Sequence record: OR699282.2
Direction: 5' to 3' (one strand)
Source of the DNA: Escherichia phage BAU.Micro_ELP-22
DNA length: 64,000 bases
Shown: positions 1 to 64,000 of the stretch, piece by piece
Position numbering within the stretch: position 1 is the first letter of the stretch
Layout: each line of letters begins with the position of its first letter
Notes under the pieces: generated by a model
Databases searched by the model: none
What the model saw: the letters and a program-made list of their open reading frames with translations, nothing else
What the model was told of the DNA's origin: nothing
Made by a program: the position numbers and the translations under genes

Positions 1-1
1 T

Positions 2-1792
2 GCAATTCTTACTGCTACACGTGAAATTATTGATAACAGCTTAGATGAATTTAAAAAAGCTGGAACCAAAGAACCTGTTTTGAAAGTTGATTTCAATGAA
101 GAAGAACTATCATTTGAAATTAGTGACAATGGACGTGGTATTCCAATTGATTATGTTCCAGAGTATCAGAAAAACTTGTGTACTATGGTAATGACTGAAA
201 CAAAAACAGGCCGTAACTTTGACGATTCAAAACGTGATGAAACGATTGGTCAGAATGGTTTAGGTGGTTCTGTTGCAATGATTGTCAGTTCTAAGGCAGA
301 GTTAGAAATTCATCGCCAAGGTCGTCCGTATAAAACACAAAGTAGTAATGATGGTTATGATGGGTTTTATAAGTTCAATCAGAAGTTTGAGGAAGGAACT
401 ATTATGTTCCCTGAGCTTCATGTACACGAACCTACTATTAGAAAGGTACAAACCGATAAAACTGGAACAACAATTCGTTTTACTTTGAGTAAAGAAGTTT
501 TTCCAAACAGAAAACTACCAACCGAATTACTTTATAGTATTCTTAAAGAAATGGCAGCAGCTAACCCAACTTATAAAATCTTTCTGAACGGGAAACGTAT
601 TGCTATTAAAGGAAACACTGAAAAAGCACTCTTCAATGCATCTAAATTAATGCAGTTGAATGTTAAAGATGATTCATTCAATTTTAACAGTACTTTTTAT
701 ATTGTTCCTAATGCAGTAGCTGGCATGAACACGAATTTCCATATGCATGGGTTGGTTAACAATGCTCCTGCATTTGATGGTGGTACACATCTTGATACAT
801 TCAAGAAATTCTTCTCACTCGGTGTAGGAACTGCACTAGAGAAAGAATCTAAGAAACGTAGGATGAAACCAAATCGTTCTGATATTGAAGAAGGTTTGTT
901 GATTTATAATGTCACAACTATGAAAGCACCTTCATTCAACTCACAGATTAAATCTAAACTAACTAATGAAAACGTAATCCGTCCAATTCAACAAGCTATG
1001 AGTACCGAATGGTTTGATGAATTAGTTAAGAAGAACAAAGAATGGGTTGATGAAATCTTCGAACGTTGTGCTGCCCGTACAAATAAGAAAGATGCAGAAG
1101 AAGATCGTCGCCTAGCAAAGAAACTTCTAAAAGGTAAAGTTGCAAAACTATTGGATAGTACTGGAACAGACCGTTCACAGTGTATTCTATTGATTGCAGA
1201 AGGTGACTCTGCAATTTCCAACATGGCTAGTGCTCGTATACCAAGTATTCATGGTATTCTACCATTGCGTGGGAAAATTATGAACGTCAGTGGTACTGAG
1301 AAAACCAAAGAATTAATGGATTCAATGGCTTTACATGATATAATGGCTAGTATCAACTTAGTTCCAGGTGTCAAAGCAGAACGTTCTGAACTAAACTATG
1401 GTAAGCTTTACATCTGTGCTGATGAAGATGAAGATGGGAAGAACATTGGTGCTCTAGTGTGTAACTTCTTATTTAAATTCTGGCCTGAATTGTTTCAAGA
1501 CCCAGAAAATCCATTTGTGTATGTATTCAAAACACCATTTATCATTCTTGAGAAAGGTAAAGAATCAAAATACTACTATGGTCATAATGTGCATGAATAT
1601 AACCCAGATGATTGGAAAGGCTGGAAAGCAACGCGTGCAAAAGGTTTAGGAACTTTAGAAAAAGCAAACTTCCGTGATGCATTCACTAATAGTGTTGCAG
1701 TAGCGATCACCGATGATGGCCGTCTTGGTGAAACTCTTGATTTGATTTTCAACAAGAAACGTGCAGATGATCGTAAGAACTGGATGGAATAA
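2..1792 (+). CDS. 39: DNA topoisomerase II large subunit, 5' partial (GyrB-like ATPase plus Toprim in one ORF)
   Basis: Frame open to window edge; GHKL N-box-like EIIDNSLDE at N-terminus, GQNGLGGS, Toprim ILLIAEGDSA and acidic ADEDEDG motif. Confidence 0.85.
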   Translation, partial: AILTATREIIDNSLDEFKKAGTKEPVLKVDFNEEELSFEISDNGRGIPIDYVPEYQKNLCTMVMTETKTGRNFDDSKRDETIGQNGLGGSVAMIVSSKAELEIHRQGRPYKTQSSNDGYDGFYKFNQKFEEGTIMFPELHVHEPTIRKVQTDKTGTTIRFTLSKEVFPNRKLPTELLYSILKEMAAANPTYKIFLNGKRIAIKGNTEKALFNASKLMQLNVKDDSFNFNSTFYIVPNAVAGMNTNFHMHGLVNNAPAFDGGTHLDTFKKFFSLGVGTALEKESKKRRMKPNRSDIEEGLLIYNVTTMKAPSFNSQIKSKLTNENVIRPIQQAMSTEWFDELVKKNKEWVDEIFERCAARTNKKDAEEDRRLAKKLLKGKVAKLLDSTGTDRSQCILLIAEGDSAISNMASARIPSIHGILPLRGKIMNVSGTEKTKELMDSMALHDIMASINLVPGVKAERSELNYGKLYICADEDEDGKNIGALVCNFLFKFWPELFQDPENPFVYVFKTPFIILEKGKESKYYYGHNVHEYNPDDWKGWKATRAKGLGTLEKANFRDAFTNSVAVAITDDGRLGETLDLIFNKKRADDRKNWME

Positions 1793-1842
1793 TATAGACT
1801 AATGGGGAACATGGTGTTCCCCTTTTACCAAGAGACAATGGA

Positions 1843-3255
1843 ATGGCTAAAAGTAAAAAAACAGAAAATCATAATATCGATAACCAAACACTAACTCTAC
1901 TAGATTATAACAGTTCTGATTATGTGAATACAACATCACTAGAATATTCGATGTATACACTAGACCGTGCTATTCCTGGAATTGATGGTCTAAAGAGTTC
2001 ACAACGTAAAGCAATCTTCACATTATCTAAAATTAGTGGGGAAATTAAAACAGTATCATGTGCTGGAAAAATGATTAGTGATGGTATCTATCTTCATGGG
2101 GACACGTCAGCATCAGGAACACTTCAAAATCTAGCATCTCCAGTAGCTAACAACTATCCTCTTATTGGAAAACGTGGTGGTTTTGGTACACAAGTAAACA
2201 GTACACCAGCATCTGCTCGTTACACTTATGTTAAAAAGAATAAGAGTACTGAGATGCTTGTTTTGCGTGATGCTGATATTATACCAATGAAAGAGAACTA
2301 TGACGGGACAACATATGAACCTGTTCATTTCTTGCCTATTATTCCATTATCATTGTTTGGTAATGATAGTATGTCAGTTGGTTATAAGAGTACAATTCTA
2401 CCACATAAAATTGAAGATATTATTGATAATTGTATTCGTGCTATTGATAAAAAACCACTAAAAGAAATGACCCCATATTATGTTTCATGTGGTGCAAGTG
2501 ATGTTGTGACTAAGCTTGATGAAAATAAGTATGAATTCTATGGTAAAGCTGAGGTTATTGATGCAAGCACTGTTAAAGTAACAGGCTTACCACCTAATTA
2601 CAGTATTGAGAAATTCATCGAAAAACTAATCAAAATGAGTGATGATGGTGAGATTCGTGATTATGACAATGATAGTACTGATGTAATTGATATTACCATT
2701 AAACTTCCACGTGGAACGTCAGCTAAATGGACAGAGATGGATGTTATTGAGTATTTTGGCATTAACAAAAAAATGACTCAACATTTAACTGTTCTAGGTG
2801 AAAATGGCAAAGTGAAAGTTTACGATACGACAATGGATTTGATTAAAGACTTCGTTGATTTCCGTTTCAAATATTACATCAAGCGTTATGAAAAGAAACT
2901 TGATGATTGTGCTGCTGAAGTTCGTTATAAAATTCTAATTAAAGAATGTTTCGATAATGATATGATTGCTAAGGTAAAAGGATTTGCAAACCGTGCTGAA
3001 ATGGTTGAATTCGTTAAATCGTTAAATACCGAAATTGAAGCAACGGAAGAGAATATTCAAAGCATTGTAAACTTCCCTTCATATCGCTGGACGCAAGATA
3101 ATTATCAATCAGTACTACAAGATATTCAAGATAATCTTGATTTGATGGATAAGTACAATGAACTGTTATCTAATCATGACTTAATTTGGGACATTTATAA
3201 ATCTGAACTAAAAGAACTAAGAAAGATTGACTTTACTCCTAAATCAGACAATTGA
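1843..3255 (+). CDS. 52: DNA topoisomerase II medium subunit (GyrA-like breakage-reunion domain)
   Basis: 470 aa; LDRAIPGIDGLKSSQRKAIF resembles GyrA/ParC N-terminal signature; immediately follows the large subunit. Confidence 0.8.
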   Translation: MAKSKKTENHNIDNQTLTLLDYNSSDYVNTTSLEYSMYTLDRAIPGIDGLKSSQRKAIFTLSKISGEIKTVSCAGKMISDGIYLHGDTSASGTLQNLASPVANNYPLIGKRGGFGTQVNSTPASARYTYVKKNKSTEMLVLRDADIIPMKENYDGTTYEPVHFLPIIPLSLFGNDSMSVGYKSTILPHKIEDIIDNCIRAIDKKPLKEMTPYYVSCGASDVVTKLDENKYEFYGKAEVIDASTVKVTGLPPNYSIEKFIEKLIKMSDDGEIRDYDNDSTDVIDITIKLPRGTSAKWTEMDVIEYFGINKKMTQHLTVLGENGKVKVYDTTMDLIKDFVDFRFKYYIKRYEKKLDDCAAEVRYKILIKECFDNDMIAKVKGFANRAEMVEFVKSLNTEIEATEENIQSIVNFPSYRWTQDNYQSVLQDIQDNLDLMDKYNELLSNHDLIWDIYKSELKELRKIDFTPKSDN

Positions 3256-3265
3256 TATATTTAAT

Positions 3266-3290
3266 GGAAGACCTTATGGGTCTTCCTTGT
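3266..3290 (+). terminator. Candidate hairpin terminator after topoisomerase genes
   Basis: ggaagacc-ttat-gggtcttcc stem-loop followed by T-rich tract. Confidence 0.45.
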
Positions 3291-3296
3291 CCTTTA

Positions 3297-3304
3297 TATA
3301 AATA
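3297..3304 (+). promoter_or_regulatory. T4-type late promoter box TATAAATA
   Basis: Exact TATAAATA about 40 nt upstream of the 3343 start. Confidence 0.5.
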
Positions 3305-3342
3305 ATCTATAGATAATGGCAGCTTGGCTATGGAGAATTATA

Positions 3343-5736
3343 ATGACAACTTTTACCCCACGATGGGATATAAAAGCCGATGCTCGATATATACAAGAAG
3401 GACAAGACATTCTTGTGCGTTTGAGTATCAATAAAGAAAGCACAACGGATGATAGCTATGTATTAAATGAAGATGAATACTTAGAAATGATTCTTAACAT
3501 ACAATGCTTGGATAGTTCAGGTGCTGTATTTGATCCAGAACCACATTATACTTTTTATGTTGGTAATGACGAAAATACTTTTGTTCCTATTTCAGATGGT
3601 ACAACTGGTAATAAATTAGTAAATGGTAAGCATAAGTGTAAAATCAGCAAAAATGAATTTAACTTATCTGCAAGTACTAATAGTGAAGATGTTTATTTTA
3701 TAAAAATTCATTGTAAAAATGATGGAACCTATAATAATACAGAAATTATAAATTTTTATTTACAAGCAGTAAATGTTATGTATTTTGGAAATATTTCACC
3801 AAGTGGTGTTCTAGGATTAACTGATACATCAATAACATATGATAGTCAAGAAGTTTGGGTTACACCCGGAGTTGAGATTGGTGATGACAAAAAGCTTTAT
3901 TGTATTGGTGATGTTGAGTATGGCTCCAACAGTACATTGTTCGTTCAAGGATTTGGAAGAAGACGACCTTTCATTTTGGGTACTGACATGACTACTGATA
4001 TTACACCTCGTGTCTTTTTTCCAGCATATCGTTTGATTGACATGGATATTTCTGAAGTTCCAGATAAACATATTACGAATGATTTCGCAGTATTCAAGCC
4101 AGCACAATCAACATGGCCTATTTCTGGTATAAACAAAGAAGTAAAAGTTAATATTCAAAATAGAAATGGTAATTTAATTGACACTGGAATGGTGTTCAAC
4201 CCAAATGGGCAATTATTGCAAACATTTTTATATGACTCAGATGCTTGTGATGCATATTTTAAAGTTGAGATTGTTGATATATTAAGTACATACACCGAAG
4301 AAAGTGAAAGGTTTGCTATCAATCAACGATATAAAGCATATCAAATGTGGGTTTGTCCTGAAGACATAGATACTATATATTCTATTTCAGAAAAACCACT
4401 ACCCAATCATTTATATCAATTAAAAGATAATGTTGTGTATCCATACGTAATTAGTGGTGAATACGATAATGGAACAATTAAGCCCGTTTATGATAGTAGT
4501 GATTGGATTGATTTAGGATATTATGACTCTACTCTTGGTGATAATATCATTGGTATGCAAAAAATGTTCAGGGTTTTGATAAACGCAGAAGAAGGTAATA
4601 ATATAAACTTTATTACTGATAGTGATTTAGGAACCATACATGTTGGTGAATATTTTGGAGACAGTATATATCCTAAAATTGAAACTGATAGCTCTAATCA
4701 AGTTTCGTATGTTTTAGATGGTGGTGATGACATTAGAAAGTATGGGATAGATTTGACACCAGATGGATATCTTGTAGGAACTGCATATGCCAAAAGTATT
4801 GATTTTAGTGAAAATGATGATATTAAATTATCGTTTTATGTTAAAGCATTTAGTACTGAAGGTGGTGAAGCAAGAAAAATATTTAACCTTAAGATTGTAA
4901 GAGGATTCGGACAGAATTATTTGAGTGCACATGTATTACCTTCGGTTGCATTTGAGAGAGAATGGTTTAAATGTATAAGTACTTCATCATTCACTAATCA
5001 ACTATTTTTCCGACAATCTGACAATAGATATGGTCTTCAGAAAATACCGAAGATGTTATTGAAAGAAAACTTCCTAAGTCAAACGTATCCATATACTAAC
5101 CTTTCTGATATCAAGAAAGTATTGAGAAATAGTATAATTAACCCAAATGGAACTACTATTCCAAATGGAAAATTTAAAATGGTAATGGGTAATTATAAAA
5201 TAATATCAGCACTTGACAATCAAGGTAACTTACAATATGATCTATTATATAGAGAGGTTTTACCTGAAGGTTCTTTAGTATCTGTATCCAAAAATCCACG
5301 TCAATATACTCAAATCGACAACGGTCAGCTTGGTGAATTATTTGGTTTACGACAAAATATTTTTCAGGCTATTGGTGAAGACACAACCAACTTAGTAAAA
5401 GACCCAACCGATTTACAAAATCGTGGTCTATACGTTGATGCGATACCAAGTATCAGTGATGAAATGCTTGATACGGTTCCAAGATTTATGAATCACCCAT
5501 ACATTGAAGATGGTATACAGAAAAAATTCATGCCTATCATTCCAGTTGCATATTGTCAACCAGGCAAAGGTGAAGCATTTTTCAACACTTTACTTCAGAA
5601 CAATGAACATGGTACAATGGTAGGTGTAGAGTTCGAAATCACATCGGTTGAATTCGGATACTTTTCGCATGAATCAGTGAATTATGTTTCAGATACATTT
5701 TTGATTACATTGCAAAACAATAACATAGGAGGTTAA
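3343..5736 (+). CDS. Large hypothetical protein (797 aa), possibly late/structural
   Basis: Long ORF; GGAG RBS before ATG 3343 (track start 3316 lacks RBS); late promoter box upstream; no motif recognised. Confidence 0.6.
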   Translation: MTTFTPRWDIKADARYIQEGQDILVRLSINKESTTDDSYVLNEDEYLEMILNIQCLDSSGAVFDPEPHYTFYVGNDENTFVPISDGTTGNKLVNGKHKCKISKNEFNLSASTNSEDVYFIKIHCKNDGTYNNTEIINFYLQAVNVMYFGNISPSGVLGLTDTSITYDSQEVWVTPGVEIGDDKKLYCIGDVEYGSNSTLFVQGFGRRRPFILGTDMTTDITPRVFFPAYRLIDMDISEVPDKHITNDFAVFKPAQSTWPISGINKEVKVNIQNRNGNLIDTGMVFNPNGQLLQTFLYDSDACDAYFKVEIVDILSTYTEESERFAINQRYKAYQMWVCPEDIDTIYSISEKPLPNHLYQLKDNVVYPYVISGEYDNGTIKPVYDSSDWIDLGYYDSTLGDNIIGMQKMFRVLINAEEGNNINFITDSDLGTIHVGEYFGDSIYPKIETDSSNQVSYVLDGGDDIRKYGIDLTPDGYLVGTAYAKSIDFSENDDIKLSFYVKAFSTEGGEARKIFNLKIVRGFGQNYLSAHVLPSVAFEREWFKCISTSSFTNQLFFRQSDNRYGLQKIPKMLLKENFLSQTYPYTNLSDIKKVLRNSIINPNGTTIPNGKFKMVMGNYKIISALDNQGNLQYDLLYREVLPEGSLVSVSKNPRQYTQIDNGQLGELFGLRQNIFQAIGEDTTNLVKDPTDLQNRGLYVDAIPSISDEMLDTVPRFMNHPYIEDGIQKKFMPIIPVAYCQPGKGEAFFNTLLQNNEHGTMVGVEFEITSVEFGYFSHESVNYVSDTFLITLQNNNIGG

Positions 5737-5737
5737 T

Positions 5738-6049
5738 ATGTTTAATCCGTTTTTTGACCCGTCTGGAATGACGGAAAAAGAACTACAGTTAAAAATTAAT
5801 GAACAGTCAATGCGTTTAACTTCTGCTCGTGCTGCTGGCCTAAGCGACATGATTATTGGTAATATGCAAACTGTCTTAAATCAATGTTATGCTGAACTAG
5901 AACTTCGCCAAGGACAAAAAGAAAAAACTGTTTATGACGAAGAAGACCCATGTATCTTCGATATGGATTCATATCTAACTGACAACGAAGAGGCCCAGAA
6001 GAAGAAAAATGAAAGTACAAGGAAACAGATTTATAAGTCCCAATGGTGA
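5738..6049 (+). CDS. Hypothetical protein
   Basis: 103 aa; GGAGG RBS directly upstream; start 1 nt after preceding stop. Confidence 0.6.
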   Translation: MFNPFFDPSGMTEKELQLKINEQSMRLTSARAAGLSDMIIGNMQTVLNQCYAELELRQGQKEKTVYDEEDPCIFDMDSYLTDNEEAQKKKNESTRKQIYKSQW

Positions 6050-6527
6050 TGTGAAATGTAATCTTAACGCAGTTGTTTATGCAATCAATTGCGGTGCAGA
6101 TATCCAGTACTTACAATTGCAGGAAATTGATGAACCTGAAAGGTTGAAATTCAATGATAACTGTAAAAAATTTGGCTTAGAACAACGTATGCTGGATTAT
6201 ACAATTGAGCATGATAAAAATCATGAACTGTGGCGATATGATCCAGTATACGACAATATAAATCTGCGTGACTTTTTCTTACAAAAATGCACATCCGATG
6301 AAGCACGAAAACGTGTTGAGTATGAACTTGATTTATATGAATATTATAATATGACAAAGCTACTAAGATGTATGATATGGCTTGTTGATTATATGGAAGA
6401 AAATGAGATCTTTTGGGGTCTAGGTCGTGGAAGCTCTGTTGCATCATACTGTTTGTTTTTGATTGGACTACATATGGTAGATTCATTGAAGTACGAACTT
6501 GATGTTAACGAATTTTTGAAATGGTAG
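6009..6527 (+). CDS. Hypothetical protein
   Basis: 172 aa ORF; overlaps previous gene by 41 nt; weak RBS. Confidence 0.45.
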   Translation: MKVQGNRFISPNGDVKCNLNAVVYAINCGADIQYLQLQEIDEPERLKFNDNCKKFGLEQRMLDYTIEHDKNHELWRYDPVYDNINLRDFFLQKCTSDEARKRVEYELDLYEYYNMTKLLRCMIWLVDYMEENEIFWGLGRGSSVASYCLFLIGLHMVDSLKYELDVNEFLKW

Positions 6528-6545
6528 AAAAACATGTGATATAAT
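6516..6545 (+). promoter_or_regulatory. Sigma70-type early promoter
   Basis: TTGAAA, 18 nt spacer, GATATAAT extended -10. Confidence 0.5.
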
Positions 6546-6590
6546 GTTTATTGTAGGCTTATATCACACATACAATAAAAGGATTTTGAT

Positions 6591-6935
6591 ATGTCTAAAC
6601 ATACAACTTATCGTGGTACAACAATTGACATGGATATGCTCAAGTACCAAAATCAACATCAGGTAGCATTAGGTAATGCTAATTTAAACGCACGTGGTGA
6701 TAAAATCGGTTCAGGTGGAACAATTATTAAAACTCGTGAAGAGTTGATTCAAGAAAAAGAACGAGAAATGCAAATTCCTGATTATATCCCTGAACATCAA
6801 CTTCATAGTACTGAACATGGTACGGATGAAGTATGGGATGATGAGAGTTTTGAAGTTAAGCCCGAAGAACAAGAAGCTGAGGTTTCTGAAGAGAAGAAAG
6901 CACCACGTCGAGCTAGAACCAAAGATCAGGAGTAA
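6591..6935 (+). CDS. Hypothetical acidic protein
   Basis: 114 aa; AAGGA RBS. Confidence 0.55.
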   Translation: MSKHTTYRGTTIDMDMLKYQNQHQVALGNANLNARGDKIGSGGTIIKTREELIQEKEREMQIPDYIPEHQLHSTEHGTDEVWDDESFEVKPEEQEAEVSEEKKAPRRARTKDQE

Positions 6936-6943
6936 TATATTAA

Positions 6944-7270
6944 ATGACTAATAAAGTAATGACTGCATGTAAAGGTAAAGTACTGGTAACTGAACTGGAA
7001 CATGGTGAACGCAAAACAGCAGGTGGTATCGTTTTAACAAACGATGACGGTAAAATTAGAGGTATTCGTTCTCGCTGGGCAAAAGTTTATTCTGTAGGCG
7101 AAGACATTACTGATATTAAAGAAGGTCAATGGATTTTAATTGATCATGGTCGATGGTCAAGAACTATTGAAGTTGATGGTATTGAATTAAACTTGGTTGA
7201 TTATCCAGCCGCAGTTAGTTTAGTTTCAGATGAAGATCCACGAACTAAAATGCTAACCTTTGGTCGTTAA
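6944..7270 (+). CDS. GroES-like cochaperonin (functional analogue of T4 gp31 / CocO-like)
   Basis: 108 aa; KTAGGIVLT matches GroES KSAGGIVLT; GGAG RBS. Confidence 0.55.
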   Translation: MTNKVMTACKGKVLVTELEHGERKTAGGIVLTNDDGKIRGIRSRWAKVYSVGEDITDIKEGQWILIDHGRWSRTIEVDGIELNLVDYPAAVSLVSDEDPRTKMLTFGR

Positions 7271-7323
7271 TAAAATATAATTAAAGCTCGGATGAATATC
7301 TGGGCTTTTTATTTGGACAGATT

Positions 7324-7596
7324 TTGATGATAACTGATGATGGAAAATTTAGTTTCAAGGATGTAACATTAGTATCTAAAAACGGAAGATTCATGTTTGA
7401 AGATAGAAAAAATACCAAATATGTATATGAAGTTTCACATGATATGTTTAAAGTTTTATTAGTTGCATCAGCCCAAGCTGAAAGTACTGGGATTAAAAAT
7501 AAGGCAAATTCTTTTAATTTTTTATTAAATCAATTGGAAATGACAGAAGAACTTTTCACGGCTTTATTATATAATTCAGCCGATTGGATTCTATAA
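7324..7596 (+). CDS. Hypothetical protein
   Basis: 90 aa ORF. Confidence 0.4.
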   Translation: MMITDDGKFSFKDVTLVSKNGRFMFEDRKNTKYVYEVSHDMFKVLLVASAQAESTGIKNKANSFNFLLNQLEMTEELFTALLYNSADWIL

Positions 7597-7619
7597 CACG
7601 TACACATAAGGAAATACAA

Positions 7620-8573
7620 ATGACCACACTATGGACTGAAAAATATCGCCCACAATCAATGGAAGATTATGTATCAAAAAACGATGCACTACGCCAGAAA
7701 ATGGAAGAATGGATTAAGACTGGTGACATTCCACATATTGGGTTTTTTGGCCCAGCAGGAACTGGTAAAACATCTGCGATCAAAGTACTAATTAATGGAC
7801 TAGTTCAAAATGGACACCTTGATCCAAGTGATGTGACCACGCTTAACATGTCCGATGAAGGCATTGATGCTGTTCGTGACAAAATCGATGCCGCAGCAAA
7901 GCTATCATGTTTTGGTAGATATCGTATTTTTGTTCTTGAAGAAATGGAGCAGATGAACCACAAAGCACAAGGTAGTTTGAAACGTGTAATGGAAGACTAT
8001 CATGAAAATGCTCGCTTTATTTTAACAAGTAACGAACCACATAAAATTCAAAAACCTATCATTTCTCGTGTTCAAGTTATTACAATCGAAAAGCATGATA
8101 TGGAACAATTCATGACTCGAATTTATAATATTCTTCTAGCAGAAGGTGTTGATTTGAGTAGTGATGATAGTGTTGAACAAGTTCAAAAGTACATCAATGC
8201 TTCCTATCCTGATTTCCGTAAAACACTAAACGTATTGCAAAGTTCAGTTGTTGATGGTAAGCTAGTAAAACTTGAAGATAGTATTGAAAATTCAGCAGGG
8301 TATCGTACTGCAATTGTTGAAGCATTAAAGGCAGGCAACATTCGCCAAATGCGTGAACAAATTGTACAAAATATCCCTGATGATGAGATGGATGCATTTT
8401 TCTCTTACTTGTACAGAAATGCTGAAATGTTCAGTACTGATGAAATCACACTGATGAAGATTAAAGTTAAAATTCGTGATGCAGTTGTTAAGCAAGCAAC
8501 CGTATCAGATCGTGAAATGAATCTTAGTGCTTTACTGTGTGAAATTGACCTAATTTGTTCGGGGAACATGTAA
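7620..8573 (+). CDS. 44: Clamp loader large subunit (RFC-like AAA+ ATPase)
   Basis: WTEKYRP motif, Walker A GPAGTGKTS, Walker B VLEEME; AGGA RBS at internal ATG 7620. Confidence 0.85.
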   Translation: MTTLWTEKYRPQSMEDYVSKNDALRQKMEEWIKTGDIPHIGFFGPAGTGKTSAIKVLINGLVQNGHLDPSDVTTLNMSDEGIDAVRDKIDAAAKLSCFGRYRIFVLEEMEQMNHKAQGSLKRVMEDYHENARFILTSNEPHKIQKPIISRVQVITIEKHDMEQFMTRIYNILLAEGVDLSSDDSVEQVQKYINASYPDFRKTLNVLQSSVVDGKLVKLEDSIENSAGYRTAIVEALKAGNIRQMREQIVQNIPDDEMDAFFSYLYRNAEMFSTDEITLMKIKVKIRDAVVKQATVSDREMNLSALLCEIDLICSGNM

Positions 8574-9199
8574 TGAAGCCACGTTGTATAGTTTTTGATT
8601 GTGATGAAGTTCTATTGGACCATATGGGTATGCTTTCTGAGTTTGTAAAACAAACTTATAATATCACACCATCAACACCATACCCATTAGAATATGATTT
8701 ATCAGACTGGTTGGGTGTTCCTCAACCTGAAGTTAAAAAGATTCTTGAACAGTTCAACCAACAATCATATTTGTTTGGGTTGTTAAAGCCAGTCGAACCA
8801 AATACAGTTGATATTGTACAAGAGCTACGTGATCGTTTTCATAAAGAAAAATTCGTAGTACTCACAAAATGTGGTAAAAAAGGCTATGGTGAAGTTTTAC
8901 GAAATGTAAATCTAATGCGTGAATTTGGTGAAAACTGCTTTGATGAGATTATTATCATAGAAATGAATGAATCAAAGAAAGAAGCATTAGAGGATTTACA
9001 AACACGATATGATGTAAAACTAATGATTGATGATTATATCAATAATATTGAAACTGCTATGGGTCTTGGTATTCCATCAGTTATGATGGGATGTTCTCAT
9101 AATACTATGTATAAGAATCATAGTGGTTTTGAATATATCGAAAACTGGACAGAACTTAGACTGAAAATTTATTCAGTACTAGGTAAATATTACAAATAA
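8573..9199 (+). CDS. Protein translationally coupled to clamp loader; HAD-like hydrolase motifs (or divergent clamp loader small subunit)
   Basis: TAATG overlap with gene 44; FDCDEVLLD resembles HAD motif I, KLMIDDY resembles motif IV. Confidence 0.5.
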   Translation: MKPRCIVFDCDEVLLDHMGMLSEFVKQTYNITPSTPYPLEYDLSDWLGVPQPEVKKILEQFNQQSYLFGLLKPVEPNTVDIVQELRDRFHKEKFVVLTKCGKKGYGEVLRNVNLMREFGENCFDEIIIIEMNESKKEALEDLQTRYDVKLMIDDYINNIETAMGLGIPSVMMGCSHNTMYKNHSGFEYIENWTELRLKIYSVLGKYYK

Positions 9200-9211
9200 A
9201 ACTTTTAAATT

Positions 9212-9238
9212 GGGGTTTGATTCAAACCCCTTTTGTTG
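9212..9238 (+). terminator. Rho-independent terminator
   Basis: ggggtttga/tcaaacccc hairpin followed by TTTT. Confidence 0.7.
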
Positions 9239-9295
9239 TATTTTAAAAGTAGTAAATAGTATTATATGTGCTAGTTTTTAAGGATAATATAAAAT

Positions 9296-9859
9296 ATGGA
9301 CGATTTAGATTATACAGATAATGCTATTCAGCAGTTGTATGATAACAGTGGTATGTTAGATATACTTCTTGCTGTAGAGAAATATTTCGATGATAATGAT
9401 TTATATGCGTATAAAGGAATTATTGAGGGTGAGTTGGTAGAGGGGCCAATTGTAAGTAAGTATTGGTGTACTGTTACATTTAAATACTATCGTGAAAATT
9501 TTCCCGATCCTACCGCATTCTCTATTTTAGAGAAACATGGAACTAAAGTATATGTTAAAGCTGATTATGAAATAACTCCTATTAAAGAACCAAATCGTCA
9601 AGCTGACATGAAAAGTGTAGCGACACAATCTGGCTCTGTACGTATACCAAAAAATGAAAGAATCCCAGTACTATTGGTTAGAGTGCAGATTCCACGAAAC
9701 TTGATTAATCCAGAAAGTTTTGATGAATATAAACTAATGGCAGCAGAATTCAATAGTAATCCAATGAATTCTCCTGAGAATATTGAAGAACCTGTAACTG
9801 GTGATGATGTGGATTTAGATGTAGAAGTAACGGATGAGACACAAGAAGGTGGAATGTAA
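9296..9859 (+). CDS. Hypothetical protein
   Basis: 187 aa ORF. Confidence 0.5.
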   Translation: MDDLDYTDNAIQQLYDNSGMLDILLAVEKYFDDNDLYAYKGIIEGELVEGPIVSKYWCTVTFKYYRENFPDPTAFSILEKHGTKVYVKADYEITPIKEPNRQADMKSVATQSGSVRIPKNERIPVLLVRVQIPRNLINPESFDEYKLMAAEFNSNPMNSPENIEEPVTGDDVDLDVEVTDETQEGGM

Positions 9860-10539
9860 TGAAAAAGAAATTAAATGAACAAGGCTTACGTCCGCAAGTT
9901 CTCAAAGATTTGATTCATCCTATCATTAGTGTTGATGAATATACTCCTAAAATTGAAGATAGTAATATTGTTATTATGTTTCAGGTACTTAACAATTTTG
10001 ATGCAGCATATGATTTATCTTCTTTTATTGAAAAATCACCTATTGATGTAGCTGATACAGAAGCAGCAGAAACACCAAATTTAGATGGTCGATATCAAGT
10101 TTATGTTGAAATGGAACGAAATGCTGAATTCCCTGAAAAACTTTTACGTTTAATTAAAACTATTGAAAATATTTGTCCAGACCCAGGTTGGAAAATACAA
10201 CTATATGGTGTTAATGACCCAATCGATGTTGATTTTGAAGAAATACAGCAGAGAATTGATTTGGGTATTCCTAGTTCAATTAGTGAGTTCCTTGATTATG
10301 CTGGTGTTTCAGTAATCAAAGAAGGAAACATGTTGACATTAAAAACAGCATATGGTAAATTACATTACAGTACTGGAAGCGGTTTTGTTTCAGAAACATA
10401 TGTGAAAAAGTTATTAAAGAATGATACACAATTAGACACTTCTCGTCTTAGTTCCATACTAGGGGAAAGCTATACAGTACTACGAAGTGGTGATCAATAT
10501 GTAATTGGAAGAAACGGGAAATATTTGGTGTTGCGATGA
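9859..10539 (+). CDS. Hypothetical protein
   Basis: 226 aa; TAATG start overlap. Confidence 0.55.
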   Translation: MKKKLNEQGLRPQVLKDLIHPIISVDEYTPKIEDSNIVIMFQVLNNFDAAYDLSSFIEKSPIDVADTEAAETPNLDGRYQVYVEMERNAEFPEKLLRLIKTIENICPDPGWKIQLYGVNDPIDVDFEEIQQRIDLGIPSSISEFLDYAGVSVIKEGNMLTLKTAYGKLHYSTGSGFVSETYVKKLLKNDTQLDTSRLSSILGESYTVLRSGDQYVIGRNGKYLVLR

Positions 10540-11354
10540 GAATTTTAAATATGCTTAAATCTCTTCACGAAACAACCAAATTACATCAGGATGAAAAGTA
10601 TCGTCGCAGCCTTACTAAAGATTTAGCATGTCGTATGTATATGCGTAGATTTGAAATTTCAAGAATTGGTAAAGGCTGGGATGATGTAAATCGTGAAGAC
10701 ATTGATCCAGATGCAATTTTTAAAGCATACATGGCTAGAAAAGTTTTCATAAATGAAAAAACTTTTTATATTGATAGTGATAGAGAATTAGAAAATAAAT
10801 TTACAAAAGGTTTATGGAAGATATGGTGTGTTGAAGTATTCGGTGAAGTATTACCTGAGCCACCTGTTCCAGAAACTTATAAAGATTTAAAAAGTATTTT
10901 TGATAATGAACATATACATTCAAATTTCTCATTATATGATACTGTGTCAGAAGCTGTATTTTATGGTGAGTTACATGGTCATAACAAATACTTTGATAGT
11001 ATGGTTAGTTTTGATTTGTTTTGTCACTTGCCTGGTGTATCAAGTTGGACATGTGATCAACACAGAGCAAGTAAGATTGATAAGCGAAAATTCTCGGCCC
11101 AAAGATTTATGCAAGTTGCTATGAGTATGTATAAACTTGATTATCTTGGTTGTCCAGAACCATATAAACATTTTTGGAAAGAAAGAGCACAAAAATGTTT
11201 AAACTATTGTATAATCCGTTTAATGGACACATACATTCTTAAGTTTAGAAATGCAACTGTATACGACATGCCTGAACCACCAAAGAATGAAAAATATCCA
11301 CCTGTCAAGACATTTGTATGGTACAAGGATAAAAGTAACAAAAGGATGCACTAA
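10536..11354 (+). CDS. Hypothetical protein
   Basis: 272 aa; ATGA overlap with upstream gene. Confidence 0.55.
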   Translation: MRILNMLKSLHETTKLHQDEKYRRSLTKDLACRMYMRRFEISRIGKGWDDVNREDIDPDAIFKAYMARKVFINEKTFYIDSDRELENKFTKGLWKIWCVEVFGEVLPEPPVPETYKDLKSIFDNEHIHSNFSLYDTVSEAVFYGELHGHNKYFDSMVSFDLFCHLPGVSSWTCDQHRASKIDKRKFSAQRFMQVAMSMYKLDYLGCPEPYKHFWKERAQKCLNYCIIRLMDTYILKFRNATVYDMPEPPKNEKYPPVKTFVWYKDKSNKRMH

Positions 11355-11370
11355 GGTGCGTCCTTTTTTC
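11343..11370 (+). terminator. Rho-independent terminator
   Basis: ggatgcac/gtgcgtcc hairpin plus TTTTTT, overlaps stop codon. Confidence 0.6.
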
Positions 11371-11379
11371 TTTTCAGGT

Positions 11380-11408
11380 GTTGACATGTGCAGTCGAAGT
11401 ATGTACAA
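11380..11408 (+). promoter_or_regulatory. Sigma70-type promoter
   Basis: TTGACA, 17 nt spacer, TACAAT. Confidence 0.55.
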
Positions 11409-11450
11409 TATCACCATCGCGTAAATTTTAATTGATTATGAGGTTTTATA

Positions 11451-12578
11451 ATGAAAGGTAAATATTTTTTCATTGAAAATGGCAAAGAAGTTGAGATTCA
11501 AGAATTTAACTATAATTATGTACTGAACTCTTTATTGAAACAATATGACCGTTCATCAAACAAAAAATACATTTATAATGTAATTGTTCGCCGCACCTAT
11601 GACTCATTGGGTAATCCGTTATTTGATGTAAAAACTCTGTCATTAGATGAAATCTATTTTGATAATAAACGTCTGAAAGTTCTTGATTTAATGAAGGATA
11701 AAATTCATTTTAGTAATATTAGAATTGATCCTAACATGCCAGTACCGCCATTAGAGTGTGAATATCGTGAATGGAAAGAAGGTCGTGCCAAACCACGTTT
11801 AGACTTGGTACAAACATCACCAGATGTACCTGCACCTATTGTTCTTAAGAAAAAACCTATCAACCCAGACGATAGCAGAATTGATGACATTGAAAGATGG
11901 GTTGAATTCCCTAGTACTATTGAAAAGAATTCAGTAAAAGTACTAGACTGGTTTGTAAACTTACCAGTTTGTGCACAAGAAATTGGAACTAAGATTCAAC
12001 AAATTTCAGAACGTCAATTGGATCTTAACTCAGCATTACAACAGCATAGTGATTATATTAGAATGCTTATGAATAACCTTACTGTTGCGTTGGAAACGTT
12101 GTTCCCATTGAAGCCGACCTTTACACAGAAATTGTTTGGTAAAACTGATATCAAAGTGCAACCATCAGATTTGCCAAAAGTGATGAAAGCACTAAATGAA
12201 GCAGTTAAGTATGACACTAATAAGTTTAGTGGTCTTAGTACGATGTTTTCAGAACTTAGAAACGAAGTTAATGAAATCAAAAATGAACTTGAATATGGTA
12301 AGTTGGGTTGTGAATACGCACTACGTTGTGTGGATGATGCGTTTGAATATGAATTAACATTAGAACGTATTATGAAAATGGGAATCACCACCTCCATGAC
12401 TGAAACGAGCATTATTGCAACAAGTAAGCAATATCAAGTTGATATGAATCGTATGGTAGATATTCAAACTATTACTATTCCTTTGATTATCAATCGTTTA
12501 CAATCACAGACAGGTAAAGCTGTGGATGAGAGTACTGTAGAAATTATTCGTAATCTGGCATATGGTAACAAAGAGTAA
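11451..12578 (+). CDS. Hypothetical protein
   Basis: 375 aa ORF. Confidence 0.55.
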   Translation: MKGKYFFIENGKEVEIQEFNYNYVLNSLLKQYDRSSNKKYIYNVIVRRTYDSLGNPLFDVKTLSLDEIYFDNKRLKVLDLMKDKIHFSNIRIDPNMPVPPLECEYREWKEGRAKPRLDLVQTSPDVPAPIVLKKKPINPDDSRIDDIERWVEFPSTIEKNSVKVLDWFVNLPVCAQEIGTKIQQISERQLDLNSALQQHSDYIRMLMNNLTVALETLFPLKPTFTQKLFGKTDIKVQPSDLPKVMKALNEAVKYDTNKFSGLSTMFSELRNEVNEIKNELEYGKLGCEYALRCVDDAFEYELTLERIMKMGITTSMTETSIIATSKQYQVDMNRMVDIQTITIPLIINRLQSQTGKAVDESTVEIIRNLAYGNKE

Positions 12579-12588
12579 AAAAAAATAC

Positions 12589-12617
12589 TTGACTATCATA
12601 CGTGCTGCCCGTATAAT
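12589..12617 (+). promoter_or_regulatory. Sigma70-type early promoter
   Basis: TTGACT, 17 nt spacer, TATAAT; inverted repeat gtgctgc/gcagcac flanks the -10. Confidence 0.65.
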
Positions 12618-12665
12618 GTTTATCACAGAGCAGCACATCATATTAAATTAAACGAGGAATACTAA

Positions 12666-13802
12666 ATGTCCGAGAAAGAAATCAATCCTAAAAAAGCATC
12701 CACCGCAGCTAAATCAGCAAAACGCACTACTAAAACTGCGTCTAAAGGTCATACAATTGATGCAAGTGATATTTTTAACCAAACTACAAAATCACTACCA
12801 GTACTGAAAGATGTTAAGGGAAATACTATGTCTCTAACAGTTCAAAACATCAATACTGTTGGTACAACTGCTGGTGCTGCTGTTGGGCGTTTGGCTGATG
12901 AAATTATGTCTAAAGTTAATGTAACGGATGACAATACCGAGTTTGGTAAATCAATCACCACAATTCTTACGTTGACTCGTGCAGTTGATATTGACAGTCT
13001 TCAAGAAGATAAATCAATTGTTGGTCGTATTAAGAAATTCTTTGTTAATGCTCAACAGAAAGTAGGTGATCAGTACAAAAACAGTAAAGAGCAAATTGAC
13101 GAAATTATGAAAACTCTTCAAACTGGTATTAATCGCCAGCACGGAGAATGTGAATGGCTTGATAAAGCATATAATGAAAACAAAGAATATTTGTTTGAAT
13201 TACGTGATACATTAGTTGGTTTAGAAGAAGTAACTAAAACACAAGATGCATTATTATTAGAAATGCAAGCAGACAAAAATGTAGACTCTTTTGCTATTCA
13301 AGAGCAAAAGATGATTTGTGAAGCACTTTCTAAACAAGAAGATAAGATTCGTCGTCTTATCATGATGTGCGAGCTAAGTGGTCCACGTTTGATGAGTATG
13401 AAAAAAGTAAACTTGAACACTGTTTCTAAGTTTGAAGATTTAAAATCTGTTGTTATTCCAGCATGGAAGTCTCAATTGGCTGAACAGTTAATTTCCGAGC
13501 GTCAACGTAAGGATAATGAACTAGGCAATCTAATTGATAATGAGACAAACCGTCTTTTGGAAACTAACTCTAAAATGGTTGCAGCAAATATGTTGGACGC
13601 AGCAAAGGCAAACAACCGTGGTATTGTGGATATTAAAACCTTGCGTAATGTACATAAAACGATGATTGACAGTATTGAAGCAGTTATTGAAGAAGAGAAA
13701 AAAGGTAAATTGGAACGTGAACGTGCTAAACAGGAAATTGCACAACTTTCCTATGAACTGGAAGACACTCTTCGTGAAATTGCCGAAAAAGCTAACAAGT
13801 AA
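12666..13802 (+). CDS. Hypothetical coiled-coil-rich protein (possibly TelA-like, unverified)
   Basis: 378 aa; lysine-rich N-terminus; family assignment is weak recall only. Confidence 0.55.
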   Translation: MSEKEINPKKASTAAKSAKRTTKTASKGHTIDASDIFNQTTKSLPVLKDVKGNTMSLTVQNINTVGTTAGAAVGRLADEIMSKVNVTDDNTEFGKSITTILTLTRAVDIDSLQEDKSIVGRIKKFFVNAQQKVGDQYKNSKEQIDEIMKTLQTGINRQHGECEWLDKAYNENKEYLFELRDTLVGLEEVTKTQDALLLEMQADKNVDSFAIQEQKMICEALSKQEDKIRRLIMMCELSGPRLMSMKKVNLNTVSKFEDLKSVVIPAWKSQLAEQLISERQRKDNELGNLIDNETNRLLETNSKMVAANMLDAAKANNRGIVDIKTLRNVHKTMIDSIEAVIEEEKKGKLERERAKQEIAQLSYELEDTLREIAEKANK

Positions 13803-13805
13803 TAG

Positions 13806-13834
13806 TTGACATATGAGTGCGTTTTTAATATAAT
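13806..13834 (+). promoter_or_regulatory. Sigma70-type early promoter
   Basis: TTGACA, 17 nt spacer, TATAAT. Confidence 0.6.
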
Positions 13835-13858
13835 CTTATTGAAAACGCACTCTTTTTA
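13815..13858 (+). terminator. Terminator hairpin whose loop contains the -10 of the next promoter
   Basis: gagtgcgtttt / aaaacgcactc 11-bp stem followed by TTTTT. Confidence 0.55.
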
Positions 13859-13881
13859 ATGTACAGATAAGGAACTAACTT

Positions 13882-14571
13882 ATGAAACGTCGTCATATTA
13901 GTGTTGATATTGAAGCTCTTGGAACACCTGAACTTTCCGGTTATGATATTATTATCCCAAATTACGCAGCAGTAGTAGTTCCAAGTAAACCTGAAAATGA
14001 CATTCGTCAGTTCTTATATATTAAATTACCATACCAGGATCAAGTTGCAACTGGTTTAAAATCAGACGCAGGTGCAATGGATTTTTGGATGAATACATGT
14101 CAGAAAGAATACCCTAATGCATATGCTGAAGTTGCCAGTACTATGAAACTCAAAGCACCTGAACTGTATGGACCTAATGGTCAATCACGACGTTTTTTTG
14201 CATACAGTAGTATTGTTGATTTCTGGAAAGAATTACGTTACAATGATTATGGTGAAGAAGTTCCTCATTCAGTCTGGGGCAACGGATGTAACTTCGATTG
14301 TAGTATTTTACAAGCAAACCATTTAAAACTAATGAACGCTGGTGAGTTGTGGAAGTATGATGCACCTGAAAATGCACGCACATTGAAACGTTTATTGAAT
14401 GAAGAAGCTCGTATTGAAATGGATGAAATCGTTTCGGTACAGTTGGATAAATTTATCAGATATGCAAATACGTGTGGGATTAATGGGTTGGAGTTACATC
14501 ACCCACTGTTTGATGCAGCACGTGAAGCAATCCAGATTTCATTCTGTCTAAACAAGCTTAAAATGGATTAA
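13882..14571 (+). CDS. dexA: DexA-like 3'-5' exonuclease (DEDDh family)
   Basis: 229 aa; Exo I motif SVDIEALG, Exo III-like HHPLFDAAREA; size and layout like T4 DexA. Confidence 0.65.
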   Translation: MKRRHISVDIEALGTPELSGYDIIIPNYAAVVVPSKPENDIRQFLYIKLPYQDQVATGLKSDAGAMDFWMNTCQKEYPNAYAEVASTMKLKAPELYGPNGQSRRFFAYSSIVDFWKELRYNDYGEEVPHSVWGNGCNFDCSILQANHLKLMNAGELWKYDAPENARTLKRLLNEEARIEMDEIVSVQLDKFIRYANTCGINGLELHHPLFDAAREAIQISFCLNKLKMD

Positions 14572-14574
14572 TAC

Positions 14575-15669
14575 ATGAATTTCATTATTCTGTTAATACC
14601 TGCTCTTATCGTTGTATTCGTTATGAAATACATGTACGATAAGCATATCAGTACTAAAGAACTATTGATTCATATTGGTTGTTGTCTGGTTGGTGCGGCT
14701 CTTGTTCTTGGTATTTCATACGCAATCAACTATAGCCAGCTTTATGATGTTGAGATTCTGAATGGTCAAGTAACTTCAAAATACAGCCACAAAGAATATT
14801 GCACACAATCTAGTTCATGTAAGCACTATACATGGCATGAGAAGTGCCATACGCGATATGATAGTAAAGGTAAATCACATCGTGAGTGTGAATCATATAA
14901 GGTTTTTGATTACTCATATGAAGTTGATTGGTATGTGAAAAGTACAGTAGGTGAGTTTGAGATTGAACGTGTGAACCGTCAAGGTACAATGACACCACCA
15001 CGTTGGCAGCAAGTTATGATTGGTGACTATGCCGCCGCAGAGAGTTCATATATCAACTATCTATTTGCTGATAAGAACTCATTGTTTAGTCCTGAAGAAC
15101 TACACAACATGTATGATGAAAAGTATCTTAGTACTATTCCAGAATACCCAAGTGTAGTTGATTATTACAAAATACATCACGTAATTAACACTACAAATTA
15201 CAACGTTGATGGTTACGATGAATACCTTCGTAATGAGCTAAAAACGATGGGTGCAAGAAAGCAGGTAAACATCCAAGTACTAGTTTATGATTACAAAGAT
15301 GTGGATTTTGTTGATGCTACCCTTGCATCGTGGCGTGGTGGTAAGAAGAATGATGTTATTATGTTCTTTGGTATTGACAATGATGGTAACGTTGTCAAAT
15401 TTTACAGTACATCATTTGCACAAGGAATGAAGAATGAAGAGTTACATGCAAAGATGCGTATTGATGCATTAAATGAAAAATTAACTCTTGACTTACTAGT
15501 TAAAGAAGTACATAATATTGACAAACATTTTGAGAGACTCTCTAATAAAGAGTTTGAGTACTTGTCAGTAAAAATGGAACCTAGAAAAGATGTTCTTATC
15601 GGTGCTTCCATTGTGTTGTTGATTCTGTCTATTTTCATTGGCCTTTATATGAGGGATAACGATTTATGA
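14575..15669 (+). CDS. Membrane protein, Cys/His-rich central region
   Basis: 364 aa; hydrophobic segments at both termini. Confidence 0.55.
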   Translation: MNFIILLIPALIVVFVMKYMYDKHISTKELLIHIGCCLVGAALVLGISYAINYSQLYDVEILNGQVTSKYSHKEYCTQSSSCKHYTWHEKCHTRYDSKGKSHRECESYKVFDYSYEVDWYVKSTVGEFEIERVNRQGTMTPPRWQQVMIGDYAAAESSYINYLFADKNSLFSPEELHNMYDEKYLSTIPEYPSVVDYYKIHHVINTTNYNVDGYDEYLRNELKTMGARKQVNIQVLVYDYKDVDFVDATLASWRGGKKNDVIMFFGIDNDGNVVKFYSTSFAQGMKNEELHAKMRIDALNEKLTLDLLVKEVHNIDKHFERLSNKEFEYLSVKMEPRKDVLIGASIVLLILSIFIGLYMRDNDL

Positions 15670-16220
15670 ATGGTAAACTCCTTGCGTTAATTGGTATTTT
15701 GGTAGTTATCGTACTAATGGTGTTTGGTTCTATTAGTATGTATGTTGGTGCACATGATCGTGCAGTTGAGTTTGAAGGAAACATTAAAAAGTACTATGAT
15801 GCATCAGAAAGTCAACTTAGCAATTATACTCTTACTATTCAAGATAAGGTTCAAGTAGCCGATAAGTATAAAGATGCGTTGAAAGAAACGATTGAATCAT
15901 ACTTTAAAGGGCGTGAAGGTGTTGACCAGAAGTTTGTAATGTCACAGATTCAACAACAGGTTCCAAATCTTGATCCTAAAATTTATCAGGAATTGATGGT
16001 GACAATTGAAACAGGACGTACAAAGTTCAACAATCTTCAGAAAATGAAAATTGACCAGTGTACTGATTATGCTAAGTTCCGCAAAGGCTTCTGGAATTCC
16101 AAAATTCTTGATTCGAATACGTTTCCAAGTGAAAATATTGAACACCTTTGTACAGTAGTATCTGATACGCGTACCAAGAAAGCAATGGATACTGGTATTC
16201 AAGAATCAATTAAACTATAA
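15666..16220 (+). CDS. Membrane-anchored hypothetical protein
   Basis: 184 aa; N-terminal TM helix; ATGA overlap. Confidence 0.55.
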   Translation: MNGKLLALIGILVVIVLMVFGSISMYVGAHDRAVEFEGNIKKYYDASESQLSNYTLTIQDKVQVADKYKDALKETIESYFKGREGVDQKFVMSQIQQQVPNLDPKIYQELMVTIETGRTKFNNLQKMKIDQCTDYAKFRKGFWNSKILDSNTFPSENIEHLCTVVSDTRTKKAMDTGIQESIKL

Positions 16221-16229
16221 TTAAATGTT

Positions 16230-16255
16230 GGGAGTACTTTGTACTCCCCTTTTCT
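16230..16255 (+). terminator. Rho-independent terminator
   Basis: gggagtac-ttt-gtactccc hairpin followed by CTTTTCT. Confidence 0.7.
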
Positions 16256-16267
16256 ATGGGGTGTACT

Positions 16268-16855
16268 ATGTTTTTAAAAAATACTTATGAATTAATTAAA
16301 ATGCTTCAAAATATGAATTCCGGTGGCTTGTTTCCCTATTACTCTGAGGATGAAACTCATCGTTTAGTCCTTAAATTGGATGAAACTGGACGTATTATAT
16401 CACTAAGAACAACAGTCCCCAGTGTAGAACCAGTAATTACCAAATCAACTCAAAATTCAGGAACTGCTGTTAAAACACCACAAACATACAACTCTAATTA
16501 CCAACAACCACAAATGTACACGATTAGCACTCCACCTATTAAACGAGTTGCTTGTATTGTGAATATAAAAGTATCTAAGGACTATCGCGACTTAATATCA
16601 GTTGAATGGTCAGAACTAACATCATCATTAGCAACAAATGGATTTGTAGTAACAAATACAGGTCTAGCACAAAATGTGAAAGAAGGACAACAGATCATGA
16701 GTGCATTGTATCTTAGTAATGGTTGTGTTATCATCAATGGTAAGTTGTATAGCGATGCCGACCCCACTGCATTCACTGAAGATTTGATTGGTGATAAAGA
16801 ATACAGCATTCTTGAAATTATGAATTTGAAAAAGGTATATGAAAACCATGACTAG
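16268..16855 (+). CDS. Hypothetical protein
   Basis: 195 aa from ATG 16268 with GGGGTG RBS. Confidence 0.5.
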   Translation: MFLKNTYELIKMLQNMNSGGLFPYYSEDETHRLVLKLDETGRIISLRTTVPSVEPVITKSTQNSGTAVKTPQTYNSNYQQPQMYTISTPPIKRVACIVNIKVSKDYRDLISVEWSELTSSLATNGFVVTNTGLAQNVKEGQQIMSALYLSNGCVIINGKLYSDADPTAFTEDLIGDKEYSILEIMNLKKVYENHD

Positions 16856-17420
16856 ATTTCATCAAGATGATTTGCCATTTATCCAAGAACTAGAAGAACT
16901 GGTGATAAGTATTATGGATGAAATTAGTACTTGGGATATAACAGTTTTTCGAAATGTATATGATAAAGTGGTGAATTTTAAAAATGTTAATATTGAAGTA
17001 AAACATAATAATTTTTACTTAACAAAACAATTCATTCTAACTCGACCAGGATCAAAGCCAGTTAAACGTAATTTATCATTCGGACACCTGATTGGTGCAG
17101 AAAATGTACATGATGAATGGGTTGATTCAATCTATTCGTATACAAAAGAACTTATTCCTGATATTGAGAAAAAATATTATCTTAGTATCACATTAGATGA
17201 AAACGGTAATCTTAATGCATATTCAATAAATTCTTCTTCAAATGTTCCATTACATTCACTGACGATTGGTGATAAAAAAATGCTAATAAATTCTGAAACA
17301 TGGTATAATAGAGAAAATTTCGCAGCAGAATCATTTCAGTACTCAGTATCTGAACCAAAGTCACCTTTTGATTTAGTGTTTGTTAATAATATTATTTTAC
17401 GTTTTGGTGTAGGAGTGTAA
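16839..17420 (+). CDS. Hypothetical protein
   Basis: 193 aa ORF. Confidence 0.5.
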   Translation: MKTMTRFHQDDLPFIQELEELVISIMDEISTWDITVFRNVYDKVVNFKNVNIEVKHNNFYLTKQFILTRPGSKPVKRNLSFGHLIGAENVHDEWVDSIYSYTKELIPDIEKKYYLSITLDENGNLNAYSINSSSNVPLHSLTIGDKKMLINSETWYNRENFAAESFQYSVSEPKSPFDLVFVNNIILRFGVGV

Positions 17421-17423
17421 TTT

Positions 17424-17777
17424 ATGCTAATTTATTTAAGTGTTATTGTAATTTCATTACTGGTATCATTCGCTGTTCTTAAAATTGTTGCTATTTGTAG
17501 AAGTAAGATTGATAGTTCTGAAACTAGTTCAGTACTTGACTTGATTATGGACCATCCTAAAATCTGTGGTATTATTGTATTATTCGTTGTACTGATTAAT
17601 ACATATATTGTCAGGGAACATTTATATAATATGTATGATTGTAGTGTTAGATCTATATCACAAGGTGTTGAAACAGACTATAGTTGGTACTATGAGAAAT
17701 GTCGATTTAAAAACCAGCATGGTATTTGGGTTGATTTTGATAAACTACGTGGAACACCTTCAGGAGAAGAAGAATAA
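17424..17777 (+). CDS. Small membrane protein
   Basis: 117 aa; two hydrophobic helices. Confidence 0.5.
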   Translation: MLIYLSVIVISLLVSFAVLKIVAICRSKIDSSETSSVLDLIMDHPKICGIIVLFVVLINTYIVREHLYNMYDCSVRSISQGVETDYSWYYEKCRFKNQHGIWVDFDKLRGTPSGEEE

Positions 17778-17779
17778 TT

Positions 17780-18271
17780 ATGTTTGAATTCCCAGAAGAG
17801 TCATTTAACTTCATTGACCCTACTGATGATGGATACCGACATATTAACATTTATAGTAAAGCCAGAACGAAGTTAGGTAGAGATCTATCTAACTTTTCTT
17901 CGCATAGCTTCACACTTGAACCATATGGTTGGTTCCCTTCAGTTGAAACATTTTACTTTTGGTTTTTAACTGGGCAAAAACATGATGACCTTAGAAAAGT
18001 ATCTGGTGCAGCAGCAAAAGCAGCCGCTAACAAATATATGCATGATCGAATTGAAATGACGGATGATTGTATTTCTATTATTCAAGATGCTATTTGTGCT
18101 AAGATAATTCAAAATCCAGAGTTAGCCGAAAGATTAAGAAAAAGCAAGTTGCCTTTTTACCATTACTATGTATATGGTGGTAAAGTTGTAGATGTATCCG
18201 ACGAACATGATTGGTTTGTTAAAACATTCGAATATATAAGAACGGTGTTAAAGGAAAACTATAATGGGTAA
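17780..18271 (+). CDS. YbiA/NADAR-like protein
   Basis: 163 aa; INIYS, LSNFS, FPSVETFYF and AKIIQNPELAERL segments parallel E. coli YbiA blocks as recalled. Confidence 0.5.
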   Translation: MFEFPEESFNFIDPTDDGYRHINIYSKARTKLGRDLSNFSSHSFTLEPYGWFPSVETFYFWFLTGQKHDDLRKVSGAAAKAAANKYMHDRIEMTDDCISIIQDAICAKIIQNPELAERLRKSKLPFYHYYVYGGKVVDVSDEHDWFVKTFEYIRTVLKENYNG

Positions 18272-18542
18272 ATGTTGGGTATGCTTCAAGGTGTTTGATG
18301 AAGAATATGAAATAATATTAGATGTATTGCCACAGCAGTACATGGTGTGTAATGAAAAATACAAATTGGACACCTACCCGACCCCCAAGTACATGGGAAT
18401 ATGTCCTTTGTGTGATGCAAATGGCGTGTCCAATAGTGAGATTTCATTCACTAACCAAGCCACAACTAACTGTGTATCTGGGTATATAAGAGAGAATCGA
18501 GAATATTTTATTAGGAGATTATATGAACGACAAAATCTTTGA
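18264..18542 (+). CDS. Zinc-ribbon protein
   Basis: 92 aa; CWVC and CPLC pairs. Confidence 0.45.
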   Translation: MGKCWVCFKVFDEEYEIILDVLPQQYMVCNEKYKLDTYPTPKYMGICPLCDANGVSNSEISFTNQATTNCVSGYIRENREYFIRRLYERQNL

Positions 18543-18753
18543 TACATATGACATCGATACTTTACTAACACCATCTGATAACAGTACTGTTAAAATGGAC
18601 ATGTACTGGATTGTCGTTGATAAAAAAGTATTTAGACATAAAATTACTAAAGTTTGGCAATGTAATAAAAACAAATCTATTGTTGAAGGATTGGCACAAT
18701 GCATTCCTAATGCAGAGGTTTTATTTTTACCATATGCATATACAAAGGAATAA
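18523..18753 (+). CDS. Hypothetical protein
   Basis: 76 aa ORF. Confidence 0.4.
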   Translation: MNDKIFDTYDIDTLLTPSDNSTVKMDMYWIVVDKKVFRHKITKVWQCNKNKSIVEGLAQCIPNAEVLFLPYAYTKE

Positions 18754-18754
18754 A

Positions 18755-18916
18755 ATGAAAAAAACTTGGAAAATATTCACAATACCTGCTATAATGTTGT
18801 TATTGGCACTTTTCACACCGCAGAGTCATGTATTGTCTCTTAATATTGTGGAAATAATTCTTCTTGTAATTCACTGTGTCGTGTGTTATAATTATGTAAA
18901 AGGTGATAAAGAATGA
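18755..18916 (+). CDS. Small membrane protein
   Basis: 53 aa from internal ATG with AAGGAA RBS; hydrophobic core. Confidence 0.4.
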   Translation: MKKTWKIFTIPAIMLLLALFTPQSHVLSLNIVEIILLVIHCVVCYNYVKGDKE

Positions 18917-19335
18917 AGTTCTTTAAAATTCGAATTGGTGTAAGTTCTGGTTTATCTCATTGGGTATTTTATGATTTACCTGATAGTTATACTATTGATG
19001 ATGTAATTGATTTATATACCGAAGATCAACAATGGGTGTTAGATACCGAAACACATAGAATTGATTGTCAAGAGATTAGTGAAGAAGATTACAAGCACGG
19101 AAAGCAAGCCATGAAGTATTTTGAAACAAATATCAAAATGCTGACTGAAAACGTATTTCCAGTAAAAGAATGGGCAATTTTACTTGCTAATCCTAAAAAA
19201 CCTGTTAGAATTGGTTATCCAAATTTTCATATGGTGTATCGTATGAATGATAAGCGAGAGCTTAACTATCAATACGATTACGATTCATCTAAGTTTGGAG
19301 TTCTTAAACAATTTTTAAAGGCTTATCCAGTATGA
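18913..19335 (+). CDS. Hypothetical protein
   Basis: 140 aa; ATGA overlap. Confidence 0.5.
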   Translation: MKFFKIRIGVSSGLSHWVFYDLPDSYTIDDVIDLYTEDQQWVLDTETHRIDCQEISEEDYKHGKQAMKYFETNIKMLTENVFPVKEWAILLANPKKPVRIGYPNFHMVYRMNDKRELNYQYDYDSSKFGVLKQFLKAYPV

Positions 19336-19667
19336 GTGAAGATAGTAAAGAGTATATTTTACGTTGTTCTTGTGGCGATAAAATGGAGCATTGCGTTCAC
19401 ATTGCACAATTTGACTTGACAGAGGAATATGGAGATGATAAACTTGGTCAATGTCTGATAAGTATGCGTTTAAATCCTTTTTTAAAATGGTATAACCGTG
19501 TATGGGTTGCAGTAAAGTATGTTTTTGGTGTAAACGACTATCAATATGTAGAAGCAACAATTGATGTTGACATTCTAAAAGAAGTTGTGTTACAATTAGA
19601 AGATACTAGAACTGATGAGGTTAAAAAAGAACAAAGAGAAAAACGTACTGATGTGAAGGTTTTATGA
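19332..19667 (+). CDS. Hypothetical protein
   Basis: 111 aa; ATGA overlap. Confidence 0.5.
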   Translation: MSEDSKEYILRCSCGDKMEHCVHIAQFDLTEEYGDDKLGQCLISMRLNPFLKWYNRVWVAVKYVFGVNDYQYVEATIDVDILKEVVLQLEDTRTDEVKKEQREKRTDVKVL

Positions 19668-19858
19668 GTACTGAACTTTATGAAAAAAAGTACTGTACAA
19701 ATTGCTCAACTGAGTATACAATACAAGGTATGTTGATTTGTACAATATGTCAGTCAAAGAAATCAGCAACTTTCATCGTTGATGATAGATTTGGTGATTT
19801 GAAACAGTTTAAAGCAAACCGCAATCTTCGTATTTTTAGCAATCTAAATAAGGAATAA
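19664..19858 (+). CDS. Zinc-ribbon protein
   Basis: 64 aa; CTNC and CTIC pairs. Confidence 0.45.
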   Translation: MSTELYEKKYCTNCSTEYTIQGMLICTICQSKKSATFIVDDRFGDLKQFKANRNLRIFSNLNKE

Positions 19859-19861
19859 TAT

Positions 19862-20290
19862 ATGAATATCGAACAAACTATCCGTGAACATTCTTTCTTC
19901 GCTCCAGAAACTGGTCGTGTTATTGAGAGCGTCAAAATTGAAGAACTAATGGTCAATGTTAAATACAAAGAACCAAATGATGAGATTAGCAGTACTTTTT
20001 GTGCTCTACGTGCACCATTCCGTAATGAAAAAGCTAAGAAACCAGCATATGTTCTTGCCATTGCACTGGGTTGTGTTGTAAAACTTGCAGTTGATGAAAA
20101 TCTTCTGAATATTAAAGTTGCACCAAGCAATGACGATGAAAACATTGATTTGAACTTTGATGGTTCTCTTGATGAAGATGTATTTTTCCAACAGTCACTT
20201 GTTTACGACTTCCGTACAGTGACACATTCTCACATCAAGTTCATTAATGAAATGGTTGGGATTGTTGCTGAATACGAAGAATCTCTCTAA
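19862..20290 (+). CDS. C-terminal FFQ-x-S motif family member
   Basis: 142 aa; C-terminal DEDVFFQQSLVYD. Confidence 0.55.
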   Translation: MNIEQTIREHSFFAPETGRVIESVKIEELMVNVKYKEPNDEISSTFCALRAPFRNEKAKKPAYVLAIALGCVVKLAVDENLLNIKVAPSNDDENIDLNFDGSLDEDVFFQQSLVYDFRTVTHSHIKFINEMVGIVAEYEESL

Positions 20291-20301
20291 GTAAATACAA
20301 A

Positions 20302-20324
20302 AGCCTCCATTATGGAGGCTTTTA
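20302..20324 (+). terminator. Rho-independent terminator
   Basis: agcctcca/tggaggct hairpin followed by TTTT. Confidence 0.7.
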
Positions 20325-20343
20325 TCACATAAGGAAATGAAAT

Positions 20344-20895
20344 ATGATAGACCAAATTAAAATCCTTACAAAGCAAATCACTGATTTTCTTTCTGATAAA
20401 GATGGATTTAATACAGAAGTAAAAATGCACGGTGTTAGTGTTGATGTAATTGCACCAAATGGTAATGTAACAAGTTACGACATGTATGAATTACTTCTTT
20501 ATACTCTAGCAGTACGTAAACTAGGTAGTGATATTGAACTCAATATCAATACTGATGAAAGTGGGAATAAAATTTTTGCAATCAACACCAGTGCTAAATT
20601 CGATATCAGTACTGAAATTAAAAAAATAAATGAAAGTTTTATTGGCTTTAAGCATGAATCAATTCAAAGTGTTTTTATTGGAAAGCAAACTTCTAATAGT
20701 GAATGCCCATATTGTGTAATGACTTTATATAAAGATGGAAACTGGATGCGTCAAGATTTAGTATTTGCTGAACTTCTGTATGCATTTACACATGAACTTA
20801 AAATCGAATTGGACGATAGTGTTTATTGCTTTAAGAAAATTCGAAATATAACTAAAGATATACAAACCCAACTTAAAGAATTAAATGATAAATAA
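20344..20895 (+). CDS. Hypothetical protein
   Basis: 183 aa; AGGAAA RBS. Confidence 0.55.
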   Translation: MIDQIKILTKQITDFLSDKDGFNTEVKMHGVSVDVIAPNGNVTSYDMYELLLYTLAVRKLGSDIELNINTDESGNKIFAINTSAKFDISTEIKKINESFIGFKHESIQSVFIGKQTSNSECPYCVMTLYKDGNWMRQDLVFAELLYAFTHELKIELDDSVYCFKKIRNITKDIQTQLKELNDK

Positions 20896-21010
20896 ATATA
20901 CCAGAAATGGTTAACATATCATGTTACTTTCCTCCCTTACATAATAATGATGCGTTATTATATTTTCATTTTGTTCTTATTCCCCTTTTGGTACAAAATC
21001 ATTTTAGTAC

Positions 21011-21036
21011 TGCCCCGATCTTCGGGGCATTTTTCT
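21011..21036 (+). terminator. Rho-independent terminator
   Basis: tgccccg-atctt-cggggca hairpin followed by TTTTT. Confidence 0.7.
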
Positions 21037-21055
21037 TATCTAAAATTGAGGATAT

Positions 21056-21451
21056 ATGAAGAACAATATTGGAACTTCAATAATTAAACCACTTTCTTAT
21101 TACCTTGAAAAATTTAGAAGCACAAATGGTAATAAATTTAATAATATATTTCAGTTCTCTCATAAAGAATATATTACAATTGATCATTTTTCAAAGAAAC
21201 TAATGTATGTAAATGATAATAGTCATATTATTAAATTATCATTCGATATTGAGTTAGATAAATTAACATTTACGGAATACATTAATCAAAAAACTTCTTT
21301 TTTATGTCAATACAATAGGAAAGTATATAGTAATATTTCTATGTATCTAAATGATGAATATCACTTTCAACAATCTACAATAGAAGAAGTATTGTTCAGT
21401 ACTGAAGAATTAAAAGAACTATATTACTGGTATAATTATTTCACATCTTGA
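21056..21451 (+). CDS. C-terminal FFQ-x-S motif family member
   Basis: 131 aa; NDEYHFQQSTIEE; GAGGA RBS. Confidence 0.55.
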   Translation: MKNNIGTSIIKPLSYYLEKFRSTNGNKFNNIFQFSHKEYITIDHFSKKLMYVNDNSHIIKLSFDIELDKLTFTEYINQKTSFLCQYNRKVYSNISMYLNDEYHFQQSTIEEVLFSTEELKELYYWYNYFTS

Positions 21452-21506
21452 CATTATTGTGGGTTTATCCTACAATACATGATGATGCTGCATTGAGGAT
21501 AAATTT

Positions 21507-21917
21507 ATGAGTTTAGATTTACACAATGAACTAAAATATTTTTTAGATTTGGACATATCAGAATTGAACCACCACGTCAATCATATGACTAGTACTGTAT
21601 GGTGGTCTAATGATCAAGACGACCCAATTATCCAACTAAGTGATGAATCGTCAATTATGCGATTTTATAAGATTAATTATAAAACGAACATCAAGATCAC
21701 ATATGTACCATACAAAAACATACTACTAGTCGAAACACTTAATCCAAGTTCTTTATTAAAAATCACCGATTTAGATACATTACAAACAAGTGAATCTTTA
21801 TTCCAACGTTCATTAGTTGATGATCTTGGTGGTATTACTTTTGAAGATATATTACAATTGAAGAATATGTATAGTGAATTGTTGGAGATTAAAAACACTT
21901 TAGTAATGGGGAATTGA
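21507..21917 (+). CDS. C-terminal FFQ-x-S motif family member
   Basis: 136 aa; TSESLFQRSLVDD. Confidence 0.55.
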   Translation: MSLDLHNELKYFLDLDISELNHHVNHMTSTVWWSNDQDDPIIQLSDESSIMRFYKINYKTNIKITYVPYKNILLVETLNPSSLLKITDLDTLQTSESLFQRSLVDDLGGITFEDILQLKNMYSELLEIKNTLVMGN

Positions 21918-21918
21918 T

Positions 21919-22323
21919 ATGGTAAGTTTACTAGATATTGATAATACCAGTTTAGTGCTGGTGAAAAAAGGTTTAATTCCAAATTCTAAAAAAATTGATT
22001 ATGCTGTTATTGAAACAAATATTGGAAATATCTGGTACGACTCTGAAAGGGATATTGTGTTTAGCTGTGTAGACAGTGATCGTTCTGAATGTTGTAGAGT
22101 CGGTCATGACGGACAATTTGTTTTTGAATTTCGTTATTGGAAGGACGCAAAATTTCACCAAGAACTGGTTGCTTTGTCAAATGAACTATATACAGAAGAA
22201 TCGTTCTTCATGGCTAGTACTATTAATGATTTTGGTTCAGTTACATTTGAGTACTATAAAAAAATATACGCACTATCCAGAGAAGTTATGAAAATTATCA
22301 GAACTGCTGAAGGTAAAGAATAA
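21919..22323 (+). CDS. C-terminal FFQ-x-S motif family member
   Basis: 134 aa; TEESFFMASTIND. Confidence 0.55.
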   Translation: MVSLLDIDNTSLVLVKKGLIPNSKKIDYAVIETNIGNIWYDSERDIVFSCVDSDRSECCRVGHDGQFVFEFRYWKDAKFHQELVALSNELYTEESFFMASTINDFGSVTFEYYKKIYALSREVMKIIRTAEGKE

Positions 22324-22324
22324 C

Positions 22325-22702
22325 ATGACTACTATATATGATATTTTGGGTGTTCTGAGTAGAAATATAGATGATGATTTTGTTATTGTTCAAGATACTA
22401 GAAATACATTTCAACTACCAATAGGTTCACCAGATAGGTTAATTTTTAATAGATACTCAAATGAACTAACTTACATCCATGATGGGATTGCAATTGTATC
22501 AGTTTCTATAAACGACTATACAATACGATATGTATATGACTTCAACGATTATTGTACAAGAATCCACAGTATTGATATTTCCGAAGAGGAACTATTCCAA
22601 TTGTCATTGATTGAGAAAAATGTAATAGGAATTACAGAAATTGGTATTATTAAAAAAGCATTAAACTATACAAATATAAGAATTAATGGTGGGTGCGGAT
22701 GA
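22325..22702 (+). CDS. C-terminal FFQ-x-S motif family member
   Basis: 125 aa; SEEELFQLSLIEK. Confidence 0.55.
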   Translation: MTTIYDILGVLSRNIDDDFVIVQDTRNTFQLPIGSPDRLIFNRYSNELTYIHDGIAIVSVSINDYTIRYVYDFNDYCTRIHSIDISEEELFQLSLIEKNVIGITEIGIIKKALNYTNIRINGGCG

Positions 22703-23154
22703 ATGTTGACGAAATAAAAAATCATTTTGAAATTGCAATGTCATGTGAATTTGACACACAACGTGTTCATGACCCGAAAGAACATATACGAATTTGTTGT
22801 GAATTGTCAGATGATTGTAATATTTTTATTGGAAAAACCTATGACATGATCGATCTTTCATGTATAGATCCATTGGAAAGAAAAACAAAATATTTATATC
22901 TGTACAACACAACATCAGATACGATTGCAATACAACTAATATCAACCACAACATCCCAAAGTTATTATAACATAACTGAGGTTAGTAGTTTAACGTTAAC
23001 CGAAGAAGGATTCTTTCAACAATCGCTTATTCGTGAAATTGGTGTTAGTTATGATGAGTTAAATGTATTAGTAGATTGTTTCGAAAAATTAAGTACTTTT
23101 GTATTATCCCTTTTTAATATACAGTCGCAAAATCCAATGGTGGTGAAATGCTAA
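22693..23154 (+). CDS. C-terminal FFQ-x-S motif family member
   Basis: 153 aa; TEEGFFQQSLIRE. Confidence 0.55.
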   Translation: MRMNVDEIKNHFEIAMSCEFDTQRVHDPKEHIRICCELSDDCNIFIGKTYDMIDLSCIDPLERKTKYLYLYNTTSDTIAIQLISTTTSQSYYNITEVSSLTLTEEGFFQQSLIREIGVSYDELNVLVDCFEKLSTFVLSLFNIQSQNPMVVKC

Positions 23155-23588
23155 ATCCAAGTAAATTTCTCCACTTACTTTCGATAACATCAATACCGGA
23201 TCTTACCAGTGAAACTAATGAATATCGTGAAGCTGGGGTGGTGTCTATGGAACTCGATACATTTGACCACAAATGCTATGTGACATATGACCCACCGCGT
23301 TATGGTAAAGAACATTCTTCTTTTATTTTTGTATTCGTATACACTGTATATGATAATACAACACTTGATGATGTTTGTATTGACACTTACGAAATTTGTG
23401 ATAATATCATAACTGATGACAACAATAACTCATTTGATATGTCACTATATAACACAGAAGAATCGTTGTTTCAACTTAGTACTGTTATTGATGCACCATC
23501 ATTAGAAGATATAAAACAATTTCAAGAACATCTTGACGCAGTTCGTGAGATGTTCTATAATCATTATCCAGAAGTAGAGTTCAATTAA
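23148..23588 (+). CDS. C-terminal FFQ-x-S motif family member
   Basis: 146 aa; TEESLFQLSTVID. Confidence 0.55.
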   Translation: MLNPSKFLHLLSITSIPDLTSETNEYREAGVVSMELDTFDHKCYVTYDPPRYGKEHSSFIFVFVYTVYDNTTLDDVCIDTYEICDNIITDDNNNSFDMSLYNTEESLFQLSTVIDAPSLEDIKQFQEHLDAVREMFYNHYPEVEFN

Positions 23589-23602
23589 CTAAAGGTAATA
23601 AG

Positions 23603-23863
23603 ATGACTAAAGTAGTTCGTAAACGCCACATGATGAACATGGATGAATTTCGCACATTTGACAAATATCGTACTATGTTTCGTATGCTTTCACAGGGCCG
23701 TCCAATCGTCATTGTAACAGAGAATTACATGTCACCTGAGATTATGTTTGGTAATTATGAAAAGGTCTTCATGTTGTACGTGAAGCGTGGATTACTTACA
23801 ATCAAGACATTAGCTGAAGCAACTGATGAAGATATGGATGGTGATAATACCTTTACCATGTGA
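23603..23863 (+). CDS. Hypothetical protein
   Basis: 86 aa; AAGG RBS. Confidence 0.5.
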   Translation: MTKVVRKRHMMNMDEFRTFDKYRTMFRMLSQGRPIVIVTENYMSPEIMFGNYEKVFMLYVKRGLLTIKTLAEATDEDMDGDNTFTM

Positions 23864-23938
23864 GGAAATATATGTCTGAAAAGCCAAAAGAACCATTAGA
23901 TCGTGATGATGATTTTTATGACGAACGATATGGAGATG

Positions 23939-24193
23939 ATGATGAGTGAACATAGTGCTGTGCTTAAAAAGATTTTAAAGGAACTTGATGGTGAATTTAA
24001 TGTCACAGAAGAAGAATATCAGCATTGGAAGAAAGGTTTTGAACAACTAACCGAGTATGATAAAGTGTTCAATATGATTGGCGTAATTAGCCAGTATTTA
24101 CTCGGTGGAGGACGTGCAAGTGCTTCAATTCTGGCATCTGCAATCATCTGTACATCACGATGGTGTGATGAAAAAAGTTTGGAAGATTTCTAA
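23939..24193 (+). CDS. Hypothetical protein
   Basis: about 84 aa; start ambiguous among a run of ATGs 23930-23942 after GGAG. Confidence 0.45.
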   Translation: MMSEHSAVLKKILKELDGEFNVTEEEYQHWKKGFEQLTEYDKVFNMIGVISQYLLGGGRASASILASAIICTSRWCDEKSLEDF

Positions 24194-24245
24194 ATAAGAT
24201 GCTATAATATATTATAGTACCTTAACAATATAAAAAGGATTTTAT

Positions 24246-25106
24246 ATGAAACCTATCCGAATACTTTCTCTTTTTAATGGAATGAGTGTGGGATATATGG
24301 CATTGCAAGATGCGGGTATCCCAGTTGAAAAATATTATTCATCCGAAATTGATAAGTACGCAATAGCTGAATCTCAATCTAACTTTCCTGATATTATCCA
24401 ATTGGGTGATATAACTAAGTGGAGAGAATGGGATATTGAGTGGGACAAAATAGATTTATTAATGGGTGGTTTCCCATGCCAAGCCTGGTCAGTTGCAGGT
24501 AAACAGGGTGGTTTAAATGATATACGTGGGCAGTTATTTTTAGTAATGGTTGAAATTTTTGATCATATCAAAAGTCTCAATCCTAACTTGAAATTTCTGT
24601 TTGAAAATGTTAAAATGAAGGAAGATTTCAAAGAATACATTAATAGTATTTTAGGAATCACGCCAGTACTGATAAACTCCCAGCATTATACGCCTCACTT
24701 CAGGCAGAGATATTACTGGTACAGTACTGATAAGCTTTTTATACCACCTGCATTATCCAATGCACCTAAACTTCAAGATATTATTGAAGATGGTTGGTAC
24801 ACTGACAGAACCGCTTCGTACTGTATAGATGCTAACTATTTTAAAGGTGGTGATTGTAACCAGTACTTTAATAAATCCAGACGACAATTGGTGTTTCGTG
24901 ACCCAGTGATCAGTCGTCAATATCTATTAGAGAATGGCAAAAGAAATATTGACTATAGACACTTAAGTGTAGTAGAATGTTGTAAATTACAGGGTGTTCC
25001 TGAAGATTTCTTTAAAGTGTCTAGTAAGACACAAGCATACAAAATGCTTGGGAATGGATGGACTATGCCAGTTATATCACATTTACTAAGAGAGATATTC
25101 TTTTGA
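24246..25106 (+). CDS. DNA cytosine-5 methyltransferase
   Basis: 286 aa; motif I LSLFNGMSVG, motif IV GFPCQAWS, motif VI LFENV, C-terminal LGNGWTMPV. Confidence 0.8.
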   Translation: MKPIRILSLFNGMSVGYMALQDAGIPVEKYYSSEIDKYAIAESQSNFPDIIQLGDITKWREWDIEWDKIDLLMGGFPCQAWSVAGKQGGLNDIRGQLFLVMVEIFDHIKSLNPNLKFLFENVKMKEDFKEYINSILGITPVLINSQHYTPHFRQRYYWYSTDKLFIPPALSNAPKLQDIIEDGWYTDRTASYCIDANYFKGGDCNQYFNKSRRQLVFRDPVISRQYLLENGKRNIDYRHLSVVECCKLQGVPEDFFKVSSKTQAYKMLGNGWTMPVISHLLREIFF

Positions 25107-25588
25107 ACATAAACAAATACCAAACTTATATAAAACGTACAGAAAGTTTCAAACGGCTGGCTGTAAAATCTGAATTAGAATTTAATTTGTATTATCCTAA
25201 TATTGGTGATGAGGTATTTTATTGCTCTCATTCAAAGAATGGAACTTTACTTAAATCGGGTAAAGGAACTATTGTTGATATGACCGCAAATTTCAGAGGT
25301 AAACTTAATGTAATGTACAAAGTACAAGATTCAAGTACTGAGTGTATTCATGAAGTGATGCATAACATACCTGCATATCCAAAAGATTTTGTTCAGCTAA
25401 TATCTCGAAGGGAGAAACCTATGTTTTATTGTGGTTACGACAAATTAACCAAACAAATTATTCCTAATACTATGGGAAAATTTAAAAGTGATGTGAAATC
25501 TGAACTTGAAAAGAAATTTGGCACGTCATGGGAAACTGAAAACGAGTTTATCGAAATTCGTTTAATTGAAATTACTATACTTGAATAA
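25058..25588 (+). CDS. Hypothetical protein
   Basis: 176 aa; overlaps MTase 3' end by 49 nt, start uncertain. Confidence 0.45.
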   Translation: MDYASYITFTKRDILLNINKYQTYIKRTESFKRLAVKSELEFNLYYPNIGDEVFYCSHSKNGTLLKSGKGTIVDMTANFRGKLNVMYKVQDSSTECIHEVMHNIPAYPKDFVQLISRREKPMFYCGYDKLTKQIIPNTMGKFKSDVKSELEKKFGTSWETENEFIEIRLIEITILE

Positions 25589-25593
25589 TTACA

Positions 25594-25618
25594 AATCCAC
25601 GCATTGCGTGGATTTTTC
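25594..25618 (+). terminator. Rho-independent terminator
   Basis: atccacgc/gcgtggat hairpin followed by TTTT. Confidence 0.65.
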
Positions 25619-25630
25619 ATAGGTGCATAT

Positions 25631-26146
25631 ATGCCAATTCCTTATGTTAAAATTATTAATAATATTCTCGATTCATGGGAAGATGTTATTACTGGTAAAA
25701 AGCAACCATCACCAGTACATGCTTTATCTGGGAAACTTCAATTCAGAATGTCAAACCAAACTGAAACATTTAATAATCATGATATTTGCATTACATTAAA
25801 AACACCTATTAGTATTGTAATTAAAAAAAATAAAGATGATGAATTGACATTATCTATTGGTCGTGATAAAATCATTTTAAGTAATTTGTCTGAAGAAGAA
25901 TTCTTTCAAAGAAGTACTATTATCGATATGAAAGATTTCACATATGAATCATTGGTTGAACTCAATACACGTTTTAACGATATTCAGGAACGATTGCGAC
26001 CAATTCTTCGTATCGAAGAAGAAGCCTGGATTGAAAGTATTAGGAAGATGCAAGAAATGTTGAAAGAAAATATTAACAATCTGGGTAAAGCTACAATGGA
26101 ATTTGGTAAAACTTTTAAACTGAACTTTTCAAAGGATCGTAAATGA
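25631..26146 (+). CDS. C-terminal FFQ-x-S motif family member
   Basis: 171 aa from ATG 25631 (track start 25604 lies in the terminator); SEEEFFQRSTIID. Confidence 0.55.
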   Translation: MPIPYVKIINNILDSWEDVITGKKQPSPVHALSGKLQFRMSNQTETFNNHDICITLKTPISIVIKKNKDDELTLSIGRDKIILSNLSEEEFFQRSTIIDMKDFTYESLVELNTRFNDIQERLRPILRIEEEAWIESIRKMQEMLKENINNLGKATMEFGKTFKLNFSKDRK

Positions 26147-26598
26147 AAATTGATAATTTGATTCATGTTTTAGGATCTTTACATAAAATATTATCACATC
26201 TACATGAGATAAAGAAACTGGGATTTAACATCTCAAATTCAATTGAAACTACATTTAAATATCAATCAATTACTGGTGATGGTTATTACATAATCGAATA
26301 TACTTATGAAACCGATCCAGACTTCTATCCTCTTACGTTGAGAATTTATCCAACAAATCCGAGAGGAATTCACGACATATCATCAATTTCACTTGATCCA
26401 GATGGTGAAACGAGTATTGAATACAATAATGATTCAAAACCAGAATTTTACATTGATGATATTAAAATGATGTTCAACGATGAATATGTGTTCCAGCAAA
26501 GTACAGTGCATGATGTTGGAAGTACTAATGGACAATTTTGGAATACATGTTATTATCATATGATTGAAATTTGTAAATTACTAAAAGGTGATGATTAA
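26143..26598 (+). CDS. C-terminal FFQ-x-S motif family member
   Basis: 151 aa; NDEYVFQQSTVHD; ATGA overlap. Confidence 0.55.
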   Translation: MKIDNLIHVLGSLHKILSHLHEIKKLGFNISNSIETTFKYQSITGDGYYIIEYTYETDPDFYPLTLRIYPTNPRGIHDISSISLDPDGETSIEYNNDSKPEFYIDDIKMMFNDEYVFQQSTVHDVGSTNGQFWNTCYYHMIEICKLLKGDD

Positions 26599-26981
26599 TG
26601 AAATACAGCATTGAAGTACATTACACTACAGGGGACACTGAAACTGAAGATTCAGTTACCAATACATTGGATGTTCAATGGGAATCAAAGGATGAGGCAG
26701 TTGTAGCATTACAGTCTTTGAAAGAGCATTGGGTATTCTTTAAGAAACTCGATGATGCATATAGTAACGAACGTGCGACAATAATCGATGAAGCCAAACA
26801 TAAAGAATGGTTTGATCCAATGTCATGTGAATTCTCTTTCTTTGTAAAAATTGGAGATAAAAAAATTCCAGTACGAACACCGTGGAACGGCTACTTTGAA
26901 ACTCTTCATAATGCACGAGTTGTCGCTGTTGATAATCCTGAGCAAATCGATTTCGATTCATTGGACTGGAAAAAACTATGA
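26598..26981 (+). CDS. Hypothetical protein
   Basis: 127 aa; TAATG overlap. Confidence 0.5.
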   Translation: MKYSIEVHYTTGDTETEDSVTNTLDVQWESKDEAVVALQSLKEHWVFFKKLDDAYSNERATIIDEAKHKEWFDPMSCEFSFFVKIGDKKIPVRTPWNGYFETLHNARVVAVDNPEQIDFDSLDWKKL

Positions 26982-27421
26982 CAGTACTGCACCAATTGAA
27001 GAAGGTTAAGCATCCAGTTGTATACGAGGATTGGAAACGACAGAAGTTGATGGGTGATTTTTATTTCCCAAAATCTAAAGTTCTTGCGAATTCAAGATGT
27101 ACATATTTCAAACATAATGATAAAGATACAGTATTTGTTGAAATGGGTTTCAATCCATCAAATACAATGTTCAGTACTAACCAAACATTTTACAAATTTC
27201 ATATCCAAAAAGATTCATTTTCTATCATGATTTTAAAACTTTTCGTTGAAGATCTGCTATACCGTGGTGAAAGTGTTCCTTTATCATTAGTGGATATTCC
27301 TTATAATAATTTAGAGGAAATGTACTTCCAACAGTTGACAGTGCAAGAAAACTTCGGTATGATAGGACTTCAAGAGTTAGAGATGATTAAACAAATTCGT
27401 GATATCTACTTTAAGGAGTAA
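26978..27421 (+). CDS. C-terminal FFQ-x-S motif family member
   Basis: 147 aa; NLEEMYFQQLTVQE. Confidence 0.55.
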   Translation: MTVLHQLKKVKHPVVYEDWKRQKLMGDFYFPKSKVLANSRCTYFKHNDKDTVFVEMGFNPSNTMFSTNQTFYKFHIQKDSFSIMILKLFVEDLLYRGESVPLSLVDIPYNNLEEMYFQQLTVQENFGMIGLQELEMIKQIRDIYFKE

Positions 27422-27423
27422 CT

Positions 27424-27567
27424 ATGCCAGTACGTAACAGTACTTCACGCTTTACGCTTCAACAGAAAGCAGATCTTTTGAATATGGCAAACAAAGATTC
27501 TAATTTTCACTATCTAGTGCTCGGTGGGTCAGTAGAAAAGATTGACCTACGTGAGTGTATGAAATAA
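27424..27567 (+). CDS. Small hypothetical protein
   Basis: 47 aa; GGAG RBS; below ORF-track threshold. Confidence 0.35.
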   Translation: MPVRNSTSRFTLQQKADLLNMANKDSNFHYLVLGGSVEKIDLRECMK

Positions 27568-27581
27568 CAAAAGGGGCTAAA

Positions 27582-27752
27582 ATGAGTTTACGTGAATCAT
27601 GGGAACAATTTAAAGAAGAGATTGGTTATCGTGGTGTTAAGATTGAACCAATCAATCGTACTGAAAGCATCAAAGCTAGTACTAATGGTACTACCTATGA
27701 TCGTTATGATGAAAAGTATGGTTTACATTCTAAACCAAAGGATACTGAGTAA
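27582..27752 (+). CDS. Small hypothetical protein
   Basis: 56 aa from ATG with AAGGGG RBS (track start 27555 is GTG). Confidence 0.4.
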   Translation: MSLRESWEQFKEEIGYRGVKIEPINRTESIKASTNGTTYDRYDEKYGLHSKPKDTE

Positions 27753-27895
27753 TGGTGTATACTAATATTTTTACTGGTATTATGCGTAAATTTATTAATG
27801 GTACTGGATACGTATCTAATGACAACGGTAGTACATGGGTAAAAAATAATACGTCTGAATCTTTAGTAAAAAGTCTTCCGTATTATAAAGCTTGA
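27752..27895 (+). CDS. Small hypothetical protein
   Basis: 47 aa; TAATG coupling; below ORF-track threshold. Confidence 0.3.
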   Translation: MVYTNIFTGIMRKFINGTGYVSNDNGSTWVKNNTSESLVKSLPYYKA

Positions 27896-27920
27896 CACAT
27901 GAAAATGGAGTATGTATAAT
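27892..27920 (+). promoter_or_regulatory. Sigma70-type early promoter
   Basis: TTGACA, 17 nt spacer, TATAAT. Confidence 0.65.
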
Positions 27921-27952
27921 ACTCCTATATTAATTAAACGAGGATATACGAA

Positions 27953-28525
27953 ATGGCTGGTGTTGATAAAATTTGTGAATTCAGTTCAGATTATGAAGGT
28001 TACGAAATGTACAAGTCCAAGCGTAATCACATCCAAGTACTGTCAAAGTACCGTAAAGAATTCAGAGGCCACAAAGCAACATTGTATGTTTTTGAGAATG
28101 GATATTCTGAAGTTTTCACAAGTGGTGGGTACAGTACAGCTAACATGGCACATATCAACCCAAACCCAACTGAAGATGATTGGAATAGTGGTAACGCTTT
28201 TCGTATTTCAATTTTGAATAAAATGAATCGTTACGACCGTTATTGTACATTCTTTGAAAATATTTCAGAATACAAGCAAGCATTAAAGAAATATAATCAA
28301 CGCTTACTAATGAATTATGATTACATTCTTCATGTGCCAACTGTTCCAGGTCAGGTTAATGGTCTGTATACGAATAGTACACATGATTTAACTGCGGTGA
28401 AGCGTCGCCTCAAACGTATGTTGGGTTGTCGTAATTTAACAATCAAGGTTGTGCGTAATGAATCAATGTATAACTTTTTAGATGTACTACACTACACATT
28501 GAAGGATAATAATGGAAACGATTAA
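27953..28525 (+). CDS. Hypothetical protein
   Basis: 190 aa; GAGGA RBS. Confidence 0.55.
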   Translation: MAGVDKICEFSSDYEGYEMYKSKRNHIQVLSKYRKEFRGHKATLYVFENGYSEVFTSGGYSTANMAHINPNPTEDDWNSGNAFRISILNKMNRYDRYCTFFENISEYKQALKKYNQRLLMNYDYILHVPTVPGQVNGLYTNSTHDLTAVKRRLKRMLGCRNLTIKVVRNESMYNFLDVLHYTLKDNNGND

Positions 28526-28709
28526 GTTTATGTTTGAGGTGTTTGTTGCATTCATCTTATGTGCTGTGTCTATTACTATTGCTTTAATCCCAGTAATCGT
28601 TTACCAAGTTAATGGTGGGACAGATCCAACAATTGATATTTTACTTCGTTGTTTCGGGTTTTTTATATGGTTGGCGATGTTTATGTACTACATGCATCTT
28701 GAGGATTGA
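28512..28709 (+). CDS. Small membrane protein
   Basis: 65 aa; two hydrophobic helices. Confidence 0.45.
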   Translation: METIKFMFEVFVAFILCAVSITIALIPVIVYQVNGGTDPTIDILLRCFGFFIWLAMFMYYMHLED

Positions 28710-29542
28710 TTATGTCATTAGAAAAAATAATCATTTCTGAATTCCGAAAGTATATCATGGATTGTGATAGAGATGTACAGCGTAAGTTCAATGAGTACCT
28801 TGACAAATATCCGTATTTGATGTTTAATCCGTTTGAAACTGATGATGATTTATATCTTGGTTTTTACATAGGATTTACTCAACGAATTCTTCATAAAGAT
28901 GAAATGAAACAATCTGAGATTTGGGTAGAAACTGACTCATCAGAGTCTAATGTTTTTTATCTTTATACATATTATGCCGAAATTGTTAGAGATACGACAC
29001 CTGATGGTTGTCTATTTGTACAATCTTCTGATATTGAAAGAATATATATCGAACCTGTATCTTTGGATATGGTGGCACAGCTTCCAACTATCCAAGAACT
29101 AGGTGCAGACGAATTAACTTATTCTGTATTTGAATATCTAAATAGAGATGATTTGACTCAAGAAATTGATAAAATGGTTTCTAGATATACTTCATCACTT
29201 ATTTCGAATGGTAAACTTAAATTAGAATTAATTTTTGAAGATACTAGTATTAATCCAGTAAGAGGGGTTACAATTGGAAAAGTTACCATACGTGTTGTTT
29301 ACGATAATGAAGTACTAGGATATATTTCAAAACGTGGACATGATTTATGTATAATTAGTACATTCGTTATTTCTCGTAAAAAATGGAATGATTTAATGCA
29401 AAAAATCGTGGACGGCAGTAAAATTCGTGATATAATATGTAATGACATGGTAATTATGAATCCTGATGTTGACTGTGATGTATATTTTCCAGTTCCTGGA
29501 TTTACACGAGAAAACTTTAGTAAATTGAAGGATACGAAATGA
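28706..29542 (+). CDS. Hypothetical protein
   Basis: 278 aa; ATGA overlap. Confidence 0.55.
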   Translation: MIMSLEKIIISEFRKYIMDCDRDVQRKFNEYLDKYPYLMFNPFETDDDLYLGFYIGFTQRILHKDEMKQSEIWVETDSSESNVFYLYTYYAEIVRDTTPDGCLFVQSSDIERIYIEPVSLDMVAQLPTIQELGADELTYSVFEYLNRDDLTQEIDKMVSRYTSSLISNGKLKLELIFEDTSINPVRGVTIGKVTIRVVYDNEVLGYISKRGHDLCIISTFVISRKKWNDLMQKIVDGSKIRDIICNDMVIMNPDVDCDVYFPVPGFTRENFSKLKDTK

Positions 29543-29829
29543 AAATTTTAGAAGTCTTGCTAGAAAAAGATGCATCTGGTACTCTTTATGTTGGTAATGA
29601 GTTTAGTCCAGATCCAATTGATATGTTACAGAGAATTCAAACACTGACTCAAAACATCTCGGTTAAAAAACCGTTTCAGAAAGAATTGGAAATCTTTTGT
29701 GATAAAGATATTGAACAGCATGATAATGTGATTTCAGATATTAAAAGTCTATTGACAAAAAATGGTTATGTAGAGTATAATCCTCCTATCGTAATCGTTA
29801 TTCCAGACTTCATGAAAGGAACAATCTAA
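29539..29829 (+). CDS. Hypothetical protein
   Basis: 96 aa; ATGA overlap. Confidence 0.5.
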   Translation: MKILEVLLEKDASGTLYVGNEFSPDPIDMLQRIQTLTQNISVKKPFQKELEIFCDKDIEQHDNVISDIKSLLTKNGYVEYNPPIVIVIPDFMKGTI

Positions 29830-30098
29830 TGACTAAAGACGAAATGAAATCTCGCTTAAGCGAACTGAAGAAAGAACGTAAACTAGTACGTTTAGACTGG
29901 GATATCCTTAACAGGAAAGATGAGCAATCATATGCTAACTGGAGTTCTGATAAAGTACGAAATGACCGTTCTAAAGAAGATGCAAAGCAATTCATGGCAT
30001 TATCGAAGCGACTATCATCTTTGAACAGTGAAATTACTGGCCTTCAGAAAGAGATCATTTCCATTCTTAAAGCGGAGATTGAATCACTCTATGAATAA
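29829..30098 (+). CDS. Hypothetical protein
   Basis: 89 aa; TAATG overlap. Confidence 0.5.
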   Translation: MTKDEMKSRLSELKKERKLVRLDWDILNRKDEQSYANWSSDKVRNDRSKEDAKQFMALSKRLSSLNSEITGLQKEIISILKAEIESLYE

Positions 30099-30387
30099 AC
30101 ATGAAGTAATTCATTTTGATGATAAGATCTATATTCCAAATATTGATAGTACTGAAACATATTACCTAATCAATAAGATTATGGCTGAAACAAATACGTG
30201 TTGTCGTCAACAGCCAGGAAAATATGAGTTCAGTCAGACTATTGGTTATTACCGATATGATATGTTAGAATCATTTACAATTGATAAGTCTAAAGTTATT
30301 GACATTCTTGTACAGAATGGATATAATGAACAACGTGTAAATGATACAGATTTACCAGTTTCAAAAATTGTTCTTTCTAATAATTAA
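30091..30387 (+). CDS. Hypothetical protein
   Basis: 98 aa from ATG 30091 (track start 30028 overlaps upstream gene by 70 nt). Confidence 0.45.
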   Translation: MNKHEVIHFDDKIYIPNIDSTETYYLINKIMAETNTCCRQQPGKYEFSQTIGYYRYDMLESFTIDKSKVIDILVQNGYNEQRVNDTDLPVSKIVLSNN

Positions 30388-30390
30388 AAA

Positions 30391-30419
30391 TTGGACAAGA
30401 ACAGATATTGTGATATAAT
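30391..30419 (+). promoter_or_regulatory. Sigma70-type early promoter
   Basis: TTGGAC, 17 nt spacer, GATATAAT. Confidence 0.55.
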
Positions 30420-30502
30420 GTTTGTTATCGGCAGATATTAAAATGCAAACCATTCCTCAATGATGAGGGTTTTTCATAAAAAAGAAATAAAAGGGTATTA
30501 AA

Positions 30503-30712
30503 ATGGCTAAAGAAACTAACGCACAAGTACTAGATATCACCGACTTCGACCGCACTGTGAACTACATTCAATTCCAGATTCATCAAGCAGAAGAAGCTCT
30601 AGCAGTATTCCACGGTACTGGTGCAAGGCCAATCCGTTTTGCTCACTTGATTGCATGGAAGAAAAGTCTTCAAGAAGAACTATCTGAACTGCGTAAAGCA
30701 AATCGTAAGTAA
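30503..30712 (+). CDS. Hypothetical protein
   Basis: 69 aa; AAGGG RBS. Confidence 0.5.
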   Translation: MAKETNAQVLDITDFDRTVNYIQFQIHQAEEALAVFHGTGARPIRFAHLIAWKKSLQEELSELRKANRK

Positions 30713-30723
30713 TTTATCTTACC

Positions 30724-30751
30724 GCCTCATCATTTTTGATGGGGCATTTTA
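30724..30751 (+). terminator. Rho-independent terminator
   Basis: gcctcatca/tgatggggc hairpin with one G-U pair, followed by TTTT. Confidence 0.55.
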
Positions 30752-30777
30752 ATCATATAAAGTAAGAGGATTTATAA

Positions 30778-31284
30778 ATGAGTGTTGAATATTGGTTTTT
30801 GTTTGTGTGTATTGGTACACTTGCATTAATCACCATTGGATTGATTTTCAATACCATGATTAGTGGAAGTAAGTACTTTAAGACATTCCAACTTTTAATG
30901 TCTGCTATGCCATATAGTGCTGATGCCGAAAAAACAATTTCTCTAATTTTAGATAAGTTCGATGCAAATCTTTTGGTGGCTAAAATTTCAGCATGTGATA
31001 CAAATATTTCATTCTACTCGGTTGACACGGATCTAGATGGAATTGATACACAATACTCAAATCCAGTAGTTGCTGAAATTTTCATTGGTTCAAAATATTA
31101 TGCCTATGGATATGTAAGAAAATATTATTCAGAAGCAAAAGCTGAGTTGACGAAGAAGCGACCATCAATAAAAACTTTAAAACGCATCATTGCGTTGGAA
31201 AAATCACTTCGTGGTCAAACAAGCGTTAATGAGCCACCATCAGTGATTAAATCCAAAAAAAGTAATGTTGTGGAGTTGGAGTAA
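30778..31284 (+). CDS. Membrane-anchored protein
   Basis: 168 aa; N-terminal TM helix; AGAGGA RBS. Confidence 0.55.
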   Translation: MSVEYWFLFVCIGTLALITIGLIFNTMISGSKYFKTFQLLMSAMPYSADAEKTISLILDKFDANLLVAKISACDTNISFYSVDTDLDGIDTQYSNPVVAEIFIGSKYYAYGYVRKYYSEAKAELTKKRPSIKTLKRIIALEKSLRGQTSVNEPPSVIKSKKSNVVELE

Positions 31285-31574
31285 TGGAACCAGAAAAATC
31301 AAGAAAAATTCTTATTGATGTCCAAACTAAATTACTAGATATTATGGAAATCATCAATGAGTTACCACAGGGTTATCAGTACAAAGTTCGTGAAATGTTA
31401 TCTTGTGCCGAAACCGTTGTTTCTATGTACGATGATATTCAACATGGTATTATCCCTGATATTCTCAAAGATGACGTAAATATTAACACTGAGGTAAAAG
31501 AAACTAAATTAGAATCAGAAACAGTATCTAATAAAAAAGTTCTAGACCTTAGTGGTATAAAAATTAATATCTAA
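31284..31574 (+). CDS. Hypothetical protein
   Basis: 96 aa; TAATG overlap. Confidence 0.5.
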   Translation: MEPEKSRKILIDVQTKLLDIMEIINELPQGYQYKVREMLSCAETVVSMYDDIQHGIIPDILKDDVNINTEVKETKLESETVSNKKVLDLSGIKINI

Positions 31575-31596
31575 AAAACATCCAATAGGAGAAGTA

Positions 31597-31746
31597 ATGA
31601 GTAATCAAAAAATCGACTTAGTAGTAAAACTTCAAGAGATTCAAGCACTAGCTAAAGACCTTGATAACACACGTGCATCAGTAGTTGATTCACTATGTGC
31701 AACAATCCTGACTGTTTTTACAGATTACGAAAAGAAATCTGATTAA
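31597..31746 (+). CDS. Small hypothetical protein
   Basis: 49 aa; strong AGGAGAAG RBS; below ORF-track threshold. Confidence 0.45.
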   Translation: MSNQKIDLVVKLQEIQALAKDLDNTRASVVDSLCATILTVFTDYEKKSD

Positions 31747-31761
31747 ACGTTACTTTGTAAA

Positions 31762-31789
31762 TACCCAGTACTTGACTGGGTATTTTTTT
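31762..31789 (+). terminator. Rho-independent terminator
   Basis: taccca/tgggta stem, 9-nt loop containing TTGAC, followed by TTTTTTT. Confidence 0.65.
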
Positions 31790-31800
31790 AAGGAAATAAA

Positions 31801-32193
31801 ATGACTGAATCAGAACTACACGAAATGATAGATTTCATTTATGAAATGGTACAAGATAAAAATAACATCAATACAATTGCATCAGGCCCAAGACAAATTG
31901 GTAACCAAATAACATATTCTTTGTCCTTATGGTTACACCCGTGCATTAAGGTTGATTGTTTGTATTTCCGTCCTGATATTGATGCTTATTATTTTGTCAA
32001 TCATGATGCATTAATGAAACCACATAATCGTCCATTTGATGATACCTTTGTGACACACCCATTTTACCTGGCTGATTCCGAAGAAGATGAGTTTCAAAAG
32101 AACACAACGTTAAGCCCAGGTGAAATTTGCATCCCTTACGTACTTAAAGATAAAATGAATCACATCACAGAAGTTATGAAAACATGCTGGTAG
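31801..32193 (+). CDS. Hypothetical protein, divergent FFQ-family-like C-terminus
   Basis: 130 aa; SEEDEFQKNTTL. Confidence 0.5.
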   Translation: MTESELHEMIDFIYEMVQDKNNINTIASGPRQIGNQITYSLSLWLHPCIKVDCLYFRPDIDAYYFVNHDALMKPHNRPFDDTFVTHPFYLADSEEDEFQKNTTLSPGEICIPYVLKDKMNHITEVMKTCW

Positions 32194-32241
32194 ATGCAAT
32201 GAAACTTTGATATAATACAAATAATGATAATAGGAGGATAT

Positions 32242-32460
32242 ATGAAATTTATTGATTTTGATATTTCTAAGGCCAAAGAATTATTTGTAAGAAATGAAGT
32301 TTATGATATCATGTTACATAACGGCACTGTACAAGAAGATGTTGTGTTGTTTTCGTTTGATGGTGAAAATCTCGAAACTATATATAAATTCAGCAACTTA
32401 GATGGTGACTTTTGGGAAACCAGTGCTGTTAAAATGTATAGAATTAAAAAGGAGCATTAA
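32242..32460 (+). CDS. Hypothetical protein
   Basis: 72 aa from ATG with AGGAGG RBS. Confidence 0.5.
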   Translation: MKFIDFDISKAKELFVRNEVYDIMLHNGTVQEDVVLFSFDGENLETIYKFSNLDGDFWETSAVKMYRIKKEH

Positions 32461-32461
32461 C

Positions 32462-32950
32462 ATGCCAATTCGTGGTGTACCAGAACCATTAATGGAAGTT
32501 ATTAAGCATGTTCGCATTGGAGATCGAGAAGTTAATCTTCGCCGTAATAACATTTATTACTTTAAAACTTCAGAAATGAGTTCTGTACAGATTGTCATTG
32601 GTACATCTATTAAGATCACTCGCGTACTTGATGGTAGTACTGACTTCGTTGAATATAATGTACTTACTAATAAAGTAACGCATATATATAAATGGAGTGG
32701 GTATAAAACTATTAAGTATGAATTTGACTTAGCTAGAACTGAAGAAGAACGATTTATGCTGAGTACTATCAATCCAGCAAACTATCCCGATCTTGATGCA
32801 TTTTTGCTAATTTTAAAATTGTATAATGAAGCAAATCAGAAAGCTAAAGAGTATGATAGAATCATGTATGAACGCCGAAAAGAACGTGCACAAAAAAGTT
32901 ATGATCTGTATGATAGCCCATACGTAAAATATAGTAAGGGATCGAAATGA
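32462..32950 (+). CDS. C-terminal FFQ-x-S motif family member (variant FM-x-S)
   Basis: 162 aa from ATG 32462 with AGGAG RBS; TEEERFMLSTINP. Confidence 0.5.
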   Translation: MPIRGVPEPLMEVIKHVRIGDREVNLRRNNIYYFKTSEMSSVQIVIGTSIKITRVLDGSTDFVEYNVLTNKVTHIYKWSGYKTIKYEFDLARTEEERFMLSTINPANYPDLDAFLLILKLYNEANQKAKEYDRIMYERRKERAQKSYDLYDSPYVKYSKGSK

Positions 32951-33351
32951 ATAAAGAAGTTCAAATTATCATAACTCCACCTATACAAAGTCTGGATGTA
33001 TCCATTAGTGATTTTTTGGAAAAATACTATGAATGGTTTAATGAAGATTCAGTAATTTATAACCATTCATTGCCTGATGGTTTCGTTGAGCTTATTGAAT
33101 TAAATGCCAAATCACTATACTTCTGTGTTGAATACAATGATTATATGACAGATGAAGCATATCGTTTTCGTTGTACATTGTATCCTAACCATTTTTCCAT
33201 TGGTTATAAAGATTACCAGTACTGTACCACTAACTATAGTGTTGAGGAAGAATTTCAGTACAATTTACTTTATCCTGATTTAGATTATACGATTGCAGTA
33301 CTGTTGACTAAAATCATGGATTTTTATAAAGATAAATATAATGCAGCCTAA
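32947..33351 (+). CDS. Hypothetical protein, divergent family-like C-terminus
   Basis: 134 aa; VEEEFQYNLLYPD. Confidence 0.45.
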   Translation: MNKEVQIIITPPIQSLDVSISDFLEKYYEWFNEDSVIYNHSLPDGFVELIELNAKSLYFCVEYNDYMTDEAYRFRCTLYPNHFSIGYKDYQYCTTNYSVEEEFQYNLLYPDLDYTIAVLLTKIMDFYKDKYNAA

Positions 33352-33526
33352 GACATTTGATGAGTGGTTTAATCTACACTATAATATAAATGCAGCAGAT
33401 ATATACTATTTTAAGCTTGAATTGTATATATCATTGCGTAACCCAATTGAGTACTATAACAACATTATCAATTGTGATGATTTTGGTACATATTTTAGTA
33501 TAGCCGTTATGGATATTAAGAGATGA
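33341..33526 (+). CDS. Hypothetical protein
   Basis: 61 aa ORF. Confidence 0.35.
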   Translation: MQPKTFDEWFNLHYNINAADIYYFKLELYISLRNPIEYYNNIINCDDFGTYFSIAVMDIKR

Positions 33527-33702
33527 CACATGAAGAATGGATGACAATGATGAAAAAACGTTATGACCAGTTTGGAAATGGATTTATTGATGGTCATTTC
33601 GATATTTTACGAGACAAATATAAGTTCGAATCATATGTACTAGATGAGAATGGAAATCGTTGGTTCATCTATGAGCTTGCGGTTAGAGACAAAAAAATAT
33701 AA
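33523..33702 (+). CDS. MTHEEW mini-protein family member 1
   Basis: 59 aa; MTHEEWM N-terminus, WFIYELAVRDKK C-terminus; ATGA overlap. Confidence 0.5.
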   Translation: MTHEEWMTMMKKRYDQFGNGFIDGHFDILRDKYKFESYVLDENGNRWFIYELAVRDKKI

Positions 33703-33755
33703 TAATCTTTTCCATTGTCCATTGCAATGCTTTCTTTACAGAAGAATAAATGAAA

Positions 33756-33800
33756 CACTTAATTGAACTGGATACATAAAATGACACATGAAGAATGGAT
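33756..33800 (+). repeat. 45-bp direct repeat, copy 1 (junction preceding an MTHEEW gene)
   Basis: cacttaattgaactggatacataaaatgacacatgaagaatggat; copy 2 at 34276-34319 with 2 mismatches; partial third copy near 35418. Confidence 0.7.
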
Positions 33801-33957
33801 AGAGTCACTAAAATATAAACATGATCATTTTGGATTTGGTATACGCCAAGGCCATTATGATGTTTTGAACGATAAAAAAACGTTCGAATCATTGGTTTTG
33901 AACGAAGATTCCAACCACTGGTTCATCTACGAGCTTGCTATTAGAGATAAAAAATAG
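33781..33957 (+). CDS. MTHEEW mini-protein family member 2
   Basis: 58 aa; MTHEEWI...WFIYELAIRDKK. Confidence 0.5.
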   Translation: MTHEEWIESLKYKHDHFGFGIRQGHYDVLNDKKTFESLVLNEDSNHWFIYELAIRDKK

Positions 33958-33962
33958 TAAGA

Positions 33963-34298
<336 letters not shown>

Positions 34299-34299
34299 A

Positions 34300-34482
34300 A
34301 TGACACACGAAGAATGGATGTCCAAACAGCATAAAGAACATGACTGCTTTGGGAATGGCATTCGTCAGGTACATTATGATATATTAAGAGATGAAAATCT
34401 TTTCAGGTCATATGTTTTGGATACCAGAAAACCCTGGTTTATATGCGAACTGGCATTTAGAAAGTCAAATAATCAAAACTAA
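34300..34482 (+). CDS. MTHEEW mini-protein family member 3
   Basis: 60 aa; MTHEEWM...WFICELAFRK. Confidence 0.5.
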   Translation: MTHEEWMSKQHKEHDCFGNGIRQVHYDILRDENLFRSYVLDTRKPWFICELAFRKSNNQN

Positions 34483-34498
34483 ACAAGGAATACAAAAA

Positions 34499-34717
34499 AT
34501 GGAAACAACTTTATTAGAAGTTATTCAATCATTAAAACCTGAAGATGAGGTTCAAGTACTACTACATGGTTATCGTGTAAAAGGTACTGTGGTTTTAGTC
34601 AATGATACAACATTGGTTATTACAGAAACAAACCCATATGATAGTAATCAACTTGCCAATATCCATATCGATATCACTGGAATTATTGGTGTCGGTGTAT
34701 CTAAAACACTTGCATAA
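34499..34717 (+). CDS. Hypothetical protein
   Basis: 72 aa from ATG with AGGAA RBS. Confidence 0.45.
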   Translation: METTLLEVIQSLKPEDEVQVLLHGYRVKGTVVLVNDTTLVITETNPYDSNQLANIHIDITGIIGVGVSKTLA

Positions 34718-34770
34718 ATCATTAATTCATTATATAATGATTATCACTGGTTCTAGATGAGGATAATATT

Positions 34771-35043
34771 ATGCATTTTGAAAAATTCAACGTAAATCGT
34801 AACACACGCATTGAAGTTCTTTATGAAACTCAAGACACCATTAGTATTCGTACAAGTAGTGGGGATGTATATCATGACTGTACGATTGGCTGGGAACAGG
34901 GAAGAACGCGTAGTGCAGTATTTGATAATTATCGCTTTTATCAAGGAGACACTACGATTTGGCCTGAATACGTAGAAGATATTGCGTTTGAAGATGAACA
35001 TAAAGATGAATTTATCAAATTTAATCCTCAAACTGAATCATAA
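34771..35043 (+). CDS. Hypothetical protein
   Basis: 90 aa; GAGGA RBS. Confidence 0.5.
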   Translation: MHFEKFNVNRNTRIEVLYETQDTISIRTSSGDVYHDCTIGWEQGRTRSAVFDNYRFYQGDTTIWPEYVEDIAFEDEHKDEFIKFNPQTES

Positions 35044-35048
35044 ATAAT

Positions 35049-35176
<128 letters not shown>

Positions 35177-35180
35177 AAAT

Positions 35181-35282
<102 letters not shown>

Positions 35283-35287
35283 AAACC

Positions 35288-35448
35288 ATGACGCATGAAG
35301 AATGGATGAATGACATTAATTTTAGATATTCGGGTATCGGTAAATGGCTAAAGTATCATTGGGAATTCATTTCAGAGCCACATATGTATGATAAACTTAT
35401 CAACGATCCAGCATATGAAATGTACTTAATTGAACTACTGGTACGAAT

Positions 35449-35452
<4 letters not shown>
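35288..35452 (+). CDS. MTHEEW mini-protein family member 4
   Basis: 54 aa; MTHEEWMNDINF...; below ORF-track threshold. Confidence 0.4.
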
Positions 35453-35614
<162 letters not shown>

Positions 35615-35624
35615 AAAAAAAAGA

Positions 35625-36033
<409 letters not shown>

Positions 36034-36037
<4 letters not shown>

Positions 36038-36061
36038 CTAAATAATTCAGTACTGTATAAT
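36034..36061 (+). promoter_or_regulatory. Early promoter, conserved-spacer family
   Basis: TTGACT-aaataattcagtactg-TATAAT; drives tRNA-Gly. Confidence 0.7.
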
Positions 36062-36063
36062 GC

Positions 36064-36147
<84 letters not shown>

Positions 36148-36167
36148 TTAATAATTCAAAGGTGAAT

Positions 36168-36344
36168 ATGATGCTATCACACAAAACAGCAACTGTTGAA
36201 AATATTGAATCATTATCTGCACAAGAATTGGTTGACAAAATTAAAGAAGTATGTGATAATAATGGCATTGATATGAATGATACATTTATTAGTGTAGGTT
36301 ATGGTGATTTAGAAATTCAATCTAAAACACTATATTATACTTGA
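36168..36344 (+). CDS. Small hypothetical protein
   Basis: 58 aa from ATG with AAGGTGA RBS. Confidence 0.45.
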   Translation: MMLSHKTATVENIESLSAQELVDKIKEVCDNNGIDMNDTFISVGYGDLEIQSKTLYYT

Positions 36345-36362
36345 CTAAATAGTTCAGTACCG
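36341..36362 (+). repeat. Degenerate copy of conserved-spacer promoter (has -35 and spacer, lacks -10)
   Basis: TTGACTaaatagttcagtacc followed by GAAGGAG rather than TATAAT. Confidence 0.5.
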
Positions 36363-36400
36363 AAGGAGATTAATATGTTTAAAGATGAACGTCCAGATTT

Positions 36401-36441
<41 letters not shown>

Positions 36442-36448
36442 GAATTCC

Positions 36449-36788
36449 ACAATCAGACGTATATGGTGTAAGTTACGTCGATGCAATCCAGAACAAGATC
36501 TCTGGTACTCTAGGAAGTGGTGAATGTTAACCTAGACGGGTTTGATAATTGGACGATAGGCAATTATTACTTGACTAGCAGGTTGAAACTAGAGGTGACA
36601 GTCCTTCACCAAACTGGAAAACCGGATGGACTTTTATTTAAAAGGGTAAGGCGTGGAAATATGTTTACAGAAGTTGCTTTTAGTAGCCTGTACGCCCCAC
36701 GTCAAGGTAGCCGAAAGGCAAGTTAAAACGGATGGTTATAAAGCTGAATTAACAGCGGCGTTTAAAAGCGTCACCATCCATTTTTTTT
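36449..36788 (+). ncRNA. Candidate structured non-coding RNA (about 340 nt) within the tRNA island
   Basis: Starts at predicted TSS of promoter 36413; GC-enriched versus flanks; ends in ggatggt...caccatcc stem plus T8; only internal ORF has GTG start. Confidence 0.35.
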
Positions 36789-36804
36789 AATTAAAGTTGG
36801 TGAT

Positions 36805-37194
<390 letters not shown>

Positions 37195-37210
37195 TATTAA
37201 GTATTGATAT

Positions 37211-37456
<246 letters not shown>

Positions 37457-37461
37457 CTAAA

Positions 37462-37626
<165 letters not shown>

Positions 37627-37650
37627 ACGAAATTACAATAGGAAATTAAA

Positions 37651-37836
37651 ATGCAACTTTTAATTCTTTCAATATTGTATATTATTATAATGGTTCCGAT
37701 ATCAATACGTTTAATTACAGTTGAACGATTTTTATCGAAACATGGAAATAGATCTATGATCTTTGTACCAATCGGGTTGATATTGTTTGGTATATTTTCA
37801 TTTATAATGGGAATTAACGCTACATTCATTTCATAG
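37651..37836 (+). CDS. Small membrane protein
   Basis: 61 aa; two hydrophobic helices; AGGAAA RBS. Confidence 0.45.
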   Translation: MQLLILSILYIIIMVPISIRLITVERFLSKHGNRSMIFVPIGLILFGIFSFIMGINATFIS

Positions 37837-37845
37837 GAAACAAAT

Positions 37846-38103
<258 letters not shown>

Positions 38104-38111
38104 GAATTTAA

Positions 38112-38513
38112 ATGAAAAAGAATGACTTGATCAAAATGCTTCAAGAGATTGACGGCAATCCAGAGATTGTTATTTGGAATGGATATGTCGATGATTATAT
38201 GAACATCGAAAAAGGCTTGACTAAAATCACTCTAGTCAAAGAAACTGAACAGTTCCTTCTGGAAGCATTAGTGCACGAATGGTGCAAACGTAACAATACA
38301 TTCGACATTCCAGAAGATCAACGAACTAAGATTGCAGAACGTGCTAAAGAACTGCATAAGAAACGCGAATACGATTTCCAGAACCCACATGTTACTGAAG
38401 ACGAATTCAATCACTGGTACGGTAAAAAGAAATTGACAAAGTATGTCCTTTCACCTAAACTACGTGGTAAGACTTCACTTGGTGTATTCAACGCCGCAGA
38501 CTTAAACTACTAG
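38112..38513 (+). CDS. Hypothetical protein (paralogue of next gene)
   Basis: 133 aa; N-terminus MKKNDLIKMLQEIDGNPEIV parallels next ORF. Confidence 0.55.
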   Translation: MKKNDLIKMLQEIDGNPEIVIWNGYVDDYMNIEKGLTKITLVKETEQFLLEALVHEWCKRNNTFDIPEDQRTKIAERAKELHKKREYDFQNPHVTEDEFNHWYGKKKLTKYVLSPKLRGKTSLGVFNAADLNY

Positions 38514-38522
38514 CGGGTATTA

Positions 38523-39071
<549 letters not shown>

Positions 39072-39073
39072 TA

Positions 39074-39130
<57 letters not shown>

Positions 39131-39143
39131 AGTAAGAGTAAAA

Positions 39144-39316
<173 letters not shown>

Positions 39317-39328
39317 TATCTTACTTCT

Positions 39329-39407
<79 letters not shown>

Positions 39408-39424
39408 CAAAATAAAGGTACACT

Positions 39425-39850
39425 ATGAAATACAACATTGTTAAAATGGTGAACTATGTATTAAAAAACAACGCATGGTCACTGCATGATGTACATATAG
39501 AAGATATTGGTGAAGTTAGAGTATTTTGCTATGATCCAGATTTGAATCAAACCACAGATTTGAGTAAATGTTTTAATATTTTTCTTGGTTATGAATTCAA
39601 TAATCATTTTTATTCATTTGATGTGTATTTTGAAAAAGTTATATTCAGAAGTTATGAATGTGATAATGAAGATTATGATTATGATGATGAATCAATTGAA
39701 TTGAATGTTAACGATATTGATACTGAAGAAAAATTCTTCCAGTACTGCCTCGTTAACAACACATTAGGATTAACATTTGATGACATTAGTGCTATCCTTA
39801 AAGTTCAAAAATTGATTCCAGAAGAGGTATTAAATCCGTTAAATGACTAG
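39425..39850 (+). CDS. C-terminal FFQ-x-S motif family member
   Basis: 141 aa; TEEKFFQYCLVNN. Confidence 0.55.
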   Translation: MKYNIVKMVNYVLKNNAWSLHDVHIEDIGEVRVFCYDPDLNQTTDLSKCFNIFLGYEFNNHFYSFDVYFEKVIFRSYECDNEDYDYDDESIELNVNDIDTEEKFFQYCLVNNTLGLTFDDISAILKVQKLIPEEVLNPLND

Positions 39851-40058
39851 AACAGTTTACAAGCACAATGGTGTGGTGTATCTAGCAGATAATACTGGAA
39901 CTTGGATTGTTAATCAAGGTAATCCACCAAATCCATATTCAGTTGGAAGTGAGTTTTCACTTAAAAGAACATGGCTATCAACTGATAATATGTGTAAGTA
40001 TGGGGATTTTGATACATATGAAGATGCTATGAATCGTGTTCGTTCTATAATTGATTAA
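39843..40058 (+). CDS. Hypothetical protein
   Basis: 71 aa ORF. Confidence 0.45.
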   Translation: MTRTVYKHNGVVYLADNTGTWIVNQGNPPNPYSVGSEFSLKRTWLSTDNMCKYGDFDTYEDAMNRVRSIID

Positions 40059-40428
40059 AAGGTACTTGATGGATAGTCTAATAGTACGTATAATGCAAGA
40101 TGTTCGTAAGAATCTTTATACTGGTAATTTTGATGATCATAACATAAAAATATTATGTTATGATGGTTTCACACTGACACATCCATCAGAATCTAATAAT
40201 ATATACATAGCATATACTTCTCCTAATATTTTGTATCAATTTGATTTATATAGTACAATGGCTAAGATAACCTTAGATGTTTCTAATGAGCCGATTTTTA
40301 TAGCAGTACGTGATGTTGAGTACACAGAAGAGTCATTATTCCAGTACTCAATGATAAATGACATTGGTGACTTGACATTAGAAGAAATAAATGTTATAGT
40401 TGGTATGTGTCGTTTGATTAATCCATAA
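40051..40428 (+). CDS. C-terminal FFQ-x-S motif family member
   Basis: 125 aa; TEESLFQYSMIND. Confidence 0.55.
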   Translation: MIKRYLMDSLIVRIMQDVRKNLYTGNFDDHNIKILCYDGFTLTHPSESNNIYIAYTSPNILYQFDLYSTMAKITLDVSNEPIFIAVRDVEYTEESLFQYSMINDIGDLTLEEINVIVGMCRLINP

Positions 40429-40441
40429 CTCGGAGCTTAAT

Positions 40442-40633
40442 ATGTTTTGGAATTTGTTATGCTTATTTGGTCGTACATTGGTTCTTGCTATTATTCATAC
40501 ACCTGGTATTCGTAATTATGTTTCTTATGAATTTAAGAAAAATTATCATAACAATACTGAAGTTCGTACAACTAAGATGTGCAAAGACTTCAAGGTAGAT
40601 GTTCCACCATTCAAGAAGTACGAGGATGAATAA
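40442..40633 (+). CDS. Small membrane protein
   Basis: 63 aa; hydrophobic N-terminus. Confidence 0.45.
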   Translation: MFWNLLCLFGRTLVLAIIHTPGIRNYVSYEFKKNYHNNTEVRTTKMCKDFKVDVPPFKKYEDE

Positions 40634-40917
40634 TGGAATTCATTGTTGCACCTGATGAACTTAAAACATTTACGTTCAGAGATAATAACAATTATCCTTA
40701 TACAAATCATTCATTGAATTCATTGCATGTTATTTCAATCATTGCATCTGAATACAGAGATAATCCATGTATTGATTTTAAAACCACTGATGGTGAATAT
40801 ACATGGGTGTTCCCAAAAGATAAATATAGTTATCAAGGGGCAGTAGAAATTCGTGACTCGATTCTAAAACAAATCGAAGATGGAAATACTCATCCTAAAC
40901 TAAACACTCAGTACTGA
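40633..40917 (+). CDS. Hypothetical protein
   Basis: 94 aa; TAATG overlap. Confidence 0.5.
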   Translation: MEFIVAPDELKTFTFRDNNNYPYTNHSLNSLHVISIIASEYRDNPCIDFKTTDGEYTWVFPKDKYSYQGAVEIRDSILKQIEDGNTHPKLNTQY

Positions 40918-40931
40918 AATCGTTTAACCCG

Positions 40932-41135
40932 ATAGCTTCTAGTCAGTACTGATTCCTCCTTATGTATAGAAGCTATCACTTTTTTACGTATAATGATATT
41001 ACCCTCAAATTCATTATATTCGTTACCCTCTAACAGTATCTTTTTATTCCTCTTGGATGCTGTAATTTAGAAGTTGACTTTTTAACTTCTACTGTGTTAT
41101 ACTTAAGGCTGATTCGATGAATCGGCCTTTTTTCT
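40932..41135 (+). terminator. Cluster of three hairpins, the last a probable terminator
   Basis: gatagcttcta...tagaagctatc (11-bp stem) plus T6; tagaagtt/aacttcta; ggctgattc/gaatcggcc plus T6. Confidence 0.5.
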
Positions 41136-41151
41136 TATATAGGTGAATGCA

Positions 41152-41571
41152 ATGAGTTATTTGTTTACTTTAATTGATAAGTATGTTGACATTGTATACC
41201 GTCAAGTTTGTAGTGATACGTTTGAAACAAAAAACCCAATTAGAGATGGCATTTTTGATGTTGTCGTTGGATCATTTTTGAATGGATACACCGAGACATT
41301 ATACAACAGTAATAATATTTTTATTTCAGTTCAATCCAGACATACATCAGACTATGCTGTTAGCATTGATATTTGGGAAAATAATATAGAAATAGATATA
41401 ACGGAACATACTAACATTCATGTTGATGATACATTTAATCAATTAACTGAAGAAATGTACTTGCAGTTGAATTTTGTACATGATCTTACAAATATCAGTT
41501 ATGATACATTAAGGAAAATATGTTTTCTTAGTGGGGTGATCCGTAGTAATATGAGTAAGGATGGGAAGTGA
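41152..41571 (+). CDS. C-terminal FFQ-x-S motif family member (variant)
   Basis: 139 aa from ATG with GGTGA RBS; TEEMYLQLNFVHD. Confidence 0.5.
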   Translation: MSYLFTLIDKYVDIVYRQVCSDTFETKNPIRDGIFDVVVGSFLNGYTETLYNSNNIFISVQSRHTSDYAVSIDIWENNIEIDITEHTNIHVDDTFNQLTEEMYLQLNFVHDLTNISYDTLRKICFLSGVIRSNMSKDGK

Positions 41572-41572
41572 A

Positions 41573-41989
41573 ATGTTAAAAATTCCACCTAAGTCGTTAA
41601 CACATCTTATTGAATGTGGTGTAATATTTTCCGAAGGTGATACCTCATCATACACATCGGTCGATGAACCTTATAATTTTTCATACCAATCTTATAAAAA
41701 TAATTCTAAAATTTCTTGTAGATATGCTGAAAACATATTAATAGATGTTTCGTTACATAATGTTCCGAAATTTTACATTGATATCTTTGGTGATTCTTTG
41801 ACAATTCGAACATATGATTATTTTATTAATAACGACCTCTTGAGTCTTCCAATTGAACATGATACTATAGATTCAGAGATGTTCTTTCAACTATCAACAG
41901 TTTACGATTTACAGGGTTTAACTGTTGAGCAGTTGAATGGAATATTTGAGATTTCACGAAACATACGAAGCAGGAATAAAAATGTCTAA
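41573..41989 (+). CDS. C-terminal FFQ-x-S motif family member
   Basis: 138 aa; DSEMFFQLSTVYD. Confidence 0.55.
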   Translation: MLKIPPKSLTHLIECGVIFSEGDTSSYTSVDEPYNFSYQSYKNNSKISCRYAENILIDVSLHNVPKFYIDIFGDSLTIRTYDYFINNDLLSLPIEHDTIDSEMFFQLSTVYDLQGLTVEQLNGIFEISRNIRSRNKNV

Positions 41990-42392
41990 TATTTTAAATG
42001 AAAAAACAGTTGATGTTGTTATTGGTGTTCTTAACACCGCAACTTCATTTCAGAAGAAACACAGTGTTGTATACTTCGGTGAAGATTGTTGGCTGAACTA
42101 TACTAATAATTCGTTTATAATTCGTGTAGAGGCTGATGATATTGGATTAACCGTTCAGGTAGGATGTGCCAAAACTGACAAACAAATCACTGTCATTGTT
42201 GATAAACTTACGTCTTCTTTTTATGATAGTATAGATGATTGTGAACACTATAGTTCAACATTTTATGATACAGAAGAAGAACATTTTATGGAAAGTACTG
42301 TTCAAGAGTTAGCTATTCCATATAAGCTAATGAAAGCAGTGAGTGATTTAATTTTAAAATATAAAAAAATAGGAGTTACTAATGCAATTTAA
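41982..42392 (+). CDS. C-terminal FFQ-x-S motif family member (variant FM-x-S)
   Basis: 136 aa from ATG with AGGAA RBS; TEEEHFMESTVQE. Confidence 0.5.
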   Translation: MSNILNEKTVDVVIGVLNTATSFQKKHSVVYFGEDCWLNYTNNSFIIRVEADDIGLTVQVGCAKTDKQITVIVDKLTSSFYDSIDDCEHYSSTFYDTEEEHFMESTVQELAIPYKLMKAVSDLILKYKKIGVTNAI

Positions 42393-42828
42393 TGGTAAAG
42401 TTTCCAAAGTAGGTTTGGTTTTTGAAAACTGTGAATTTGTTGATATTGATGTAAAGAATGTTTTATGGATGCATATTGCTGATGAGAAGACTCTTTGTAG
42501 CCGTTTTTCAAACGGACTGACAATTAGTACTGTTATCGGTGAGTTCGGTATTGCATTACGCAGCAATACACCATCGGATTTCATGGACAACTCTACACTG
42601 TTAGACCGTTTAAAAATGCGTGACGTTACACACGTTTATCTATATGATACTAACGGTGTTGAACAGCGTTATGTAGTTGAATGGGCTAATTATAACCTTA
42701 GTGATCAATATTCAGTAAACCAGCGTGTTCAAATCACCCCTGGTGGTAATATTGTGTTTGTTAGTTCAACTGGTAAATTAATCAGTGTAGATGATAAAAA
42801 CATTGACCTATTCACAGCATATAACTAA
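42382..42828 (+). CDS. Hypothetical protein
   Basis: 148 aa ORF. Confidence 0.5.
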   Translation: MQFNGKVSKVGLVFENCEFVDIDVKNVLWMHIADEKTLCSRFSNGLTISTVIGEFGIALRSNTPSDFMDNSTLLDRLKMRDVTHVYLYDTNGVEQRYVVEWANYNLSDQYSVNQRVQITPGGNIVFVSSTGKLISVDDKNIDLFTAYN

Positions 42829-42839
42829 TACGAGCTTCC

Positions 42840-43259
42840 ATGAAAACAATCAAAATTCATTTCAAAGACACTTGGACAGAAGTAAGTACTGGTAATATTC
42901 AGGATATTTTATATAGTACTGAAACTATTCATGTTTATGATGAAGAGACTGCTTCCGAGCAGTTAAAAGTTTTGCATCGTAGTGTTGGTGTGCACACTGA
43001 ATATGGCATTAAACATACTCGTGAATTACTTAATACTAATCACATTGAAACCCGTAAAGCAAACTTATCAAAAGAAGAAATGTTCGATTTCATCCTGAAC
43101 CATAAAGTTCATATTGAGCCTGATGGGTCTATATGGGAGAACACTGCTGGACAAAAAGTGCTGAAAAAATATCATGTTTCAATTGATAATGTAAAAATGT
43201 CAGGGTATGATTTGGAAGATGCAATTAATGAATATGTATCTAGGCAGAGGGCAAATTGA
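42840..43259 (+). CDS. Hypothetical protein
   Basis: 139 aa ORF. Confidence 0.5.
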   Translation: MKTIKIHFKDTWTEVSTGNIQDILYSTETIHVYDEETASEQLKVLHRSVGVHTEYGIKHTRELLNTNHIETRKANLSKEEMFDFILNHKVHIEPDGSIWENTAGQKVLKKYHVSIDNVKMSGYDLEDAINEYVSRQRAN

Positions 43260-43630
43260 TGAGCTTGATAACATTTACAATTATTTGTTGCATTACTATT
43301 GTACTTTGTCGCCTGATTCATGTATACTCATATCATAAAGCGTTGCGAATCGAACAAGAGATTTACAACGAAAACCGAGAACCAGAACCAGTCAAGAAGC
43401 CACCATCACCTTATGGGTTGAAACGTGAGATGCATTCTCAAAGTAAAAAGTGGGGTTATGCAATTACTAAAAATGGCTACATCTATACTGCAAGTAATGG
43501 TTATTTTCAAATTCACCACGAATTAGAAGTGGCAGTTCAAATTTTGTGGGAGATGGAGGACATTGGTGGTTATGAGCGTACTAAGTTTGAATTCATATCA
43601 AATGATCCAGGAACTTCACGAGAAACATGA
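43256..43630 (+). CDS. Membrane-anchored protein
   Basis: 124 aa; N-terminal TM; ATGA overlap. Confidence 0.5.
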   Translation: MMSLITFTIICCITIVLCRLIHVYSYHKALRIEQEIYNENREPEPVKKPPSPYGLKREMHSQSKKWGYAITKNGYIYTASNGYFQIHHELEVAVQILWEMEDIGGYERTKFEFISNDPGTSRET

Positions 43631-43775
43631 TATAATTGTTGATGTGGAGAAGAAGGAAGTCGTTATGAAAAAGCAAGCATATAGAATTTTAGAAGACTTC
43701 CATCTAAAAGCATTTATAATGAAGTTCTGTACAGATGAACATCTTACCGGACGAGTAATACGTAAGGAGTTGTAA
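43602..43775 (+). CDS. Small hypothetical protein
   Basis: 57 aa; start uncertain (alternatives 43563 or 43665). Confidence 0.3.
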   Translation: MIQELHEKHDIIVDVEKKEVVMKKQAYRILEDFHLKAFIMKFCTDEHLTGRVIRKEL

Positions 43776-44117
43776 ATGAACTTAAGTTCAACAATTCAGT
43801 ACTTGAGCAGTAACTTCGAGAAAATTATTTCTCGCGGTGGGATGATTGTACACCCAGAAACAGAGGAAATGTACATCATTGGATTTGATAAAAATTCTTA
43901 TGATCAAGTACTTGTAATTTCCAAGTTAGAAAGTTATAATGAAGTTGTTCAGTTTTGCTGTACCGAATTTGGTATCTATATTAAAGACGCTGAAACTAAT
44001 ACAATTTCGCATTATTTTTACCACACACTGATGGGTACTAAAGACTTCGGCTTGAAGTTCGATGATTTAGTACAATGTCACTATATGTTTAAAACCTTCC
44101 CAGCTAGTGGGCATTAA
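43776..44117 (+). CDS. Hypothetical protein
   Basis: 113 aa ORF. Confidence 0.5.
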   Translation: MNLSSTIQYLSSNFEKIISRGGMIVHPETEEMYIIGFDKNSYDQVLVISKLESYNEVVQFCCTEFGIYIKDAETNTISHYFYHTLMGTKDFGLKFDDLVQCHYMFKTFPASGH

Positions 44118-44130
44118 GGAGTATATCAAT

Positions 44131-44919
44131 ATGAGCAACATTTTCTTCAAAACTATTTCTTTCAAAAAAGCATCTTACTCCTACGCCTACGTTGATGGTA
44201 AAGTGCTTAATATTGTACTGGATGGTGTTGACGTACCAGTTGAATTTAAAACACATGAAGAAGCAGTTGAAGGTGCTAAAGAATTGAATTCAATTCTTAA
44301 TGGTGAAGTAAGTCAAAAACAACATGTAAAATCTGATTTAGATGTACTTTTGGAAAAAATCAAAACTGGTGAAGTATTAGAAATTTTAGACAACTGTAAT
44401 GAAAAACTTCGTAATGTAGTTAATAATGTTCGTGACCAGATTCAAGAAAAAGCACTAGAGCAAGCATTCAAACATGTATCCAAGAATGCTGAATCTCGTA
44501 TTGACGGTATGGTTAAAAATCTTGATGATGTACTATCCCATCTCTTTACTAAAGAATACGAACAAGAAGTTGAAGAAGAACCAGTAAAAGAAACTAAAAA
44601 AGAAAAACGTAGCTTTGGCTCAGGTGATGATGTGTTTGGTTTTACGAATGTCAGAACAAGTGCAGATGAACCAAAAGAAATTAGTGAGATGCTCATTGGT
44701 GACATGACAACTAAGCAGCTTCGTAATGAAATTGACAAGTTTGTAACTAGTTGTATCAAATCAGAACGTGCACAAAGTATGTTTAAAAGCATTAGTGAGA
44801 ACTTTGGTCCAGAAGCAACTGAGCAGGCACTAACTGCATTTAAAGAATTGATTTATAATGTAGCCATTAGCAATCCAGATAAAACACTTGAAGAAGTTCT
44901 ACGTGACAATTTCAAATAA
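44131..44919 (+). CDS. Hypothetical acidic protein
   Basis: 262 aa from ATG with GGAG RBS. Confidence 0.55.
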   Translation: MSNIFFKTISFKKASYSYAYVDGKVLNIVLDGVDVPVEFKTHEEAVEGAKELNSILNGEVSQKQHVKSDLDVLLEKIKTGEVLEILDNCNEKLRNVVNNVRDQIQEKALEQAFKHVSKNAESRIDGMVKNLDDVLSHLFTKEYEQEVEEEPVKETKKEKRSFGSGDDVFGFTNVRTSADEPKEISEMLIGDMTTKQLRNEIDKFVTSCIKSERAQSMFKSISENFGPEATEQALTAFKELIYNVAISNPDKTLEEVLRDNFK

Positions 44920-44931
44920 TTAGATAAAATT

Positions 44932-44961
44932 AAAGCCACTACAATGTAGTGGCTTTTTTTA
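44932..44961. terminator. Bidirectional terminator between convergent genes
   Basis: agccactac/gtagtggct hairpin flanked by A-run upstream and T7 downstream. Confidence 0.7.
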
Positions 44962-46116
44962 TTATGCGTTGTAACCAACTATTACGACTGAGCAGTCAAG
45001 CGGTTCTACTACTTTAAGAATTACATTATCATCTTCATCCACTTGTATTTCACTATGAACTACATGATTGTCTGAAGAATATAATTGAACTTGTGGTAGT
45101 GCTTTACCATGTTCAGTTACTGGAACTGAGATAGAGTACATAGAGTCTTCACCGAGAACCCACTCACTTAAAGTATATTCTTTATGGAAAGGAGTAGTAT
45201 GCAGTGTTTTTCCGATTATACTCAAAGAAACAGGTAAATTATCAGTTTGATACACAGTAATATTACCTTCTGCGTCTACAGAAAGATCTACACCAACTTG
45301 ATATAAGTCACCACTGTATGCTTGAAGTGCTAAGTACTGTCCACGATCATGAACATCAAATGGAACAACCGCAGAAAATACACCTTCCGAAACAGGTTCA
45401 AATTGGGATAGAAGAACTGATGTAACAAAATCAATATCCTCACCACTTTCAAGAACATCAAATTCCACCACTTTAGTGTTATAATATGGAGAAGTGAGTG
45501 TAGCAGTACCTTTCCCTGATTGTGTGATAACATCAACTGGAATTGTAAATGCATCATTAACAAATTGGGTAGTAAAGTATTCTGTCCCGTCTGGTAATAC
45601 GATTGTTATTACCATACCGTTAGTATCAATTTCTGAACCAGTGTTGAATAATTTACCACTAATTGAGTCATTACCAACAAATACTGGTGAAATGAGAATA
45701 TTATCTATATCACGATCTATAATACCACATTCAGGTGTATACATATGATACAAGGTTTGTGAACTACCTAAAATTGTTTTATGTAGCATGAATTTATATA
45801 CAAATCCAGTATCAGTTTCTTGTGGCTCTTCAGAATATCCACGAACAAAGAAACAATTTTTATTAATTTCACTTAATAGTTGGTCATTAGTTTTATTGTA
45901 ATTTAATAGATAACCTTTATTATCTTTAGTTGTTATTTGTACTTTACGATATATTATATTAGTTCTTGGATCAACTAAATCATATAATCTATGGCTTCTT
46001 TGGCGATAGATTCTAATATTTTTTAGTCTAGTTCCATCATTGAGGATTGCACCATCAACAACATAACCACATTCACCAAACTTATAGCGTCCAGCCGCAG
46101 CAATTGACCTTGACAT
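44962..46116 (-). CDS. Hypothetical protein (only minus-strand gene in window)
   Basis: 384 aa; GGAGGG RBS on minus strand upstream of start; no motif recognised. Confidence 0.6.
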   Translation of the reverse strand: MSRSIAAAGRYKFGECGYVVDGAILNDGTRLKNIRIYRQRSHRLYDLVDPRTNIIYRKVQITTKDNKGYLLNYNKTNDQLLSEINKNCFFVRGYSEEPQETDTGFVYKFMLHKTILGSSQTLYHMYTPECGIIDRDIDNILISPVFVGNDSISGKLFNTGSEIDTNGMVITIVLPDGTEYFTTQFVNDAFTIPVDVITQSGKGTATLTSPYYNTKVVEFDVLESGEDIDFVTSVLLSQFEPVSEGVFSAVVPFDVHDRGQYLALQAYSGDLYQVGVDLSVDAEGNITVYQTDNLPVSLSIIGKTLHTTPFHKEYTLSEWVLGEDSMYSISVPVTEHGKALPQVQLYSSDNHVVHSEIQVDEDDNVILKVVEPLDCSVVIVGYNA

Positions 46117-46232
46117 TTATCCCTCCATTGGTATAATTATTATAACGTATTTATTATGCATATCCAAAAAATGAGCTTGACTGGTGTATGATTTGGTGTT
46201 ATCATGTAGTGAATGAATAATGAGGTGTTTTT

Positions 46233-46817
46233 ATGAATGTTATTGATAATAGATTAGTACTGAAAAATGGAAAAATGACTGTTAAGTTATATAAAGATGA
46301 AGCTGATTCCTTTATGGCAAAAGCGATTGAAAAATCAGAAAGATATAAACTTTTGGCTCCAGCAAGTAAATCGCCATATGGTTTTAATCATGCACATAGT
46401 CATTTTGTTGGTATGGTGTGTGAGCACGCATCTTTAGTACTTTTTAATGAAATTGAAAACAATACTGGTATTAAACTTAATATCGATCCAGCATTCCAAA
46501 ATGAAGCACGTGACGGTGAATGTGATATTAAGGTAAACAACCTTCGTATTGAAGTAAAAGGTATCAAGTATAAATCATGGACTGACTTTGGACCATGTGT
46601 TAGTACTCGACAGTTAAAAAATATCCAGAAAAAAGCTGACGTAATACTATGGGTATTGTATAATGAGAAAAAACAAGAGTTCACGTTTGAGGGATTCAAC
46701 TATGTAAAAGATATTAGTTCTATCCCAGTTGTCCTCACTGGTGTACCAGGGCGACCAATGATTGAAAATCACCCAGTACTCGGTATTATGAAACCACTAC
46801 AGGAGTTACCATTGTGA
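46233..46817 (+). CDS. Hypothetical protein; weak PD-(D/E)xK-like D...EVK motif
   Basis: 194 aa; GAGG RBS; RDGECDIKVNNLRIEVKG segment. Confidence 0.5.
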   Translation: MNVIDNRLVLKNGKMTVKLYKDEADSFMAKAIEKSERYKLLAPASKSPYGFNHAHSHFVGMVCEHASLVLFNEIENNTGIKLNIDPAFQNEARDGECDIKVNNLRIEVKGIKYKSWTDFGPCVSTRQLKNIQKKADVILWVLYNEKKQEFTFEGFNYVKDISSIPVVLTGVPGRPMIENHPVLGIMKPLQELPL

Positions 46818-47041
46818 TTACTGCAACTGTATATCAAGATATCAATGAAGAATTTCATTCTAAAATTGCGTTCTTATCATTTCCTGTACTCCCAGTAGTT
46901 GGGTCAACGTTGAATCTTACCATTTGTGGGTTTGAGAAATATTATAAAGTTCTAGATATTGAGTACTGTGCTGATGTGTATTCATGTAATAGTGAAATTG
47001 CAATTCCAGTATCAATCGATATTATTGTAAAAGAGGTTTGA
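46814..47041 (+). CDS. Hypothetical protein
   Basis: 75 aa; overlap coupling. Confidence 0.45.
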   Translation: MITATVYQDINEEFHSKIAFLSFPVLPVVGSTLNLTICGFEKYYKVLDIEYCADVYSCNSEIAIPVSIDIIVKEV

Positions 47042-47499
47042 TTATGTTTAAGAATTTTATGGTTATCGTAGCAGTACTGTTTGGCACATCATGTTTTATT
47101 TCCCCAGTACACGCAGAAGAACAACGTCAAACTATTAAAACTATTGGGACTGGTAAAACTCCCCCTAAACGTACTGCTGACGAATACATGCCTGAAATGC
47201 GTGAACGTTATCGTCAGACATACAGGGAAAAACATGCTAATGATAAACCCATCAAGAAGCATAAATGGGAAGTTGTTAAATCTCCTTCATTTTGTGCTGG
47301 ATATGCTAAAGTAAAGATTGAGCAGCACAAAAACCAGTACTATAAAGATATGTATTCCTTCTATGACTCCAGAATTTCTGACACAGATATGATGGCAGGG
47401 AAGGTTGATAAAGAAGAATTTCTACAAGGCTATGATATGATGGACGATGACAAAATCATGGAATGCGTTGAAGTGTATGAAAAATACAGAGGCTTCTGA
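47038..47499 (+). CDS. Secreted protein
   Basis: 153 aa; N-terminal signal peptide ending VHA-EE. Confidence 0.55.
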   Translation: MIMFKNFMVIVAVLFGTSCFISPVHAEEQRQTIKTIGTGKTPPKRTADEYMPEMRERYRQTYREKHANDKPIKKHKWEVVKSPSFCAGYAKVKIEQHKNQYYKDMYSFYDSRISDTDMMAGKVDKEEFLQGYDMMDDDKIMECVEVYEKYRGF

Positions 47500-47975
47500 T
47501 GTTAACAATAGTGTTGTTGGTAAGTCCATTTGTGTATTTTGTGCTGTATAATATTTTTAGTAATGCTAATCATTTTAAATATGCACAAACAATTGCAAAA
47601 CATGAAGGATTTTGGAATTTTTTCCCAGCGTTACTATGCTCATATCTATACCATGAACGCTATTTCATTTTTCCTGAATATAAAAATTATGGTTATGATT
47701 CTAAAGTAAATGGTATAATTGAGTACTGTATAAGAAATTATCTTAATAATAATGATAACGTCCAAGTAAGAATAGGAAATGGTAATATATCAAGAATAGT
47801 TTTCATACCTGATATACAAGACCCAATATACTTATATCCATATGATTATAGTATTAGTGTAGGTTGTTCGATACATGGTAGTAAATCTATGTACGATTAC
47901 TTTATCTTACCACCAACACAAATTAAATTAATAGAAAAATATTTGAGGGAAAAGTTTGACAACAAAGATTCTTAG
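47499..47975 (+). CDS. Membrane-anchored protein
   Basis: 158 aa; N-terminal TM. Confidence 0.5.
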   Translation: MLTIVLLVSPFVYFVLYNIFSNANHFKYAQTIAKHEGFWNFFPALLCSYLYHERYFIFPEYKNYGYDSKVNGIIEYCIRNYLNNNDNVQVRIGNGNISRIVFIPDIQDPIYLYPYDYSISVGCSIHGSKSMYDYFILPPTQIKLIEKYLREKFDNKDS

Positions 47976-48016
47976 TATTATAATTAACACACCAAGTAAC
48001 CCAAGGGGGATGGAAA

Positions 48017-48475
48017 ATGGATGTATTAGCTACAAATTTCAAACGTAATGTTGAAGAGCGTGAAGGTTATTTTAGTATTAGTGAAGTTGTCGATGACAAT
48101 TTTAAACAATACATTTTTAATAGTGCAATTAAATTAAAATGCACAAAAGATTCACCTGATCGTAGCTTTACTAAATGGATTGCGTATTGGGAAGATTCAC
48201 CAGTTGCAATTGAAATGACTGTGATTACAACAGTACTTGAAACTGGTTACATCAAAGCCATTATAGTTGATAAGAAAGTCCGTACTCTTGATGAAATTAA
48301 TCCATATCCAGCCCGAAATTCTAAAGTTTTTGGTGTGTTGGTTGATGGTAAATTTATGATAGAAAAAGATGCAAAGGAATATGTAATTAATAAACTTCAA
48401 ACTACATCAGAAAAAAAGGAAGTAGTGGACCAAAACTCTGTTGATGCAATCAAAAAAGCATGGGGACTAAAGTAA
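48017..48475 (+). CDS. Hypothetical protein
   Basis: 152 aa; AAGGGGGA RBS. Confidence 0.55.
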   Translation: MDVLATNFKRNVEEREGYFSISEVVDDNFKQYIFNSAIKLKCTKDSPDRSFTKWIAYWEDSPVAIEMTVITTVLETGYIKAIIVDKKVRTLDEINPYPARNSKVFGVLVDGKFMIEKDAKEYVINKLQTTSEKKEVVDQNSVDAIKKAWGLK

Positions 48476-48476
48476 T

Positions 48477-48899
48477 ATGTTCACACTAAGTAATGCAAAA
48501 TATCTTTTTCTTATTAGTATTATTGGTTGGGTTATGGCTCCAGTGCTAAATGCACTGGGGTTTTCCGATGAACATAAACTTTTAAATGTTTCAGGTTTAA
48601 TTCAGGGTATTTCATGGTATACATTAATTACATTTTCAGTGTGCATCAATACATTTGCCCGTGATTATCGACGTTTGTTATATCTGAAAGTATTTGGAAC
48701 TACACGATATAGTTTTGTTTACACTTTCATTTTAGTACCGTGTATGTTATATGCATTTGTATTTGATTACTATACATATCTATGGGTATGTGGAACTATG
48801 TTTGTTATGTTGGAATACATCAGAACTGTTCAAAACTCATATGCCGATGAGTTTCATGATCTAGAAGTTAAACGAAAATTAACGGAGCTAAACAAATGA
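48477..48899 (+). CDS. Polytopic membrane protein
   Basis: 140 aa; about 4 hydrophobic helices. Confidence 0.5.
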   Translation: MFTLSNAKYLFLISIIGWVMAPVLNALGFSDEHKLLNVSGLIQGISWYTLITFSVCINTFARDYRRLLYLKVFGTTRYSFVYTFILVPCMLYAFVFDYYTYLWVCGTMFVMLEYIRTVQNSYADEFHDLEVKRKLTELNK

Positions 48900-49321
48900 G
48901 AGGCTATAATAAGATTTGTATTTTTGTATTTTTAGTTTGTGCATTCAATTCGTTTGGTTACTACTGTACAGAAAATAATATTTCATATGGTTTAAATCCT
49001 TTGTGGTTTACAATTTCCAATGTAGCACAAATTGGTATTGCTCTTATGTCTGCACTTATGTTCTGTCCAATTGTCACTATGGATACTGATCATGAAAGGC
49101 TTGGATTTCTCCGTGATACTGGAGACGAACCTTACAGTAGATTGATTGTGTTGTATCCATTTATTGTTATTTTAGGTACTAACATCCAACTTGGGTCATT
49201 ATCTAATAGTGTTACATCAGCAGCTATTGCTATATTTGCATTCACATTTTTTATGGTACACAAATCAGTACTTAATTGGTATATCACAAAAATGGCAGAA
49301 GAAGGTACTAAAAATACTTGA
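48896..49321 (+). CDS. Polytopic membrane protein
   Basis: 141 aa; several hydrophobic helices; ATGA overlap. Confidence 0.5.
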   Translation: MRGYNKICIFVFLVCAFNSFGYYCTENNISYGLNPLWFTISNVAQIGIALMSALMFCPIVTMDTDHERLGFLRDTGDEPYSRLIVLYPFIVILGTNIQLGSLSNSVTSAAIAIFAFTFFMVHKSVLNWYITKMAEEGTKNT

Positions 49322-49346
49322 CATAATTTAGTATGTTATATATAAT
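49318..49346 (+). promoter_or_regulatory. Sigma70-type early promoter
   Basis: TTGACA, 17 nt spacer, TATAAT. Confidence 0.6.
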
Positions 49347-49380
49347 TATTTTGTTAAAAACAAATTAGAGTAAGGAACTT

Positions 49381-49632
49381 ATGAACATCGATAAGGTCAA
49401 AGAACTTAGTGCTGCACTAATTAAGAATGAAGAAGTTTGTGAAGAACTTCGCAGTACTATCAAAGTTGAGTACGCACGACTCCAAGGTATGCTTCAAGAA
49501 TCAGAATGGGTAGTAACTAAATCTATCGAAGCAATCTATAAGGATATCGAATCCCTTTTCAACAAGAAAAGTAAGATTGAATCTGATTCATATAACAAAC
49601 GTAAAGAGTTATCTACTGCACTTGGTATCTAA
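49381..49632 (+). CDS. Hypothetical protein
   Basis: 83 aa; AAGGAA RBS. Confidence 0.5.
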   Translation: MNIDKVKELSAALIKNEEVCEELRSTIKVEYARLQGMLQESEWVVTKSIEAIYKDIESLFNKKSKIESDSYNKRKELSTALGI

Positions 49633-49706
49633 AAGTATTTGAGATAACAAATAATATGGAGTACAATGTGCTCCTAATTTAATTATCAGCTAAAAAGGAA
49701 AACATT

Positions 49707-49967
49707 ATGAAATCTATTCTCGTTGCAGTTAACCTGGTTGCTTCCCCATCTTTCAACTTCAAACAAGTTGTTGCTGATAATCTGAAGAAGATCTGTCCAA
49801 ACGCTGAATTAACTTTCTGTGTGTTTGATTCAGAAAAAGTAACTAAAGTTGATCTAAACTATCTTTTGAACGAAGTAAAAAGCGTTTCTGGTGAAAGTAA
49901 CTTAAAAGTTCTTCATGATATTGCAGAAGATTATGATGACACTCTAGTAATTTCGGAGAAATTCTAA
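49707..49967 (+). CDS. Hypothetical protein
   Basis: 86 aa; AAGGAAA RBS. Confidence 0.5.
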   Translation: MKSILVAVNLVASPSFNFKQVVADNLKKICPNAELTFCVFDSEKVTKVDLNYLLNEVKSVSGESNLKVLHDIAEDYDDTLVISEKF

Positions 49968-49972
49968 ATCAA

Positions 49973-50392
49973 ATGATTACATTCATTCAGTACTTAATCA
50001 TTAAATTTTTTGGCTATCATACGATTGAAGGCAAAGCTACACTCGCACATAAAATCTTTGTAGCATTATGTACGGGTGATTATGACGTATTGAATAAGTA
50101 CTGTAAATCTAAAGCATGTATTGATATAATGGCACTTCGTATCTATGAGTGCCGTTCCAATAGATACAATTTTTACCAATACAGATTTGATGAAAAAGAA
50201 TTTGATAGCATCAAAATGCTTAAGAATTTATGTAACAATAAAAAGAATATGCATATATCAGAATTTGTTGCTTTGTATTTTTATTTAAAAAGTTCATTGT
50301 ATATGAACACAATGCAAAGATTCGATACTAGAATTAATGTATTCACCGATAAAGAATTTTATATATACGATAAATTCTTAGATAAGGTTTAA
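49973..50392 (+). CDS. Hypothetical protein
   Basis: 139 aa ORF. Confidence 0.5.
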   Translation: MITFIQYLIIKFFGYHTIEGKATLAHKIFVALCTGDYDVLNKYCKSKACIDIMALRIYECRSNRYNFYQYRFDEKEFDSIKMLKNLCNNKKNMHISEFVALYFYLKSSLYMNTMQRFDTRINVFTDKEFYIYDKFLDKV

Positions 50393-50393
50393 T

Positions 50394-50891
50394 ATGACAA
50401 CTGTTTATATTGATAAACGATTAAATTTATTGATTACCGATTCTAGAGTTACGTCAACTATACCACGAAACTTATTTGGTTTTTTCCCACTAAGACCAAA
50501 ATATCAATATGGAGTTGTTAATCAAAAAACTTTATATGTACATGACCGTTTATTCAGTGCTAGTGGGGTAGTAAGTGAAATTGATAAAGTACTGGATTGG
50601 TTAATTAATAAAGTACCAGTTATACCTGACAGAAAGTTAAGTTGCCATTGTGTGCTTCTTTCTAAAGATTATGTTATTCATATGATTTTAACTAAAGGAA
50701 AGTTTATTAAAAAACTTGAATATCTACATGAAGACTACACTTTCTTTATGGGAAGTGGTGGAGAATACATGCTAGATGCTGCTATTCATGAAGAACATAC
50801 AACTTTATATGATAAAGTGTTTAGTACTTTCATGGATGTGCACAACCATGATTGTTTCACAGATGATAATATTAATGTATATCGATTTTGA
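50394..50891 (+). CDS. HslV-like N-terminal-nucleophile peptidase (proteasome beta-type)
   Basis: 165 aa; starts MTT (Thr nucleophile position as in HslV MTTIVSV); FMGSGGEYMLDAA parallels HslV IGSGGPYAQAA. Confidence 0.55.
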   Translation: MTTVYIDKRLNLLITDSRVTSTIPRNLFGFFPLRPKYQYGVVNQKTLYVHDRLFSASGVVSEIDKVLDWLINKVPVIPDRKLSCHCVLLSKDYVIHMILTKGKFIKKLEYLHEDYTFFMGSGGEYMLDAAIHEEHTTLYDKVFSTFMDVHNHDCFTDDNINVYRF

Positions 50892-50912
50892 TTTCGTCAT
50901 TAGGAGATGTAA

Positions 50913-51878
50913 GTGAAAAAGCTTGATTTAAATACAATTGCCGAAGAAGTTCTGGATGAATGTTTTGCTAATGAAGAAGTCAACACACTAGAAGCCTTAG
51001 ATTTCGTTGAAGATAAAGATGAAAATGAAGGTAAAGTACAAAGCAGTTTCAAATATAATATTACACTTAAGCGACCACCAAATGTTTCCAATGAAGATCT
51101 AATTCGTGATATTCAAGCTGGTATCAATGTAAAGAAAAACACTGAACTGTTAGTTCGTTACAATTATGGACTGATTATTGATGTAGCAAGTAAATGTACT
51201 TGTTATATCCCATTTGAAGATAAGATTTCATATGGTGTTGAGGGGTTCATGAGAGCACTAAAAACCTTTGATCTTAATAAGAATGTTAAGTTCATTACCT
51301 ATGCTTCTTCTAGTATTTACATGACAGTCTATAACGAAAGTTCTGACGCTAACTATATGGTACACTTCCCACGTTATATGAGTGTTCATAAGATCAAAGT
51401 AAAAAGATTCTGTCAGGAATATATGCGTAAACATGGTGTTCGCCCAACTCCTGAAATAATCTCAGAGGGTACTGGGATTGAGATTCAGCATGTTAATAAT
51501 TGTTTGTTATTTCAAAGCGAATACACTTCGCTGGATGCACCATTAGACGGTGTTACAGATGGTACATTAGGTGACATTATTCATTCACCTGCTTCTGATT
51601 TTAACCTCAATGTTGATAGTATCCGTGCACCTTTACGTTATGCTATCAATGAACTGACTAACGAATTGAGTACTAAAGAACGTGAGATTATCCAGCGTGT
51701 TCATGGTCTAGGTGAATATGAACCTGAAACGCTTCGTGAGATTGCTGATAATGGTTTTGTTGATGATAATGGAAAATATGTTAAATCCCGTTCATCAATA
51801 CACCGAAAGTACAGTGAAGCTATGCAAAAGCTTAAGAAGTTAGTACTTGCAAAAGGGTACGAATACGAAGATTTCTAA
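50913..51878 (+). CDS. Sigma-70 family RNA polymerase sigma factor
   Basis: 321 aa, GTG start after AGGAG; region 2-like GVEGFMRALKTFDLNKNVKFITYASSSI and HFPRYM; region 4-like TLREIAD... Confidence 0.65.
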   Translation: MKKLDLNTIAEEVLDECFANEEVNTLEALDFVEDKDENEGKVQSSFKYNITLKRPPNVSNEDLIRDIQAGINVKKNTELLVRYNYGLIIDVASKCTCYIPFEDKISYGVEGFMRALKTFDLNKNVKFITYASSSIYMTVYNESSDANYMVHFPRYMSVHKIKVKRFCQEYMRKHGVRPTPEIISEGTGIEIQHVNNCLLFQSEYTSLDAPLDGVTDGTLGDIIHSPASDFNLNVDSIRAPLRYAINELTNELSTKEREIIQRVHGLGEYEPETLREIADNGFVDDNGKYVKSRSSIHRKYSEAMQKLKKLVLAKGYEYEDF

Positions 51879-51885
51879 AGAACAA

Positions 51886-51911
51886 GGGTTGGCTTATGCC
51901 AACCTTTTTTT
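51886..51911 (+). terminator. Rho-independent terminator
   Basis: ggttggc-ttat-gccaacc hairpin followed by T7. Confidence 0.75.
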
Positions 51912-51914
51912 ATG

Positions 51915-51941
51915 GGATGAAGTAAAAGTTTGTGATATAAT
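51915..51941 (+). promoter_or_regulatory. Probable early promoter (strong extended -10, weak -35)
   Basis: TGTGATATAAT. Confidence 0.4.
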
Positions 51942-51944
51942 TAT

Positions 51945-52430
51945 CTTGTACAATTCTGTTGGCATGATATTCATGTACCTGATCCACTCGAAAACGTAGA
52001 GGGCAGTTGAGCAGTCCGACAGTGCGAACAGCAAAAGAAACCCGTTAGATGTGGGCATAGTTTGAACCCCTCACGGCAATGCGGCTGTATAAAGAACCAC
52101 GTTAGGATAGCTGGTGGTTCCTTGATAGACATATAAGGATAACACCTTACGAATTATCTAAGGGAGAGTTATCGAATTTTGTACAGGAAAGTTGCGTCCA
52201 AAATTTGAGTACTCACATTAAGTATTTGATTGCATAGATACTTAATGAAGATACACTATGTTTAAAAGTGTAGACCGTCATATGAAACTGAAGTAGAGAG
52301 AAACAGGATGACCCGCTTTCGCACTCGTTATGAGTAATCTTCAATGCAATAGCTCTGATACCATCAGCGTCAAATTTCCCTCCTTGTGGGGGGAAGAAAA
52401 ATCCCTTCCTCAAATCCCGTCAATATTAAA
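51945..52430 (+). ncRNA. ORF-free, partly GC-enriched block; candidate structured RNA
   Basis: No + strand ORF of 60 aa or more; first ~150 nt markedly more GC-rich than genome; ends with 8-bp hairpin ttccctcc/ggggggaa. Confidence 0.3.
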
Positions 52431-52435
52431 AGTCC

Positions 52436-52464
52436 TTGACAGTTATTAATCATTCGCGTAGAAT
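52436..52464 (+). promoter_or_regulatory. Sigma70-type promoter
   Basis: TTGACA, 17 nt spacer, TAGAAT. Confidence 0.55.
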
Positions 52465-52528
52465 ACGTAGTATTAGAAGCGAACAGACATCTCGAAGAGA
52501 TGGATGATTAACCATTAAGGAATATCCA

Positions 52529-52738
52529 ATGAATTCAGTAATCTTTTTAGTAGTCGCTTTTTCTGTTAATTCCGGTGTACAAATAACCCCAATGAATTCC
52601 ATGAATCAATGTATAGCAGTACGTGATAGTACATACGAACAAGTAAACAAAGATATTTGGATTACAGTTAATAAAGAACAAATGTGGTGTTACAATAGTA
52701 ATACTAACACAAAGCTTATTGTAGGACAAACTCAATGA
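52529..52738 (+). CDS. Small secreted protein
   Basis: 69 aa; hydrophobic N-terminus; AAGGAA RBS. Confidence 0.5.
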   Translation: MNSVIFLVVAFSVNSGVQITPMNSMNQCIAVRDSTYEQVNKDIWITVNKEQMWCYNSNTNTKLIVGQTQ

Positions 52739-52965
52739 GTTATGGTGTTCGTTTTGAGATTCGTTCTATTGTCATCGATGCAGAGAAACAAGTATCGTTA
52801 GATGGTGATATACGTGAAATTTATCTATCATGTATACGTGCGAAATCTGAAGCAGATGCCTTAGTACAAATGTATAGTTTTAACTTTTCAAATGGATTCT
52901 ATTTGGTACGAGTTATTGAAGTGAAAAAAGTACTTATTGGTTGTAGCATAGAAGGATTAATGTAA
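52735..52965 (+). CDS. Hypothetical protein
   Basis: 76 aa; ATGA overlap. Confidence 0.45.
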   Translation: MSYGVRFEIRSIVIDAEKQVSLDGDIREIYLSCIRAKSEADALVQMYSFNFSNGFYLVRVIEVKKVLIGCSIEGLM

Positions 52966-52966
52966 A

Positions 52967-53755
52967 ATGAGCACTATAGATGAACTGATTCGACGGAATT
53001 CAAAATATTACCAACCATCAGAAATTGTAGGTAACATTACCAAATCAGAGTTTGGTCCAAATACTCGAAAACTCATTCATGTAATGTCACGTGATGGCTT
53101 TAAATGTGATTGTTGTGGTGAATCAAATGTAGTATTCACTTTACACAAGCACAGTACTAAAGAACGTTATAAATTCAGACCTTATGTACTTAAAGGGAAA
53201 CGCCTTGTACGCATGACGTTAGACCATAATGTACTGGACTGTCTTCAGGGCGGTAATGATAAAGAGAACATGACTGCACTGTGTGAAGATTGTAACGCAT
53301 TACGCCAGCATAAGTTTGCTGAATACAGTGAGTTTAAACACTGGTATCATAACGCGGATCGTTCAATCGAGCCTGACGTTAACTACTGCTTCATTGAGTA
53401 CATTAAGAATGCCAAAGATACATACATTCTTAAATCAATGTCACCTATTACCGTGTTTCCTGAGAACCTATTCACTACATTAAAGAATAGTTTTATTGTA
53501 GGTGATATTGATGCATTCAAGTATTTTGACAAAGGTGCAAAACATTTTGAAATTCAATGTCTTAGTACTGCACTATGTGAACTCATTAAAATTTACATAA
53601 AAGAGTATTTGGGTATTGACAATGTACGTGTACCAGAGTATACTTTTTCTATTGAATTCGATTGTGAATCAATCAAAGAGTTTGGAATTCTTTTCAATAA
53701 ACAAATAGAACTTGCAATTCAAAACGAAATCAAGTACTATACTACTAACATTTAA
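52967..53755 (+). CDS. HNH endonuclease (probable free-standing homing endonuclease)
   Basis: 262 aa; Cys cluster FKCDCCGE; HNH core TLDHNVLDCLQGGNDKENMTALCEDCNALRQH. Confidence 0.7.
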   Translation: MSTIDELIRRNSKYYQPSEIVGNITKSEFGPNTRKLIHVMSRDGFKCDCCGESNVVFTLHKHSTKERYKFRPYVLKGKRLVRMTLDHNVLDCLQGGNDKENMTALCEDCNALRQHKFAEYSEFKHWYHNADRSIEPDVNYCFIEYIKNAKDTYILKSMSPITVFPENLFTTLKNSFIVGDIDAFKYFDKGAKHFEIQCLSTALCELIKIYIKEYLGIDNVRVPEYTFSIEFDCESIKEFGILFNKQIELAIQNEIKYYTTNI

Positions 53756-53770
53756 TCAGAGGAAATTATC

Positions 53771-53953
53771 ATGCAAATTATCATTCTTATCGTTGGCATC
53801 ATGCTGGGTGTTTACGGTCACTCCTGGATGAACGAGAAGTTTCCTAATACGCGTCCTGAGTATTGCAGTACTAATGTATTCCAGAATGGTGAGAAACCAA
53901 AGGAAAGCATTGGTAAAAAGCTGGATAAAGTACTTGATGTGATCAATGAATAA
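53771..53953 (+). CDS. Small membrane protein
   Basis: 60 aa; hydrophobic N-terminus; GAGGAAA RBS. Confidence 0.45.
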   Translation: MQIIILIVGIMLGVYGHSWMNEKFPNTRPEYCSTNVFQNGEKPKESIGKKLDKVLDVINE

Positions 53954-53963
53954 GGGCCATAAA

Positions 53964-54164
53964 ATGTTTAAACCGAATTCCAATGTTGGTAAGAAAGTTC
54001 AATTACTTGAAGATGTATCCACCATGAGTGGAATTTTCCCAAGAGGTCACATCATGACTATTATTGCCGAAACATCCCGTGGGTGGGATTTGGAAGATGC
54101 TGATGGTAATCGCATCCTTGAGGCTGGATTCTATGGTCATCGTGAATATAAAATCATTGATTAA
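53964..54164 (+). CDS. Hypothetical protein
   Basis: 66 aa from ATG with AAGGG RBS. Confidence 0.45.
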   Translation: MFKPNSNVGKKVQLLEDVSTMSGIFPRGHIMTIIAETSRGWDLEDADGNRILEAGFYGHREYKIID

Positions 54165-54173
54165 GGATACAAC

Positions 54174-54257
54174 ATGACTTTAGAGATTGTCTTTGGTATT
54201 GTTAGCTTAGTCGTCTGTGTGGGTTGGTTTGGGTATCTGATGATTTTTGGTGATTAA
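54174..54257 (+). CDS. Possible hydrophobic micro-protein
   Basis: 27 aa; AAGGA RBS; almost entirely hydrophobic. Confidence 0.25.
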   Translation: MTLEIVFGIVSLVVCVGWFGYLMIFGD

Positions 54258-54260
54258 TAC

Positions 54261-54288
54261 TTGACATAAGATATCAGTACTGTATAAT
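54261..54288 (+). promoter_or_regulatory. Early promoter, conserved-spacer family
   Basis: TTGACA-taagatatcagtactg-TATAAT. Confidence 0.7.
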
Positions 54289-54301
54289 GTTTATATCAAA
54301 G

Positions 54302-54351
54302 GGAATGCAGTGAAAGGAAAGACAGCATAATCGTACTCGTCACTGCGTTCC
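54302..54351 (+). promoter_or_regulatory. 5' leader hairpin, possible regulatory structure
   Basis: gggaatgcagtga ... tcactgcgttccc 13-bp stem (one G-U), 24-nt loop, 30 nt upstream of the 54382 start. Confidence 0.45.
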
Positions 54352-54381
54352 CGCCCTTTTAAATTAAATGAGGAATTAACT

Positions 54382-54690
54382 ATGTTTCAAACTAACACTC
54401 AAGGTTTTGTAATCATCGATTTGAATCAAAACAGCGGTTATTGGATGAAACCTACTGACGCATGTATGCAGTTTGATTTTTTAGGTTACAGGATTAGTGT
54501 AAGTACTGGTGCTTCTGTACTGCGTGGTGGTTGTATCGTTGAACATCTGGTAACTGATCCAGAAGGTCGTGAGTATGAAATCGCAGGTTCGGTACAAGAT
54601 GCCATTATGTTTGTATGTCAGCGTGAAATGAATAGTTCGAATTCAAATGCACTGACTCATGCTCTTTCTCAAGAAGTGGAGGTTCGTTAA
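54382..54690 (+). CDS. Hypothetical protein
   Basis: 102 aa; GAGGAA RBS. Confidence 0.55.
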   Translation: MFQTNTQGFVIIDLNQNSGYWMKPTDACMQFDFLGYRISVSTGASVLRGGCIVEHLVTDPEGREYEIAGSVQDAIMFVCQREMNSSNSNALTHALSQEVEVR

Positions 54691-54941
54691 TGAAATATAT
54701 CGTAGCAGTACTCGTTGCATTTTTACTCACTGCATGTGACGCTTCAACAAAAGAACGCACAAGTGATTTTATTCTCCCTATTGAATTACAAGAAGCAGGA
54801 TGTAAGATTTATCGTATGCAAAAGGACGGTGCTGGCGTAACCTTGTATACAGTTTATTGCCCTAATGCAAATACCAGTACTGGATACAGCAGCGGTAAAA
54901 CACGAATCAATACTTCAGTGATTAATGGAGTACAACAATGA
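54690..54941 (+). CDS. Small lipoprotein
   Basis: 83 aa; signal peptide with lipobox LTAC. Confidence 0.55.
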   Translation: MKYIVAVLVAFLLTACDASTKERTSDFILPIELQEAGCKIYRMQKDGAGVTLYTVYCPNANTSTGYSSGKTRINTSVINGVQQ

Positions 54942-55306
54942 GCCTTGATACAACCCGTGCAACAGATTTATTAACTCGTATGAATAATGAAGAATTTCTT
55001 GCTGAAATAAAGTACAAGCTTGAAAAACTGGCACGAAGTGCTGAAGTAATTGAAGTTGAAGGTCACTTACCAATGGACCAATTCAATACGTTCAACGAAG
55101 ATATGGTTTATTATCCAAATGAAATTTGGATTGAGTGGGAGTCATGGACTAACAAAACTCTACGCATTGAAGGTTATTGTGTGAATTATGAATCTGAACC
55201 TGGTGATGTTACAAAAACTCTCTCCATTTGGTGTACAAAAACACATGAACTCGTTGAGGTGAATTTGAATTATATGAAAGGTTTCCGTTGGGGTGATGTT
55301 CAATGA
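54938..55306 (+). CDS. Hypothetical protein
   Basis: 122 aa; ATGA overlap. Confidence 0.5.
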   Translation: MSLDTTRATDLLTRMNNEEFLAEIKYKLEKLARSAEVIEVEGHLPMDQFNTFNEDMVYYPNEIWIEWESWTNKTLRIEGYCVNYESEPGDVTKTLSIWCTKTHELVEVNLNYMKGFRWGDVQ

Positions 55307-55578
55307 TTAAAAAACTATTGACAGTTGTCTTTGTATTCTGTACAATGTTTCTTACAGCATGTAATGATGACGGCAGGTTTAGTGCAAAAGACTTAGTTCG
55401 TCAGGATTGTACATTCACAGGTAAGTCTTTTATTAACGAGTATGAGGTATGTACACAATCAGGCCGTATCTGTGGTGGTTGGGAAAAACGACAGGAGCGA
55501 TTGTATGTATATGAATGCCCTGGACATCACAACAAAGTACTAAGCACACACAAACTTGTTTATGATAAGGTTGAATAA
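55303..55578 (+). CDS. Small lipoprotein
   Basis: 91 aa; signal peptide with lipobox LTAC; 4 further Cys. Confidence 0.55.
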   Translation: MIKKLLTVVFVFCTMFLTACNDDGRFSAKDLVRQDCTFTGKSFINEYEVCTQSGRICGGWEKRQERLYVYECPGHHNKVLSTHKLVYDKVE

Positions 55579-55793
55579 TGACTACCAATGAAATGATGCA
55601 GGTTATTTGGGATAAAGGTTGTGATATTAAAATCACTAGTACTGATGTTCGTGTATTCAAAACTGAATATATGGAGTACTTGGACCTTGATACTTATAAT
55701 AATATTGTATCAATTGAACACAAAGGTGCAGTACTGGAAACCATTGACGTAGTACTCAAGAAAGCTACCGACCTATTAGGAGTGGCAGTGTGA
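55578..55793 (+). CDS. Hypothetical protein
   Basis: 71 aa; TAATG overlap. Confidence 0.5.
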   Translation: MTTNEMMQVIWDKGCDIKITSTDVRVFKTEYMEYLDLDTYNNIVSIEHKGAVLETIDVVLKKATDLLGVAV

Positions 55794-55936
55794 ATAACAA
55801 AGAGTGGGAAGATTACCGCAAGAAGTGCAGGGAGTTTGATAAAGAACTTACTGGTACAGTGAATGCAGTAATGTGGGTATCTGTAATTATTGCAGTTCTT
55901 GCGTTGGGTGCTATTATTATTAATAAATTATTCTAA
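55790..55936 (+). CDS. Small C-terminally anchored membrane protein
   Basis: 48 aa, GTG start overlapping upstream stop, AGGAG RBS. Confidence 0.35.
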   Translation: MNNKEWEDYRKKCREFDKELTGTVNAVMWVSVIIAVLALGAIIINKLF

Positions 55937-55944
55937 GGACTAAT

Positions 55945-56145
55945 ATGTTTACTTTATATCTTGCAGTAGTACTAACTAATGGTGAAATCACTCGCACCGT
56001 TGGTGAAGGTGTATATAAAACACCTGATCAGTGTTACTCTGCAACTCATTGGCCTCGTGATGCTGGTGATGAATCTCGCACTGAATACAAATGTATGAAG
56101 GTTAAAGGTGACTTTGTAAATCTAAAGGTTATTGAGACTAAGTAA
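55945..56145 (+). CDS. Small secreted or membrane protein
   Basis: 66 aa; hydrophobic N-terminus. Confidence 0.45.
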   Translation: MFTLYLAVVLTNGEITRTVGEGVYKTPDQCYSATHWPRDAGDESRTEYKCMKVKGDFVNLKVIETK

Positions 56146-56663
56146 TGGATATTAATGAGTTGTTGAAATTAGTGTTTAATCGTGAACGCCGCGATACAAG
56201 ACCAATTGAATATCAAGATGTGATACGCATTGAAACTGATTTCTGTTATGGTAAAACAACTCATGACCTTTTGAATCTCTCTGGAAAACGCTATGCTGAT
56301 GTTTGTTTTTCAGAGAGAAGTGATGGTTCAGAAATAACGAGTACTGATATTGTTTGTTACGCACGCAGTGCTGATAAATCTTATGAAATAGAACTTATAT
56401 ATTCCCCTAGTTCTAAAACAAATCATCACCGCCATATTTTATATGATGTTTACACACCACCTGGTATTGCTGAATATTTTGTTATTGATTATAGTACTGA
56501 AGAAAATGTGTTTCAACAAAGTTTGATTCATAACTTTGAGGTTAATGATCCATTAGTGCCAAAGTTATTCAAACTACTTGACACCATCGATGTTGATTTT
56601 GAATTTGTTATGTGTATTAGAACTTCTTTATTCAATGAATTCATGGAACTTTTTAATATATGA
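56145..56663 (+). CDS. C-terminal FFQ-x-S motif family member
   Basis: 172 aa; TEENVFQQSLIHN. Confidence 0.55.
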   Translation: MDINELLKLVFNRERRDTRPIEYQDVIRIETDFCYGKTTHDLLNLSGKRYADVCFSERSDGSEITSTDIVCYARSADKSYEIELIYSPSSKTNHHRHILYDVYTPPGIAEYFVIDYSTEENVFQQSLIHNFEVNDPLVPKLFKLLDTIDVDFEFVMCIRTSLFNEFMELFNI

Positions 56664-56881
56664 ATAGATACTATGTTGTGTATGAACACGTCTCTGAATT
56701 TAATAACATACGAGGTTATTCCAGAGTTGTCACAAAGATGGATGTATTCATTCGTGCTCTTAGTGAAGTGGATGCACTGTTTAAATTGTTTGATGAAATT
56801 ACAAAGTATAACACACCCAAAACACACCGCTATGTGGAAACTGTACATAGCATTATACTAACTGAAAGTGATGAGGAATGA
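56660..56881 (+). CDS. Hypothetical protein
   Basis: 73 aa; ATGA overlap. Confidence 0.45.
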   Translation: MNRYYVVYEHVSEFNNIRGYSRVVTKMDVFIRALSEVDALFKLFDEITKYNTPKTHRYVETVHSIILTESDEE

Positions 56882-56884
56882 TAA

Positions 56885-57103
56885 ATGAATTTATATCTAG
56901 TTGAAGGTTTAGTACAAGTCTATAAACCAGAAGGTGAAGGTCAACGTTTTTCACACGTAGAAGAATTTAAGTACGTTGTACAGGCTGATGGTCAGTACGA
57001 TGCGGAAATTCAAGTAGATGAATCATTCCGTAAGAAAAATGAAATTGGTAAATTTCAATACCAGAACTTACAATATAAAGTATGGCCTAGTATAAATGAC
57101 TAA
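56885..57103 (+). CDS. Hypothetical protein
   Basis: 72 aa ORF. Confidence 0.45.
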   Translation: MNLYLVEGLVQVYKPEGEGQRFSHVEEFKYVVQADGQYDAEIQVDESFRKKNEIGKFQYQNLQYKVWPSIND

Positions 57104-57311
57104 GATGTGGTGGTGTCATGGTGTATATAACGTGTATGTAAATGGTAGATATAAAATGTCTAGTACCTATGCAAGACGTGTTAATGCGAACAACCAAGTT
57201 GATGCTGCTTGTGAGATCATTGAGTGGTATGCTGAGTTCAATGCACCTGACTATATGTACGAAATAGTTACAATAAATGTTGTACAAATCGATACATCTT
57301 TGATACAATAA
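57096..57311 (+). CDS. Hypothetical protein
   Basis: 71 aa ORF. Confidence 0.45.
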   Translation: MTKMWWCHGVYNVYVNGRYKMSSTYARRVNANNQVDAACEIIEWYAEFNAPDYMYEIVTINVVQIDTSLIQ

Positions 57312-57343
57312 CCACATCAAAAAAATTGCATCTGAGGATACTT

Positions 57344-58006
57344 ATGTTAGTTAATCTTAATTTCATCACTTCACCTGACTGGGCATTACGTGGAGTTTCT
57401 TTAAACTTCAAGGAAACTATGTTTGACTACATTGGTGAGTGTACATTGGTAAATGCAACTTTTGATCCAAATCATCCGTTTTGGGCTGAAATTCATGATC
57501 CAAATGTAAACAACAATACATCTGTTATGACTATTGTCCAGACTAAACATGCAGGTATCCTTGCAGGTTATCGACCTGCACATGCAATTGAACACTTCAC
57601 TGATTACGATGTCGTGGATGAATACCCAATGATCCATGAAGATGGAAGTCTATACACATCTGAAGACTTCCGTGCTATCTTTAATAGTACTGATGATATT
57701 CTACCAAGTGGACGTCCACGTCCTGAGTCTTATCTTATGCATCCATCTTATGGTGTAGCAGATACGCTTGAACAGATTATGAATAAGTACAAGAACCTAA
57801 TTGAAGGTCCAGAAGAAATTGTCCTGTGCTATCACCCAGTACTGAAGTCTGAACAACCAAAGGATGGTGGATGGCGTTGGCATAAGAATGGTGAGTATAT
57901 CGGTACTAAACGAAGTAAAGAACGTTTTGAGTACTTGTATGATGAGCCAGATGTTGATGTGGTTTTGTGTTATAATTTTATTAAGGTGAAAAAGAAATGT
58001 ATCTAG
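57344..58006 (+). CDS. Hypothetical protein
   Basis: 220 aa from ATG with GAGGA RBS (track start 57326 is TTG). Confidence 0.55.
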   Translation: MLVNLNFITSPDWALRGVSLNFKETMFDYIGECTLVNATFDPNHPFWAEIHDPNVNNNTSVMTIVQTKHAGILAGYRPAHAIEHFTDYDVVDEYPMIHEDGSLYTSEDFRAIFNSTDDILPSGRPRPESYLMHPSYGVADTLEQIMNKYKNLIEGPEEIVLCYHPVLKSEQPKDGGWRWHKNGEYIGTKRSKERFEYLYDEPDVDVVLCYNFIKVKKKCI

Positions 58007-58239
58007 TACTAAGTTTTGTTGTTGCACTATTGTTTATGTTCTATCCTACACTAGTGGCATTAGCCACTAGGCGAACGATGGTAGATCTCACTACTGTATT
58101 CTTGCTAAACGTGGCATTAGTACTGGTGTCTATTATCATTCCAGTGAGCTTTACAGTTATTGATATTATTTCGGTATTACTCTTCGTGTTAAGTTATCTT
58201 ATGCTTATTGAAGAAACAAATGTTGACAAACGTTCGTAG
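57997..58239 (+). CDS. Small membrane protein
   Basis: 80 aa; two or three hydrophobic helices. Confidence 0.5.
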   Translation: MYLVLSFVVALLFMFYPTLVALATRRTMVDLTTVFLLNVALVLVSIIIPVSFTVIDIISVLLFVLSYLMLIEETNVDKRS

Positions 58240-58250
58240 TACTGTATAAT
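58223..58250 (+). promoter_or_regulatory. Early promoter, conserved-spacer family
   Basis: TTGACA-aacgttcgtagtactg-TATAAT, overlaps 3' end of previous gene. Confidence 0.65.
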
Positions 58251-58297
58251 GGTTCCTGTAGTCTGAAACTTAACACTTAAACTTGAGGTAAAAAAAT

Positions 58298-58624
58298 ATG
58301 CTATCAGTACTAATTTCAATTCCGTCTTTAATTCTGATTTGGCTTCTGGTTTACGAATGCTTTATTACTGATGATAATGATAAAAAAGAGTTCTCTGAGT
58401 TGTTTATGCTTGATTCACCGATTGTGCGTATTTTCTATACAGTCGTTGTGGTTTCAGTAATTGTATGGATTTTGAGTTTTATCTTCCCACTCGGTGCAGT
58501 AGTTAAAACTTTGGATTTAGTTGAGAACTTTGTTGCAATTATGTGGCTAATCAAAGCACTATTTGCAGGAAATGTTAAAATTTGGATTGATATTATCAAA
58601 TTCAAGTTCACGAATAAGATGTAA
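58298..58624 (+). CDS. Polytopic membrane protein
   Basis: 108 aa; three hydrophobic helices. Confidence 0.5.
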   Translation: MLSVLISIPSLILIWLLVYECFITDDNDKKEFSELFMLDSPIVRIFYTVVVVSVIVWILSFIFPLGAVVKTLDLVENFVAIMWLIKALFAGNVKIWIDIIKFKFTNKM

Positions 58625-58650
58625 CAGTGAAAATATCTCTATAGTATTAA

Positions 58651-58683
58651 ATACTTCTGTACATATATATAGTACAGAAGTAT
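58651..58683 (+). terminator. Long perfect hairpin, probable terminator
   Basis: atacttctgtac - atatatata - gtacagaagtat (12-bp stem) followed by TTCT. Confidence 0.5.
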
Positions 58684-58702
58684 TTCTCGTTAGAGGTTTG
58701 TT

Positions 58703-59062
58703 ATGAAGAGTTATATAAAATTAATAGCACTTGTGTGTGCATTATTTTCATGTTTTAGTTATGGTGCAGCAGCAGAAACATATTGTCGTAGTACTAAGGG
58801 AACGTGGCATGTATTGACTAACGACCCTAGAAATGGTAAAAATATAGTTGTTGATGGTGTGATTTATCGTTTTAAAGTAGAAAGTATTATCGGTAATAAA
58901 AAAATCTCGACTTATAGAGATGATTCTGGTACATTAGCAAACGTAATATTAATTGTAGACCCAAGAACTGGTAATGGTGATATCTATATAGTAATTTACT
59001 TGGACTCATCGGTACGCCGTGACCTAGATATAGATAAATTGAACTTACACTGTGAAATATAG
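58703..59062 (+). CDS. Secreted protein (paralogue of 59453 gene)
   Basis: 119 aa; signal peptide; shares C..G..H, IVVDGVIYRF pattern with 59453 ORF. Confidence 0.55.
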   Translation: MKSYIKLIALVCALFSCFSYGAAAETYCRSTKGTWHVLTNDPRNGKNIVVDGVIYRFKVESIIGNKKISTYRDDSGTLANVILIVDPRTGNGDIYIVIYLDSSVRRDLDIDKLNLHCEI

Positions 59063-59072
59063 GACTTAAAAA

Positions 59073-59450
59073 ATGGTAAACACTATTTTACTTTTGTTGT
59101 TGAATATTCCAATTATTCTGTCTTTTTTAATTTCTATTTTTATGGCAGGATATTGTTTAGTTGCAGTAATTCATTTCATTTTAACAAACAAATATGTCCT
59201 AATTTCTAAGCTTGATTCTATTTTTGCTTGCGATTCGATTGCTTATAACTTGTGGTTAATTTGTTCTTGCATTATGGGAGTAACTTTCCTTCTGTATGTA
59301 TTTGATGTCCTTGACCAAAAGTTCGTATACATCAGTACTGGATTGGCTCTTTATCCTGCTACGTGGTACTTGATTTACGTTGGTGATATATGGTATAGTA
59401 CTTATAAAGAATATCAGTACAAGAAATCACTTAACGTTGGAGGAAAATAA
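59073..59450 (+). CDS. Polytopic membrane protein
   Basis: 125 aa; about 4 hydrophobic helices. Confidence 0.5.
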   Translation: MVNTILLLLLNIPIILSFLISIFMAGYCLVAVIHFILTNKYVLISKLDSIFACDSIAYNLWLICSCIMGVTFLLYVFDVLDQKFVYISTGLALYPATWYLIYVGDIWYSTYKEYQYKKSLNVGGK

Positions 59451-59452
59451 TC

Positions 59453-59803
59453 ATGAAAATTATTTTATTTTTTGTATGTATGTTAATGTGTGGATTGTCA
59501 TATGCTGAACCATTGGAAGGTTTAGTTTGTACAGATGGTAATATTAAACATATCTATCAAGGTGATAGTGACAATCGAGATATTGTATATATTGATGGAC
59601 AATCATATACGTTTGTTAAAGAGCATACAGTAGGCGACATTAGCTTCACTGAGTTTTCTAACGACACAGACCCTAACTTCTTAGCGTTTATTGAAGTAGA
59701 TGTATATGAAGATAGTAATGGCACACAATATGCTAAATTAGTTATGATGCGTCGTGGTGCTAAAGAAACTAGTTTTGGTGGCTTGTGTAAATATAAGGAT
59801 TGA
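59453..59803 (+). CDS. Secreted protein (paralogue of 58703 gene)
   Basis: 116 aa; signal peptide SYA-EP; IVYIDGQSYTF. Confidence 0.55.
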   Translation: MKIILFFVCMLMCGLSYAEPLEGLVCTDGNIKHIYQGDSDNRDIVYIDGQSYTFVKEHTVGDISFTEFSNDTDPNFLAFIEVDVYEDSNGTQYAKLVMMRRGAKETSFGGLCKYKD

Positions 59804-59807
59804 TATT

Positions 59808-59999
59808 ATGTTGATTTATCAAAGTGATAATATTCGTGTTATGCAGCATCCCTACTTACAAATCTTTGATGTGCAGCAGTATATGGAAGGTGATGACCCA
59901 AGAACCTATGGTCGTAAGTATGATTACTTCACTGTAAAGCAGTGTAAAAATATTAACGAAGTACGACAATTAGTTCAAGAACTTCAAAACAAAGGTTGA
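59808..59999 (+). CDS. Hypothetical protein
   Basis: 63 aa from ATG with AAGGA RBS. Confidence 0.45.
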   Translation: MLIYQSDNIRVMQHPYLQIFDVQQYMEGDDPRTYGRKYDYFTVKQCKNINEVRQLVQELQNKG

Positions 60000-60025
60000 C
60001 TTCGGTCAGCCTTTTTTGTTATAAT
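59994..60025 (+). terminator. Composite terminator-promoter element, copy 1
   Basis: ggttgac-ttcg-gtcagcc hairpin plus T6; the hairpin contains TTGACT and is followed 18 nt later by TATAAT. Confidence 0.65.
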
Positions 60026-60053
60026 TCTCTTAATAAATTAGAGGATTTTAATT

Positions 60054-60494
60054 ATGTATGTATATCGTTTTGAACTTAAATTTAGTTACATTGAACCTAA
60101 CTTAGATCCTGCACGAACTGTAGGTCCGTTTGCACGGTATTCAACTAGATACAGTACTAAAAATGGATTTGACCGTTTGTGCATGACCACACCTTCGCAA
60201 TTCCAACCAGAACCAACTGAAGATGGAATCTATTCAATCAAACGTGGCTGGGTATTTGGCTGTCAAAGTTTGAAAGATTTGTTCAGATTCTTCACTATGG
60301 ACTTGGGTAAATTGCATCGTGCTGGGTTTGCTATATCTGTATATGAAGTTCCAGACCACCATGTAGACATTGGTCGTAATCAGGTTCAGTACTATTGCGG
60401 TAGTGCTAAATTAGTTCGTATCATGTCAGTTAAGGAAGCAAAGGATGAGTTCCGACAAAGTAAAAGAGAAACACATGAGGTAATATATGGATAA
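60054..60494 (+). CDS. Hypothetical protein
   Basis: 146 aa; GAGGA RBS. Confidence 0.55.
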   Translation: MYVYRFELKFSYIEPNLDPARTVGPFARYSTRYSTKNGFDRLCMTTPSQFQPEPTEDGIYSIKRGWVFGCQSLKDLFRFFTMDLGKLHRAGFAISVYEVPDHHVDIGRNQVQYYCGSAKLVRIMSVKEAKDEFRQSKRETHEVIYG

Positions 60495-60831
60495 AACTCA
60501 AATAGAATTAAAGAAATTTGTTTCATTCTATTTTCCTGATGACCCACGTAATTCACAAAAAGATATTGAATATTATAATATCCTATCTAAACAGTTAATG
60601 AGAAAGTTTCAACAGTGTTTAACTATATTCAATACAGATGGAAGACGTAGATACCGAATCGTTTCAATGAATGATGAAAACGCAAATTTCTTTGATTACG
60701 ATGTAGTTTTTAGAGCATATAATGATGATCGTATAAAATTAAATTATGATCAAATTATACTTGACCTGAATGTTATATGTGTTATAATCACTCACGTAGC
60801 CGAACTTAATGGTTTTAAAGAATGGTATTGA
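60487..60831 (+). CDS. Hypothetical protein
   Basis: 114 aa; overlap coupling. Confidence 0.5.
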   Translation: MDKTQIELKKFVSFYFPDDPRNSQKDIEYYNILSKQLMRKFQQCLTIFNTDGRRRYRIVSMNDENANFFDYDVVFRAYNDDRIKLNYDQIILDLNVICVIITHVAELNGFKEWY

Positions 60832-60845
60832 ATAGAGGATAACAT

Positions 60846-61112
60846 ATGAAGCTTAAATTACAATATAATGGATTTACTTTACGTAATGATACTGAATTTA
60901 TTAATCGTTCTCCTGGTGCTGAACTGTTTTTACGAGAGATGAACATTCCTTTCATCATTACTACAGTGGGCGACCGTGAAGTTCTACAATATGCAGAGCA
61001 TCCGATTATTGATGTTCCTTGGTACTCTGAGCATATGTACATGGATATGGCACGTCGCTACAACTGTAAGTTCGTAGTTGAAGGTGATAAAATTACAGTC
61101 GAATTTAAATAA
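60846..61112 (+). CDS. Hypothetical protein
   Basis: 88 aa; GAGGA RBS. Confidence 0.5.
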   Translation: MKLKLQYNGFTLRNDTEFINRSPGAELFLREMNIPFIITTVGDREVLQYAEHPIIDVPWYSEHMYMDMARRYNCKFVVEGDKITVEFK

Positions 61113-61124
61113 GGTAAATTAAAA

Positions 61125-61418
61125 ATGATCAGTACTTCAGTTAATGAAAGCATCGTCGCTGACGTAGAAATGGTTAAAGAATGTGCAGATGAAACTCTTC
61201 GTGATATGTACATTAATGATTTAATTACTGAATACGGTAGTCGTGGTGTACACGAATTTATTCGTTTAAGTGGAGAGTTGATGAAAAATCGAATTCGTAT
61301 GAAGCTTAACGTACATCCAAAAGCATGGGCATTTACATTAAAATACGCAGAAGATATTGTGAATTTGCGTCGAACTGAAGTATATGAACGTTTGCACAAT
61401 GGTATGTTAGATAAATGA
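61125..61418 (+). CDS. Hypothetical protein
   Basis: 97 aa ORF. Confidence 0.5.
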   Translation: MISTSVNESIVADVEMVKECADETLRDMYINDLITEYGSRGVHEFIRLSGELMKNRIRMKLNVHPKAWAFTLKYAEDIVNLRRTEVYERLHNGMLDK

Positions 61419-61427
61419 TTGTAAAAA

Positions 61428-61457
61428 AGGAATTCTTAAATGAATTCCTTTTTGTTT
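61428..61457 (+). terminator. Rho-independent terminator
   Basis: aggaattc/gaattcct hairpin followed by TTTTT. Confidence 0.7.
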
Positions 61458-61470
61458 ATAAGGTATAGTA

Positions 61471-61692
61471 ATGAAATATATAGTACTTGTACTGATATTA
61501 TTCAGTACTGTTGTAAGTGCTAAACAAAAAGAATATGTTAAATGTATAAATTATGAAGAGAAATATGTTGAAACATATAAAAAAAGTATAATTAAAAACG
61601 TTTCGATTACTAACAGAGCAACAATCATTGTACTTAAAAATGGGTTAATTATGCTATATAAACCACACGTTAAATGTGAAATTATTAATTGA
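61471..61692 (+). CDS. Small secreted protein
   Basis: 73 aa; signal peptide ending VVSA-KQ. Confidence 0.5.
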   Translation: MKYIVLVLILFSTVVSAKQKEYVKCINYEEKYVETYKKSIIKNVSITNRATIIVLKNGLIMLYKPHVKCEIIN

Positions 61693-61699
61693 GGAAATT

Positions 61700-62272
61700 A
61701 TGAATCGTAAAGGTCGTTTTAAAGTATCAAAAAAGAACAAAAGTTCTAGGTTTAAACCTATTGTTTTAACAGTTAAATCTAACAAAGATTTAACTGCACT
61801 TAGTAAAAAGATAATTTCATCTAAGATTGAAGTATCATACGTAAATTCATTAAAATATATGAATGTCAAACCACTGGACCAACTCATTTCACTTATATTT
61901 GAACGTAATGATTTTGAGATATCAGTAGATGATTATAGAGCCTATAATGCTGGTTTCATTAATGTTACTTGTAATAAAAAACTAACTGAGTTGGAAAATT
62001 TGTCATGTATAATAAATCTAGATAAAGGTGTTGTGAAGTACCATTTTGTACATTTCACTAATATCAATAATGGAATGGGTGTACAATCCAGACCTATAGT
62101 GCCTACGTGTGATGTTACTAAATTAGCAAAGCTCAATGATGAAGAATATTTTCAAGAAAGCATTGTAACTGAGCATTTAGATGATATAATAGCTACTTAC
62201 AAAGAATGCATATGGGTGTTGAATGCTATAAAACCTAAATTGTGTTTAATGAATATTGTTCGTGATTTATGA
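61700..62272 (+). CDS. C-terminal FFQ-x-S motif family member (variant)
   Basis: 190 aa from ATG with GAGGAAA RBS; DEEYFQESIVTEH. Confidence 0.5.
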   Translation: MNRKGRFKVSKKNKSSRFKPIVLTVKSNKDLTALSKKIISSKIEVSYVNSLKYMNVKPLDQLISLIFERNDFEISVDDYRAYNAGFINVTCNKKLTELENLSCIINLDKGVVKYHFVHFTNINNGMGVQSRPIVPTCDVTKLAKLNDEEYFQESIVTEHLDDIIATYKECIWVLNAIKPKLCLMNIVRDL

Positions 62273-62285
62273 ATGGGGAATCGTA

Positions 62286-62729
62286 ATGAGTTGGGTAAAT
62301 GTTAATAGTATTGAACTTAACGAACAAGATATTTTTGCATTTGTAAATTTAACTAATAACACAGTACTAAAAGGGCGTTTGTTCAGTGCTAGTGATGGGT
62401 ACAAATGGATCTCTTTGATGGATGATAGTGGTGTGATTTATAATGTAATGCAATTACCCCAATGGGTATATAGTAACACTGCTGACGATGTTCTTACCGC
62501 AGTTATGCGTGAGTTTGAAAAACTCCCAGGTGGTGATATCAAAAACAAAGTTTTTAATGCAGAACGTAAAAATTATACAGCACAGCAATTGGAATCCCTT
62601 GCCATTGCTGCTTATCAAGCTGCTATTAAGAAGCCAGAGTGCGTTATTCTTAAGTATGTACCAGACTTAAAACTTACGTTGGAAGACATGGATGCATTCA
62701 TTTTTACATCTGAACTTGATCAGTACTAA
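62286..62729 (+). CDS. Hypothetical protein
   Basis: 147 aa from ATG with GGGGAA RBS. Confidence 0.5.
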   Translation: MSWVNVNSIELNEQDIFAFVNLTNNTVLKGRLFSASDGYKWISLMDDSGVIYNVMQLPQWVYSNTADDVLTAVMREFEKLPGGDIKNKVFNAERKNYTAQQLESLAIAAYQAAIKKPECVILKYVPDLKLTLEDMDAFIFTSELDQY

Positions 62730-62738
62730 TTTAACTTT

Positions 62739-62766
62739 GGGACAACCATTCTTATTATGATATAAT
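62739..62766 (+). promoter_or_regulatory. Early-type promoter
   Basis: GGGACA -35-like, 16 nt spacer, GATATAAT. Confidence 0.5.
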
Positions 62767-62800
62767 GTTTTATGTCATTCGATATAAATGACAACGGAAC

Positions 62801-62808
62801 TATAAATA
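62801..62808 (+). promoter_or_regulatory. T4-type late promoter box TATAAATA
   Basis: Exact TATAAATA 37 nt upstream of the 62845 start. Confidence 0.5.
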
Positions 62809-62844
62809 TTATAGTAAAATTTATCTCTTATAGGAGTTATAAAA

Positions 62845-63228
62845 ATGGTTGATAAATGGAATAAGAAAGATCCATCACATGATGTTGATATTTCTGGTCT
62901 AGACAATGCACATAAGCACAAGTATCTAGATTCACTAGGTCTTCTAAAACCAGACCAAAGTCTTGCACATGATCGTCCATCCCGTGAAAAAGCATTTAGC
63001 CTAGAATCACTAGGTCATGAGCTTAATCGTGTGTTTGAGGATCACCCAATCTATGTACGTGATATTATCGAGAAACTTAAAGTAACTCCTAAAGAGCACT
63101 TTAAAGCAACTGTACACTCTGCATTCCGTGCATTACATGAATCTCTAAAGAAAACTCACAATCTTCGTAAAATTCATGATGAAATCGTGAATGCTATCGA
63201 AAGTGAAAAACATAAGTTCAAGAAGTAA
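62845..63228 (+). CDS. Hypothetical protein, probably late-expressed
   Basis: 127 aa; TAGGAG RBS; contains KYLDSLGLLKPDQ motif shared with the 63475 ORF. Confidence 0.55.
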   Translation: MVDKWNKKDPSHDVDISGLDNAHKHKYLDSLGLLKPDQSLAHDRPSREKAFSLESLGHELNRVFEDHPIYVRDIIEKLKVTPKEHFKATVHSAFRALHESLKKTHNLRKIHDEIVNAIESEKHKFKK

Positions 63229-63234
63229 TAAAAA

Positions 63235-63260
63235 GGGTTGACTAAGGTCAGCCCTTTGTT
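63235..63260 (+). terminator. Composite terminator-promoter element, copy 2
   Basis: gggttgac-taag-gtcagccc hairpin plus T-rich tail; contains TTGACT. Confidence 0.6.
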
Positions 63261-63296
63261 GTATCATAACTTCTCAATATAACTGAGGTATCATAT

Positions 63297-63410
63297 ATGC
63301 AAGGTTTAAAATTTGTAGTTGCTGCACTCATCGCCGCAGTACTGGTTGGTGGTGTATTCTATGTAGTGGATCAAAAAGTAAATCCACCTGCACAAGAACA
63401 ATCTACGTAA
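63297..63410 (+). CDS. Small membrane peptide
   Basis: 37 aa; GAGG RBS; hydrophobic core VVAALIAAVLVGGVFYVV. Confidence 0.4.
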   Translation: MQGLKFVVAALIAAVLVGGVFYVVDQKVNPPAQEQST

Positions 63411-63418
63411 CAAAATAA

Positions 63419-63440
63419 GGTTGACTTCGGTCAGCCTTTT
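63419..63440 (+). terminator. Composite terminator-promoter element, copy 3
   Basis: ggttgac-ttcg-gtcagcc hairpin plus TTTT; near-identical to copy 1. Confidence 0.65.
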
Positions 63441-63448
63441 CTTTATAC

Positions 63449-63456
63449 TATAAATA
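63449..63456 (+). promoter_or_regulatory. T4-type late promoter box TATAAATA
   Basis: Exact TATAAATA 19 nt upstream of the 63475 start. Confidence 0.5.
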
Positions 63457-63474
63457 TAGACATAGAGAAAAAAA

Positions 63475-64000
63475 ATGAAATCTATGGAGAGAAATCAAAT
63501 GCCAAGTAATTTTACTGATAAAAATGGTGGTAACATGGCTGGTCACTCTGATAAATGGAGTGAACGCAACCGCCGTCCAAATAGTTATCAAGCAGGTCAA
63601 GGTTCACGTGGGTCACGTAATCAAGGAACTGGTCTAGCTGGTAAAGCAAACGCAGAAGCAGGTGAAGTTAAGAGTACTGAGAACATGACTGAGCTAGAAA
63701 AGCTACGTTATGTTAATTCATTGGGACTTCTTAATGCTACACAAAAACAACGTCTAGCTGATATGGAACGTGAAGAAAAAGAAAAATCTGCTCCTGCTAA
63801 AGAAGAACCAAAACAAGAAGCACCAAAGGCGGTTAACCCTGTCAAAGAACTGTCGGATAAGTTAGGTAAGATTTTTGCTAATAAACCACAACTTATCCAA
63901 GGTATTGTGAAAGAATTGCAATCTGTACCTAAAGAAGAATTAAAAGTCAAAGCACAAGCTGTACTTGATGCAATGAGTGGAAATACCAGTACTGAACCAA
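63475..64000 (+). CDS. Hypothetical protein, 3' partial, probably late-expressed
   Basis: Open frame from ATG 63475 to window end (175+ codons, no stop); absent from ORF track because no stop in window; RYVNSLGLLNATQ motif. Confidence 0.55.
   Translation, partial: MKSMERNQMPSNFTDKNGGNMAGHSDKWSERNRRPNSYQAGQGSRGSRNQGTGLAGKANAEAGEVKSTENMTELEKLRYVNSLGLLNATQKQRLADMEREEKEKSAPAKEEPKQEAPKAVNPVKELSDKLGKIFANKPQLIQGIVKELQSVPKEELKVKAQAVLDAMSGNTSTEP

What the first reader, a model, noticed from the sequence alone, without database searches (positions are those of the whole stretch)
59994..63440. Three copies of a composite terminator-promoter element built around GGTTGACTTCGGTCAGCC
At 59994, 63235 and 63419 a hairpin plus T-run contains the -35 hexamer TTGACT in its 5' arm and is followed at correct spacing by a -10-like hexamer (TATAAT, TATCAT, TATACT). 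The same DNA therefore terminates the upstream transcript and initiates the next. Terminators at 31762 and 13815 show the same overlap logic.
Basis: seen in the sequence. Interest (0 to 1): 0.55.

Follow-up and report, generated by a model that had tools for sequence, protein, structure and literature searches.

The report
Composite terminator-promoter cassettes (PeSL-type) in jumbo coliphage
Three near-identical 45-base elements in the early-gene region of a 350-kb E. coli phage each combine a transcription stop hairpin with a start signal for the next gene; this kind of element is already known from T4-like phages, and here its copies also mark where small genes have been gained, lost or swapped between related phages.

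Summary
GGTTGAC-N4-GTCAGCC occurs at 59994, 63236 and 63419 (0.01 expected by chance). Each copy is a stable, strand-specific RNA hairpin plus T-run with TTGACT in its 5' arm and a -10-like hexamer 17-18 bp downstream.

The window is from an Asteriusvirus jumbo coliphage (121Q/PBECO4 group). Two more copies lie just past the window end, and there are 7-9 per genome.

The dual terminator/promoter reading is well supported by sequence and comparison:
- Terminators with TTGAC in the 5' arm carry a correctly spaced -10 in 84% of cases; other terminators do so in 8-12% (odds ratio 60, p = 7e-22).
- The loops are enriched in UNCG and GNRA tetraloops.

The elements match PeSLs (promoter-early stem-loops), composite terminator/promoter cassettes described in T4-like phages (Arbiol 2010; Comeau 2014). 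As those papers predict, gene-cassette indels between Asteriusvirus relatives have breakpoints inside the hairpins. UE-S1 and ph0011 lack the 37-aa gene between copies 2 and 3 and the three genes between copies 4 and 5, leaving one chimeric element at each junction.

I found no paper naming PeSLs in Rak2-like or Asteriusvirus phages, so this is a new member of a known kind. The side claim for 31762 fails. The 13815 site is a different PeSL subclass. No transcript data were available.

The parts
59986..60025 (+). Copy 1 of the composite element. A-rich tract 59986-59993; hairpin 59991-60014 (core GGTTGAC 59994-60000, loop TTCG 60001-60004, GTCAGCC 60005-60011); -35 TTGACT 59996-60001; T-run 60012-60017; extended -10 TGtTATAAT 60017-60025. 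The predicted start of transcription is near 60032.
   Evidence: -13.4 kcal/mol, z = -3.9. ARNOLD terminator in G17.
59808..59999 (+). Upstream 63-aa gene. Its TGA stop codon (59997-59999) is part of the TTGAC of copy 1.
   Evidence: phrog_6957. Homologues in RB49-type, rV5-type and T7-type phages.
60054..60494 (+). 146-aa gene served by copy 1. Shine-Dalgarno AGAGGA at 60040-60045.
   Evidence: phrog_1106, unknown function.
63228..63267 (+). Copy 2. Hairpin 63232-63257 (GGGTTGAC / loop TAAG / GTCAGCCC); -35 TTGACT 63238-63243; short T-run 63255-63257; -10 TATCAT 63262-63267.
   Evidence: -17.3 kcal/mol, z = -5.4. ARNOLD terminator in G17.
63297..63410 (+). 37-aa hydrophobic peptide gene that forms a one-gene cassette between copies 2 and 3. 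It is absent from UE-S1 and ph0011, replaced in UB, and accompanied by additional genes in WPEC3 and EC.P1.
   Evidence: phrog_35037.
63411..63449 (+). Copy 3. Hairpin 63417-63438 (GGTTGAC 63419-63425, loop TTCG 63426-63429, GTCAGCC 63430-63436); -35 TTGACT 63421-63426; T-run from 63437; -10 TATACT 63444-63449.
   Evidence: -12.4 kcal/mol, z = -5.0. ARNOLD terminator in G17.
63499..64000 (+). Start of the roughly 1.5-kb gene annotated as a virion structural protein, served by copy 3. It runs off the window. Copies 4 and 5 follow it in related genomes.
62845..63228 (+). 127-aa gene annotated as a virion structural protein, terminated by copy 2.
   Evidence: phrog_16530.
13806..13857 (+). Composite element of a different geometry. 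A perfect promoter TTGACA (13806-13811) N17 TATAAT (13829-13834) has its -10 in the loop of a 16-bp hairpin (13815-13852) followed by TTTTT (13853-13857). Transcription from this promoter would start inside the hairpin and escape it, whereas upstream transcripts would terminate.
   Evidence: -22.1 kcal/mol, z = -8.7.

Best explanation
These are PeSL-type regulatory cassettes: intergenic modules of about 45-100 bp in the early region of a host-RNA-polymerase-dependent jumbo phage.

Reading 5' to 3', each has five parts:
- An A-tract. This is an UP-element-like tract that also forms the 5' extension of the stem.
- A GC-clamped hairpin whose 5' arm is the -35 hexamer TTGAC(T).
- A T-run that serves both as the terminator U-tract and as promoter spacer.
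- A -10 hexamer 17-18 bp after the -35.
- A Shine-Dalgarno sequence and start codon.

In RNA made from upstream, the hairpin plus U-run acts as an intrinsic terminator. In duplex DNA, sigma-70 holoenzyme, or possibly the phage's own RpoD-like sigma, uses the same bases as a promoter and starts about 7 nt past the -10. The new transcript therefore lacks the hairpin. Each small early gene or gene group becomes an insulated transcription unit.

Because about 40 nt are nearly identical between copies, the copies also serve as substrates for homologous recombination, which deletes, inserts or swaps the cassettes lying between them.

Shown here: sequence anatomy, RNA foldability, -35/-10 coupling, loop bias, and breakpoints inside the elements. 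Inferred: actual termination and initiation in vivo, and the recombination mechanism.
For: Anatomy and repetition:
- Three copies in the window, 0.01 expected by chance.
- Five copies within 6.2 kb in G17.
- 7-9 places per Asteriusvirus genome, and 624 places in 181 phage records.

Terminator side:
- RNA folding of -12.4 to -17.3 kcal/mol, z = -3.9 to -5.4, with a weak opposite strand.
- ARNOLD annotations in the G17 record.
- 12 of 39 loops are UNCG (0.6 expected) and 5 of 39 are GNRA (1.2 expected).

Promoter side:
- Of 38 non-redundant T-run-positive hairpins from 29 viral contigs, 35 have a -10 at spacer 17 or 18 and none at 16. The information profile shows a second conserved block at the -10.
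- In control terminators without TTGAC in the arm, the rate is 8-12% at 4 of 6 or better and 4% at 5 of 6 or better. With TTGAC it is 84% and 70%. Fisher odds ratio 60, p = 7e-22.
- The -10 hexamers of copies 1, 2 and 3 differ and lie in flanks that look unrelated to one another. They therefore do not appear to be simple copies of one duplicated sequence.
- In phage A4 the orthologue of the degenerate copy 4 has TATAAT.
- TTGAC is invariant in all orthologues, while the 3' arm toggles GTCAG/GTCAA, and both pair in RNA.

Context:
- 70 strong sigma-70-type promoters on the + strand against 15 on the - strand. 8 of 19 + strand terminators overlap or adjoin one, against 11% expected, P = 6e-4.
- The gene after copy 5 is a T7 gp0.7-type kinase, an early function.
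- The related phage PA5oct uses host RNA polymerase with TTGAC/TATAATA promoters (PMC7318152).

Recombination:
- The deletions in UE-S1 and ph0011 have flanking alignments that overlap by 41-50 nt on a single chimeric element.
- 7 of 35 unique breakpoints lie within 10 nt of an element, against 3.7% expected, P = 2.5e-4.

Precedent: PeSLs were defined as composite terminator/promoters, with a subclass in which the stem-loop overlaps the -35. Reporter assays showed both functions, and indels were found at PeSLs (PMC2839356; PMC4122927).
Against: - There is no 5'-end or 3'-end transcript mapping for any Asteriusvirus in the literature I could search, so neither activity is demonstrated here.
- Copy 2 has a short, interrupted T-run (TTTGTTG) and may terminate weakly.
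- Copy 4, outside the window, has only GTAAAT/TAAATA at the -10 position, so it is probably terminator-only in this strain.
- The stop codon of the upstream gene lies inside the 5' arm of copy 1. A terminating ribosome could therefore interfere with hairpin formation.
- The generic promoter scan is not enriched over shuffles in this AT-rich DNA.
- Copies within a genome are paralogues, and contigs may share ancestry, so the counts are not fully independent.
- About four-fifths of the unique breakpoint positions in the region are not at these elements. The UB replacement involves an endonuclease gene, which offers another mobility mechanism.
Confidence: 0.8

Rival explanations
1. These are plain intrinsic terminators that spread by duplication. 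The TTGAC in the stem and the downstream TA-rich hexamers are accidents of AT-rich intergenic DNA and do not initiate transcription.
For: All three are predicted terminators. Sigma-70-like matches are as common in shuffled sequence as in the real region. Copy 4 has no good -10. The copies are paralogues, so a shared TTGAC counts as one event.
Against: A -10 at spacer 17-18 accompanies 84% of TTGAC-armed terminators but only 8-12% of other terminators in the same genomes. The spacer is never 16. The -10 hexamers sit in flanks that look unrelated between copies. TTGAC never mutates in orthologues, although the stem could be kept by compensatory change. Experimental precedent exists for PeSL promoters (PMC2839356).
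Confidence: 0.08
2. These are promoters only. The inverted repeat is a DNA-level feature, such as an operator for a phage or host regulator or a recombinase site, and does not terminate transcription.
For: The PeSL authors themselves speculated that a specific DNA-binding protein might recognise the conserved stem (PMC2839356). Some relatives of the element in other contigs lack a T-run, for example L017. Perfect palindromes are common.
Against: An A-tract/T-run flanks most copies. UNCG and GNRA tetraloops are enriched about 20-fold and 4-fold, and these matter only in RNA. The G.U wobble keeps the sense-strand RNA hairpin while weakening the antisense one. The elements follow stop codons directly.
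Confidence: 0.05
3. These are ends of an actively mobile element, with a dedicated recombinase or homing endonuclease moving the cassettes. The regulatory look would then be secondary.
For: Cassette gain, loss and replacement occur exactly at the elements. The UB replacement carries a phrog_681 endonuclease gene whose homologue in RaK2 is also preceded by the element. The same core occurs in phages of different families.
Against: No recombinase is linked to the cassettes. Most cassette genes are tiny ORFs of unknown function. About 40 nt of identity should be enough for homologous recombination of the T4 type, which needs under 50 bp (PMC2839356). A relative, Sharanji, is annotated with a recombinase A (PMC11895373). 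The element's features are fully explained by transcription signals.
Confidence: 0.05

Closest known systems
PeSLs (promoter-early stem-loops) of T4-like phages: phi1/RB49 (Arbiol et al. 2010, PMC2839356), and PST/T4 and nt-1/KVP40 (Comeau et al. 2014, PMC4122927)
   Same: Intergenic composite of an AT-rich tract, a sigma-70-type -35/N17/-10, a terminator stem-loop, then a Shine-Dalgarno sequence and ATG. One published subclass has the stem-loop overlapping the -35. The nt-1/KVP40 consensus (A3-4 G3-loop-C3 T3-4 with TTGYVH-N17-TAWWAT) matches these copies. The very same 18-nt core occurs in a contig of KVP40's size (244,834 bp) and in KVP40-type vibriophage records. In both cases the elements cluster among small ORFs of unknown function and sit at indel breakpoints between close relatives.
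   Different: The host lineage differs: Asteriusvirus and Rak2-like jumbo phages of about 350 kb, not Straboviridae. I found no publication naming PeSLs in these phages. Mini-circles and reporter activities have not been tested for these copies. In this cluster the hairpin core is nearly invariant, whereas phi1/RB49 PeSLs have more varied stems.
RpoD-like early promoters with an UP-like element, and separately listed rho-independent terminators, in Rak2-like phage CBB (PMC5259590)
   Same: Same phage supergroup. Sigma-70-type promoters preceded by an A-rich element and concentrated in a region of short hypothetical ORFs. CBB carries 6 copies of this element by BLAST.
   Different: That paper treats promoters and terminators as separate lists. 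It does not describe their physical overlap or any role in cassette exchange.
Ordinary intrinsic (rho-independent) terminators with UUCG tetraloops
   Same: A GC-rich stem, a stable tetraloop and a U-run. ARNOLD predicts them as such.
   Different: The 5' arm encodes a consensus -35, and a -10 follows at promoter spacing far more often than after other terminators.

Membership tests
PeSL (promoter-early stem-loop) cassettes | Intergenic position between the stop codon of one gene and the Shine-Dalgarno/ATG of the next | tested here: met
   Copies 2 and 3 lie wholly between genes. The copy 1 hairpin overlaps the last 6 nt, including the stop codon, of the upstream gene. SD and ATG follow 29-50 nt after the -10.
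PeSL (promoter-early stem-loop) cassettes | Sigma-70-like promoter (-35, about N17, -10) | tested here: met
   TTGACT-18-TATAAT, TTGACT-18-TATCAT and TTGACT-17-TATACT, scoring 10-11 of 12. The -10 coupling is highly non-random. Met at sequence level only; promoter activity was not measured.
PeSL (promoter-early stem-loop) cassettes | AT-rich tract upstream of the -35 | tested here: met
   A-runs lie immediately 5' of the GG clamp in all copies, and the tract is conserved in the cross-contig profile.
PeSL (promoter-early stem-loop) cassettes | Stable stem-loop able to act as terminator or attenuator, placed in one of five positions relative to the promoter (here overlapping the -35) | tested here: met
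   -12.4 to -17.3 kcal/mol, a T-run, ARNOLD predictions and UNCG/GNRA loops. The -35-overlap subclass is named in PMC2839356. Termination itself was not measured.
PeSL (promoter-early stem-loop) cassettes | Repeated in the genome and concentrated in plastic regions rich in small ORFs of unknown function | tested here: met
   Five copies within 6.2 kb among genes of 37 to about 500 aa that are mostly of unknown function. 7-9 copies per genome.
PeSL (promoter-early stem-loop) cassettes | Indels or replacements between close relatives have boundaries at the elements, leaving chimeric elements | tested here: met
   In UE-S1 and ph0011, two deletions each have 41-50 nt overlaps on a single chimeric element. 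WPEC3, EC.P1, UB and A4 show different cassette content. Enrichment P = 2.5e-4.
PeSL (promoter-early stem-loop) cassettes | Formation of excised mini-circles during infection | not testable with these tools
   This needs inverse PCR or long-read sequencing of infected cells, as in PMC2839356.
PeSL (promoter-early stem-loop) cassettes | Occurs in T4-type phages (the taxonomic scope of the original description) | tested here: not met
   The window is Asteriusvirus, which is outside Straboviridae. This criterion describes where PeSLs were first found. It is not a mechanistic requirement, so I file the elements as PeSL-type in a new lineage.
Intrinsic (rho-independent) terminator | GC-rich hairpin followed directly by a U-run on the transcribed strand, downstream of a gene | tested here: met
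   Copy 2 has only TTTGTTG, so it is probably the weakest.

The most novel reading that the evidence does not exclude
The same hairpin core (GGTTGAC-N4-GTCAG/ACC with its flanking A- and T-runs and -10) may be a shared docking site through which early-gene cassettes move between otherwise unrelated large phages: Asteriusvirus, RaK2-like, CBB-like and Erwinia jumbo phages, and KVP40-type T4-like vibriophages. On this reading its wide distribution reflects horizontal spread of PeSL cassettes, for example as mini-circles, and not independent convergence on an optimal terminator/promoter design.
Probability: 0.12. Interest if true: 0.6.

Novelty: new member of a known kind. Interest (0 to 1): 0.38.

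Why it matters
It shows how a 350-kb phage packs its host-takeover region into insulated single-gene or few-gene transcription units using about 45 bp per junction.

It extends PeSL-mediated modular shuffling from T4-like phages to the Rak2-like and Asteriusvirus jumbo phages, several of which are being developed for therapy. It also gives concrete, testable examples of cassette loss, gain and replacement at these junctions.

Practical uses:
- Annotation pipelines list these sites only as terminators and therefore miss the promoters.
- The elements predict where strain-specific accessory genes will sit.
- They are compact, portable terminator-plus-promoter parts for phage engineering.

Tried and rejected
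1. The T.G wobble as a directionality device. I supposed that GTCAGCC instead of GTCAACC is selected to keep the promoter and terminator one-directional. Rejected: the perfect palindrome GGTTGAC-N4-GTCAACC is just as common among T-run-positive sites (50 of 118 against 38 of 128), and 36 of those 50 have a spaced -10.

2. The 31762 hairpin as a terminator-promoter. Rejected: the -10 position is AATAAA, directly abutting the start codon.

3. The 63-aa gene upstream of copy 1 as a PeSL-borne cassette shared with RB49/phi1. The gene is shared with Krischvirus, rV5-like and T7-like phages. However, the RB49 copy lies in a tight operon without flanking stem-loop promoters, so there is no evidence of PeSL-mediated transfer.

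4. Cassette genes between copies 2-3 and 4-5 as shared with the other contigs that carry the element. No nucleotide or translated matches were found, except the UB endonuclease cassette in RaK2.

5. Pfam gave nothing useful for the cassette proteins. PHROGs gave only an endonuclease (UB), a gp0.7-type kinase and 'virion structural protein'.

6. Literature searches for PeSL or composite elements in Asteriusvirus or Rak2-like phages found none.

7. The generic promoter/terminator scan is uninformative in this AT-rich DNA, since counts equal the shuffles. It was replaced by matched controls.

8. I did not map all 7-9 copies on a complete genome. Only the five-copy cluster was examined.

Full report
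**Identity of the window**

The last 5 kb is 99.5% identical to Escherichia phages SHEFM2K, JP4 and E9.1, and 98% identical to PBECO4 and 121Q. These are jumbo phages of about 350 kb in the genus Asteriusvirus, part of the Rak2-like group. The region is a run of small + strand genes, nearly all annotated as hypothetical.

**Check of the observation**

GGTTGACTTCGGTCAGCC occurs exactly at 59994 and 63419. At 63236 it has two changes, both in the loop. Chance would give 0.01 matches.

Each copy has the same order of parts: A-run, GG, TTGAC, a 4-nt loop, GTCAG, CC, T-run, then a -10-like hexamer. The hexamers are TATAAT, TATCAT and TATACT at spacers of 18, 18 and 17.

As RNA the + strand folds at -13.4, -17.3 and -12.4 kcal/mol (z = -3.9 to -5.4). 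The - strand gives only -8.7 kcal/mol (z = -1.9), because a T.G wobble becomes a C.A mismatch.

The G17 GenBank record already marks all three as ARNOLD terminators. It also marks two further copies just beyond the window end. One of those, copy 5, has TGtTATGAT. The other, copy 4, has no usable -10.

**Is the promoter half more than AT-rich noise?**

A generic sigma-70 scan is not enriched over shuffles here, so I built matched controls.

Most hits without a T-run look like chance matches in coding sequence. There were 38 non-redundant hits with a T-run, from 29 contigs. They share an A-run upstream and a second conserved block exactly at -10:
- 35 of 38 have xAxxxT matching at least 4 of 6.
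- 30 of 38 match at least 5 of 6.
- The spacer is 17 in 23 cases, 18 in 12, and never 16.

In the same loci and in the window, terminators without TTGAC in the 5' arm have such a hexamer at the equivalent offset in 8-12% of cases, and in 4% at 5 of 6 or better. Terminators with TTGAC reach 84% and 70%. The odds ratio is 60 and Fisher p = 7e-22. The -35 in the stem and the -10 after the T-run are therefore coupled. A pure terminator does not predict this.

**Is the hairpin half an RNA feature?**

Among T-run-positive elements, 12 of 39 loops are UNCG (0.6 expected) and 5 of 39 are GNRA (1.2 expected). Copies 1 and 3 have C(UUCG)G. Stable tetraloops matter only in RNA. This supports a terminator and argues against a DNA operator.

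**Wider context in the window**

There are 70 strong sigma-70-type promoters (at least 10 of 12) on the + strand, 10 of them perfect, and 15 on the - strand. 8 of 19 + strand terminators overlap or adjoin such a promoter, against 11% expected (P = 6e-4). The geometries differ:
- Hairpin just upstream of the -35: 11340/11381.
- Hairpin over the -35: the three copies.
- Hairpin over the -10: 13806-13857, 27892 and 49639.
- Hairpin immediately after the -10: 41074 and 44903.

A transcript from its perfect promoter would begin inside the hairpin and escape it. The 31762 example fails because its -10 position is AATAAA, directly abutting the ATG at 31801.

**What it is**

This anatomy matches the PeSLs (promoter-early stem-loops) of T4-like phages, described as 'small, composite terminator/promoter sequences'.

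The defining paper (PMC2839356) reports the following:
- It lists five subclasses by stem-loop position, including overlap with the -35 or the -10.
- It shows with lacZ fusions that a PeSL promoter is very strong (about 13,000 Miller units).
- It shows that a PeSL stem-loop terminates about as well as rrnB T1.
- It links PeSLs to indels between phi1 and RB49 and to excised mini-circles.

The follow-up paper (PMC4122927) gives the nt-1/KVP40 consensus as A3-4 G3-loop-C3 T3-4 with TTGYVH-N17-TAWWAT. That is the pattern seen here. The identical 18-nt core occurs in a contig of KVP40's size and in KVP40-type vibriophage records.

**Test of the PeSL prediction**

I compared nine relatives with G17 across the five-copy stretch.
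- UE-S1 and ph0011 lack the 37-aa gene between copies 2 and 3, and the three genes between copies 4 and 5. At each junction a single element remains. It has the left flank of one copy and the right flank of the other, and the flanking alignments overlap by 41-50 nt on it. The crossovers therefore lie inside the element.
- WPEC3 and EC.P1 carry 730 and 1364 nt between copies 2 and 3, where G17 has 134.
- A4 has elements at two additional sites, and its copy 4 orthologue has TATAAT.
- EC.P1 joins the copy 3 hairpin to a different -10 and a different gene.
- The extra gene in WPEC3 at another site is flanked by hairpins of the same design with other stems, such as AAAATTGATC...GATCAATTTT followed by TATTCT.

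Overall, 7 of 35 unique breakpoints lie within 10 nt of an element, against 3.7% expected (P = 2.5e-4). This count is conservative because it includes equal-length divergence gaps.

Across all orthologues TTGAC never changes, while the 3' arm alternates between GTCAG and GTCAA.

**Exceptions**
- Many breakpoints are elsewhere, notably a recurrent in-gene indel in the structural-protein gene.
- The UB replacement carries a phrog_681 endonuclease gene. Its RaK2 homologue is also preceded by the element, so homing may explain that event.

**Distribution**

A 44-nt query finds 624 places in 181 phage records:
- Asteriusvirus: 7-9 per genome.
- RaK2, K64-1 and Muenster: 7-8.
- CBB: 6.
- Erwinia phage Hallingskeid: 9.
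- KVP40-type vibriophages: 2-3.
- Also Aeromonas phage 65 and others.

The perfect-palindrome variant is equally widespread. This rejects my idea that the wobble enforces directionality. It also suggests that building a terminator stem from a -35 hexamer is a common design.

**Prior knowledge for this lineage**

I found no paper naming PeSLs or composite elements in Asteriusvirus or Rak2-like phages. CBB's paper lists RpoD-like promoters with UP elements among short early ORFs, and lists terminators separately. The Sharanji, UE-S1 and fEgEco12 papers do not discuss promoters. PA5oct, a distant clade member, uses host RNA polymerase and TTGAC/TATAATA promoters by RNA-seq.

**Mechanism and status of each step**

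Shown by sequence and computation:
- the repeat and its anatomy;
- strand-specific RNA hairpins;
- -35/-10 coupling;
- tetraloop bias;
- co-orientation with the genes;
- chimeric junctions and breakpoint enrichment.

Inferred from established knowledge of intrinsic termination and sigma-70 promoters, and from the PeSL experiments in phi1/RB49:
- Upstream transcripts end in the T-run.
- RNA polymerase initiates about 7 nt past the -10, so the new mRNA lacks the hairpin.
- The A-tract resembles a proximal UP subsite.
- About 40 nt of identity lets the phage's recombination system exchange cassettes.

Untested: activity in vivo, which sigma factor is used, whether copy 2 (short T-run) and copy 1 (stop codon inside the stem) terminate efficiently, and mini-circles.

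**Verdict**

The element class is already known. Its presence and recombinational role in this jumbo-phage lineage appear to be undescribed. I rate it a new member of a known kind, of moderate interest.

Noticed in passing
window 1-64000, both strands: Strong strand bias of sigma-70-type promoters: 70 sites scoring at least 10 of 12 on the + strand (10 of them perfect TTGACA-N16-18-TATAAT) against 15 on the - strand. The whole window looks like a host-RNA-polymerase early region with about one promoter per 0.9 kb.
   Followed up: partly
window 16230-16248, 27907-27925, 49658-49674: A second hairpin family built on GGAGTA...TACTCC. At 27892 and 49639 the -10 hexamer of a strong promoter lies inside this hairpin (stem-loop over the -10).
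   Followed up: partly
window 41074-41129 and 44903-44956: Promoter-like sites (TTGACT-18-TATACT and GTGACA-16-TAAAAT) whose -10 is followed immediately by an 11-bp terminator hairpin plus T-run. The predicted transcription start would fall inside the 5' arm.
   Followed up: no
window 51884-51907; L126 (WPEC3) 3700-3735: Terminator hairpins with the related stem GGGTTGG...CCAACC(C) but no usable -10. These may be degraded 'half' elements of the kind described for nt-1 and PST. In WPEC3 one of them flanks an inserted 237-nt gene.
   Followed up: partly
window 59997-59999: The TGA stop codon of the 63-aa gene is the TGA within the -35 TTGAC of copy 1. Translation therefore ends inside the 5' arm of the terminator stem, which may couple termination efficiency to translation.
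   Followed up: no
window 59808-59999: The 63-aa protein (phrog_6957) has homologues in RB49-type Krischvirus (44-46% identity), rV5-like phages, T7-like phages (next to the ligase gene) and an Acinetobacter phage. It is a widely shared small early gene. In RB49 it lies beside the AsiA-MotA region.
   Followed up: partly
L123 (phage UB) 4968-5810, replacing window 63265-63490: UB has a 257-aa phrog_681 endonuclease gene in place of the 37-aa gene and copy 3. A 64%-identical homologue preceded by the same hairpin is in RaK2 (L115), and DNA matches occur in about 180 Salmonella and E. coli phage records. It is probably a homing endonuclease.
   Followed up: partly
L001 (G17) 8378-8674, inside the structural-protein gene that starts at window 63499: A recurrent in-frame-looking indel of about 290 nt within this gene is shared by phAPEC6, UB, UE-S1 and ph0011. 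The Salmonella SD phages carry further internal deletions. This variable segment is unrelated to the hairpins.
   Followed up: no
window 62845-63228 and 63499-64000: Two genes annotated as virion structural proteins sit in this early-promoter region, flanked by the composite elements. This recalls the T4 internal-protein locus, which the PeSL authors cite as a shuffling hotspot.
   Followed up: no
window 63469-63476: The A-run in the leader downstream of copy 3 has 8 A here and 6 in G17 and phAPEC6. It is a homopolymer length polymorphism or a sequencing artefact.
   Followed up: no
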